A DNA stretch of 64,000 bases, from positions 13,082,001 to 13,146,000 of the forward strand of contig OZ024755.1 of the NCBI GenBank assembly GCA_964016885.1, read 5' to 3'. Below are positions 1 to 64,000 of this stretch, piece by piece. The notes below the pieces were generated by a model. It ran no database searches, was not told the DNA's origin, and saw nothing but the letters and a program-made list of their open reading frames with translations. Numbering within the stretch: the first letter of the stretch is position 1; every line of letters begins with the position of its first letter. Source of the DNA: Eledone cirrhosa (Eukaryota). A program made the translations under genes and the position numbers.

Positions 1-2198
1 TGAAGAACATATTAAATCTAATTTCTCAACAAGTTTGTTTCCTGTTGTATATTTTATCCTCACAAGCTGAGTGTAATCCTTAGCCATATCTTTCTTTATC
101 TTTACTTTCCACACTCATTTCATTTCTCTTCCCAACATTCATTAGCTCTATTCTTCTCTCCCAGTCATTTTCATCCTTCCTTAACATATGAACTAAAGTA
201 TATATAAATACACTAACCCTGGGTTAGTGTATTTATAAAAAAAAAAATCCAGTTTATGCAGTACAAGCAAACATCACAATTAACAAGGATACCCTGAGCA
301 TGGATTATGAAATGAAAACAATCTACTCCTGTAGTTTGAAGAAAAGGTTTGTATAAAAATTCTGAGAACTTTACCAAATGGCAACTGAAGAGGCCAGAGG
401 ACACAATGGTTAAAACATTACGACAATAACTATCAAGGTGAGGACACTAGTCTGAATAATTCAGTTTATTATAATAATGACACATCTCAGAAATTCTACC
501 AAAATTTATGAAATTTCATTTCAAGCCTTGGGTGGTAAATGTGGATGGTAAACTTAACCTTGATTGGGAGATTGAATCTTGGGTGGTAGACATAATTGGT
601 TATCTGATTTAACATTACCACCTCACACTTTAGGGACCTTTGGCAGAAACCATTATGTTGCATTTAAACCGGCCATATCCACTCACCTCTATCTGTTCAA
701 ACCGGCCGCTCATGCAAACTAGGTATTGATCTCAAAATAAAAAAAATATAAAAATCTTGTAGATTCAATATTATGTGAGGTAAAGCCTTAACTACGAAAA
801 TACAATAGTAAATATAGAGTAATGTAAATGCTAAATGGTTAAGGATATCTTCCTTCTTTCATCCCACCAATCTTTGAGGTACCTCCCTAAGCAGTAAAAT
901 AAAAACCAACATATTTTTAACTATTCATGAATACAAACCTTTGTATAAGTATTCATTTATTACTTTTTTCATTGTGTTTAATTGTAATAAATTGTAGAAT
1001 GATAATTAAATATTATAGATTAATGAGTTAAGTTTATTGTGTATTTTCATTTTGTTTCATTTTATTTCAATCTGTTGCTTCCAATAATAATTGAGAGGTC
1101 ATTATGTATCCATTAATTAATATGGACGAAGAGAAAAATGTTGAACATACAAAAATATACCCACATTAACATATATTATTTTATATATATATATCATCAG
1201 TGTCGTCATTTATATGTCCATTTTTCCATGCTTATATATATATATATATCTTTACATAACAGGCTGAATGAGTTGGTGTATATAACTCAACGAAACTTAA
1301 GTACCTGTACATCTCACAGTTGTAATTAATTATATATATATATAAATATACATAGTCATATACAAACATACAAATACATACATGTTGAACATCTATTGGC
1401 TACAACAATGAGTGCTTCAATTGGAAAAAGAATGGGACAGCTTGCACCTGAAATTAATAATTAAGTGGCTGAGCATTCTACAGACCTGTATGTAGTTCTC
1501 AGGGAGATTCAGCATGACATAATGTGACAAATCTGGCACAACTATCTCTTCCGGCTGAGTGGACTGAAGCAACATGAAATATGTCTTGGTCAAAGATACA
1601 ACTTTGTGCCGAGAATTGAACACTCACAGTCATGAGCCAAACACTAACCATTAAGCTTTCACAACACACACAGATTAGCACTGGTTTCACACACACAAAC
1701 ATATATATATACACACACAAAAACATATATAAGTACATAGATTGGCATTGGTTTCGACAATGAGTATTTGGGTGTTTAATTTAAGACCTACTCAATGACT
1801 GAGCATGTACGTGGCTGATTATAACACAGACAGGCTCGGCATGACACAGTATGTGACAAGACTGAGTTCCCATCTACCTTGGTGAAAAACTTGCCCAAGA
1901 TGCCATGCAGTGGGTTTGAACTCAGGATCTTGAGATTGTGAAGCAGACCTCTTAACCATTCAGTAAACATGCATATATACATTATATATACTACAGTACG
2001 AACATACATATAAAAATTAAAATAGACATACAAAAATACACACAAACACACATAATGAAGACACATATATAAAAATCAAGATAGGGGCATATTTGTATGT
2101 CTCCATCTGACTAGACATTTCATTGTTTGCTAATCCAGAGTTGACATACACATACAGAATAACAGTATTCTCTGTTCAATAACAACTTATAAAATAGG

Positions 2199-2312
2199 TC
2201 AATGTTTCAACTTCTCAATGAAGTTTTCAATTAAGTCATCAGGCTGTAATCCAATAAAACCATCAACTTTCTTCCCCTTACGGACACCAATAACAGTTGG
2301 TACTGATGTGAC
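2199..2312 (-). CDS. TXN2: Mitochondrial thioredoxin, last coding exon
   Basis: cag acceptor, then VTSVPTVIGVRKGKKVDGFIGLQPDDLIENFIEKLKH* (TGA 2199-2201). Spliced CDS is 504 nt, 167 aa. Confidence 0.93.
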   Translation of the reverse strand, partial: VTSVPTVIGVRKGKKVDGFIGLQPDDLIENFIEKLKH

Positions 2313-3991
2313 CTGGAAGTAGAAATGACAGGAAATAAGTCAACAAAGTTAAAACAATGGAAAAGGTCATCAGTTGAGATCCAAATTACTGTTTTTCAAT
2401 CATTGTTCTTTCTCGTCCCTTGAACTTACAAAACAAGCAAAATAACTATACACACACTTATATATAATAATATATAAGTATAGCTTAGTGGTGAAAGCCT
2501 GTTTGTATATGTGTGTGTATATATATAATTAGTTACAACAGTGACATATGCAGGTACTTAAGTTTTGTTGAGTTATACACACTAATGCTGAGGTTGAGTT
2601 TGATTTTCAGACCGGGCTTTGCATTGTGTTCTTGAGCAAAACACTTTATTTCAAACTGCTCCAGAAATGAGTTTACCCAGCTATGGGTTAAATAGCCTCA
2701 TCAACCCATAGTTGTCCAAGTGTAGTGTGCATGGCTACACCACTGACATGACCAAAACAGAAAACAGTAGACGTCAATCAAGGAGGGGTTCCTCCAATAG
2801 GAGTGAAAAGGCTCTGGATTGAATTGAATATATACTGTATATTCTAGAGGCAACAGGTTTCAGATAATCTTGTGCACGATATAATATATAATTGAATATG
2901 TATATAGTATATTTCCCCATTTTACCACTACCATTTACACAGACCACATGAAAGACCTTTGTTATATATTATAACAAGTCTTTCTCATGATGCCAGAGGT
3001 TATTCTGCAGTGGGAGGGTGGGGTGTTATGTGATGTTAAACAACTGAGAGTTCAAAGATAAATGCTCCAGTTATCCAATCACCAGAACAGCCCGTTCATG
3101 AAATTAACATACAAATTGGTGAAGTATTCCACAGACATGTGTACCCATAACGCAATTCTCAGGGAGATTCAGCATTACATAACGTTTGATAAAGCCAGCC
3201 CTTTGAGTTACAAGTACAGTCCATCTGATGGGCTTCTAAATAGTTTCTGTCTACCCAGTTTCACTCCAAAGACAAGGGTCAACCTGAGGCTACAGGAAAT
3301 GACACTTGCCAAAGATGCCATATAGAAGGATTGAACCTGGGACTTAATGATTGCCATGCAGTATCTATGGCAATAGTACAGAACAGAGTTGTTATCAGCA
3401 AGGTCAAGACATTGCTTTGTATATCTTCCTTGTTGCTGTTGTATTGCGTCCATGGTAACAGCATAGAACACATCTGTTATCAGCAAGGTCAATCGCCAGC
3501 TTGAAGTACTTAAAGCTTTCTACAGATCGAAATAAGTAATAGACTACTGACCTGTTTGAGAGCAGAGATAAAACGTTATATATATTACAGTAAACAATGA
3601 CACTCTCTGGTTAAAAAAATATATATATATAAGAGAGAGAGAGACTCTATGTTGCTGAGATCAGGGAGACCATTAATCATGGGAGTATTCAATGCATGGG
3701 GAGATGCTGAATGGGTATAGAGATATATAAAATCCTGACTATCACACACAAGACGAAACCACTTGGCGCCACAGTCAGGATTTTATCTCTCTCTCTCTCT
3801 CTCTAGCTGTCAAAACGGCCGGAGCTCAGCCATCGGGGTCCTGACTCTTTTCCTATATATATATATAGTATAAGTAATTCAGTGGATTACTGGTGGTGGT
3901 ACCAATATGAGCACTCAATGCACAAGTAGAGTGTATATAATAAGAAAAAACAATGATGTTTTGTTTACATGCTTTTATGATTTTATTGATT

Positions 3992-4083
3992 ATCAACGTT
4001 ACACATGTTTCACAGATTGGTTCAAGGTCACCTACAGGAGCTATGGACGTCACCCCAGCATCGATCTGCTTGTCAGACTTGAT
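3992..4083 (-). ncRNA. Degenerate type I hammerhead motif inside a TXN2 intron
   Basis: atcaagt-CUGACAA (core G>A change)-gcagat...atctgt-GAAAC-AUGU-GUA-acgttgat. Palindromic stem III; tail ends at (TA)n near 3867. Confidence 0.5.
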
Positions 4084-4623
4084 GTTTCAACAAATATATA
4101 TATATATCATCATAATTTAACTTCAGTTTTCCCTAATAAGTGTTGGACAGGTTGTCCCAGAACAAGTCAGTACTCAAGCGAAGCTACTGACTTCTTTAAT
4201 GGGCTGGGGGCTCACATTTTGCTTACAAATATCTCCTACTACACAGTAGATACAACACACCTAACACACAGCAAATATCTCTCACTACACACCACATAAC
4301 TAAACCTGTTCAAACCATCACTGGTCAACTAATTCTAGTGACTAGACATACTGTACATATTTGAAAATAAGCCAAGGAATATATGACCCCAAAAAATATA
4401 TTGTAAAATGGAAATAGAGGTAGGGTCAACTTATATACATCATCTAAACAATGTATTGATTAGCTGCCTCAGCTTATAAATGGATGGAGTATTGATTTTT
4501 GCCCATTCTTCGGGCAATAAAAGGTGGAGGAGCCCCCAGCTTATATTCAAGTATATACAGTATATAAAGCTAACAGTGTGATGTGTTTTGTAGGATACAA
4601 AGAAATAGTCATGAAATAATTAC

Positions 4624-4747
4624 CTTATATTTCATTGCAAGCTCTGTGTTTTCATCAATATCAACTTTAGCTAAAATAATGTCATCTTTATGTTCATCAC
4701 AGATTTTTTCCAATCGTGGAGCGAGTAGTTTGCATGGACCACACCAA
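4624..4747 (-). CDS. TXN2: Mitochondrial thioredoxin, coding exon 2 (WCGPC active site)
   Basis: tttttag acceptor; AC+T completes Thr, then WCGPCKLLAPRLEK...LAKVDIDENTELAMKYK; donor gtaatt. Confidence 0.96.
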
Positions 4748-4829
4748 CTAAAAATAAAAACAGTCTTATATAAAGAATAATAAACAATTATTTCAATTAA
4801 GGGTTTAATTATCTTCATTATCACAATGT

Positions 4830-5220
4830 GACATCGATATAACCACTTTACATTGTGGACTGGGTACTTTTTGTTGTGGCACCTACATGACCACTTTACA
4901 GTGTGGACTGGGTTCTTTTTATTGTGGCACCTACACGACCACTTTACAGTGTGGACTGGGTACTTTTTGTTGTGGCACCTACACAACCACTTTACAGTGT
5001 GGACTGGGTTCTTTTTATTGTGACACCTACATGACCACTTTACAGTGTGGACTGGGTTCTTTTTATTGTGGCACCTACACGACCACTTTACAGTATGGAG
5101 ACTGTGTACTTTTTGTTGTGGCACCTACACAACCACTTTACAGTGTGGACTGGGTACCTTTTGTCATGACACCTATACGACCATATTACAGTGTTGTGGC
5201 ACCAAAAATGACCACTTTAA
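4830..5220. repeat. 42-bp minisatellite, about 9 units, in a TXN2 intron
   Basis: Unit accactttacagtgtggactgggt(a/t)ctttttNttgtggcacctacacN. Confidence 0.9.
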
Positions 5221-5874
5221 ATTTAGATAATGTAATAAAATATTGCTAGCTAAACTATCAACATCATTATCGTTTTTATATTGATGTTTCCATGCTGGCA
5301 TGGGTTAGATGGGACTTTTTGGGGCAATGTTTTACAGCCAGCCACCCTTCTTGACATCAATTCATTCAGTCACTTCTTACAGTGTACCTATTCTAAACTG
5401 GATCAATTTGAGGAAAATACAAAAATATATGCAATATATCTTTACTGTTTAGTCAAGGAATGGAGTAGAGCACATATGATTGCTTGTTTATTTATCCTTT
5501 CATTGTCTCTAAGACTGGTGAAAGGAAGGGAGGAAGTTATCCTTGAACCAGAGACTTGGCTTAAATAATTCCAACAGAGGCAATTCTACTGAAGATAAAG
5601 GACAATAACTGAATCAGGCCATAACAAACCTATCCATCCCATGCTGGCAGGAAAAGCAAATGGATGATGTTTATGATGCTGATGAGTGAAATGATGTTGA
5701 TGATAGTTGTGGTGATGCTGATGATGGCAGTGGTAGTAATGTTGACAATGATGATGGTAGTAGTGGTGATGAGACTGATATGCCAAATTATAAACCAATT
5801 TATAACAAAGAATGGAAATTTAAAGTAAAAAAAAAAAAAATATGAAACAAACAAAAAACACGAAAATAACTTAC

Positions 5875-6140
5875 GTAGCATGGAAATCAACAATGACAGG
5901 TTTGGAACTATCTAGAACTCGCTTCTCAAAATCAGTTTCATCTTGGATATTGATACATTCCAAAGCAGCAGTTGAAGAATACAATTTTCTCTGTTTATTT
6001 GATGTAATTAGAAGCAATTGAGACTTCTCCCCATTTAACATAGATCTTTGGTGAAAACATCTGCTGGCAAGGAATGAAATCCTATGTCTTGCAATATTTG
6101 TACATAAAGGAAGCAGCCTTGAGAATTGTCTGGCAGCCAT
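5875..6140 (-). CDS. TXN2: Mitochondrial thioredoxin, coding exon 1 (transit peptide plus start of the Trx fold)
   Basis: ATG at 6140. Arg/Ser/Leu-rich N-terminus MAARQFSRLL..., then NIQDETDFEKRVLDSSKPVIVDFHAT. Donor gtaagt after 5875; acceptor cag just above 6150. Confidence 0.95.
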
Positions 6141-6896
6141 TTCAACAGATCTGGAGAATTAAGAATAAAATTAACAAGCGAAAGTTTCATCATACTGAAG
6201 TTCTGAAATTTAATATAGTATAGTTTTAGTTAAGTTATATGCAAAATAACAACAAATGGTGATTTGTTGAACTGTTGTTATTTTCATGACAAACATTTAC
6301 AATTATAAGAAGGAGCGATCCACCCTTAAAGTCCAAATCTTGTTACCTGCTTTGCTGGAATCGAAAGGTTGTGAGTTCAATTCTCAGACCGGGTGATGTG
6401 TTGTTTCCTTGAGCAAGACACTTTATTTCACATTGCTCCAGTTTACTCAGCTGTAGAAATGAGATGATAGGGACTGGCTCCCTATCATTCCACTGCAAAG
6501 TGGTCGTGGAGGTGCCACGGCAAAAAAGCACCCAGCACTCACTGTAAATGAGGTTGGTGTTAGGAAGGGCATCCAGCTGTAGAAATCAAGCCAGAATCAG
6601 TTCCCGTCCCACCCTTGCAAGCAGGGAAAAGTGGACGTAAAATGAAATGAAATGAATGAAATGATAGGCAATTTTTTCCAAGCAGTGGGCCGCATAGGAT
6701 GTGGTTCATCACTACTAAAAATTCAAAAACAATTTTGAAATTAGGTGTGCCATTCAAAAAGCTATACTGGTTGCATGCAGCTCGTGGGCCACAGTTTTCC
6801 CATGACAGAACTAAGGCATATCCACATTTACACCCATATTACATAGATCTCCTTGGAAGAAAATGAAAATATTTCGCCTGAATTACCAGACTCATA

Positions 6897-7266
6897 TACA
6901 CTCAGGTCTCGAATAATCGCCCCCCCCCCCCCCCCCGCTTAATTTTTCAGATTTTTTCCACCCCTGCTTATTAAATTTTGCTAATCTATCTCCGGCGAAA
7001 TTTTATTTTAAGTGGTAGCATTCCTGCGACAATTAATTCATACATTTTCTTTATACATTAATAAACATTATACATGACGAAAAAAAAGTGCATAACTAGA
7101 AATCGCATACATTATAAAATAAATAGGATGGGTTGGAGTCTCGATATGTAAACTAAACGACTAATTCTGGTTTTGTTTTTTTTTTAATCAACGGAGACAA
7201 CTTAGAAAAATTACCGATTTTCCAGCACCCCACCACGACCACCCTATTATTTGTGGCCCGAGAGTA
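6897..7266. mobile_element. Probable MITE in the TXN2 first intron
   Basis: Imperfect TIRs tacactcaggtctcgaataat / attatttgtggcccgagagta. Confidence 0.45.
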
Positions 7267-7748
7267 CACATTATGATTAGGGTAAAGTTAGGATTGGAAT
7301 TAGAACCCGGTGAATTGGACGAGATATTTTTATTTTCTTCAAACGATGTCTATTATCAATGAAACCCGACTTTGGCCAAACTTGTTATCGGTCTAGTTCC
7401 AAAGATTTAAAACTAAAAAGAAAGCATACACATACACAAAACAGAATAAAGAAATATTACAAAAACGTAGGGGCAGTAAGCAATTAATAGCTATAAACAG
7501 AATTACCCTTGATGATAAACCCGTAAAACTTATATAACATGTGTTACTTATACATAAAAAAATACGTAGTGATTAACAAGGTCATATAAATATAAAATAA
7601 CAGAGCAGTAAAAAAACAATAATAGTTCATAGAATATAATATTAAAAAAGCCATATACACATGAATATATTATATATATGTGTGTGATGGTAAGACGATG
7701 TAAATTTATATTGTAACGACATCAAAGAAACAGAGGATTTCAACTTAC

Positions 7749-7990
7749 AAATCAAATTTCTGCAGAACAAATGTTAAGACGAAAACACGATCGGAAGACA
7801 AAGTGTGTAACACGTCATGAAGTTATGAGTACAATAAGAAAGATGTGATCTACGTAGCAAGTACTTGTTTCTATTACTTAGTTACGAAGTGACGCCAAAA
7901 CAACATGGAATGTGAATGTCGATTTCTTGTAGTGGAATAGCTGAAGACAACATGTAATGATAGAAATTGTATTTTCACTCTCATTCGAAT
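7749..7990. promoter_or_regulatory. Putative bidirectional promoter and TXN2 5'-UTR exon
   Basis: Minus-strand donor gtaagt at 7743-7748. The TXN2 ATG exon has an acceptor, so an upstream exon is required. Locally CpG-richer, with CRE-like ACGTCA/TGACG and YY1-like AACATGG, between two divergent genes. Confidence 0.45.
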
Positions 7991-8702
7991 ATATATACAT
8001 GTTCATGATTGCGTGGGGACCTGTGTGTTTGTGTACTTGTGTATACGTTTGTGTGTGTGCATGTGAGCGTATGTGTGTGCGTGATTGTGTGTGTGTTTAA
8101 GTAATCTTGCCGATTACGTACGTAGTTAAAAATGAAACTAAAGATAATGGAAAATAATAACTCGGTCATCTTTTTCGTTGTAGCATGAATATTTCTTTGA
8201 ACAGAAAGAGGTGAGAGAATTCTGTCCGGCTTAAATGTTAAAGGGATAATCTATCTGTTGGGCTTCCACACAGTTTCTGTCTACTCAGTTTGACTTACAA
8301 GACTTAGGCTGTAGTAAAAACACTTGCCATGGAAAGGGTCATAACCACTACTACTTGATTAAACCCCAACAAAATCTTATTTTACACAGTTTATTAAAAG
8401 GTCCAAAGAAGGCTATGGACATTTTCTTTACCTTTCAAATACAAAATAACAAAACTTGTTTTACAGAAGTTTAATTCATAAATGTGTTGTTGTTGTTGTT
8501 GTCGTCGTTGTTGTTGCTGCTGCTGCTGCTGTTATTGTGTTATTAATCATTTTCAGCCAGTCAAAAATATCTCAATGATATCTTTTCAGGAATATCCCAT
8601 ATTGATATCTACACAGTGTATCTGATATTGCATGGAGTAATTTCAAACTACACTTGATGTGTTGTATATCACCTGTGATAAATTAACACCTGAACTAATA
8701 AT

Positions 8703-8730
8703 ATGGATAAAAACAGACAACATTATTCAG
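8703..8730 (+). CDS. TEX33: TEX33/CIMIP4-like protein, coding exon 1 (MDKNRQHYS)
   Basis: Acceptor ttttcag at 8589, ATG at 8703, donor CAG|gtaatt at 8731. The phase-1 join opens the frame of the next exon. Confidence 0.65.
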
Positions 8731-8796
8731 GTAATTATCTCAGCTCATTAGCCAGACCAGTAAATAGGGCTGTATATATATTTATATATATATATA

Positions 8797-8879
<83 letters not shown>

Positions 8880-9489
8880 TAGCGTGGAAGAATGGGCGTA
8901 AAACGGTGATGATGATATATGTATATATATTTACATATATATATATGATGACTGCAACTCGATTTTGAGTAATGTTATTGCTTGATACTTAAGCATGAGC
9001 ACCACGGACGTGGCTTTGTAGTCCTGCTAGGGACTTCCCTATGGCCAGCAATACAATGCATCGCATAAAATGTCACATATCACATATCAAGCAATGCCTG
9101 TGCTTGAAGCCTTTTTAAGGGAGGAAAGGCTTTGCACGGGACCAATCCCACTCTCTGAACATCAAATGTATTTGCCCAAAAAGAAGAACTGGTCTACATC
9201 ATTGGATAATAATAACTCTGGCTTTATTATATAGAAACTACATGGGTGTGTAAACTGAGCTTGGGAGGATCGGTGGTCCACACATTTGATTTGCCGAATT
9301 TGGAGGATGAGTATGGTTGCTCTGGCAGGGTTCTTTGTGCATAGTTTTCAACTACTAAATTTCACCTACAAAACTTTCATTGATCTGAAGCCTATTCATG
9401 TAGTTGTAAAAGGAATTTCCTAACCCTACAGCCATGCTGCTACCACTATGCTATATGTTTTACATTATATTTATATATTCTTTCTATAG

Positions 9490-10026
9490 ATTATTGCTCT
9501 CTCTGGGACGCTGAAGATAAATATAAAAGACAAAAGAAGAAATTAACAACATTTATGAAAGACTGGCAAAGATCCACTGAAGCTTATTTAACATTTAATG
9601 CTAAAGAACGGACCCCAAGTCGCCTGTCTTCTTCCTCTTCTACCTGTATTTTTTCTGACAGAAGAAGCAATCAGCAGGTGAAAGCAATCAACAGGTACAA
9701 ATATTTTGGTAATGGTGAAACTGAAAATGGCCATAATTCAAAATTGAATGGATTTTTAAATAGTGACAGAATTCTTAGAAGCACTTCCAGCTATTCTTAC
9801 CATGTGCCACGGCATATTTCAAGTGTTCGGAAAAGGGTTGCAACATCACACATATCTCAAACACCAACAGAAAGACACTTTCCTACTAATGAAAGTAACT
9901 TTGATGCTGATGCTGCTGAAAGAGAACTTCTCCAAAGAATCTCTTCGAAAAGAAGACAGATGATCCCACAAATAACATCACCTATTGATCCGCCAACGTT
10001 ACCCAGAAATATTAAACATAAATATG
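9490..10026 (+). CDS. TEX33: TEX33/CIMIP4-like protein, coding exon 2
   Basis: tttctatag acceptor; open frame DYCSLWDAEDK...MKDWQ...PTLPRNIKHKYG; donor G|gtaaat at 10027. LPRNIKHKYG resembles TEX33 IPENIRHKFG (recalled). Confidence 0.75.
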
Positions 10027-11000
10027 GTAAATCTTTCTGAAATGATATCCTTATCATCATCATCATCATCAACATCATACGTACATATACATCATAAATA
10101 CACTTACACACATATTTACATCATACACGCACACAGACATACACATAAATACATTCACACACACATATATACATCATAAATATACTCATACACATACATC
10201 ATAAATACACTGACAGACATACATATATATCATAAATGCATTCACATACATATATATCATAAATGCATTCACACACATATTTAAATCCTTAATACAGACA
10301 CACGCATGGGAGCATGTGTGTGAGGGGCTTCAACGAAGTTTCCATCTATAAATACCTTCCAAGGCATTGGAATGGGATTGTCGTTCAGTTACAAAGATGA
10401 AAGAGGAAAAGAAAGGGTCGATAGTGTAAAATTACACACACATGTACACCAGGTCCAAACACAGAGTAACCAAACTTCCACTGTCATTGCCTCACTCTCT
10501 TTCGGCCTCCCCATTTTTCACTATTATGAGCAAATGTGGTCCCACATGCTGGCCACCCCACAGCCCAGGCGGACAGAATAGAGGTGTTTCCCCGGAGGAT
10601 GGTGAAGGAGATGCGCTGGAAGAGCCATTCCAGCTTGTGAGGTTCACACCTGTGGCCATCCAGCTCAGTGCAATTGGTCGACCTGAAGCTATAGTAGAAG
10701 ACATTTTTTGCCCAAGGCACTAAACAGTGTGATCAAACCTGAAACCATGTACAAAGCAAACTCCTTTAATTACACAACAACCATTGTATCTTCAGTTAAT
10801 ATATATATGATCATTATTTCCTTTAAAATTCCCGCCGAGGTTAACTTTGCCTTTCATCCTTACGGGGTCGATAAAATAATAACCAGTAATGTACTGAGTA
10901 TTTGCTGGCCTTGTGCCTAAAGTAGAAACAATTATTTCCTTTAAAATTGTTGTTTGGCTGTTTTAATACTTCCTACAAATTGTATTCTTTTTGACAACAG

Positions 11001-11310
11001 GTAGCGCCATCTGTGATGAATTATTGAACAATGAAATGTTGACCAATGAAGCAATTTCAAAGATTGAAAGAAAAGATTACCGTGAGAAGAAGGGGGGTAA
11101 TTTAGTTATTCAATGTCATATGAATCATTTTGCTCCATCAGCTATACAAACACAACTTCCATATAGAGATTTGTCCAACTGTCTTCGGAGGAAGATCTTC
11201 GCTGGAGATGCTACTGTTTATACCCGTAGTACAACTCAGTCAGATTACTGTGAAGATGTCTATAATGTTCAGTTTGCTCCTTCTAAATATCGACGTAAGA
11301 AATACGATCA
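11001..11310 (+). CDS. TEX33: TEX33/CIMIP4-like protein, coding exon 3
   Basis: Acceptor caacag at 11000, in phase. SAICDELLNNE...YRDLSNCLRRKIFAGDATVYTRSTTQSDYCEDV aligns by eye to TEX33 SNVVDQLVSEE...[32 protein letters not shown]. Donor CA|gtaact at 11311; an unspliced read stops at 11314. Confidence 0.78.
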
Positions 11311-12930
11311 GTAACTATTGTTAGAGATTCACAACTACATTTATTATCACCAAAAAATATCATGGTGGATTGCCAGTATCAGTCGAGCATCGGACACCAT
11401 GCTTTATGACAAGGGGTTACGAATTTTTACGATCTGAGTTCAAATCCCGCAGGGGTTAGCTTTGCCTTTCATTCTTACGGGGTCAATAAAATAAAGCACC
11501 AGTAAGTACTGGGGTCAATTTAATCGACTTTTCCCTCCCCTTCAAATCGCTGGCCTTGTGCTTAAAATAGAAACAATTATTACTTTTCTATGAATATAAT
11601 AATATAATGCTTACATCTATATTACAAAAATATGGACACAAATAATATACACAATACTTAATGAATACTTACAGAATAAAAATGTAAACCCATATAATAA
11701 ATACAAAGAATTATTGCTAGGAATCTTATAAATTATAGTGCACAAAAATATATGATCAAAGCAAGAGAAAAAAAACATACAAATAAACTATCAATTCACC
11801 AGTCAGTCTATCAATCGGTCGCACATCACAAGAGTTGCACACTGGGAGTCAACATGTAGTTATTTGACTTGCTAGAAACAACAGCCAAATCTTTAAATCA
11901 AACCCTACAATCTTAAAAGAAGACATGTTGGATAATATGGTCCTGAGTTTTCTGCATATTTATATAAAGATGGTATGGTCATGGCTGGAATATTATTTAT
12001 CATGGTTCTACTCAATTGGGGTTGACTGAAGCAAGACAACAAGAATACATACATTTCTATTTGTATAAATACTCCATATAGGGGTTTTTTTTGTATAGTT
12101 AAATGACCCATGGGGATATTATATATGAAAAGTCACTCATGCATTCTTTAAATCACCTTAATACTCATACACACACACTAAATACCATACACAAACACAC
12201 TAAACTCCACATACACACACTAAACACCATATTTTCACACACAAAACAACATACACACACACACTAAATACCATATACTCACACTAAATACCATACATTC
12301 TCACTAAATACCATACACACATATACTAAACACCATACATACTCACATATGCTAAACATCACACTCACAAGCACCAAGAATTAGACGAATTCGCACTAAA
12401 ATCTTTCCCTAACACACACACACAGATACAACCTACACCTGAGCCAAATAACAATAAAAACAGTTTCCATATTTCAATGCTCACAGTCGGAAGATTTCCA
12501 ACCAGCATAGAAATTTTCAGTCACTATAAAGAATAATATTTACAGTCACTGTGAAGAATTATAGCTTTGATTCTATCAATAAAAAAATCTATACGCGATG
12601 CATATATTGAGTTCTCTTTCTTCTGGAGGTATCCTTACCATATATCTTCAACATCATTATTGTTTTATGACTGTTTTCCATGCTGGCATGGGCAGGGACA
12701 GTGGAACTGTGGGGTCCATGGCCCTGTCCAATAAAAACCACAGACCCTCCATCTCAACTCACCTTTTGAAAAGCAGAAGAACTGCGAAACCGGTAAAGGA
12801 ACCAAATAAATATATATATTTTTTTTAAAAATAAGACTTCAGTTGCATTTTCGATTTCATCCCTTTTTCTTTATACTTCCACTCGTGTAGGACACCTCGG
12901 TTATTTTTCATTTTGTAAAAAAAACCTCAC

Positions 12931-12961
<31 letters not shown>

Positions 12962-13910
12962 GAAATTACATGAATCAAAGTTCTGTTTAAATCATTTATT
13001 TGCTTACAATTGTTTCTTCCAAACCGAGGTTTGGAGTCTTCGGAGAAATTATTCAGTGATTTTTTACATACTTGATCTTTTCAACACAAGAGACATATAG
13101 AAACATATGTATATATTGACCCACAGTGGGTTGACATCCATTATAATAATACAGCATGGCAATTTACATACAAAGATTACAGTCATATTAAAGGACAAAA
13201 TTAAAGTTAAAATTAAAATAAAACATTGGCAGTTATGAGGAAAGTTTGGAGTAGCCAGTGTATGCAACAGTCACACGTGAGGCATGCACGCGTGTCCTAT
13301 TTATACAAGATTATAGTGCGGCAGATTGTTACATGTAAAACAAGCAGTCAAAGCAAGCAATCAAGAGCATCATGGGTGCTGTACTGGTAAAGCATTTTTC
13401 ACACGCACCTGTACGATATAGAAGCCCGTGTGTAGAGAAATATCAAAAATATTACAAATGAGAAGCAAAACAGCACCACTGTCCTCGCACACACCACCAC
13501 TCTCACAATCCAGGAAACGCAATTTATAGACTACATGTAGTCTATAAATTGCGGGGTCGATAAAATAAAGTACCAGTAATACACTGGATAAAAAGTAGAA
13601 ACAATTATTTGGTCAGTAGTTCGTGTGTAAGTATATAAATATATATATATATATTATATAAATATATAGCACGTTTATTTCATATATATATATATATATA
13701 TATGGTTGTATGTCTGTGTCTATACATGTATGTTTGCATGCATGAATGAATACACTAAGCTTTAGATTTAGTAGAATGTACAACCACTGATTCCAGCTAT
13801 TTGCACTATCATATGTTTTGGTTTCTAGTAATTCCCTGGGGAATTGGTTGACCAAATGCCTTGATTAATTGTTTTATTTATTTTGTAAAAAATGTTATTC
13901 TTTCTCTTAG

Positions 13911-13989
13911 ATTTCAGGTATTTTTTGAAAGCAAAGCATTACCCCCTAAAATACTACAGTGGGCCCTGCAATGCCATTGGGCAACCTAG
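13911..13989 (+). CDS. TEX33: TEX33/CIMIP4-like protein, probable last coding exon
   Basis: Strong ttctttctcttag acceptor. The phase-2 join gives QFQVFFESKALPPKILQWALQCHWAT*, where LQWALQ resembles TEX33 LQKALE. Confidence 0.5.
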
Positions 13990-15086
13990 CCATCCGCCAC
14001 TGATTATAGCTAAAGTTTGGTGTGTGAGCTCAGCCGTCGGGCACTAATCTTTAACTATATATACATTACTTTCCCAAGTATCGAATATTTAGTTGAATAT
14101 AGTCTTACAAGTCTAACTGGTAATTTCCAATCAAAACATCATCACTGTTTAACGTCCATTTTCCCAAGCGATCATGAGTTACACACACACATCTGTATAT
14201 TTATATTACACAATATATCTTTAAAAAACACACACGTTTAAACATACACTTACACATAATATCGACACTACTCCACACACACTTCCTTTGGGGTTCCAAC
14301 TCCTTACCAAGACTACCTAACGGTTTGTCTTGTTTACACTCTTTATTTATTTATTTTTTTAACTTAGGAATCCTTTATTTCTCTTTCTCCTTCGTGATCC
14401 AGTCTCTATTTTGTATTCCCGAAGAAGGGCTTAACTTTCTACTTTTCCATATAAAGCGTGAAACTAATAAGACTTTTTGTACCTTGGCTTGTTATCTCCT
14501 TAAACTATAGTGTGTAAACATGCACAGACGTGCGTATATGTACACAAATCGAACACGCTTTCCTTACACGTAAGAGTAAAGGAACGACGAAACCTGAAAA
14601 AGATAAATTCATGTGTGTGTGTGCAGATATTTAGTTCAAATATAGTCAAAGGGGAGATAATCTGTGTCAGTCTTGTGTGGTGAACTATCGTCTGCTGGGT
14701 GGTACTGAATCAGTTTAAAACTCATTAAAACTAATAACATACATTTACAACAATTGTATGGACTAGAAAATCTAAAGTGTTAATAGTCGATTGTTAGAGA
14801 TTCGATGGTATTACCATTTACAGTTGGGTTAGAGGTAGAAACCTCATATAACACCAGTGTCAGTGACTCTTTTGCATTTTCCCACATCCGAGATTAGCAG
14901 AATAAATTACTGAAATAAAATGTTGATAAAACTACCACAGAATTATAATTATTTTTATCGATATAAAATTACTGAAAAATTTACACCGCGAAAATCACCC
15001 GTTTCATGAGGAGTCACACTCGATTATACTGGGAGTAATTCGTTATGGTACCAGCACCAGAGATTGACATCATACAGACAAAAACA

Positions 15087-15142
<56 letters not shown>

Positions 15143-15199
15143 ATCCTTTGTTGCTGATGTGTATATCCCTAGGTAACGATGTTTATCCACCCTTTAGTG

Positions 15200-15620
15200 T
15201 ATAAGATAAACTATATTGCTCTATATGGGTGATGAGATCGTTAATCGAATCTCTAAAGCAACTGATGCCCTTGGCAAACTACATTACCGTCTATGGATAT
15301 CAAAGGTATATTCCTGAAAACGAATGCTGGTACTGACAACACTTATATAACTCGGTGACATCGACACTTTATCAAACACACATTTATAAGCTAGATGTCT
15401 TCCACGAACATTGTCTTCAATCTATTTGTGGTTATGTACATTCTGGCAGAATCTCCAATGCCGATTTCTTCACGAGCTGCAACTTCAGTGGAATTTATTT
15501 ATACTTATACAATCCCATCTCAGATTGGTTTGTCATGTTCTACGTGTGACTGGGGACTGCGCACCAATGGTAATGTAAATGGTGCACGTAATGTAGACAG
15601 ACCATTACTCAGATGTAAGG
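15200..15620 (+). mobile_element. Decayed RTE/BovB-like LINE fragment
   Basis: DEIVNRISKATDALGKL and TLYQTHIYKLDVFHEHCLQSIC resemble the RTE post-RT region. Confidence 0.55.
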
Positions 15621-15682
15621 GGACACACCTACGCAGTCTCTTGATATAAAATTGGCCGTAGCGGTATGTCATATATCAAATC

Positions 15683-15754
15683 ATATATTTTGTCTGATGA
15701 GGGCATACTGAAAAAACAGCACAGTACCTTTGAAATATATATAATAAAGTATAT
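15683..15754 (+). ncRNA. Minimal type I hammerhead ribozyme motif (Penelope-type terminus)
   Basis: 11-bp stem I with 2 G-U pairs; CUGAUGA at 15694; imperfect stem II; GAAA at 15732; palindromic AUAUAUAU stem III; AUA cleavage triplet ending at 15743. Confidence 0.62.
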
Positions 15755-15886
15755 ATTTTGATTATGTGAATATTTTTCATTTGTTAACACTTTGAATAAT
15801 ATTAAAAACTCCAGGAAATCTTTCTTGTTGAGTGCTTCTAAACTATTGTATTCGTTGAGTAATCAACGAACCATATTAATCTTTGG

Positions 15887-15951
<65 letters not shown>

Positions 15952-15954
<3 letters not shown>

Positions 15955-16026
15955 GGTGTCCCAAAATATGTATACACAATTGAACAGCATTATAATAAAT
16001 GTGTATACATGTTTTGAGACACCCTG
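15952..16026. mobile_element. Tiny Tc1/mariner-type MITE (also 45968-46045 and 61208-61293)
   Basis: TIR CAGGGTGTCCC...GACACCCTG; three copies in TA context. Confidence 0.7.
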
Positions 16027-16588
16027 AGGCTGAAAAGAAGAGCCAGACTGTTAAAAGCAGTTACAGCCATGTTTAGTAATGTACATTACAGATGAGAGAT
16101 CCTTAGTGAAAGTGAGGCTTAGTATTTGGAGGGAAATTCAAATGTTCATGTTGATAACGTTTAAAGGTGGAGAGATGCAATTATGTTTTAGTACCATAGA
16201 CATATATTAAACGAAGCAAATAAACGATTAGCCTGTTAAAATTCAAACACACCTCCACTTTTTCCAAGCATGAACACAATATGGCAGTATTTTTGCATCC
16301 CTGTGTTTATTTTATTTCATTTATAGACTATTTTTCCATCCGAACCTGGATAATTACCCTAAACACGGATTACCATGGATTAACCAGCCTCCGGATTGCC
16401 GGATTTTGAACGGCTATATATAGAGAGAGACATTTATAAATGGAGATACCTTCTTACCTTTGGTTATACTGCTGGGAAGCTGAATGTGCTGGAATACATC
16501 CAAGGTAAGTTCCATTAGTTAACTTTTATGTGTTTATAGACATTTCGGTGTGTGTATATGTATATATATATATATATATATACACACA

Positions 16589-17142
16589 CAGTAATCCCCT
16601 ATTTATTGCGGGGGATACGTTCCACAACCAACCGCAATAAATGAAGATTCACGATATAGAGAGACCATAAAGACAACCGTTGTTTTCATAGTTTAAGACT
16701 TAAAATACCTCTCCTACACACTTTAAGTACATTCATTAAAACACACTTTTGTATTTAAATACCAAAAACAGCCAGTAATGATCATATAAAAACTACGGCC
16801 AACCATCGTACCACTAGTTACCAATGACGATCATTACCAGCCATGTTATACACTGCACATCTCCCGTCAATCTATGAAGGGTTTGTAAGTAAGTTAGAGA
16901 AAAACACAATCAGTAAGACAGTAATGGAATGAAAAGTAAATAGATTTTTTTATAGTTGCGCTTTACACTTCAGTCACATCGAAACACTTTTTATTCAGGC
17001 GTGTGTACCGCGATAAGAAAATAGATATGTTCTAACGAAAAATCCGCGATGTAGAGAGGATTACCGCGATAGGAAATTAGATACGTTTCCGCGATGTAGT
17101 CGGACCGCGAAAAGTGAACCGCGGTATAGCGGGGGATTACTG
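16589..17142. mobile_element. pogo/Tigger-type MITE, copy 1
   Basis: Imperfect TIRs CAGTAATCCCC...GGGGATTACTG, TA on the right flank, CCGCG-rich subterminal repeats. Confidence 0.7.
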
Positions 17143-17781
17143 TAAAAGGTAAACATAAATAACAACAGAATCGGTACAGTATATGGCAGGAATATATTAG
17201 GTTAACGCTTAGGTAGAAATAATTATAATTCTGCGATAGTTTTATAAAACATTTTATTTCAGTCGTTTATTCCGTTAAATCTCGGAGGTTGGAAAAGACA
17301 AAAAGAGTTACTGACTGTTGTGGGTTTCTACCGCTAACACAAGAATAAATGGTAAAATTATCGAGTCTCTAATCATTCCCTATTAACACCCCAGCTTTTC
17401 TAATTGCTGTAAATCTCTGTTATTATTAGTTTTAAGGAGTCAACTGGTTCAGTACCACTCAGCAGACGACAGTTGACGACATAAGACTTATTTTGATTAT
17501 CTCCCCTTCGACCACATTTGGACCAAATATCTGCACACACGCATTTATTTTCCAATGCCCAGATTTTGTCTCAAATCATCCGGGGTTCCTCGTTAAATTA
17601 CTCGTACATTATAAATCTAGTGAAGCATGTTCGAAACGTATATATTATGCATAGTCAAGTGCACGCATATATGTATATTTTTATATTTATTTATCTATAT
17701 ATATATATATCACAAAATATCCGTGTGTGATAAAGAAAGTAGTGTTGTATAGAAGTACATTCTCTCTCCCTTCCCTATCTA

Positions 17782-18438
<657 letters not shown>

Positions 18439-19073
18439 TAAAAGGTAAACATAAATAACAACAGAATCGGTACAGTATATGGCAGGAATATATTAAGTTA
18501 ACGCTTATATAATTATAATTCTGCGATAGTTTTATAAAACATTTTATTTCAGTCGTTTATTCCGTTAAATCTCGAAGGTTGGAAAAGACAAAAGAGTTAC
18601 TGACTGTTGTGGGTTTCTACCGCTAACACAAGAATAAATGGTAAAATCATCGAGTCTCTAATCATTCCCTATTAACACCCCAGCTTTTCTAATTGCTGTA
18701 AATCTCTGTTATTATTAGTTTTAAGGAGTCAACTGGTTCAGTACCACTCAGCAGACGACAGTTGACGACATAAGACTTATTTTGATTATCTCCCCTTCGA
18801 CCACATTTGGACCAAATATCTGCACACACGCATTTATTTTCCAATGCCCAGATTTTCTCTCAAATCATCCGGGGTTCCTCGTTAAATTACTCGTACATTA
18901 TAAATCTAGTGAAGCATGTTCGAAACGTATATATTATGCATAGTAAAGTACACGCATATATGTATATTTTTATATTTATTTATTTATATATATATCACAA
19001 AATATCCGCGTGTGGTAAAGAAAGTAGTGTTGTATAGAAGTACATTCTCTCTCCCTTCCCTATCTATCTCTCA

Positions 19074-19147
<74 letters not shown>

Positions 19148-19211
19148 TATACATAAACGGAAAAAATGAAACGAAATTTCATTTCCCACTCTTAGTACGG
19201 CTGTTACTTAA

Positions 19212-19543
19212 ATATAAGTATGTACACGTACATACATATATATACAGACGTACAGTAGTATGTATATATATATACATACATGCACACATATATAAATATG
19301 TACGTATGGATTCACCGAACATTTATTATAATGCTCGGTGTGCTTGTAAACAAACATCCCGTATTAAGCCGATGGTTGCTGGACACTACGGCTTAATACG
19401 GGATGTTTGTTTACAAGCACACCGAGCATTATAATAAATGTTCGGTGAATCCATACGTACATATTTATATGTGTGCATGTATGTATATATATATATACAT
19501 ACTACTGTACGTCTGTATACATATATGTATGTACGTGTACATA

Positions 19544-19550
<7 letters not shown>
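19212..19550. repeat. Long inverted repeat (about 160-bp arms, 17-nt loop)
   Basis: Arms 19212-19371 and 19389-19550 are near-perfect reverse complements; followed by (TA)n. Confidence 0.9.
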
Positions 19551-19608
<58 letters not shown>

Positions 19609-20770
19609 AATGATGAATCGGGCGGTGTAACTGGGTGGGTGTCATTTCCCCCCCCCCCCCCCCTCCTCATAATTATATTTTTCTCCTCCAAACTTCCAAA
19701 ACACACATCTATTTGTATATGCACTACAATTTATGTACATATAATGTTTATCACATATCAACGTTTTTTATATCTTGGTTGCTATTTGATAATAACAGTG
19801 TAATATATTATATAGTTCAGATAAATATATCGATCAGTTTAGAGATTTAGATAAATAATCTACAATATTTCATTGGATTCACAGCATTGGGAGAGCGGCA
19901 TAAAGTTACGACCCTTTGTGTTCTGAGTTCAAATCATGTTGAGGTTAGCTTCGCATTTCATCCTTACGGTGTCGGTAAAATAAAGTACCAGAAATGCACT
20001 GGGGCTCGATTTAATTGACTTTCTCCTCCCCACAAATTGCTGGCCTTGTGCCTAAATCTGAAACCATTATTTATAAATCAATGAACAGAGAATATTAGTT
20101 TGAAGTGGGGGGCGGGGGATATCTAGTTATAGATAAGGTCAGAGGTTGTGACAAAAGAACTCTGGACAAACTGATTCATCAGTAAATTAATTAAATGGCT
20201 AATTAATTAACAAAGTATTAAATTGATTATCTTTGCCTTTCATCCTTACCGGGTCGATAAAATAAAGTACCAGTCATGCGCTGGGGTTGATTTAATTGAC
20301 TTTACCCTCCCTAACATTGCTAGCCTTGTACCTAGAGTAGAAATCATTATTTATAAACATATGTTCATCAATGTCCCAAATTTCAATGAAGTCCCTGGAA
20401 ACAAGAAATTTTTGCTGACTAAATATAATAAAATATGATGATAACAATATATTTCATATGCCACCATTTTGTTTCCTAGCAATGATGATGTTTTCATCAT
20501 GAACAGGATTTGCTGTCAAAAAGTTGACTTTCTACCGTTCGTATCTAAGATCTTGGAGAACCACAAATGTCGACTTTTCCTGAAAATATATTTATATTCT
20601 TTTAGTTGATCTTTCTACAAACATAAACATACACATACAAACACACATACAAGCACACACATATATACGTCTGTATGTATTTATGTATGTGTATATATAT
20701 GCATGTGTATGTGTGTATATATATATAAATATATATATGAATGTGTGTATATAAATATATATGAATATAC

Positions 20771-20807
<37 letters not shown>

Positions 20808-20889
20808 TATATATGTATATATATAAAGATTTAGAAACACCAAAGAGTCAATATGCCATAAAACTAACACGTTTCAGCCACTACTGTTA

Positions 20890-20955
<66 letters not shown>

Positions 20956-21100
20956 GAATAAGTTTAACCTAGACGCCAGAGCTCAAGCTGTTTTGATGGT
21001 TATTTCTGGACTATATATATATAACAAAGGAAGTATGGTAAGGAACCAGATGGACCATAATGCACCAGAGTACTCAATACTTAGGGTAGTAAAGTGGATA

Positions 21101-22281
<1,181 letters not shown>

Positions 22282-23390
22282 ATGCAAGAAGCAAAGAAAA
22301 TTTCATTGATATGAATGATGATCAACACAGATACACAGATAAATGATACAGTAGGGTTTTATTCCAAGCATTAACATATGTTTCATTGTCTAGTATGCAA
22401 TCAGTTATGTCTTAAAATCGCTATCTACAATGTTATTGTGAAAGTCGTTTTTTAATACTGCTTACACTAGGAAAATTATCTACATATATTATAGAAATGA
22501 ATTCTATAAGCCCAGAAACATTTCATTCACAAGAATGAAACAACTTCTAGTCCTGTAAACATCATTTCTATAATAAAATAAAGATGCCTGTACTCTAACA
22601 GATTGGTCACCTCCCAATATACATCAGGAATATTTATATATATATATATCCTTAGGGTATGCTGTTGATACCCTAAGGACAGACACAGGTCTCTTGGAGA
22701 CGCAGGACATGGCAGCAATGATGAGGGACAGAGACTACTGGAGAGAACTCATGCATGGATCTCTGGAATTTTACCCACCCTATATATATATAGGCTTAGT
22801 GGTTAGAGCATTGGCCTTGCAATCAAAAGGTTGCGAGTTCAATTCTCAACAACATCATCATCATCATCAACAACAACAGTAATACCAACCTCAGCACCCA
22901 CCAGATCAACAGCATCAACAACAACAACAACATCATCATTAACCACAGCATCAGTACAAACTTCAGCACCATCATAAACATTCACATCAATATAAATACG
23001 ATGTCTTCTTCACATTGCAATAAAGTCAAATAAAGGTTGTGAGTTAGATTATAGTTTATTTATAAAATATGATTATATAATTCAATAACACAAGTCAAAG
23101 TATGGGAAAGAATAAAAAGTTGGGATAAGGGGGCCACACTCTACACCTTCAGCTGAACAGTATATCTCTCAGCTGTGCTTTATGGACAAGAAGGTATAAG
23201 CATTACTGCAGAGGACAACTTCCCTGGTGGACATTGCTTGTCTCTGGCTTACTTTTTCATACATCACTATCAATACACTTAAATCAATATCTAATATAAT
23301 CTAATATATATCATCATCATCATCATCATCGTTTTTAGGCCTGCTTTTCCATGCTTGCATGGGTTAGACAAATATATATATATATTTTTG

Positions 23391-23471
<81 letters not shown>

Positions 23472-23547
23472 ATATTAATAAATGGAAACTATATTTATAA
23501 AACCATATTTATTCTATTATATATATTTCAAGGGTACCAAAATTTTG

Positions 23548-23608
23548 TATTTTATCTGATGAGAGCGTACCAAAGTTTTGGTACCCTTGAAATATATATA
23601 ATAGAATA
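23548..23608 (+). ncRNA. Minimal type I hammerhead ribozyme motif
   Basis: Stem I tattttat/atagaata; CUGAUGA at 23556; stem II gagcgtaccaaa/tttggtaccctt; GAAA at 23589; palindromic stem III; AUA cleavage after 23600. Confidence 0.7.
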
Positions 23609-23737
23609 AATATGGTTTTATAAATATAGTTTCCATTTATTAATATCATTGATATTATACTCCAGAAAACTTGTCGAGTGCTTCGAATCTGTTATAAATA
23701 TATTTGTTGAATTACCAACAAATTAAATATCTCTTTG

Positions 23738-23845
<108 letters not shown>

Positions 23846-23939
23846 CATGAAGATAAGTCAATAGATTTCTCCAAATGACCACTTATTCCTGCCTAGTTAT
23901 TCCTGTCATTCCTGGTACCATACTTATTAAATATATATA

Positions 23940-24273
23940 TATAAATTAATATTTGATGAACATTTACATGTTTTAGTTGTAATTGACTAATAAGATCGCT
24001 AATTAGTTAATTACTTTACTATTATACCATCCTTTGTGAAACATGTTTGAAGTTTGAAGTTCTGACCGATCTGCGGAAAAAGTTTGTATTTTGAATTTTA
24101 AACGTGTCTAGGTACCAAGGCTTTTTGCTCATATGAGTCTGTGAGTATTGATTTATTATTTTCTAGATCGTACAGGCAGACCTTATGTTGTTGAATTAAG
24201 ATTTTTCACTCTAGTGATCTTATTAGTCAATTACAACTAAAACATGTAAATGTTCATCAAATATTAATTTATA
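23940..24273. repeat. Inverted repeat (62-bp arms, 210-bp spacer)
   Basis: 23940-24001 versus 24212-24273 with one G-T mismatch; flanked by TA-rich tracts. Confidence 0.85.
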
Positions 24274-24341
24274 CTGCTCAGAAGCGATTCCTAGAGCTGA
24301 AATGATTGTAAATGACCTCTTTGAGTCTAAACTCTAAGCTA

Positions 24342-24382
<41 letters not shown>

Positions 24383-24400
24383 CCTCTTCCAAATATTTTC

Positions 24401-24744
24401 CTATGAATGTGCCAAACTTTGTCTTCTGTCATCTGTAATGTCAGATAGGATGAATGGATGAAGTCTCTGAGCAATCATTTTAAGTTTGTTTATAAGTAAT
24501 TGCTTAGTCCGAAGTGGCTGGCTATGTTGTTGTACAGCAATACCTAGAGATGAAGCTGAACCTCTTTTACCAAGGCCTACATCAAAATATATTCCATTGC
24601 TTGTATATAAAGGTAGTGGTTTCTCTGGTGGTTTCTTGTACATGAATGGTATATCAACAATTTTCCACGGGATGAATGACCAAGGGTGGACTTTCTTGTA
24701 AAGACTAGCAATTTCATCTCTCATTGCTGGATAAAAGTCATGTC
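24401..24744 (-). CDS. Secreted prepropeptide, exon 2 (peptide-bearing region)
   Basis: Acceptor ttttgtttatttgcag; A+GA gives Arg. Non-repetitive open frame HDFYPAMRDEIASLY-KK-VHPWSFIPWKIVDIPFMY-KK-PPEKPLPLYTSNGIYFDVGL-GKR-GSASS...DD-RR-QSLAHS*. Confidence 0.72.
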
Positions 24745-25003
24745 CTGCAAATAAACAAAAATTATTAAAACCATCATTGGAATACAATTCCACATGTACA
24801 TACATAATAATTGTTTCTACTTTTTGGCACAAGGCCAGCAGTTATCCCAGTGCATTACTGGTACTTTATTTTATCGACCCCGTAAGGATGAAAGGCAAAG
24901 TTAACCTCGGCAGGATTTGAACTCAGATCGTAAAGGCCCGTAACTCAATGCTGCAAACCATGGCGTCCGACCCTCTAACGATACTTCCAATCCACCGCCC
25001 TAC

Positions 25004-25320
25004 ATAATAATAATAATAATAATGAAATTATTGTGTACAGTGCTCAGGTGCACTACAACTCATCAAAGGTGCATGTATAGTACATAGAATAATGTTCAAA
25101 TGTCAGGAAAATGAACAGTGTACGAGTCATGAAATACATGTGCGTGTGTGTATGGAAGGGGGACATCAGGTGCAGTGTTGGCGAATCTCAAGAAGCATGG
25201 AGGTTTTACAGGATGCAGTGTCTCAACAGCTAACAACTGATGCAGGTAGTTTGTTCCATGGAGGTTTTAAAGGATACAGTGTCTCGACAGCTAACAACTG
25301 ATGCTTGTTCCATGTATGCA
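25004..25320 (-). mobile_element. 3' end of a CR1/L2-like LINE (also about 38623-38820)
   Basis: Two dispersed copies ending GTTGTAGTGCACCTGAGCACTGTACACAATAATTTC(ATT)n. Confidence 0.5.
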
Positions 25321-27589
25321 CACTGACACATGCATGGAAAAAAAACCATGCATCTCCCATAGGTCTACATTTTTCCATCTCCAGATGTATTAGGGATGTT
25401 TTACCTGATTTATTCAACTATAATTTACAGTCACCAACTATTATTATAGTTATCCGACTATATTTTCAAATTATATATATATATATATAATAGTAAACAG
25501 AAAACAAAGCTGCAGTAGACAGTTGTCCTGTTATTAAATAGTGTTTGACAGGTGTATATCTGTCGTGTGGCTCCTGTGGGACAGGAAGTCCCCCCACTCC
25601 CTATAACACATAATTGGTTAAAGAAAACCAGTAATGGAATAAAACAATGGAATATAGCATGAGATGGAATCAGAACTGCAAATGGCATTATATATTCGAT
25701 AATAATAGAATTTCAAGAACTCTAAGAAAAGAAATCCACTGTCTGTGGTATCTACAAGATTTCTTAGCATCAACTCTTATATAGAGAAATGTATACAACA
25801 GCCACAATACATAGAGTAATAACAGTTATATAGATAATAATATAAGCTTTCTGATTGACTTAGAACAATGAAAGTATACATATGTGTGTGTTGGCAGAGA
25901 AATATATATATATATATATATATATATACCAGGTGGACCATAATGCACCAGAGTACTCAATACTGAGGATAGTAGAGTGGGTAATAGGAAAAGAGTCAGG
26001 ACCCCGATGGCTGAGCTCTAGCCATTTTGACAGCTAGATCCGAACTCATATATATATATGTATAATATATATATACACATGACACATCTGGACTCTCCAC
26101 CTTGGTGCCCACTCCTACTGAAGAAAAGCAAATTCTTATGATATATTAAATTTTAACATTCTGTTTTACATGAAACCTCATTAGCTAGACATTCTTGAAA
26201 ACTATAGAACAGCACTATGACTACATCACATTAAAAACTGAAATCTTTACTTGAGTTTACTGTAAATTTTCCCAATAAACTGTCCTCTTGTAAAGATATA
26301 CACATTTGAAATAACAGACTATATGAAACAAGATTAATACGATATACTTGAAAAGTATTACAGCAAATTTTCTTAATGATCTTTCCATTACTAAAGATAC
26401 TATAAAGATTTGAATTCAAAACTGCATGAAACCACATTATTAAGACATTCTTTAAAGGTATGACTGCATCACACTAAAAATTAATGTCATGACTAATACT
26501 ACAAATTTTCCCAACGACCTGTCCTCTAGTAAAGATACTATAAACATTTGAATTAACAAACTGTATGAAATCACATTATAAGAACATTCTTGAAAAAGAC
26601 AACACAACACATTAAAATTTTGTCTTTATTCTAATACTGCTAATTTACTCAACAATCTGTCCACTAGACATTTCTGAAAAGTACAAAACAGCACTATCAT
26701 TGTATTTCATTAACATTTTGTTTTTGCTCAAATATCGCAAATTTTCACAATATGTCCACTAATAAAAGATAACAAAAGCGTTTTAGAATTAACAAATGAA
26801 TTTTAAATTTAAACAACTCTTTTAAATATTTTCTGTTAAACATTATAAGATATTAAAAGTTCAGTTGTCCAGTATTTTTATTGTGTTGGTGTTCCTCTCA
26901 TTAATTAAATGCTATCATCAATGTTTCTATGGAGTTAGGTTTAAATGACTGGGGAATAAACAAAGTTGTTTGCAAATGGGTTTTCACCATTACATTAAAC
27001 CATAATGAAATAGGAGGAGGGCGCGGTGGGAATTTATGGAGGAGGGTGGAGTGGGAATTTATGGAGGAGGGTGGGGTGGGAATTTATGGAGGATGTGGGG
27101 TGGGAATTGATGGAGGAAGGCAGGGTGAGAATTGATGGAGGAGGATGGGGTGGGGGTATTGGTGGATGGGGAGGTGTATTAGCGATGGAGGGGGTTGATA
27201 AGGGAAGAGATGGTGAAACAAAAGATATTTCTGTTCTTTAAGACTGGTGACAATGACAGAAAGGGGAAACGAAAGAGAAATGATAAGGTGGTGATGGTGG
27301 TGATGATTGTGGTGGTGGTGGTGGTGGTGGTGGTGGTGGTGATTGTAGTGATGGCGGTGGGGAGTTGGTAAGGGTGTGTAAAGGAAGGTGTGGTAGGTGA
27401 GTACAACAGAAAGAATATAATAAGAACCAGGAGAGAATAGGGGAAAAAATATAAAAGATGGCTGTAGAGAAAATGACAAGAAATATACACACCCACACAC
27501 ATATACACATATATAGCATATATATAAATATATTTTGTGCTCTCTTTCCCTTTATATGTGTGTCTCTCTCTATATATATATATCTATAA

Positions 27590-28295
27590 CGGCAAAGCAT
27601 AAATGAACTAAGTGAGAAATTAGGAATAAGAGGGATCAGATGCTGTTTACTTGAGAGAAGACTACGTTGGTATGGTCACGTGATGTGCATGAAAGACGAC
27701 AGCTGCATAAAAAAGTGCAGGGCGATCAAAATTGATGGTAGTTACGGAGTAGGTAGACCCAGAAAAACCTGGGACAATCTGATAAATTCCGACTTTACAC
27801 ACGTGCACCTCTCTAAGACAATGTCACTGGACCGAGATCTTTGACGCTATGCAGTAATACAGAAGACCCGCCTTGCCTATGTACAAAGCGAAACCTACAG
27901 TCAGTAGGCACCTCTTAACCAAATATACACCCCAATCCACTACCCCTACCCTATCCTCCCACTCCCACCAACACCACCCTCTCTCTGTAAAGTTGGTACC
28001 ACAACATCCAGTCCAAATAAATGAGATAATGAGATCGAGATCGTGTAGGTGTCACGACAAAAAAACACACAGTCCACGCTGTAATGTGGTCGTGTAGGTA
28101 ACACGGTAAAAAGTTCCCAGTTCCACACTGTAAATGTTGTTGGTGTTAGGAAGGGCATCCAGCCGTAGAAAACCTGCCAGATAGTCCTATATTAGCGAGA
28201 CACGGTCACCCGACCAACCTTGCCTCAAGTGGGACAACTCCCGTCTAACCCATGCTAGCGTGGAAGATGGACGTTAAACGATGATGATGATGATG
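27590..28295 (+). mobile_element. 3' fragment of an RTE-clade LINE
   Basis: RRLRWYGHVMCMKDDSCIKKC...GRPRKTWDNLI; same 3' UTR and (GAT)n tail as 21314. Confidence 0.85.
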
Positions 28296-28485
28296 ATATA
28301 TATATATACACTGTAAATGTGGTTGGTGTTAGGAAGGGCATCCTGAATGAGCAAAACAAGGTCACCCAACCTAACATTGCCTACAACAGGACAGCCCGTC
28401 TGACCCATGCTAGAGTAGAAGAATGGATGTAACGGTGATGATGATGATATATATATATATGTATGTATATATATATATATGTATG

Positions 28486-28560
<75 letters not shown>

Positions 28561-28637
28561 GTAGGTCCCGGGTTGAGTCGGGGATAACCACAGTAAGTAA
28601 GGTACTCAATACATGGCAGAGTAAAATTTTTTTATTT

Positions 28638-28744
28638 TATAGAAGGAGCTTCTACAGGACTAGTACTGTTTCATTCAGATGAAATCTTCAGGAAGCTTCC
28701 TGAAGATTTCATCTGAATGAAACAGTACTAGTCCTGTAGAAGCT

Positions 28745-28753
<9 letters not shown>
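28638..28753. repeat. Perfect 100-bp palindrome (28646-28745) carrying a hammerhead-like core on both strands
   Basis: No spacer, centre gaag|cttc. Each arm reads CUGAAGA-tttcatctgaat-GAAAC-agtacta-GUC. Confidence 0.85.
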
Positions 28754-28797
<44 letters not shown>

Positions 28798-29375
28798 CAA
28801 ACAATTTAAAAAATGGCTTGTTACAAAATTTCAAGTCAGTTGCTGTGTAGCTATGTAATAAAGAAATTATTATTTGATACATACATACATACATACATAC
28901 ATACATACATACATACATACATACATACATACATACATACATACGGATAAACAGTAAATAGATTGATTTATATTTCCTGTTAAAATTCGATTAATAAGGT
29001 AATTTGACTGACTAGAGTGACAAAAAGAACAGGTCATTAGATGACAAAAAAGGACAATTTACTTTATCCCAGCACCACTTTAATCTGTCATGAAGGCATA
29101 TCATTTAATGTCCATTTGTTGACTGCTATTGCTTACATAAATACTAAAATATATTGATGTTACAGCTCTTAAGATTTCACCAGTGATGAAAAATTCATGT
29201 TATTTTCAGACATCTATTTATGGTGTTGCTCATTTATTTTCTATATTCCCTGCAGATTACATATATATATTAAACACTCGCATACCTAGATAAACATGTA
29301 CACACACATGCACATACATATATAGACACACACACAAACATTCACTAAAGTACAGGCTTTGTATGGTTGCTGTGT

Positions 29376-29721
29376 CATCATCATCATCATCATTTTACGT
29401 CCACTTGTCCCTGCTTGCAAGGGTGGGACGGGAACTGATTCTGGCTTGATTTCTACAGCTGGATGCCCTTCCTAACACCAACCTCATTTACAGTGAGTGC
29501 TGGGTGCTATTTTTCCGCGGTGCCTACACGTCCACGACCACTTTGCAGTGGAATGATAGGGACCCCAGTCCCTATCATCTCATTTCTACAACTGAGTAAA
29601 CTGGAGCAATGTGAAATCAAGTGTCTTGCTGAAGGAAACAACACATCACCCTGTCTGAGAATTGAACTCACAACCTTTCGATTGCAAGGCCAATGCTCTA
29701 ACCACTAAGCTATGTGCCTCC
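29376..29721 (-). mobile_element. tRNA-derived SINE family B with an RTE-shared tail (also 6355-6665+; partials 39320-39600, 53020-53140, 58588-58800)
   Basis: Head TAGCTTAGTGGTTAGAGC...GAGTTCAATTC; tail AGGAAGGGCATCCAGCTGTAGAAA...(GAT)n matches the RTE LINE 3' UTR in this window. Confidence 0.85.
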
Positions 29722-30947
29722 ATATGTGTATATGTGTATGTGTATAAATGTATGTATATTGAATATATAAGTATGTGGGTTTATGTATGAATATATGTAC
29801 ATTAAAATATTGAGTCTATGTATGTATATTGAATATATGAGTGTATGTGCCTATAAATGTATGTATATTGAATATATAAGTGTATGTGACTGTGTATATT
29901 AAATATATGAGTGTATAAATGTATGTATATTGAATATATAAGTGTATGTGACTGTGTATATTAAATATATGAGTGTATAAATGTATGTATATTGAATATA
30001 TAAGTGTATGTCTGTATGTATATTGAATATATGAGTGTATGTATATTGAATAGATGAGTTCATCATCATCATCATCATCATTATCATGTCCGTTTTTCCA
30101 GGCTTTCATGGGTTGAATGGGTCCTTTTCAACACACCATCTTTCCCCTCACTATGCTCCTTCGTCACCCCTCTGTGAGCCTCAGTGATTTGGTCTATCTC
30201 TACTGCAGCTTCCCTCCACTGGGATTTCCTGGCACTTCTTCACCCAGCGATCATTATCCATGCACATCACATGTCCCTAACAATGCAGTCTTCTCTCTTG
30301 CACATCACTTCTCATTTCTCTTAAACCCAGTTTCTCCCTCAGTTCAGCCAATGTATGTATATAGAGTATATGAGTGTATGTATATGAATGTATGTAATAT
30401 TCTCAAACAAACTGTAAAAATCTGAGCCTGACAAATCAGAGCTTAAAACCTGAATGAAATATATCTAGTCCTTTTTACTTCATATTCTCTTTCATTCTGC
30501 CTCACTCTCTCTCTCTACTTGAATTAAAGGTGACAAAAAATTGTCATTGGAACATCTGATTAAATGCCTCTTCAGATGTGATAAGGGCACAACATCCCTA
30601 GTGTTGGTGTCACAATAAAATGCATCCAGTGCACTTGGTAGAGTGTGGGAACATATGTAAGCAAGTGGTCGGTGGTTCTGATTAAGTAGTAACTTGATCT
30701 GTGACTAGCCGGTATGCCAAATATCTTGATTTAACTGTAAGGTAGGACATATGTTAAGTCTTCTCCTAATCACTGGTCATTTAAAATAGGCCATAGAATA
30801 ATAGTTTTATTTTGAAAGATTGTGTTGAACAAGACATGAAATAAATTAACAACTGTTCACAGTGGGAAGAGTCCAGAGTGTAGGGTAGGCTGTATGGGAA
30901 CAAGAGACATGTATATTCAGTTCTTACACACATGCACACGCGCACAT

Positions 30948-30989
<42 letters not shown>

Positions 30990-31374
30990 GGGATAACAAA
31001 TTATCGTTATAGGTAATCCAGTTAGAGGTTGGGAGTACTCTGTATTGTGGATAGTTTTAACGTACAGCGTTTCCTTAGTTAAGTGGCGAGTTCTCGGAGA
31101 GATTTTTAATGAACATGCGAACTACTACAACATAGTTTCACTTAAGGCAGGCCACAAGGACAGGCTCAAATACTCTAAATGAGACATTGTATCTTTATTA
31201 TACACAAACATAGTCCATTATTTTTTATACTCTATGCTCTGAGAACTTATTAATAGGTATTAGCCAAGCTAATCATATATATTTAGTACTGACTGCTAAA
31301 ATACTAAATGAGCAGTTTGAAATGTAGTCTACATTTTATATCTGGCCTGGGTTTAATACCAGCTTGAGGTAGCA

Positions 31375-32045
31375 TGGAGCCTACATTTCACATTTCATCT
31401 TGGCCTATTACCATCTTTAAGAAGGAGGCTTACATTTTTACATCGAACCTGGGCCTTTTGGGGTCTATTATGGGGTTTCACATTTGGCCTGAGCCTCTTA
31501 CCATCTTTGTGTAGAGGCCTACATTTCACATCTGGCTTGGGCTTCTTACCATCTTTGTGTAGAGGCCTACATTTCACATCTGGCCTGGGCTTCTTACCAT
31601 CTTTGTGTAGAGGCCTACATTTCACATCTGACCTGGGCCTCTTACTATCTTTGTATTGAGGCCTGCATTTCACATCTGGCCTGGGCCTCTTACTATCTTT
31701 GAGTGGAGGCCTGCATTTCACAACTGGCCTGGGCCGCTTACTATCTTTGTATTGAGGCCTGCATTTCACATCTGGCCTGGGCCACTTACTATCTTTGAGT
31801 GGAAGCCTGCATTTCACATCTGACCTAAGCCTATTTCCAAGCTTGAGGGGAGCGGAGAAGTCGGGCAATATTTTATATCTGGCTTGAGTCAATTAACAGC
31901 TTGGGAGATGGCGTCATACATTTTTCATCTGGTCTAGGCATACTTCCAGCTTTGGGAAGGGGGCTTATATTTTAGATATAGTCTGGGTCTATTGCCAGTG
32001 TTGAGCAGGAGTGGGCCTACATTTCACATCTGGCCAAGGTCTAAA
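31375..32045. repeat. 42-bp minisatellite (older related array about 47900-48200)
   Basis: Unit ggcctRcatttcacatctggcctgggcctcttacYatctttg... Confidence 0.9.
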
Positions 32046-32711
32046 CCAGCATGAGATGGAGAGCATTATAGACCACTGTGCAAAGCAATGTATCAGGACC
32101 CCTACATGCACAACCACAGTATACATAGATTAGGATTGGACCCCTAGGTATGGTGTGCCCTTAGGTTACTGTCCAGTGTCCCCATGCTTTAAGATGGCAC
32201 TCTGCATAGGTCAGGTGATAATCAAACTTAACAAACATGATACCTTTACTTTAACCCTTTAGCATCTAAACCAGCCGTATCTGGCCAGAATTCTCTCACC
32301 TCTTTCTGTTCAAACCGGCCATAACTGGCCCCTCATACTAACATTAAAGTATTGTTCTCAAAATAAATAATATCAAAATCTCATAGATTCGATATCATGT
32401 AATATAATTATGATTTCACTGGGACAATAACTATTGACAGTACAAGTACAAATATATCATACAACTTCTTAACCCCTCGGTCGTGTTGTGGCTACTTGGA
32501 CAATGACCAATGAAATGAAAGTACAAGTATATCATATGAAGCTCGGCTGAAAAGTTCATCAGCTGATAATGAAGGAGTGATGCTAGAGCTGTGAAATCTT
32601 GCATGCATTAATTTCAACTGTTCTTATAAATAACTGCATTGTTTTTTTTTTTGTTTTTTGTTTTTTTACTTTTCAGCCTTTACAAATTAAAAATATAATC
32701 TTTGTACTTAC

Positions 32712-32778
32712 TTTTCTCACACTGACTAGGACATAGGATGGTTAGTAAGATCAAGCCGAACACTAAATGTGTCTTCAT
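32712..32778 (-). CDS. Secreted prepropeptide (candidate neuropeptide precursor), exon 1: signal peptide
   Basis: aacaacATG start; MKTHLVFGLILLTILCPSQCEK has a basic n-region, hydrophobic core and S-Q-C cleavage site; consensus donor A|gtaagt at 32711. Too short to appear in the ORF track. Confidence 0.7.
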
Positions 32779-33127
32779 GTTGTTGTTGTTGTTGTTGTTG
32801 ATGATGATGATCTGTTGTTGTTGATGTTGTTATTGTTGTTGGTGTGTTGTAGCTGTTGCTGTTGTTGCTATTGTTGTAGCTGCTATTGTTGTTGTTGTTG
32901 ATGATGGTCTTGCTGTTTTTGATGTTGTCGTTGTTGCTGTTGTTATCGTTGATGGTGTTAGTCTTGCTGTTGTTGATGTTGTCGTTGTTGCTGTTGTTGT
33001 TGTTATTATTATTGCAGTTCTTGTTGTTGCAGTTGTTATTGTTGTTGTGGTTAGTGGTAAGTTTTATCAGTGTTACACCATCATATATATTGTGATGTAC
33101 TGTCATTGCCAAGACTGCAGCCCTCTC

Positions 33128-33135
33128 TTTTTATA
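33128..33135 (-). promoter_or_regulatory. TATA box of the prepropeptide gene
   Basis: TATAAAAAG on the minus strand, Inr-like ACAGT about 32 nt downstream, CCAAT at 33151-33155. Confidence 0.5.
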
Positions 33136-33199
33136 AGCTATTCTGTCCAACCAATATTCATGATTTAAAGACTGCCTCTTTTTCAATTCTTGCCACCTA

Positions 33200-33680
33200 C
33201 AATCAATACCACACCCACTAGTACCACCACCATTATCACCATTACCACCACCACCACCACCATTATCACCACCACCATCATCACAGCCACCATCATCACC
33301 ATCACCGCCATCACAGCCACCATCATCACCACCACCGCCATCACAGCCACCATTATCACCACCACCACCATCACAGCCACCACTTTCACCATTACCACCT
33401 CCATACTTTCACCATCAACATTACCATCATCAACACCATCACTATCACAGTCACCATCTCCATCATCACCATCACCATCAACATTACCACCACCACCACC
33501 ATCACAGCCACCACTAACATCACTGCCACCAGCTCCACCTTCACCATCACTATCACCACTACCACCATTACCATCACTGCCACCACCACCTTCACTGCCA
33601 CCACCACATTCACCATCACCATCACTACCACCACCACCACTATCACCACTACTGCCCCCTCATCACCCCTACCCCAACAC
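33200..33680. repeat. (CAC/CAT)n low-complexity tract upstream of the prepropeptide promoter
   Basis: Degenerate trinucleotide repeat; source of the Thr/Pro-rich and Val/Met-rich ORFs. Confidence 0.85.
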
Positions 33681-34779
33681 CCACTTCACCCCCAGTATTC
33701 ACTCCATTAGCAATCGCCATTAATACACATAACCATAAGAAACTATCACCTATACTTTCAATACTCCCCTGTCAAAGAAAAATCATTTCTTATCAGAATT
33801 GTCTTCTTTGGAAACACATAAGTCTTGTGTTCCTTATTAAAATCTTCTCTGTCACCAACGCCTTCTTCTCCTCCTCCGCACAGCCTCCACCGCTCTCATC
33901 ACTCAATGCCAATAGAAGGCTTTTCTGTTTGTTTTATTTTGTTTTTGTTTGTATGTTTGTTTTGTTGTTGTTGTTTTTTGTCTCTACTTCTGATATCAAA
34001 TATTGTTGCTACTTCCTGACAAACTCTCAGACAAAAAGAATAAAAATAAAACAAAGACTTATATTCGGTACTATTTAGATATATAGCATACATTTCTCTC
34101 TCTCTCTCTCTCTCCAGATGGCTAAGACCACTAAACCAATAAAATCATCATCATCATCATCATCGTTTAACGTCTATCTTCCACGCTAGCATGGGTTTAG
34201 ACGGGAATTGTCCCACTTGAGGCAAGATTGGTTGTTTCGCTCGTATAGGACTGTCTGGCAGGTTTTCTACGGCTGGATGCCCTTCCTAACACCAACGACG
34301 TTATATATATCATCATCATCATTGTTTAATGTCCATTTTCAACGCTAGCATGGGTTAGACGGGTTGTCCCATTAGAGGCAAGTTGGGTCAGGTAACCGGG
34401 TCTTGTTCACATAGAACTGTTACATATATATATATTTATATATATATATGAGGGTTGGTTGAAACATTCATAGGCTGACTATGAAGGAATGATGCTATGG
34501 ATGCTATGGATGCTAGAGCTGTGAAATGTTGCAGGCATTAAATTCAGCTCATCTTTCCTGGTTCCATCTCTAGCTTACCAATAACTGCATAGCTATCCTT
34601 TCTAAATTCAATACAAGCCACGAAGATCACTGTGGATCTAACTACAAGGCCATGATATTAACACCTTCACTGGAAGTACTTGACACTAGCATTCTTGTGC
34701 TTCATTAGACACTTCCTTTCATAAGTACACTCCATATGGCCTTATCACAACAATGAAGGTTTTTAAAAGTCAAAGCATT

Positions 34780-34960
34780 ATCTAGTTATTGATAATTTGG
34801 CTTGAGAACATCAAGCCCTTCTCCAAGGTAGCAAATGCCAAATGATTCTTTAATCCCAATAGTCTAAGCATGCTGTAAACAGCTTTGGTGAGATGCTATC
34901 ACTTTGATGGACTTCTCTGATTTCAAAGATTCAATGCCTGAGTAATTGAATGAATGACTT
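34780..34960 (-). mobile_element. Decayed LINE reverse transcriptase fragment
   Basis: QSDSISPKLFTACLD (cf. QGDTISPKLFTACLE) and KNHLAFA (cf. NHLRFADD), interrupted by stops and frameshifts. Confidence 0.55.
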
Positions 34961-35425
34961 GTTTAGTTGACCAGATATCTGAGATGGTCAACTGTGATGC
35001 TGTCTGGAATTATGTCCCTCTTTTTAATATTGATGACATTTTCAGCTTCCCTTGCCACTCCATACATACATACATATGATGGCTGCCCCCTCGTTATCGA
35101 GTATGGCCATTGCATGATATACCATTATTAATAATTATTAATTAATTCTATCGTGCAATGCCTGTGCGTGAAGATATTTTTTAAAGTGAGGAAAGACTGT
35201 GCACTGAGCCAATCCCACTCTCTGAGCGACAGTAGCTATAACCCGAAAAGAAGAAAAGATCAACATCATTGGTAACTACTCTCAAATCCCCATTTTCCCC
35301 AACCACCAGAAAACATACAAATACCACCACACTACAATGACAGTTGGCTTTCCTGATGATTTCCTTCGAATGAAACAATTTTAGTCCTGTAGAAGTCATT
35401 TCTATATTAAATTTTATATATATAT

Positions 35426-35522
<97 letters not shown>

Positions 35523-35651
35523 CAAAGAGATATTTAATTTGTTGGTAATTCAACAAATATATTTATAACAGATTCGAAGCACTCGACAAGTTTTCTGGAG
35601 TATAATATCAATGATATTAATAAATGGAAACTCTATTTATAAAACCATGTT

Positions 35652-35712
35652 TATTCTATTATATATATTTCAAGGGTACCAAAACTTTGGTACGCTCTCA
35701 TCAGATAAAATA
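35652..35712 (-). ncRNA. Minimal type I hammerhead ribozyme motif (same family as 23548)
   Basis: 35521-35716 is a near-identical reverse complement of 23544-23739, including the ribozyme core. Confidence 0.7.
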
Positions 35713-37446
35713 CAAAGTTTGTTTTATAAATATTGACGAATCCAGGAATGAGACCTTAACGGTTCAAGTTTCACCTGGTGAAATGTGTGTGGGTGTGTGT
35801 ATATATATATATAATGCACCAGGTACATACCATGAAGTGGTTGTTGTTAGAAAGGGCATCCAGCCACAGAAATCATGCCAAAAATGGAACATATAAGATG
35901 CTGTCATATGACATGTCTGGTCTCAGAATAGGGCAACACGTCTAACCCATGCCTACATGAAAACTAGACATAAAACGGTGATAATAATTGTTTCTACTTT
36001 TGGCACAAGGCCAGCAATTACTCCAGTGTATTACTGGTACTTTATTTTATCGACCCCGTAAGGATGAAAGTCAAAGTTAACCTCGGCGGGATTTGAACTC
36101 AGATGATAAAGGGCCGTACCTCTATGCTGCAAAGCATGGCGTCCGATCCTCTACCGATACTGCCAATCCACCGCCTAAAACAGTGATAATAATGATGTGT
36201 GTGCGTGTAGACCCATGGGTGTATGTATCTGTGAGTGTGTGTATAAGTGTTTGTATGGGGGTGGATGTTGATGAAAAAAATCTTCATGGGAATGTGTGCT
36301 ATCTTCCCATATAATCACACCGAAAGCTATTACAATAGAAAGGTGGTAGAACCTTATGCATTAATTATGAATGTATTTTGTTATTAATTGATGGAGAAGG
36401 AGGCTAATGTGAAATACAATAAAAAATAAATGAATAAATAAACAACAGCCCCATGGCAGATATATAAACTCCATTATAACGATTGGCAGTATAGGTAGAG
36501 AGTCGGACGCCATGCTCTCCAGCATAGTTACGTCCCTTTACGATTTGAGTTCAAATCCCGCCGAGGTTAACTTTGCCTTTCATCCTTACGGGGTCGATAA
36601 AATAAAGTACCAGTAATGTACTGGGGTAATTGCTGGCCTTGTGCCAAAAGTAGAAACAATTATAACATATAGCACCAGGACTGACATATGGGTATTTAGC
36701 ACCCTAGACTAGGCTTACAGTGATGTCCCATTCTCCCAAATAAAATAATTTCAACTCACTGTTTGGTAACCCAACAAACCTAGTTTTTGACACTTCTTGC
36801 TCTGATCACATTAAAAAAAATATTGCAAAGCCAGCATTATCTACTTCACAGTTCACACACTCCCATTCTAAATCATATGACTCTCTTCACCATTTCGGAT
36901 ATTTTTACAATGCTGTTATGTAGTAACAATTTCTTTATTGATTGTAGAAAGTTATTTTATTTTTAAGTTAATTATATAAATTTGTATAAAACTGTAGTAC
37001 CTTAAGGTTTAGTAATGTGCTTCACTAAGGTCTGTATCCTATGTGGCTGCCTAGTTGGTCTTAATGGTAGCACAGGCCCTTTATAAAACTATGATCCTTT
37101 AAGGTTCAGTAATGCAGCTATCTAACGCCTGTGCCCTAAGCAGCTGCCATAGTTGGCCTTTAGGAATCTCTCACTCCCAGTGTGCAAACTGTGCACTCGG
37201 GCACCAAACAGTATTTTCATATTCCCGCGCATACATACATACATACATGTATATATAATATATGTATATATGTTTTTGCCGATAAGTTCTCATTCACAAA
37301 GCCTTGGTGCACATTTGATAAAAGAGATTGCACAAAATCCTGTGCATTTGGATTAAACTTCAAACCATGGACTGTGAGACAAACTTCTTAACCACATAGC
37401 TTTTTTTCTTTCCTTTTCTCTTCCATTCCTACAAAGTTTTCTCAGG

Positions 37447-37896
37447 TTACCACACATTGACGCCTATGTTTTTTCAAGTTACCACACATTGACGCCTATG
37501 TTTTTTCAAGTTACCACACATTGACGCCTATGTTTTTCAAGTTACCACACATTGAGGCCTATGTTTTTCAAGTTACCAGACATTGACGCCTATGTTTTTT
37601 CAAGTTACCACACATTGACGCCTATGTTTTTCAAGTTACCACACATTGAGGCCTATGTTTTTCAAGTTACCACACATTGACGCCTATGTTTTTTCAAGTT
37701 ACCACACATTGACGCCTATGTTTTTCAATTTACCACACATTGACACCTATGTTTTTCAATTTACCACACATTGACGCCTATGTTTTTTCAAGTTACCACA
37801 CGTTGAGGCCTATGTTTTTCAATTTACCACACATTGACGCCTATGTTTTTTCAAGTTACCACACGTTGAGGCCTATGTTTTTCAAGTTACCACACA
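37447..37896. repeat. 26-27-bp minisatellite, about 17 units
   Basis: Unit gttaccacacattgacgcctatgtttttcaa. Confidence 0.92.
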
Positions 37897-38396
37897 TCAG
37901 CCTAACTGTTTTGAATTACAATGATTGAAAATGAATAGATTTATTGGCTACTGAGCTTTAAAAGCTGTATTGTGAATAATTGTGGTGTTCTGCTTCTTCA
38001 CCTAATGTCACTATTATTCAGTCAGGATTTCTCAAACAAAGGTTACATGCATTAGTTTGAATATCAAATCAAATTTCTTTTGTAATTATAGTTTTATAAC
38101 CAAAGCGATATGAGCTCCTCATGGGAAATAACATGAAAGATAAAAATATAAGGTAAAGATGATGGATTGGCAGAATGTTTAGAACATTGGAGAGAATGCT
38201 GTGCAGTATTTGTTCTTGCTCTCTGTGTTATGTTCAAATCCTGTTGAGGTCAACTTTACCTTTCATCTTTTCGGGGTCAATAAAAAATACCAGTCCAATA
38301 CTGGGGGTAGATCATTACTCTATATCTCTCTCTCATTTTCTGGAAGAAATCTGCTGTGTTCAGACCTGAAGAGAGGATGAGCTTTTCCAGGTTTAA

Positions 38397-38602
38397 CCCT
38401 TTATCATTTATATTACTCTATATTTACTATTGTATTTTCTTGGCAAAGGTTTTATCTCACATTATATCGAATCTATGAGATTTTGATATTATTTATTTTG
38501 AAAACAATACCTTAACATCAGTATGAGCAGCTGGTTACAGCTGGTTTGAACAGAGAGGTGAGAGAATTCTAGCCAGATATGGCTGGTTTAAATGTTAAAG
38601 GG
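38397..38602 (-). mobile_element. piggyBac-type MITE
   Basis: TTAA-flanked with CCCTTT/AAAGGG ends; same internal sequence as 48477. Confidence 0.75.
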
Positions 38603-41311
38603 TTAAAATGCCCAAGACACATAATATAATAATAACAATAATGAAATTATTGTGTAAAGTGCTCAGATGCACTACAACTCGTCAAAGGTGCATGTATAGT
38701 ACATAGAATAATATACAAATGTCAGGGAAGTGAATAGTGTATGAGTCATGATATACACATATGTGTATGTGTATGGTGGGGGAATATTAGGTGTAGTGTT
38801 GGTGAGTCTCAGGAAGCATGGTGTGTTAAATACCTAGATACACATATGAGATGTGTTGTTTATTTGTTTGTGTTTGCATGTGTGTGTGAGACACATTGTT
38901 TATTTGTGTGTGTATATGTGTATCTATTTGTATGTGTGGGCATGTCTGTTTGTGTGCATGTGTGTGTAAGTGTACCTATTTGCATGAGTGCATCTGTCTG
39001 TCTGTTAATGTGTTGTGCATTTGTTTGACTGTTTATGTGTGTGTGTGTCAGTTTATGTGTGTGTACATCTTTTTATGTATGTATCTGTTTGTGTATGTTT
39101 GTTTGTGTGTGTATGTGTGTAAACATTTGTGAGTGTGTGTGTATGTGCATCAGTGTATGTATGTGTATATGTGTAATGTTTTCCACTTTGCTGCAATTAT
39201 TGATGCTTAATTAACAAAAATCGGTCAGATGTTCAACTATAAATAATTAATTACCTTACTCTATTATTATAATGTTAAAGGTAATTATTCATATTTTATT
39301 ATGTTTGTTTGCCCCCACATCCCCCACCGCAAGGTGGTCGTGGAGGTGCCACAGCAAAAAAGCACCCAGCCCACACTGTAAAGTGGACGTGTAGGCGCCA
39401 CGAAAAAGCACCCAGCACTCACTGTAAATGAGGTTGGTGTTAGGAAGGGCATCCAGCTGTAGAAATCAAGCCAGATCAGTTCCTGTATGAGCAAGGCATG
39501 GTCAGCCGACCAGACACTGCACACAACAGGACAACCCGTCTAACCCATGCTAGCGTGGAAGAACGGACGTAAAACGGTGATGATGATGATGATGATGATG
39601 GTATTGTTTGTTTGTTTGTTTTTTTTACCATATTTGTTAGAAATGTCCTCTAATCTTTTTAGCCCCACTAACCAAGAAAAAAAACATATCATCACCATTA
39701 TTATCTTTTCTGATTCAGGATTCATTTTGTTCTTGGTAAGATTTATGTGGGCAACAAGGTACAACCTGTAACCTTTGGTAGCCACATGATTTTAAAAAAG
39801 CCAAGGACTGGTGCCACAACAAAAGCACCCAGTTCACTCTGTAAAGTGGCTGTGCTGGTACCAACAACAAAAGCTCCCAGTTCACTCTGTAAAGTGGTTG
39901 TGCTGATGTCACAACAAAAACACCCAGTTCACTCTGTAAAGTAGTTGTCCTGGTACCACAACAAAAGCATCCAGTTCACTCTCTGCTGGTGCCACAACTA
40001 CAAATTTGCGTGCATATCTGTGTGTATGAATACCTGTTTGTGTTGGCATGTGAAGATATTTGTATGCATGAGTGTATATATATGTATGTGTATCTGTATG
40101 TATGTGTATATGTTCTTTGAAATTCTTCTACCATATTTCCTCCTGTAGTCTAACAATGTCTGTCCCTTCGAAGATGACAAATGCCATATCCTGTCAAATG
40201 GCCAGATAATCTCTATCAAGGTCTCAAGATTCTTAACCAAATCTTTTTTATTTCCTCACTTCAGCACATTTATCATAATCATTCATTGCTATTATCCCCA
40301 CACCATTATAGTCACTGTCATCATCTTTACTGCCATAATTCCCATTTTTTATCTATTATTGTAAATAGTATTATGGAATAAACGAGGATGAAATATTTCA
40401 CATATAACATATCCGACACATTTTCTTATCTTAATTCCTCTATAATGTAGAAAGAATTGACAAGTTAATGAAGTGAATGGGGTCTGTGACATTTGTTTTA
40501 GAAGTACACGCTCTCTCTCTCTCTCTTATATTACAATTAAGACTGTATGGCGGTTTGCTAGAATATATATATATATATATTGTATATATGTGTGAATATA
40601 TATACATACATATAGCATAAAGAAGTTTTACATTAGTAACAATCATTCAAACTAAGACATCTCAATAAGATTATATTTTCTCTATTTGGTATTATACTGG
40701 ACTAGTGGACCAGTATTGTCAATATCGTTGAAGGTATTTCGTTTTAGGAGTCTATCTATATCAGGTTAACCGGGAAATTTGAGTTTTGATAAATTAATTT
40801 TTTGTATAAGAGAAACCCTATAGTTTATGTTGATTACTGATACATTAAAATACTTAAAAATAAGAATAACACCAGAGCTAAAGCACTCTAAAATGTGCAC
40901 TGCCTTCTCTCAAATAAAATGATTTCAACTTATAGTTTAATAAACTCATGAACTTAGTTTTTCACATTGTTTGCTCTGACAACACTAAAAAACATTACTA
41001 AGCCTGCATTTTTCACTATACACTCCATACTCACCTACACCAAATCACATGACAGGTCATGACACCATACAACTCTCTCCACCATTTTGAATATTTCCAC
41101 AATGCTGCTACATGGCAAAAATGTTTAGCAATTTATTTATTGATGGCAAGAGTTATATACAAAATTTATATAATCAAATTAAATATATAACATATATAAA
41201 CTTTATTCACATATGACAATTGTTTCAATATTGATCAGCACTGACTGGTGAACTGCCTGTAACTACCATTGAATACCTACCTACTATATATATATATATA
41301 TGTGTGTGTGT

Positions 41312-41525
41312 GGTTGTTGGCCGTCTGCAGAATAGTCAGATGATGGGGCTGCCATCTTGGTGGCGAGCCAACGCGCTGTGGGACACCGTTCATTTGGAAC
41401 CTACCCAGGAGACCAGCCCTCCTAGGATGGCCCTACCAGAAGCATAGCTCCAGACAATAACGCTTTCTCAGATTTATGGATCGCACAAGCCCCCTTGCCA
41501 CGACAAGGCAAGACCCAGGAGGGGC
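41312..41525 (+). mobile_element. Ceph-domain / RTE 5'-UTR-like SINE fragment
   Basis: ccctaccagaagcatagctcc...cacaagcccc...ccacgacaagg resembles the Ceph-SINE core as recalled. Confidence 0.45.
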
Positions 41526-41819
41526 ACCCTTTATAGAGTGTGATGAATGCATTTTATCATGGCACCAGAACGAGATTGGTTGTTATATCTTTGACAAGAA
41601 TAGAAGGTCATCTCTACCTTATGTTTTACTCATTCATTCACCAATCATTTTACAGAATATACTGCTCTGCCTGTTATTGCTGCCATTATAAAATGGAGCC
41701 AGTGCTAGAAACCAAACCAAAAATATAAAATACAAGCCAGACATTAAGCCTCCAATATATATGTAGGAGGATAGTAACTTTGAATAAGAACTGACTTAGA
41801 CTGTGTTTATGTAAATAGT

Positions 41820-42735
41820 ACTAGCAGAATGACCCGACGTTACTCGGGATTCTAAACATAGACTGGCATGTTTATCCCTCCTTTCTGAAACAGTTTCGCC
41901 GTATGTCCACCAATTGATGCAGACATCCTAATAAAAAGTGAAGTCGCCTTGGGTGAATAGGCAAATAATTTTCCATTAAGATTTTTCAAAAGCATGTAAT
42001 TGTGTTCCCTCTCTTTTTTTTGTTGTTGTTTTTGCTGCTGTTGGTGTGATAGCGGCCGTTGGTCGTACTACTAACACAGTCTCATCCTTCTTCAGCCAAT
42101 CGTGTATATCCCCGTCTGCCTCGTCAGCAATGAGAACAATATTTGCTCTAGGGTTCTTATATATTTGATATATATTTATCCTTATCGATCCTCGTGAAAT
42201 AAATACGTTTGTTTATATTTTGTTATTGTGTATGTAAAAATATCTGTACACGAATATATAATTATATCTATATATCTAAAACAGAGAATGTCTGTCTGTC
42301 CGACTCCCTAAAACTCGAGAACCACCCAACCGATTTTTTTCAAACTTTACACATGTAATATTTATTTTCAAATTTTCAGGTACCGCATTAGATAGCTATA
42401 ACGCCACACCCTTATAATATCTGTCTGCATTACGACATTATGACACTGTGTGTGTGTGTATATTGTGAAACTAAAAAATCAATCTGTGAACGCAGGAGTA
42501 AATATTTCGAAAAATGTTACACACTATATATATATATATACACACACACTATATTTACATATATACACACACAGATAACGTCATAATGGGTATTGAAAAT
42601 TTGAAATTTTTTTTGCTCAAAACACTCATACGACCATAAGTATTGCATGTGTAAAGTTTGAAAACAATCGGTTGGGTGGTTCTCGAGTTTTAGGGAGTCG
42701 GACAGGCAGACATTCTCTGTTTTAGATATATAGAT
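41820..42735. mobile_element. Helentron/HINE-like non-autonomous element with an inverted duplicate of one end
   Basis: Starts ACTAGC with a short GC-rich hairpin (cccga-cgttac-tcggg) and ends TTTTAGATATATAGAT. 42266-42360 is the reverse complement of 42641-42735. Confidence 0.55.
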
Positions 42736-43560
42736 TATGAAATATTTTACATGACAGAATACGAAGCAGGTGTAAAATAATGATGACGAGTAGTAGTAGG
42801 TAGTGATTAAAAATTAAAAAACACAAACATAACACAAACACTTGGTAAATTTGTCAGCAAAATCATTTTTTTTTATTTTTATTTTTTAATTTTATTTCAT
42901 TAAAAATAAAAATTCAAAAGTTAACTGAAGTCATCATTTTCAAATTACTAGGGAGCATTTATGTTTATAAGAGCAATAATAATAATAGTAGTAGTCGTAA
43001 TAATAAATAACTGAATGAAAGAACCATGAAAAAAGAAAAAAAAACAAAAAACAAATGTGCCCCAAAAAAACAATTGAAGGCAAAAATAAAAATTAATTAA
43101 AACATTTGATATGGTTAAATACTATTGTAAAACTACTGACATAGTTGTTGATGGTGATGATGATGATGTAGCAGGTGATGCTGCTGCAACCCAAGACATG
43201 AAGAGTTAAAAACTTACTCAGTTAACCCTATAAGTACCAACATTAATGCCATATCATTATAGAAATATGACCATAAAAGGATTAAACACCAGCCTGGCTG
43301 AAACTCCCTCTGTTAAAATGTTCAAATTTTCAATTTAAACATTGGTCTTAAATGTCAGATATAGGTAGTAGATTCGGTAGAGCACTGAACAACATGCTTT
43401 GTTGTGGCATATAGTTATGGTCTTTTACGTTCTGAGTTCAGATCCCGCTGAAGTTAGCTTTGCTTTCCATCCTTACAGGGTCGGTAAAGTAAAGTACCAG
43501 TAACACACTGGAGTCGATTCAATCAACTTTCCCCTCCCCAAAGATTGTTAGCCTTTTGCC

Positions 43561-43758
43561 TATGAAGGGCGACTGAAAAGTTTATAAGCTGACCAAGATA
43601 CTCTCATGGAATGACCAAATGAGGTTTATTTTTTAACATAGTCCCTGGAACGAAGCAATGCAGTTATTGATAAGATTTGAAATTAATGTATACACGATTT
43701 CACTGCTCTAGCATCAATCCTTCATAGTCAATCTATGAACTTTTCAGCAGACCCTTGC
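43561..43758. mobile_element. mariner-type MITE (also about 61667-61862; partials near 32476 and 34447)
   Basis: TIR-like GAAGGG..CTGAAAAGTT..ATA..CTGAC / GTCA..CTATGAACTTTTCAGC; inserted into the tail of a SINE. Confidence 0.6.
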
Positions 43759-45558
43759 AAATCAGAAACCATTATTACACGACAGATAATATTAGATTCC
43801 AGTCATTAAATGTTGTTTGTCTTATTTAATTTGAAAGTTAGTTATTTCACTAAATCTCTTTTAATTAATTTGATTTCTTTCACATCATTTTTGTGTCAAC
43901 TTTTCCAAGCTTGCATGGGTTGGACAGGTAGAAAATGATGATAAAGTAATAAAGTTTCTGTATATACTCGAATATAGGCTGACCGTACTATTTTATGTCT
44001 GAGAAATGGGTTAAAATCCAAACCTTTCGAATATAAGCTGACTACTATTTTATGTTTAAGAAATGGGTAAAAATCTAAACATTGCCATTGGTTACTAAGA
44101 TCAAAGAGGAAATAATAACAAAATGGTTAAATCCACAAAGACACTTAAAAGAAGCTAGCTGTGTAGTAATTTTGAAAATGTCTGACTAGACTCTTGGCAA
44201 GCATCCATAAAATCTTTATTACTTCCATTGTTGTGAAGGAGGCAAATAATAATAAACTAGAAATATATTTCCACATTGGCTAAATGATGAGATAGTAGTA
44301 GTAGTAGCAGCAGCAACACAATTGATATGACCTAAAATAACAATATCAGAGGTTAGAGTTGGTCAGCCACGATATATAGATATGGTTGTTCTCAGTCCTT
44401 CATATATCATTGCTTACTTCCTCCTGATAAATCATGACATGTTAGCAGCAACATATTTGATATTGGCTTCCAAAAAAAAAAAAATTATCAGAGATTGCAC
44501 AGTTAGTTAGATATGAATCATAGATATCATTGCTTAATCCAGCAGTTCCCAACCTGGGGCTCTGCAAAAAGAAAGTACTAGGGGTATGTGAGCTAAGTTG
44601 AAAATTTCAAGTACTTTATTAAAAACATTGTATGCACACAGTATTGAGTATCCATTCTTCTCTAAGTAATATTTCTCTCTTTTTATTGTTATTCTTACTG
44701 TATAACAATTCAAGAGGGGAGTAATTCTTGTGGGAAGAGGGGGTAGATGGGAAAATTCATTTAAATTAAAAAAACGAGGGGGGGAGGGTCCTTAGTAGGA
44801 AAATGGTTGGGAACTACTGTTTTAATCCTCCCCCACACCCTCAATTAATTAAAACAAGACATTTTGTGATAATTAATTGTAACAATAAAAAAATATATAA
44901 AATAGCTTTCTTCTTCCATTATACTTTCATGGCAAAGGTTAATGGAAAAAACTGATTAATTAGCTTCTGAAGAACAATCTGGAATAATTTGGAACATTCT
45001 GTGTACAAATAAAGTTGAGTATTAAGTAGTGGAGTGTACTGTAGTGTGGTGTGGTAAGGTATAGTTTGGTGCATTGTATTGTAATATAGTATAGTATAGT
45101 GTAGTGTAGTGTAGTGTGGTGCGGTGTAGTAAGATGTGGTGTAGTCTGGTCAGTGTAATGTAGTATAGTGTACTATGCAGTGATTGTAGTATAGTATAGA
45201 GTAGTATTGTAATGTAGTATAGAGTAGCATTGTAGGGTAGGTGAGCAGAGATACAGACAATCGAGAAAAATGGAGTAACTTATCATATAGCCAGCCAGGC
45301 TAACCCTGGTTTTAGCAAGGAAAATGGTCTTAAAATGCTTGTAATGTAGTGTGTGCATCAATGTATGTCAGTGTCAGTATGCATGTGTGTATGTGTCGGC
45401 GTCAGTGAGGTTCAGTATGCATGTGAGTGTGTGTATGTGTCAGTGTGCGTGTCAGATTCAGTGTGCGTGTGTCCGTATGTGATGATCAAAAGGTGCAGTT
45501 AGGTTCTAAGAGACACTGCATAGCTGTGCTCATGGGCAAGTTATATTTAGTGCAGAGC

Positions 45559-45836
45559 TTACTCCACACTAACCTTCCAGTCTTTGTTAGCAAACACCAT
45601 GGCAAAATAGAATTTGTCACTTGGTCTACAGTAGTTCTCATCCACTTCATTGAGTGTATGTAGGTAAGGTTCAGTGTGTGGTACATTCCAGTCAAAGGTG
45701 ACTTCCTTCTCCTCCACTTGTATAGTTACACGTACCTTGCCACTGGACAGGATCTCAGTGTCAAAAGTTACAAATGAACTCTTACCCCAATATGGGAGCT
45801 TATTTTTCATCTCTTGGCCATCTACGTACACTTCTC
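45559..45836 (-). CDS. CRLF3: CRLF3 last coding exon
   Basis: GEVYVDGQEMKNKLP...VTFD...KVRVTIQVEEKEVTFDW...FYFAMVFANKDWKVSVE*. Spliced CDS is 1344 nt, 447 aa. Confidence 0.93.
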
Positions 45837-46367
45837 CTGCAAGATAAATAAAAGTATATGAAATAAAAGTAAAAATTTTTTCAAAATTGTAAATATGTTT
45901 GCCAAATGTGAAATTATTAACCCTTTTTGATACTTTTAAGCACTGAGAATATATATATATATATATATAGGATGTCCCAAAAAATGTATACATATTTTAA
46001 TTACAATGCTGTTGAAGTGTGTATACATTTTGGGGGGACACCCTGTATATATATATATGTGTGTGTGTGTGTGTAAAGGATGATGTGCTCAAGCGCAGAG
46101 ATGCTATGAAATAGAGTGAAGACCATTAAATGACGAAAAAAGAGCAGCCGATGGCAACTTTTTCCATCTTTTAAGGGTTTCCACTATTTTATAAGCTATT
46201 TTATAGTATCTCAGCATTGAGCACATCATAATTAATACTTATATATACTTGTGTTGTTGTTGTACACACTATGTCTAGAAAGATTGGATGGTCACAGCTA
46301 GAGTATTTTTGATCATAAGTTTGCTTGATTAAGACTGACTCAGAACAAAACCACTAGATGAACTTAC

Positions 46368-46610
46368 CATCAACTGTAACATAAGCTGCACCAGGTCTTC
46401 TTAATGTATTACAGGAAGATAGATTGAGAGACAAACCAACTCCATCTCCAGGACAGGAATCACCAGCATCTAACACTCGAAAAGTAATTGATTGACAAGC
46501 TGTATACAAACATCCACAGGAGTAAAGCACAACGGAATCACCATCACAGCATTTTGTAGCTGTCTGGTTCTCATTACTTGTCATATAAGCAACATTTTCA
46601 TCATCCCACT
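46368..46610 (-). CDS. CRLF3: CRLF3 coding exon 6 (SPRY-like region)
   Basis: EWDDENVAYMTSNENQTATK...VLYS...CQSITFRVLDAG...LRRPGAAYVTVDG; AG/GT boundaries. Confidence 0.92.
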
Positions 46611-46863
46611 CTAAAAAATAGAAGAAAACAGAAGATATTGTAGGACATATAGTATATTTGGCACATCTTGTGTGTGTATGTTCGTATGCATTCGTGTGTA
46701 TATTCGTGCGTGTGTGTCAATGCGCCAATATTTAATTTGTTTCACCCAAGGGAGACAAATAGAGATAAACTACATGCGATAAAGATATGTACTACAAAGA
46801 ACCTATTCTATAAAAGCGTTTACAGAAGAAGAGACGAAAATATGGGAGATAACTATAACTTAC

Positions 46864-47107
46864 CGTAATGAGGCAAAGTTGTGAAAGCTACAGTTGGTAC
46901 ACTCCATACACTCCAGGCTGTGTCAGTGTCAGCACGGCATCGTGTTCGGAACGAATAAGGATGGTTAGTTTGTAAGTGTTTCACTAAATATAAGGAGTTG
47001 CTGCCCAAATATGCATTATGGAATGGAACACAAGTATCTTCATTTGATTTGATCACACCTGAGGTATACTGAAGACAAAACTCTGTAGCATCAAAATCTT
47101 CTTCAGT
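46864..47107 (-). CDS. CRLF3: CRLF3 coding exon 5 (FN3 domain with WSxWS)
   Basis: TEEDFDATEFCLQY...YSFRTRCRADTDTAWSVWSVP; WSXWS motif present. Confidence 0.94.
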
Positions 47108-47634
47108 CTGAAAGATAAACAACATTTATTTAAACTACAGCACGACAATAGACAAACCTAGGAATATATATGTATGTGTATGGGGTTGCAGAAGCAGTGA
47201 TAATATGTAAACAATTCTATTGTTACTAAACCATCAGGAGTTCACGCCATGCATTGAACTCATCACAGGAGGCAATGGTGACACAAAAACATACAACTTC
47301 TAATACATACGTTATGGAGATGACAACACAAGAAGACTTTCATAATATATGTCTGGCCCTTGTAGAACTAATACAACCCTAGCTTTAACTCTCACACATA
47401 TCAAGTTATAGCATAACTGTAATGAGGTACCCCCCCCCCCTCACACACACACACACTTGCAATATAGAGTACATACAACCTTAGCTCTAACTCTAACATA
47501 CATCAGGTTATAACATAGCTGTGATGGAGTACCACTACTTGCAATATTGAATTCATACAATTTATGGACAATATACACTCAAATTTCCATAAAGTTATTC
47601 ATTAAAAAACTAGTCCTGGACTTTGATGATTTAA

Positions 47635-47676
<42 letters not shown>

Positions 47677-48476
47677 ATATATACATATATATACCATGGG
47701 CCCTTAACTCTGACCAGATTAAGCCAAAGTTGAGGTAGATGGGCCAGTTGGCATGGACCCTACTATTTTGAAGGGACTTACCTTCCTTAAGTTTTAATTC
47801 TTTTATTCTGTTCCATTATTTGTAAGTATATCACATACACTACCTGTATATTTAGCACTGATTACTAAAATACTTCATGAGCTGTATGAAATGGGACCAA
47901 CATCTTGCAGCTAATCTTGGTCTATTCCCTACATTTGGGGGCCTACATTTTACATTTGGCCTGGGCCTATTTCTTTCTTTAATGGGCTTACATTTTTCAT
48001 CTAGCTTGTGTTTTATAGCCATTTTTCTTTGATGCACATTTCAGATCTGGACCTGGCCTATAACCATTTTTTTTTGGGGGGGGGGTTTAGCTATATCTCA
48101 CATCTGGTTTGGGCCTATTACCTACTTTTTTTGTAGGTAGGGGGAGCTACATTTTACATCTGATCTGCACCTCCAATTAATTGTATGGGTAAAATTTCAC
48201 ACCTGGTTAGGAGTCATTATTAGCTTTGCATTGGCCTGAGTTTAACAAAGTTAGTGTTTTACTTTAGAAGCTGAGAGAATTATCAGAGGTAATTATAGCT
48301 TGGGGCTTCTCTAATGAAAGTTTATGAAGAGGCCTGCTCTCATCTATTGCAGGCTCACAATGGTTGACAACAAATATAATGCAGGGAGATTCTTCACTAA
48401 AGAGATCTGACCATGCTTATTGCAGACCCATTGATGCTTGACAGAACAAATATATAGCAGACAAACTCTTTGTTAA

Positions 48477-48682
48477 CCCTTTAGCATTTACATTACTCTA
48501 TATATACTGTTGTATTTTCATGGTAAAGGCTTTATCTCACATAATGTTAAATCTATGATTTTGATATTATTTATTTTGAGAACAATACCTCAACGTCAGT
48601 ATGAGTGGCTGGTTACAGCCAGTTTGAACAGAAAGAGGTGAGAGAATTCTGGCCAGATACGGCCAGTTTAAATGCTAAAGGG
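48477..48682 (-). mobile_element. piggyBac-type MITE
   Basis: TTAA|CCCTTTAGCATTT...AAATGCTAAAGGG|TTAA; same family as 56209. Confidence 0.8.
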
Positions 48683-49747
48683 TTAAGAAGGCTTGCTCCC
48701 ATCGCTGCAGGCTCATTGATGGCTGACTAGATCAATACAGAACAGATACAGAGATAATATTGTGTGAAGTTAAACTACTACTAAAAATCATCATCTTCAG
48801 TGGATACACAGAGGAAAAAACTACAACTGATTACAACATGCAACAATGTGAGGTGCAAAGGTTGACTGTTTCAGGTACTAAACTACTAGCCTAGAGGTTA
48901 TGAGTTCAAACCCTACCTGAGGCATTAGGAAGAGCAGCCAGAAGTGAAACACCTACTCTAGAACCGGTTTCAACCGGTCATGATTATTGTCTTTTCTCTC
49001 TGGACCATCAAATAAATAAAAGAATTTTTTTTTAGATAATTCAAATGACATATCTGCCAAGTCAATCAATGGGAATTTCTATAAATTCTAGTGAAGATCT
49101 GCACAGATTAGAGACGAGGTAAGGCTCATATAGATTACAAAGATGTTTAGGTCAACAATAGGTTTTCAAATTATATACTGTATATATTCATGTGTAAGTC
49201 ACACCTTTTTTCCATGAAAATACAACATAAAAAAACAGCATTTGACTTATCTATTGTACCTACAAAATGTTGATTCAAAGCATATGGTGCATTGTAAATG
49301 TTATATGTAAAATGGAGGTGCAACACATACATGAGTGAATATGTGAGCATGTATATATGTATATATATATATATATATACTGGACCTCCAAAACTACACT
49401 TCAAAATATGATGCATTGTAAGTGTTGTATGTAAAATCTAGAGTGATTTATACATGATACATGAGTATAATTGTAATATGAAATCTTTAAATATTTCTAT
49501 TTTCTAATTATAAATAATAATTAAGTTTTAATTGCGTAATTTAATATTATAATATATTCACATGCAATTATTATTATTTCATGTTTAACAGCCAGATGTC
49601 ATTCCTGGCACTAACCCTTTTAGTCACCTCTACCAACATACTCTAACGAATCTGCTAATCCACCACCGAATTAAGTTTAAATTTAAGACCGAAAACCAAA
49701 ACAATTTTTTTTTTTAAAAAGAGAGGAGAAGAGGAAAAACAACTTAC

Positions 49748-49925
49748 CTCGCTCCATTTAACTAAAAGAGCTCCAGGTCGTTCAACAACATCTGCAATCT
49801 GTACTGGAGCTTTGGAGATCACTTTCATTTCTTTTGACACATAATCTAGTATTTTATCTTTGTTTGACCCAGCTAAGTCTACTGATATACAGGCAACCTC
49901 TGACAGACTTGGGATAGCTGGAACA
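49748..49925 (-). CDS. CRLF3: CRLF3 coding exon 4
   Basis: VPAIPSLSEVACISVDL...SKAPVQIADVVERPGALLVKWSE, like CRLF3 SRPPVQIEELIEKPGGIIVRWCK; donor gtaagt. Confidence 0.92.
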
Positions 49926-50187
49926 CTGTGTGAAAGAAGAAACGTGGATTGTTAAGTAGCAGAGTTAAGAGCAGGGATCCCAAAACGTTTTGTATGTGTT
50001 TTTTGCTGAGAAATAATCATTGAAAAAGAAGTTACTAATTAACAAAATAATTACAATTATTCAATTCTGATCCCTCCTTACATCTACTTTTTCTATTATA
50101 AATAAAACATTAATAATGTTTATTATTGTTTTATGACAACAATCTTATAATGTTGATTTCTGTTTTATAGTAGGGCAAGCTGAGTAA

Positions 50188-50378
50188 TAATTGTTTCTAA
50201 TTTAGGCACAAGGCCAGCAATTACCCAGTACATTACTGGTACTTTATTTTATCGACCCCGTAAGGATGAAAGGCAAAGTTAACCTCGGCGGGATTTGAAC
50301 TCAGATCATAAAGGGACGTAACTCTATGCCTCAAAGCATGGTGTCCGACTCTCTACCGATACTGCCAATCCACCGCCC
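50188..50378 (-). mobile_element. tRNA-derived SINE family A (other copies about 11364-11580+, 19870-20070+, 24808-25000-, 35985-36175-, 36480-36662+, 43365-43560+, 54163-54353-, 55665-55800+, 55813-55998+)
   Basis: A-box-like TGGCAGTATCGGTAGAG, B-box GAGTTCAAATCCC, core GCCTTTCATCCTTACGGGGTCGATAAAATAAAGTACCAG, tail AGAAACAATTATT. Confidence 0.88.
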
Positions 50379-50535
50379 GATTGGCAAGCTGAGTAATAAT
50401 GTTGGTTATTATTCCACATTACTGCAGGCTAACTAATAATGTTGGTTATTGTTTCACATTACAGCAGACTTGATAATAATGACTGTTTTATAATAGAGTA
50501 AGTGTATCAATCAATCAAAAACAGAACTACTTTAC

Positions 50536-50620
50536 CTGTTTAGATTCAAAGAATCAGAATTTTTACGGAAAGTTGACACCTTCTCTCCATCCACAGCACT
50601 ACTATCTAGAATTAACTTTC
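50536..50620 (-). CDS. CRLF3: CRLF3 coding exon 3
   Basis: (G)KLILDSSAVDGEKVSTFRKNSDSLNLN(S); phases consistent with both neighbours. Confidence 0.85.
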
Positions 50621-51119
50621 CTGGAAAGAAAGAAGAAAATATTAACAATAACAACAACACAACACCAACAACAACATAATACCAACAACCACAACACCAT
50701 CATGTGAGACTGAAAAAGTTGTTATTCCAAAAATGTTAAACATTTTATCAGAAGAAAAATGGAATGAGATGGTTGGGTCATATGTTGAGGAGGGATGAAA
50801 GGAATAGTCAGTGATGAATATTGTGAAGAGAAATAGACTGAGATGGCTGGGTTATATGTTAAAAAAGGATAAGAGTGATGGAAATGAATTTGGAAATAGA
50901 AGAAAGGGAAGAGCAAAAAAAAAAGAAAATGGCTAAGATTGGCAGAGGAGGAAATGAAAGCCAAGGAGTTGATGAGGAGAAATGCAGGGGAAAAGCTTGT
51001 CATAGACCTGCAAGGTTAACTCCTGTTTTAGCAGGGAAAATGACCTTATAATGTTTGTTGTTGTTTAGCCATGTCATACCAAATATCTTGAGTAAATTAA
51101 CAAAAAATTTTAATCTTAC

Positions 51120-51327
51120 CTTCTTCAATAATACGGTTTACTTTACTAATTCCTTGATTAATGAGATCTTTACATTCGTCAAGAGGGGGCAGAGCTGTTT
51201 GTTCAATTTTATCCATCTGACACAGTAATTCTGACAATCTGTTGTCCAAAGCAGCATTTAGTTCAGTTTTCAATGTTTCAAAGTGTTTTGTAAGCTGGTT
51301 GCGAGATTTAGCACCACTGGAGGTAAT
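51120..51327 (-). CDS. CRLF3: CRLF3 coding exon 2
   Basis: ITSSGAKSRNQLTKHFETLKTELNAALDNRLSELLCQMDKIEQTALPPLDECKDLINQG..., like CRLF3 LKQHFNDLK...LDERL...PLDDCQKLI. AG/GT boundaries. Confidence 0.92.
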
Positions 51328-52422
51328 CTAGAGGTAGAAAAACATAAAAGGAAAAAAGATTTTAAATAATTGTTTCCAACAAAGCCCATAAATTTTGTGA
51401 GGAGGGAAAAGTCGGTTAAACAAAAATGGTTTAAAGGACTGAAGCTACCAGAGTTCCCCCACCAAAAAGAATGGCAATCTATCGCAGAGTTAATATCGCT
51501 GCTGCTACTGGTATTTTATTTTCAGCTGAAATATGAAATGAAGTGTCTTGCTCAAAGAAACAACACACTGACTGATCCAGGAATCAAATCTATGACCTTA
51601 CAATCATTAGCCCAACATTCTAACCACTAGGTTGTGTGTGTGTGTGTGTGCCTCTTCACATTTTATCCTTCTATGGTCCTTAAAATAAACTACCAGTCAA
51701 GAGCTGGAGTCAATTAAATATCCCATGCTCAGAATCTGTGTATGCTTGCATCAGAACAAGGTGACTTCTCTAGGGTTAATGCTACTATAAGAAACACCCA
51801 GTACACTTTGTAAAGTGGGTGGCATTCAAATGGCAACAACATAGGGTAAGGAGTACTCTTCATCTATGCCAAAGACATACCACCATCTCTAGAGCTGGTG
51901 TCATGATAAAATGCACCCAGAAACTCTGCAAAGTGTGTGGGAGGGGGGGGGTGTTAGGAAGGGCTTCCAGTCATAGAAACTATGCCAAAAAAGATAGAGA
52001 GGCATTTTCAGTTGTGTCAAGAGACAAGATAAGATCTTCAGTTATGGTACTATGAACATATACACACAGCATACTGTAAAGTAATTTTTATTTTAACAGT
52101 AATAGCATGAAGTAGAGAGAGAGCTTTTTAGTTGAGTCAAGTACATGAAAACATCTCTCATACTGGTGTTATGATAAAATGCATCCACCACAATCTGTAA
52201 AGTGGTTGAGGTAGAGAAACCATCATGCAAGAACAGAACAAATCTGGAGTACAATAGCTCTGATTAAAATACTGACTTGTTCTCTGTACCAACCTATCCA
52301 ACCCGCTCCTGTATGGAAAAATAGATGTATGATTATGATGATGGTGATGTTGATATTCCTAAATTAGAAATCACTAATATTTGGATGGGAGACAGAGAAG
52401 TGACAATTATGTCTGAACATAC

Positions 52423-52530
52423 CTGATCTTTGGCTTCCTGTAGAGCAATTAACAGACCATGTAACTCTGTCTGTTGTTGCTTTGCAAAGTCTATGATCTC
52501 TTCAACATTTTGTTGCAGTTCCAGAGACAT
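52423..52530 (-). CDS. CRLF3: Cytokine receptor-like factor 3, coding exon 1
   Basis: MSLELQQNVEEIIDFAKQQQTELHGLLIALQEAKDQ|gtatgt; coiled-coil N-terminus as in CRLF3. Confidence 0.88.
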
Positions 52531-53464
52531 GGTGACGTTATTCTGCTTGAAAGATCAACTGAAATCTACAAAAGATAATAATTTCTGATTTAGGCACAAG
52601 GCCGACAATTTGGGGGAGGGGAAAGTTGATTAAATTTTCCCCAGTGAATTACTGGTACTTGAATTTATCGACCCCAGTTTGTGTATGTATAATAAAGATA
52701 CTTTTAGACTCACTGTGAGTATTTTAAGCTATAATCAATGTTACAGCCAGCTCAACATCAGAGTAAAAGTGATAGTTACATGTATTTTACTGTTGTTACT
52801 GTCCATCAACACTCATTCATTTATACCCAAATACTGATGGTGGTGGTGGTGGTCTTAATAGTGATGATAGTGATTTTTTAATCACTATTATCGATTGACA
52901 AAAGCCCAGACCTTACTCGCTTACCCATTGAGGTGAAGCTCATCAAATGAGATCAAGGAAACACTGTTTCCATTGGTCTTTCCATTGCTGATATTATCTT
53001 TTACTCACAACTCCTAGCAGAAGGAGCAATGTGAAATAAAGTGTCTTGCTCAAGGACATAACGCAGTGTCCAGTCCAGGAATTGAACTTGCAACCTCACT
53101 ATTGCAAATCCAATTCTATAACCACTAGGCCATGTGCCTTGTAATAATGGGTAAAGTGATGGACTTTAGCTACAATGACATAGCTAAATAAATGGCAGAT
53201 CAACTTGACATATAGATAGCTGACTGTTAAGTCTGATTCAGCTAGTTTTTATCTCACCCTTACCTGGTATCAATGACATAACAACAAATTACAATTATAT
53301 CAGGTGTGTTGGTCTAATTTTGTCCTTGTGACAAATCTATTATCACTATTCACCATTCAACAAGCATGGAAGAATCAAAGCAGGTAAAAAACAAAAAAAT
53401 ATTTTCTGTTTTAACTTTGATTTAAGTTATTCAGTGAAGGTTTCTTAATTTCTTAGTCTCTCTC

Positions 53465-53800
53465 TTCTTCTTCGCTCACTTATTCCTGGGAGTGTCATGG
53501 TGGCAGAGCCCTCAGACACATTTTCCTGAAGGCTGCATCAGAAACAACCATATTCAAACAATCCGGCTGGACCTCCAAGCGAAACTAACCAAGTTTATGG
53601 ATGTTATCCAAATCTTGCTAGTGGTCTACCTCTAAGTCTCCTGCTGCTTGGCTTTGTCAGTAAATTCTGTCTTGCTATTATTTCCTTAGACATTCTAACC
53701 ACGTCACATATCCATAATATTGGAGCTGCAATATCTCGACATGGAGGAATAGTGGTTCTCCCTGATTTCTGAGCTACACACCCTAACAAATAATGTTACT
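53465..53800 (-). mobile_element. Decayed RTE LINE 3' fragment
   Basis: VVRMSKEIIARQNLLTKPSSRRLRGRPLAR resembles the RTE C-terminus; GAA-rich tail. Confidence 0.55.
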
Positions 53801-54384
53801 AAAGAAACCCTGTGTATGAAGTGTGCTGTTGCATGGTAGTGAAATAAGGGCATTTCGTGAATGCAGAGAGTATGCAAAGGTCAAAACAAAGTTAAGTGAA
53901 CAGGCTCCATTAGATGTATAATGTTAGTGTACATAAATGACAAGGTACAGATCAGCTAAGGGAAATAACTGGGTATACGAGGAGGAATCAGATGTAGTGT
54001 GTGGAAAAGGGAAGATTGTACTAATATAAACATGTAATACCTATATATGGATGATGATTGTTGGGTAAAGATGTGGCTGGGATGGGACCCAAAACTATAT
54101 GGTTGCCAAGTGAGCTTCTTAACCACACAGCTATACCCACAGCATCATAGATATAAACAAAATAATTGTTTCTACTTTTTGGCACAAGGCCAGCAATTAC
54201 CTAGTGCATTACTGGTACTCTATTTTATCGACCCCGTAAGGATGAAAGGCAAAGTTAACCTCGGCGAGATTTGAACTCAGATCATAAAGGGACGTAACTC
54301 TATGCTTCAAAGCATGGTGTCCGACTCTCTACTGATACTGCCAATCCACCGCCCTATATATAAACAAAATAACTGAGGGAACAT

Positions 54385-54800
54385 AGCTGTTATTGTTTAG
54401 CCCCAGGTTAATCCTGCTTGTCCTGTATTGTTGTAGATCAGTTATTATTGTTGTTATTGTTTAGCCCCAGAACATTCCTAACTATCCTGGTATTGTAGAT
54501 CACAGCTGTTGTTGTTGTTTAGCCCCAGGACATTCCTGACTATCCTGGTATCATTGTAGATCACAGCTGTTGTTGTTGTTTAGCCCCAGGACATTCCTGA
54601 CTATCCTGGTATCATTGTAGATCACAGCTGTTGTTGTTGTTTAGCCCCAGGACATTCCTGACTATCCTCGTATCATTGTAGATCATAGCTATTGTTGTTG
54701 TTGTTATTGTTGTTTAGCCCCAGGACTCTCCTGACTATCCTGGTATCATTGTAAATCAGCTATTGTTGTTTAGCCCCAGGACAGTCCTGACCATTCTGTA
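54385..54800. repeat. ~50-bp minisatellite
   Basis: Unit gttgtttagccccaggacattcctgactatcctggtatcattgtagatcacagctgtt. Confidence 0.88.
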
Positions 54801-56208
54801 TATTCGTATATCTAGAACTGCTTTACATAATAACATGTCCTTCCTTTTTTTAAGAATGCAGAGTGGGATTTAAGAGAATATTTGTACACTTTCTAGCATT
54901 TCGAGTAATTACATAAAAGCTCCCTCGTTACATCATTGTTCATGTTGTTGTTGTTGGTTTGGTAGTGATAGCAGTGAAGTTGATGGTAAAAGAGGTAGTG
55001 GGGATAGGAAGAGGTGTAGTGGGGGAGTAATGAGGTGGATGGTAGAGGAGTGGTGTGATGGAGGTCGGGGATGGTGAAAGTGACGTTTGCTTGCTTGTCA
55101 AGATATTTCATTTAGATAAAAAATAAAGTTTTCCAGATTAGACTTATGAATAGTAAACATATACACACATACACATATGCACACACATGTAATTGCACAC
55201 ATACAAACATATACATCCACACATACAGATACTAAACACAGACACACACACAAGCATATATCCACACATATGCATATACAGAGACATACACTCGTACATA
55301 CAAACACACACATACACAACACACTCACAAGCATTCATTCATACATACACATAACACATACATTCATACATAACTGCACACACATACACATGCACTCATA
55401 CACAAACCTATCTAAGAGTAGTTGCTATGCATGGAATTTAAGTCTGTCTGTATCAAAGCCCCAGTCAGTGTCCCTGGGGGACAGGAACTAGCTAGAGAAA
55501 CCTTTAGTTTGGGTCTAATATATTCTAAAGTATTTATTAGTCAAGGACAGTTGATTGGCAGAATCATTAACACTTCTGGCTAATACTTTTGGGTATTTAT
55601 TACGACTCTTTATATTCTGAATTCCAATCCCACCATCATGTTGTGCCAAAAGCAGAAAACTAGAGTTATGGCCCTTTGCGTTCTGAGTTCAAATCCTGCC
55701 GAGGTTAACTTTGCCTTTCACCCTTACGGGGTCGATAAAATAAAGCACCAGTAATATACTAAGATAAATGCTGGCCTTGTGCCAAAAGTAGAAACTATTA
55801 TTATTATGACTAGTGGCGGTGGATTAGCAGTATCAGTAGAGAGTCGGACGCCATGCTTTCCAGCATAGTTATGTCCCTTTACGGTCTGAGTTCAAATCCT
55901 GCCAAGGTTAGGTTAACTTTGCCTCTCATCCTTACGGGGTTGATAAAATAAAGTACCAATAATTGCTGGCCTTGTGGTGCCAAAAGTAGAAACAATTATT
56001 ATTATTACTATTTTTTTTTTTCCGTATTTATTCCAGCTCTTTATATTCTGAGTTCAAACCTTGCCATGGTCAATTTTGTCAACTCTTCCACCCTTCCAGA
56101 GCTGACAAATAAAGTACTTTTGATATCAACTCGCTTGAGACCACCTTGGTTTTCCCAACACAAACATTATTTTGTTTTGAAGAGATCATCACCATAATTG
56201 ATATTTAA

Positions 56209-56406
56209 CCCTTTAGCATTTAAACCAGCCAAAATTTTCTCATCTCTTTCTGTTCACACTGGCTGTAACCAGCCAATCATACTGATGTTAAGGTATTGTT
56301 CTCAAAATAAATAATATCAAAATCTCATAGATTCGATATTATGTGAGGTAATGCCTTCACTGTGAAAATGCAATAGTATATATAGAGTAATGTAAATGCT
56401 AAAGGG
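56209..56406 (+). mobile_element. piggyBac-type MITE
   Basis: TTAA on both sides; TIR CCCTTTAGCATTT/AAATGCTAAAGGG. Partial copies near 660-842, 8205-8247 and 32255-32410. Confidence 0.8.
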
Positions 56407-58337
56407 TTAAATCAAAACCTCTCATCATAATTTTATCTAAAAATCTTTCATTTAACGTCTGTTTTCCCTGTTAGCAAAAGATGGACAGGTCTTCCTAGTC
56501 TGTCTGAGTCAGTACTCAATCAGAGCTACTGAACTTTCAGATGAGCCAGGGGCCTGCATGTCATTTGAATATGATCCCACATTCTACCAAATGCATATTA
56601 TTGAAACACCGGACTAGAGAGGTTGTTAAGTCTTTGACGTGGCTGAAAGCTTCTTCTGACCCTTGATTCTACAACAACAAAAAATTGTTCCGAAACCTCC
56701 TGAAATTCTCAATTGTTTTAAACAAAATGAAACACACAGGCAGTGACTTTCATTCGAAATATGGCCACAAAAGGGTTTAAATATTTAATTACCAGGCCTA
56801 ACTACAAACTAAAGAATTTCTCCAAAAAAAAAAAAAAAAAAAAAAATCAAACAAAGGAAGACCTGAAGAGAATTTACAGACAATATTGCTTTGAATGTGA
56901 CACACGTGAAACCCAAAGACACAGTATTCAGCAAAACATCAATGCTAATAATATTAACTTCAGTAAAATGACAATTTCTTTTTCTGTCTACGATAATGAT
57001 ATTAATTTTCAGTGAAATTATAATGATATTAAATTTCAGTAAAAAAAGGGGAAGAAAAGAAAAAAAAATAGGGCTCTGCTTAGAGTAATAAGGTAATGCT
57101 GTTGAAAACATATGGGAAGGGGTTGATGATGTGTAGGGGGCATATGGTGGGAAGGGGTGGATGATGGGTAAGGGTAGATGATGGGAAGGAAGGATGTATT
57201 TTTCAGGATGTTCCATTTTTTTTTAACAGTGGGAGAGGGATCAGAGAGTACAACAGCAGATTTTATTACCTTTAATGGCTTAGGTATCCCACCATACCCT
57301 CTTTAAAAAAACAAAAGTCAGAACACTATGTGTATGTATACACACATACACACACATATATATATATATATATATATTTACATACACACACACATATATA
57401 TATACACATGTAAAAATGCACATCAGGGATGTTACACAATACATCACACTAATTCTCTCTCTATCACACACACACAACATATAAACCTGAGGGAAATGTC
57501 GCAATGAAGGCCCATAAGAAGGAAAGTGTGGAACTGTATATACTGTAGATGTGGTAGTGGTAATAGTGGGGGGAGGGGAGTAGAACTAACATTAATTAGA
57601 TAAATTACACCAGGAGAGGGAGGCAGGGAGGATATGGAAGAGGGGGTGTTACAATGTAATCTATGATAAAACTATAGGGTGTATGTATTTATACAAGATA
57701 TATGTATTCTTTTAGTCTTTTACTGGTTTCAGGCATTTGATTCTGGCCATGCTGGAGCACTACTTTCAAATGTTTTGTTGACACATACTGCCTCCTAGTA
57801 CTTTTTTTTTTTTTCAAGTCTGGTAGCTATTTTATCAAACTCAATTTATCAAACCACTAAATTATGGGACATCTTAACTATAATAAAGGAATAAAGAGTA
57901 ATGTTAAAGACAGATAACACATGATTGTGACAAGTAAAGAAGACATTAAATCAGTTGATGATGATGATGATGACATCTATATCATCATCATCATCATTCT
58001 ATGTCCACTTTCCATGTGTACTGTAGAACAAAATATGAGTTTCCAGCAAGCCAAGACTGTGGTCTGTGGTGGAGATTTCTGGCATCCTTGGTCCACTGAA
58101 CGACCTCCTTACTTATTGCTATAGTTGACCAACTACAGAAGTGAACCCCATGATTGAAATAGCTATCCTCTGAGAGAGGATAGCTATTTCAATTGCTGGG
58201 TCCATGAGGTGGCTAGCTCCCTCGAGGGTCCTGCATGCCAGAGAACATTGTCTGATGCTGTCTGAGCTTGTATCATTGGGGTAGCAATGGTAAAGGTTGC
58301 TGATATCTATGACATCTGTTGAAACACAGACACACAC

Positions 58338-58379
<42 letters not shown>

Positions 58380-61300
58380 GTTTAAATCATGGTAGCGTGG
58401 AAAAATTTACGTAAAACAGTGATGATGATGATAAAAGCTATGCAAGCATGGAAAAATGGACGCTAAATAGTGATGATGATATAGATATATATATATATAT
58501 ATATATACAACTTTATAATTTTACTTATATCCTTTAGAAAGCTATGTACACCACAAGTCCCCATTTATTTCACTTTAGTGCAACAGTGAAGGCATGTGGC
58601 CTAGTAGTTAGGGTGTTGGACTTATGAGCATAATGTCATAGGTTCAATTCTTGGAGTAGGTGGAGTGTTGAGCTTTTGAGCAAATCACTCCATTTCACAT
58701 TGTTTCTGTCAATTCAGCTAAAAATGAGTAACAACAGTAGCTGGGAGGTTAACCCCGTGATGAACTGGTGTCCTGTCCAGCAGAGAGTCTGGTACCCTAA
58801 GTTGCTTAACACCAATGGAACCAGGAGAAGTCATGCACAGTTTGATGATCTTCAAAGCTTGAGTCAAACTTCAACTTTTTTAGTGAAAAAGAGACAATAA
58901 TATTTCTATCAAATGATGTAAAATTGATTCCTGTATTTATGACATTTTCAAGGCTTTATTAATCAACAGAATTATTAAATATGGAGCTAAACGAGGGGCT
59001 CTCCAAATAGTTGATATCAATCTCCAGGAGTTGATGGAACTGCCCAGGGAATCGATTGAACTTTTGGGTCAAAACCTGATATTTTTATAAGAAATGAAAA
59101 TAAATAAAATAGATGACTGATAAGTTTCAGAAAGCTGGTACAATGCGGTAGAAATAAAAAGCAATGGATAACAAATGAAACAAAACAAAGTAATATTATA
59201 TTTCAGGGTTATTATCCTCTTTTCAAAAGTGAAACAGAACCGGTTCAAAACAAAAACAATTTACCGCATTGTACTAGCTTTTGGAAACTTATCAGTCATT
59301 TATTACAAATCTCATAATACTTCATATTAACTATATTACTTCATTCACATAAAATAGAACTTGCTTATACAGGTTTATGATTTATATATAATTAGTCTTT
59401 TTTGTTTATTTAATATAGGACTATTTTATATTTTGTTTACCGATTTTATTATTTATATGTGTACATGCCTGCAGTTTGATTAGAGGATTAAGGATTCTAT
59501 GATGTCAGTCAAGGGCCTAAAAAGTTCAGAGAGCCCTGAGCAAAATAACAAGCAAACCAACTTCTATGAGGAATAATAAATACAAAATTTACAAAAATAA
59601 AGAAGTGATCAGAATTGAATATGTGTGGTGGGGTATTTATATTTACTGTTTGTTTATGTCATGTAATTTAGCAGTTCAAGGGATTAAGTACCAGATTTGA
59701 AAATAAATAAGTACTAGGGTTAATATGATTGATGAAATCCCTTCATGTCTGTGCCCCAGCATGACTACAGTCTAATGTCTGAAACTAGTAAAAGAATAAA
59801 GAACATGCATATAGACAATTCTACAGAAATAATACACATACATGAACAAGTCTACAGAATACCCAAACACACACTCATATAGAAGTGTATGGAACATGTA
59901 CACACACAAGCCTACCAACTATACATACATGTACATACGCATGTACAAACATACAGAATGAATACATACATGTATATGCATAATCCTACATAACCCATGC
60001 ACACACTCACACACAAACCTACAGAACACATACACATGTATGCACAAGCCTACAGAACACACACACACACGCAAGCCAACAGAATCCGTGCCCACATACA
60101 TTCATATACACATACACACATGCTTACAGAATACACATACACACATGCCTACAGAGCACACATACATTCATATATACATACATACAAGCCAACAGAATCC
60201 ATATACATATATATACATATATATAAGCCAACCGAATCCATATACATATATACATACATACAAGCCAACAGAATCCATTACATATATATACATACAACAA
60301 ACAAACTTGCAAACACACACGTATACACAAAACGTGTCTGGAGAAATTTGAAAGAGAAGAGAGAAGTGAGATACGGCATACTCACAGTGGAATAACTTGT
60401 AGAGAGAAATAGGAATGGTGTTGTTGGTGTTGTTTTTAATAAAGAGATGTTGATGTCATCTGAGAAATGTCTTGTTTACACAGAACAACTCATCTAACAA
60501 CGAAAAGGAAAAAGAATATGTAACAACAACAATACTATTAATATCATTTATTATTATTATTATTAATGTATACTTTCGATTTTTTTTTTTACTTCATCCG
60601 ATATTCATGCAATCCCCACCCCACGCTTTGAGTAACATGCCTTTATAATGCCCCTCCTGTCATCCGGCACCCTTGTGGCAAAATAAAATAAAAAAAATTC
60701 TACTATTACTACTACTATTATTATTATTGTACAGTATGCCAGATAAGAATTATTGCGTTTTATCGCATGCTTCCTGACAGGATAAGTGAGAAATGGAAAG
60801 GTGATGGTGGAGATAGTGGAGATGATGTTTATGGAGGCCAGGTGAGGGGAGTGGGTATTTACTACATAGAAACCAGCCGGTCTGTGCCGGCACCCAGTCC
60901 AGCGGAACAACTGAAAAAGAAGGGGGTACCAGATAAAAAAAAAAAAAAAACATGGGTAACACGCACAAAAACAAATAAACATGGGGGATAATGAAAGAAG
61001 GGAACAGACAGACGAGTCTGATTGTGAATACCAAAGATTCAGGTAGGATGGGTGGGTAGATGGAGGGATGGGTGGAGATAGCAGGTTAAACAAGAAACAA
61101 AATTTACGCGAAGAGGAGTGAATTCACCAGACATAGCTTCCACTTCATCGCCTTAGCCACCCCACCCTCATCATTTTCTCGCACACGCACACACGTACAA
61201 ACATATACAGGGTGTCCCCCCCCAAAATGTATACACACTTCAACAGCATTCTAATCAAAGTGTGTATATATTTGGGGGGGGGGGGGGACACTGTATATAC

Positions 61301-64000
61301 ACACAAATATACGTAGAAGTGTATACACACGCACATATACATACACACAGACATATACGCACACATACAAATATACATATACACACACATACAAACATAC
61401 ATATACACACACATACAAACATTTCCCTTCTCCCCTTCTGCTAATTCCTTTCTAGTTTGATAGCTAACATCTTGTTCATGTCGCTCTCTGAATCATCCCT
61501 TAGTCTGCTACAGCAGTCAATCTCCTCTTTACCATTTATTCTTTGGAAAATATTTTACTAGCATATATCACTGATGGGACACCACAACATATCTTGTTTT
61601 ATAACGTAGTTCAGGACGATGTGTGTGTATATATATATATGTACTGTGTGTGCTGTATGTATGAAAGGAGGGTCGGCTGAAAAGTTCATAGGCTGACTAT
61701 GGAAGGAGTGATGATGTTAGAGCTGTAAAATCTTGCATGCATTAATTTCAACTCTTCTTACTAATATCTGTATTGTTTCTTTCAAGGGACCTTGTTGAAA
61801 AATAAACCTCTTTTGATCATTCCACGAGAGTATCTTGATCAGCTTATGAACTTTTCAGCTGAGTGAGTGTATGTGAATACGTATGTATGAATGTATATGC
61901 AAGCATGTGTTTTTAAGTTGTATCTTTGAGCAAAACACTATTTTACGTTGCTCCAAACCACTCAGCTGATAAAATAAAAATGAGTTGTACTTGTAATTCA
62001 AAGAACAATCATTGTTACATTTTGTATCATGCTAAGGGAGCATGTGTCTGTGGAATGCTCAGCCACTTGCACGTTAATTTCACGAATAAACCGTTTCGTT
62101 GTTTGAATAAATGGAAAGTCTGTCGTCGGAATCGCCGGTCAAACTGTGTGTACGTGTGTATATGTATGTATGTATGTGGATGTATATGTGTACATACGCT
62201 ATCTGCGAGTGTATATATATATATATTTGTATGTGTACGTGTAGATATTTATGTGCATGTATATTTCTACGTGTATGTGTGTATATTAGTGCATGTGCGT
62301 ATGTGTATATATCTGTCTGTGTGCATATATATATTTGTATGTGTGTATAATATTATCTAAAGAATTCCTATTAATGTCACAAACGACAAATAATCGATGA
62401 GACAAGGGACACCGTTACGTAGATGTTTGATCAGTTAGAAATAGCAGCCAAAACTCCCTCAGAACCACGCACTACCACCTTAAAACAAAGAATGGCGCGT
62501 TGGACAATGGAAGTCCCTGATATACCAAAGAAAAGATGAGCTGGTCATGGCTGGAATGCTCGGCTAAGACAACACTAATAACGTAACAGTTCGCACTGCC
62601 TCCAAATATATACAGAACTGCACTGCGTTCAATAAAACATTATTCTTCAAATGAATAGATTAACATACATGCAGACGTGTATGTATGTGTATATATATAT
62701 ATATATACAAACGTCAGCGTATATAACATATACGAGCATCTAGGTGTATGTATAGCACACATAGAAATGTCTAAATGCATGCATGTGAGTGTGTATATAT
62801 GTATATCACACACATGTACACGTATATGGGTATCTGTGTTGTGTCTGTGGAGGGGAGGGGGTTATAATAAACGTGTAAACGTCTATACATGCAAACATTC
62901 GTATATAGACATCCATTAAACATACTATAGTATACATGCATTTATACAAATATATATATATACGCATCCACACAAATATACATACGTGTATGGAAAACAT
63001 AAATGATTTCTAATACTGTTGATATAGGTCATCGAATATTTTTGAATACACTACGTGGTCACTCGACCCGGTAGATATAGATGCAAAATCTCACTCGAAT
63101 CATACATTTTATACGATAAAAAAAAGAGTGCGTACATCTCACATCGTAGGTCCTGATATAAATTTATAATAAATAGACGGGATGGTCACAATTGAGACGC
63201 ATTTGAGCATAATTCTGTTTGATCAGACCAGGCCTGGGGCTAAACAATGCCGATGACAGTGAAATAGAAATGTATGCAGGGAATTTATGCATATATGCAC
63301 AAACACATATGCATGCAATGTGTCAAACGTATATACACACGCGTACATAAATACACAGAGATACAGGGAGAGGGGCAAAGACACGCATGTGTCCACATTA
63401 ATATAATAAATTACCAACCTAGAGTAAGTTGAGAAGAATAAGGCTGAATTGTTCTCCGAGGTAAACCATAGCAGCCCTTCTTTCCAGCCTTAATAATTCC
63501 ACCACCACCAAACAGCCGACTGCTTCAGCTGATGCTGTGTTCTAATAAAAGCCTGATCTTCGGCTGGGAGAAGTCGTCAGATGGAGTCAATAGGCATGTG
63601 AAAGAGTAATTTGAAAATTACTGGCCGGAAACAGTCGTTTTTGTTAAAGCTGGGACAGAAATTACCGATTCCATGAAAGTCTGACACACGACTGGAACTA
63701 ATAGTATCTGCCTGTCTGAAAACCACTAGACACATAATCAATTAAACCCCCTCCTCCTCTCTCACTCCCTATTTCTGTAGCCGAGTTTCGTGTGTGAAAA
63801 CTTCTACAACTATATTGATAGTGATGTTGACAACGATGCTATGAATAATGCTAACCTTTATAATACTACTAATAATAATACTGATGTTTGATAATGAAGA
63901 TTTATTAGTTGCTTAAACACGTCTTAGGTTGTTAAGACGAGAAATGAGATTGTGATGGTGTTTGTGCCTTATTTTCGAGGGTATTAGCGACATACATTGC

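What the first reader, a model, noticed from the sequence alone, without database searches (positions are those of the whole stretch)
24401..33135. Unrecognised 136-aa prepropeptide gene: candidate novel amidated neuropeptide or secretory peptide precursor
Seen in sequence (minus strand): a TATAAAAAG box at 33135, a (CAA)n-rich 5' UTR, and a 67-nt coding segment MKTHLVFGLILLTILCPSQCEK ending in gtaagt. About 8 kb away is a phase-compatible terminal exon. The splice itself creates a KR site right after the signal peptide. The product divides into HDFYPAMRDEIASLY-KK, VHPWSFIPWKIVDIPFMY-KK, PPEKPLPLYTSNGIYFDVGL-GKR and a C-terminal piece with RR. Established knowledge: a signal peptide, dibasic convertase sites and G-K-R are the standard prohormone layout, and GKR gives a C-terminal amide through PAM. 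Inference: the mature peptide is PPEKPLPLYTSNGIYFDVGL-amide. Its GL-amide end recalls buccalin/allatostatin-A, and FDVGLGKRGS weakly recalls the DH31 N-terminus. I cannot assign the single-copy precursor to any family I recognise.
Basis: partly seen in the sequence, partly recalled or inferred. Interest (0 to 1): 0.82.

Follow-up and report, generated by a model that had tools for sequence, protein, structure and literature searches.

The report
Orphan octopus amidated peptide precursor gene
This is a real two-exon octopus gene, shared with three other octopus species and matching no known family, that likely makes a secreted hormone-like peptide of about 40 to 60 amino acids rather than the 20-residue peptide first proposed.

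Summary
The gene is real. Both exons, the 7,967-nt phase-1 intron and the 136-codon frame are as described. Unnamed orthologues exist in Octopus sinensis, O. vulgaris and O. bimaculoides: exon 2 is 62-63% identical, each protein starts with a signal peptide that matches exon 1, and the gene lies beside CRLF3, as here. Nothing outside Octopus was found among 1.84 billion representatives, in Pfam, in the PDB or in the paper library. G-KR, the first KK and the terminal RR-QSLAHS are invariant. The splice-made KR and the second KK are not (Octopus has KI/KN and KE), so the 20-mer is unlikely. The likely product is one amide of 40 residues, or about 57-60, ending IYFDVGL-amide. It fails the published AstA/buccalin motif and shows no match to DH31, galanin or CRF models. 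No RNA, tissue or peptidomic evidence was obtained, so neural hormone versus gland secretion is open. Verdict: an undescribed, possibly octopod-restricted peptide precursor.

The parts
33127..33135 (-). TATA-like box; a CAGT initiator-like core has its A at 33101, 34 nt downstream (candidate start site, inferred)
   Evidence: 1 of 76 such motifs in the window, weak alone
32779..33052 (-). (CAA)n-rich putative 5' UTR; a short upstream ORF (ATG 33084, 3 codons) precedes it
32712..32778 (-). Coding exon 1 (67 nt): hydrophobic signal peptide, 22 codons plus 1 nt; phase-1 donor GTAAGT
24745..32711 (-). Intron, 7,967 nt, repeat-rich; no in-frame internal exon candidate under the scan used
   Evidence: splicing inferred from orthologous proteins, not seen in RNA
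24401..24744 (-). Coding exon 2: 113 whole codons and the stop
24698..24742 (-). N-terminal segment (exon-2 residues 1-15): highly conserved, possibly part of the mature peptide
   Evidence: residues 2-15 are 10-12 of 14 identical, 14 of 14 similar
24692..24697 (-). First KK, invariant in 4 of 4; followed by V, I, I, T, so cleavage is uncertain
24572..24691 (-). Predicted 40-residue Pro- and aromatic-rich peptide ending IYFDVGL (amide predicted); contains the non-conserved second KK
   Evidence: 25-26 of 40 identical; the last 7 residues invariant
24563..24571 (-). G-K-R: predicted convertase site with amide-donor Gly, invariant in 4 of 4
24428..24562 (-). 45-residue C-terminal associated peptide with a conserved, probably helical core (residues 76-95)
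   Evidence: 20 of 45 identical overall, 12-13 of 20 in the core; model confidence low
24404..24427 (-). RR followed by an invariant 6-residue tail starting with Gln (possible pyroglutamyl hexapeptide)
   Evidence: 8 of 8 identical in all three orthologues, after a 2-of-10 stretch
24346..24351 (-). Nearest AATAAA after the stop (next at 24157): candidate polyadenylation signals
   Evidence: not tested in RNA

Best explanation
A two-exon octopod gene encodes a signal peptide and a single-copy precursor that is likely cut at its invariant G-KR and RR sites to release one long peptide predicted to end IYFDVGL-amide, which likely acts as the animal's own neuropeptide or hormone on a GPCR. Shown: gene anatomy, orthology, and which sites are conserved. 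Inferred from standard prohormone biology: ER entry, convertase cleavage, carboxypeptidase trimming and PAM amidation. The amide would be 40 residues if the first KK is cut, or about 57-60 if it is not. A 45-residue associated peptide and a Gln-initiated hexapeptide would be co-released. Tissue and receptor are untested.
For: Orthologues in 3 Octopus species begin with a hydrophobic signal segment that aligns to exon 1 (10 of 18 identical, pairwise E 9e-6). Microsynteny: in O. vulgaris the precursor and CRLF3 have consecutive accessions (CAI9721878, CAI9721879), and in all three species both lie on contigs of the same length. 8 of 9 residues at the window protein's basic and amidation sites in exon 2 are invariant, against 67 of 113 overall. 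The exon-2 protein has no Cys, no transmembrane-length hydrophobic stretch and no confident fold (mean pLDDT 45.8). By language-model features the whole O. sinensis protein is nearest to neuropeptide precursors: galanin 0.91, CAPA 0.91, PBAN 0.90, DH31 0.90. Identity of 62-63%, against 86-88% for a CRLF3 exon between the same species, fits a fast-evolving precursor with conserved islands.
Against: No RNA, tissue or mass-spectrometry evidence was obtained. The site enrichment is borderline (P = 0.057). The 11-residue invariant run around GKR is reached in 2,055 of 20,000 shuffles, so it is not exceptional alone. The Atlas scores lie where 4-10% of shuffled proteins also fall, and the 21-82 fragment scored 0.87 at best with unrelated top hits. 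No homologue outside Octopus was found, whereas most molluscan neuropeptide families are widely shared (PMC6425005). Octopod-restricted precursors of the same layout also occur as venom peptides.
Confidence: 0.55

Rival explanations
1. The same processing occurs, but the product is an exocrine secretion (salivary/venom gland or reproductive gland) acting on prey or on conspecifics.
For: Found only in octopods. A venom-gland survey lists 27 superfamilies of short secreted proteins of unknown function, many without homologues outside Cephalopoda, and an octopod-only family with dibasic sites (10.64898/2026.02.02.703354, main-text parts 1-2). Its sequence file S1 was not visible.
Against: Single copy in the window and one cluster in the database. 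Neighbours are CRLF3, a TEX33-family exon and a thioredoxin, not the FABP and NR-GRF that flank the SF1 arrays. Only 12 of 133 columns vary among the three Octopus species. None of 6 terms was found in the 2.8-million-character supplement of an O. vulgaris posterior salivary gland proteome paper (PMC7693380); the file's coverage was not checked.
Confidence: 0.2
2. It is a highly diverged member of an old bilaterian family: galanin/AstA type, DH31, or CRF/DH44.
For: The top Atlas hit is galanin (0.91, 160 of 256 features). Cephalopods keep GALR-like receptors, and no buccalin precursor was found in O. bimaculoides (PMC8514136, passages). ELH/DH44 was not found in cephalopods (PMC6425005). A roughly 40-residue amide is the size of family-B GPCR ligands (recalled).
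Against: No Pfam match at E up to 10 for the exon-2 protein or its fragments, and only a bacterial lipoprotein-signal hit (E 0.73) for 1 of 3 orthologues. No PDB chain matched. The end VGL-amide is neither FGL- nor GxL-amide. Only 1 of the ten best Atlas family hits shares the top family, which the tool reads as probably wrong.
Confidence: 0.12
3. It is a small secreted protein that works largely intact, and the basic pairs are incidental.
For: Conservation spans most of the chain, including the region after GKR (12-13 of 20 in the core) and the tail. Four basic pairs arise in 1,154 of 20,000 shuffles.
Against: No Cys in exon 2 and no confident fold. G-KR and RR are invariant while their neighbours drift. 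The language-model neighbours are prohormones.
Confidence: 0.13

Closest known systems
Single-copy bilaterian prohormones (galanin-type layout: signal, short pro-piece, long amide, G-KR, associated peptide)
   Same: Layout and size; nearest by language-model features.
   Different: No sequence match to the Pfam galanin or GMAP models; layout details for galanin are recalled.
Allatostatin-A / buccalin
   Same: Predicted C-terminal Leu-amide with Gly before it.
   Different: The family ends FGL-amide (insects) or GxL-amide (molluscs) and comes as many short copies (PMC5996578 section 19; PMC8514136). This gene has one long VGL-amide.
DH31 / calcitonin-type
   Different: The molluscan calcitonin/DH31 peptides listed end in SP-amide, most with two Cys. 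Exon 2 has no Cys and no terminal Pro-Gly. In molluscs DH31 proper was found only in a chiton.
Octopod venom superfamily SF1 (octotensins, octopus tachykinins)
   Same: Octopod-restricted, short, with a signal peptide and dibasic sites.
   Different: SF1 forms tandem arrays between FABP and NR-GRF and ends octotensins in RRPYIL. This gene is single, lies beside CRLF3 and lacks that motif.
Uncharacterized proteins LOC115210315 (O. sinensis), LOC106869042 (O. bimaculoides), CAI9721878 (O. vulgaris)
   Same: Direct orthologues by sequence and synteny.
   Different: They lack the junction KR and second KK and add KRR and KK in the C-terminal piece; annotated without function.

Membership tests
Secretory prohormone (general) | N-terminal signal peptide | tested here: met
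   Hydrophobic core (9-residue Kyte-Doolittle mean 2.3-2.9) in 4 of 4 sequences, aligned across species. SignalP itself was not available.
Secretory prohormone (general) | Conserved dibasic convertase sites | tested here: met
   First KK, KR and RR invariant in 4 of 4; junction KR and second KK not conserved; enrichment P = 0.057.
Secretory prohormone (general) | Gly before KR for C-terminal amidation | tested here: met
   G-K-R invariant in 4 of 4; amidation itself is inferred.
Neuropeptide | Expression in neurons or neuroendocrine cells and release of the processed peptide | not testable with these tools
   No RNA holder listed; the main Styfhals 2022 data archive was too large to read.
Neuropeptide | Activation of a cognate receptor | not testable with these tools
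   Needs a cell assay.
Allatostatin-A / buccalin | C-terminal FGL-amide or GxL-amide | tested here: not met
   Ends DVGL in 4 of 4; motif from PMC5996578.
Allatostatin-A / buccalin | Multiple related peptide copies per precursor | tested here: not met
   One GKR per precursor; 7-29 copies in molluscs.
DH31 / calcitonin | About 31-38 residues ending Pro-amide; N-terminal Cys ring in the calcitonin type | tested here: not met
   No Cys in exon 2 and no Pro-Gly-dibasic end; no Pfam hit; comparison sequences read.
Galanin | Match to the galanin / GMAP profiles | tested here: not met
   No Pfam hit at E up to 10 (HMMER filters drop weak hits); Atlas 0.91 is a lead only.
CRF / DH44 / ELH | About 40-residue amide with conserved N- and C-terminal motifs | tested here: not met
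   The post-GKR piece has no amide donor and no Pfam or PDB hit. A PFSLDI stretch in Octopus that recalls CRF (from memory) is not kept in the window protein.
Venom SF1 | Tandem array flanked by FABP and NR-GRF | tested here: not met
   Single copy in 64 kb; neighbours CRLF3, TEX33-family, thioredoxin.
Other octopod venom-gland superfamilies | High expression in salivary glands | not testable with these tools
   File S1 of the preprint is closed; one proteome supplement gave no hit.

The most novel reading that the evidence does not exclude
This is an octopod-born family of long amidated peptide hormones, 40-60 residues with no homologue outside octopuses, and it is the missing ligand of an orphan cephalopod receptor such as the GALR-like GPCR that only cephalopods keep among molluscs. 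That would contradict the view that cephalopod brains evolved without new neuropeptide families.
Probability: 0.12. Interest if true: 0.75.

Novelty: new member of a known kind. Interest (0 to 1): 0.48.

Why it matters
A broad survey concluded that cephalopod nervous complexity was not matched by lineage-specific expansion of neuropeptide families, while noting that homology searches could miss divergent or lineage-specific ones (PMC6425005, passages). A 2026 preprint counts only one cephalopod neuropeptidome study, on cuttlefish. This gene is a concrete candidate for such a missed family. It is already annotated in three model octopuses, so expression and peptide masses can be checked in existing data. 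It also offers a testable ligand for orphan cephalopod GPCRs. If it proves glandular, it is a new venom or pheromone peptide family.

Tried and rejected
No whole genome is held, so paralogues could be sought only in the window (one copy). Sequencing runs: no RNA holder listed. The 3 runs found (one sample) behave as DNA: their contigs run from exon 2 into the intron. The stretch laid (24385-25890) did not include exon 1, so the splice was not tested. Homologue searches found one cluster only: 1 of 2 candidates; profile, 1 of 3,359 candidates; only the query among 1.84 billion. Absence in squid and cuttlefish is weak evidence: CRLF3 drops from 86-88% to 67% there, so a short precursor could fall below detection or be unannotated. 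Argonauta hians has an annotated CRLF3 but gave no precursor hit. Structure prediction was low-confidence, so no fold search was run. An amphipathic or antimicrobial reading of helix 76-95 was rejected: its hydrophobic moment is unremarkable against shuffles (678 of 5,000 here, about 3,000 of 5,000 in Octopus) and its charge varies. The in-frame acceptors at 24816 and 24726 are less likely: 24744 has the best pyrimidine tract and matches the orthologue length. Literature: 5 accessions and 6 motifs gave 0 papers. Supplements gave 0 hits for PMC9712504 (main files unreadable), PMC12607849 (393 characters only), PMC6425005 (2 of 6 files cut), PMC7693380 and PMC9815951 (5,821 characters only). The Sepia neuropeptidome was not read, and the Albertin 2015 genome paper is not held. 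Earlier scan findings: none. No complex prediction was sent, as there was no defined partner.
Full report
Observation. On the minus strand, an ATG at 32778 opens 67 nt that end before GTAAGT, and a TTTGCAG acceptor opens the second coding exon at 24744, which runs to a stop at 24401. The intron is phase 1 and 7,967 nt long, and the CDS is 136 codons. A TATAAAAAG lies at 33135 with an initiator-like CAGT 34 nt downstream, but it is 1 of 76 such motifs in the window. Contigs of three DNA-type runs from one sample carry exon 2 with 0 differences.

Is it a gene? Yes. Exon 2 finds one protein cluster (E 5.6e-40, 63% identity) with 4 members: O. sinensis, O. vulgaris and two O. bimaculoides models, all uncharacterized. 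Three of the 4 begin with a signal peptide that aligns with exon 1; the fourth is a 106-aa model that starts at an internal Met. O. sinensis reads K-I-D and O. vulgaris K-N at the junction. That is what a 3-nt loss at a phase-1 junction gives, for example a tandem acceptor. It suggests an intron at the same place, but this is inference, and a genomic deletion would look the same. Synteny agrees. The window has CRLF3 exons at about 45.5-50 kb. In O. vulgaris the precursor and CRLF3 have consecutive accessions, and in all three species both lie on contigs of the same length. The CRLF3 exon is 78-80 of 91 identical to Octopus, 81 of 91 to Argonauta and 61 of 91 to cuttlefish, so the window comes from an octopod outside these Octopus species.

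What conservation says about processing. Invariant in all 4 aligned sequences: the first KK, IYFDVGL-GKR-G, and RR-QSLAHS at the end. Not conserved: the splice-made KR and the second KK, which is KE in all three Octopus and is followed by Pro here. KK pairs, and sites followed by Pro or a beta-branched residue, are poor convertase substrates; this is recalled, and my one search for a source confirmed only the general dibasic and amidation rules. Its first 13 residues are 5-6 of 13 identical, its last 7 invariant. The first KK is followed by V, I, I and T, and the segment before it is 10-12 of 14 identical and 14 of 14 similar, which is high for a discarded spacer. The most likely amide is thus 40 residues (first KK to G-KR; exactly 40 in all four) or about 57-60 residues from the signal cleavage. 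Against overreading: 8 of 9 site residues invariant against 67 of 113 overall gives P = 0.057, and the longest invariant run is matched in 10% of shuffles.

How it most likely works. Shown: signal peptide, conserved G-KR and RR, no Cys in exon 2, no transmembrane segment, no confident fold. Inferred from established prohormone biology (PMC6756747, passages): ER entry, convertase cleavage, trimming and amidation, releasing a long Pro- and aromatic-rich amide, a 45-residue associated peptide and a Gln-initiated hexapeptide. The invariant C-terminal heptapeptide would be the receptor-contacting end. I put 0.55 on an endogenous neuropeptide or hormone, 0.20 on a gland secretion, 0.13 on an intact secreted protein and 0.12 on a diverged member of an old family. 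Nothing here shows the tissue.

Comparison with known families. Pfam, PDB sequences and 1.84 billion cluster representatives give no relative outside this cluster. Language-model features place the whole protein among neuropeptide precursors, galanin first (0.91), but the family call is weak by the tool's own measure, and the 21-82 fragment gave nothing above 0.87. It works like a single-copy prohormone but is not a member of AstA/buccalin (motif and copy number fail), DH31/calcitonin, CRF/DH44 or venom SF1. None of the mollusc-specific families described for oyster, scallop or the broad mollusc survey fits by description (PMC8398477 sections 23-24; PMC5996578 section 40; PMC6425005 results parts 1-2 and section 11). 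One lead is worth testing: cephalopods keep GALR-like receptors, and no buccalin precursor was found in O. bimaculoides (PMC8514136, passages). A repetitive 'lxgkr' neuropeptide named in the O. bimaculoides optic lobe (PMC9815951, passages) is described as repetitive and so is probably a different gene; its sequence was not seen.

Novelty. Searches for 5 accessions and 6 motifs found no paper, and five supplement searches were blank with limited coverage. Subscription papers, the Sepia neuropeptidome and preprint supplements were not seen, so prior description cannot be excluded. Other papers seen: PMC9712504 and PMC7200681 as passages; 10.64898/2026.02.18.706622 as passages; 10.64898/2026.02.02.703354 as abstract, two of three main-text parts and passages; PMC12607849 and PMC7693380 as listing and supplement search only.

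Verdict. A real, conserved, unnamed peptide-precursor gene of octopods: a new member of a known kind, with no detectable family. Interest 0.48; tissue expression and MS would move it either way.

Noticed in passing
window 45562-49951 (-): Exons of cytokine receptor-like factor 3 (CRLF3); the last exon is 88% identical to O. sinensis and 90% to Argonauta hians. Used as the synteny anchor.
   Followed up: yes
window 4612-6158 (-): Thioredoxin-domain exons (Pfam E 1.1e-13); the Arg/Ser-rich leader suggests the mitochondrial type (recalled, untested).
   Followed up: partly
window 9384-11314 (+): Two long ORFs; the second matches the TEX33 testis-expressed family (E 6.7e-07).
   Followed up: partly
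window 31476-31826, in the intron: A 48-bp tandem array (7.3 copies, 91% matches) that stays open for 165 codons on the minus strand; no Pfam hit.
   Followed up: partly
window 28638-28753, in the intron: Near-perfect palindrome, 58-nt arms with no spacer, between TA tracts; likely a small foldback or MITE-like element.
   Followed up: no
window 23467-23651: Inverted repeat with 81-nt arms (99%) and a 23-nt spacer about 750 nt past the stop, between TA tracts; it could fall in a long 3' UTR.
   Followed up: no
window 33106-32726 (-): An out-of-frame ATG at 33106 opens a 126-codon Asn-rich frame that overlaps the signal exon; it lies 5 nt upstream of the candidate start site, so it would be excluded from the mRNA.
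   Followed up: partly
window 24793-25353: Very high-copy interspersed repeats begin about 50 nt into the intron from exon 2 (summed contig depth above one million).
   Followed up: no
window 21208-21780 and 27590-27844 (+): ORF fragments resembling the end of LINE-type reverse-transcriptase proteins (recalled; no Pfam hit for the first).
   Followed up: no
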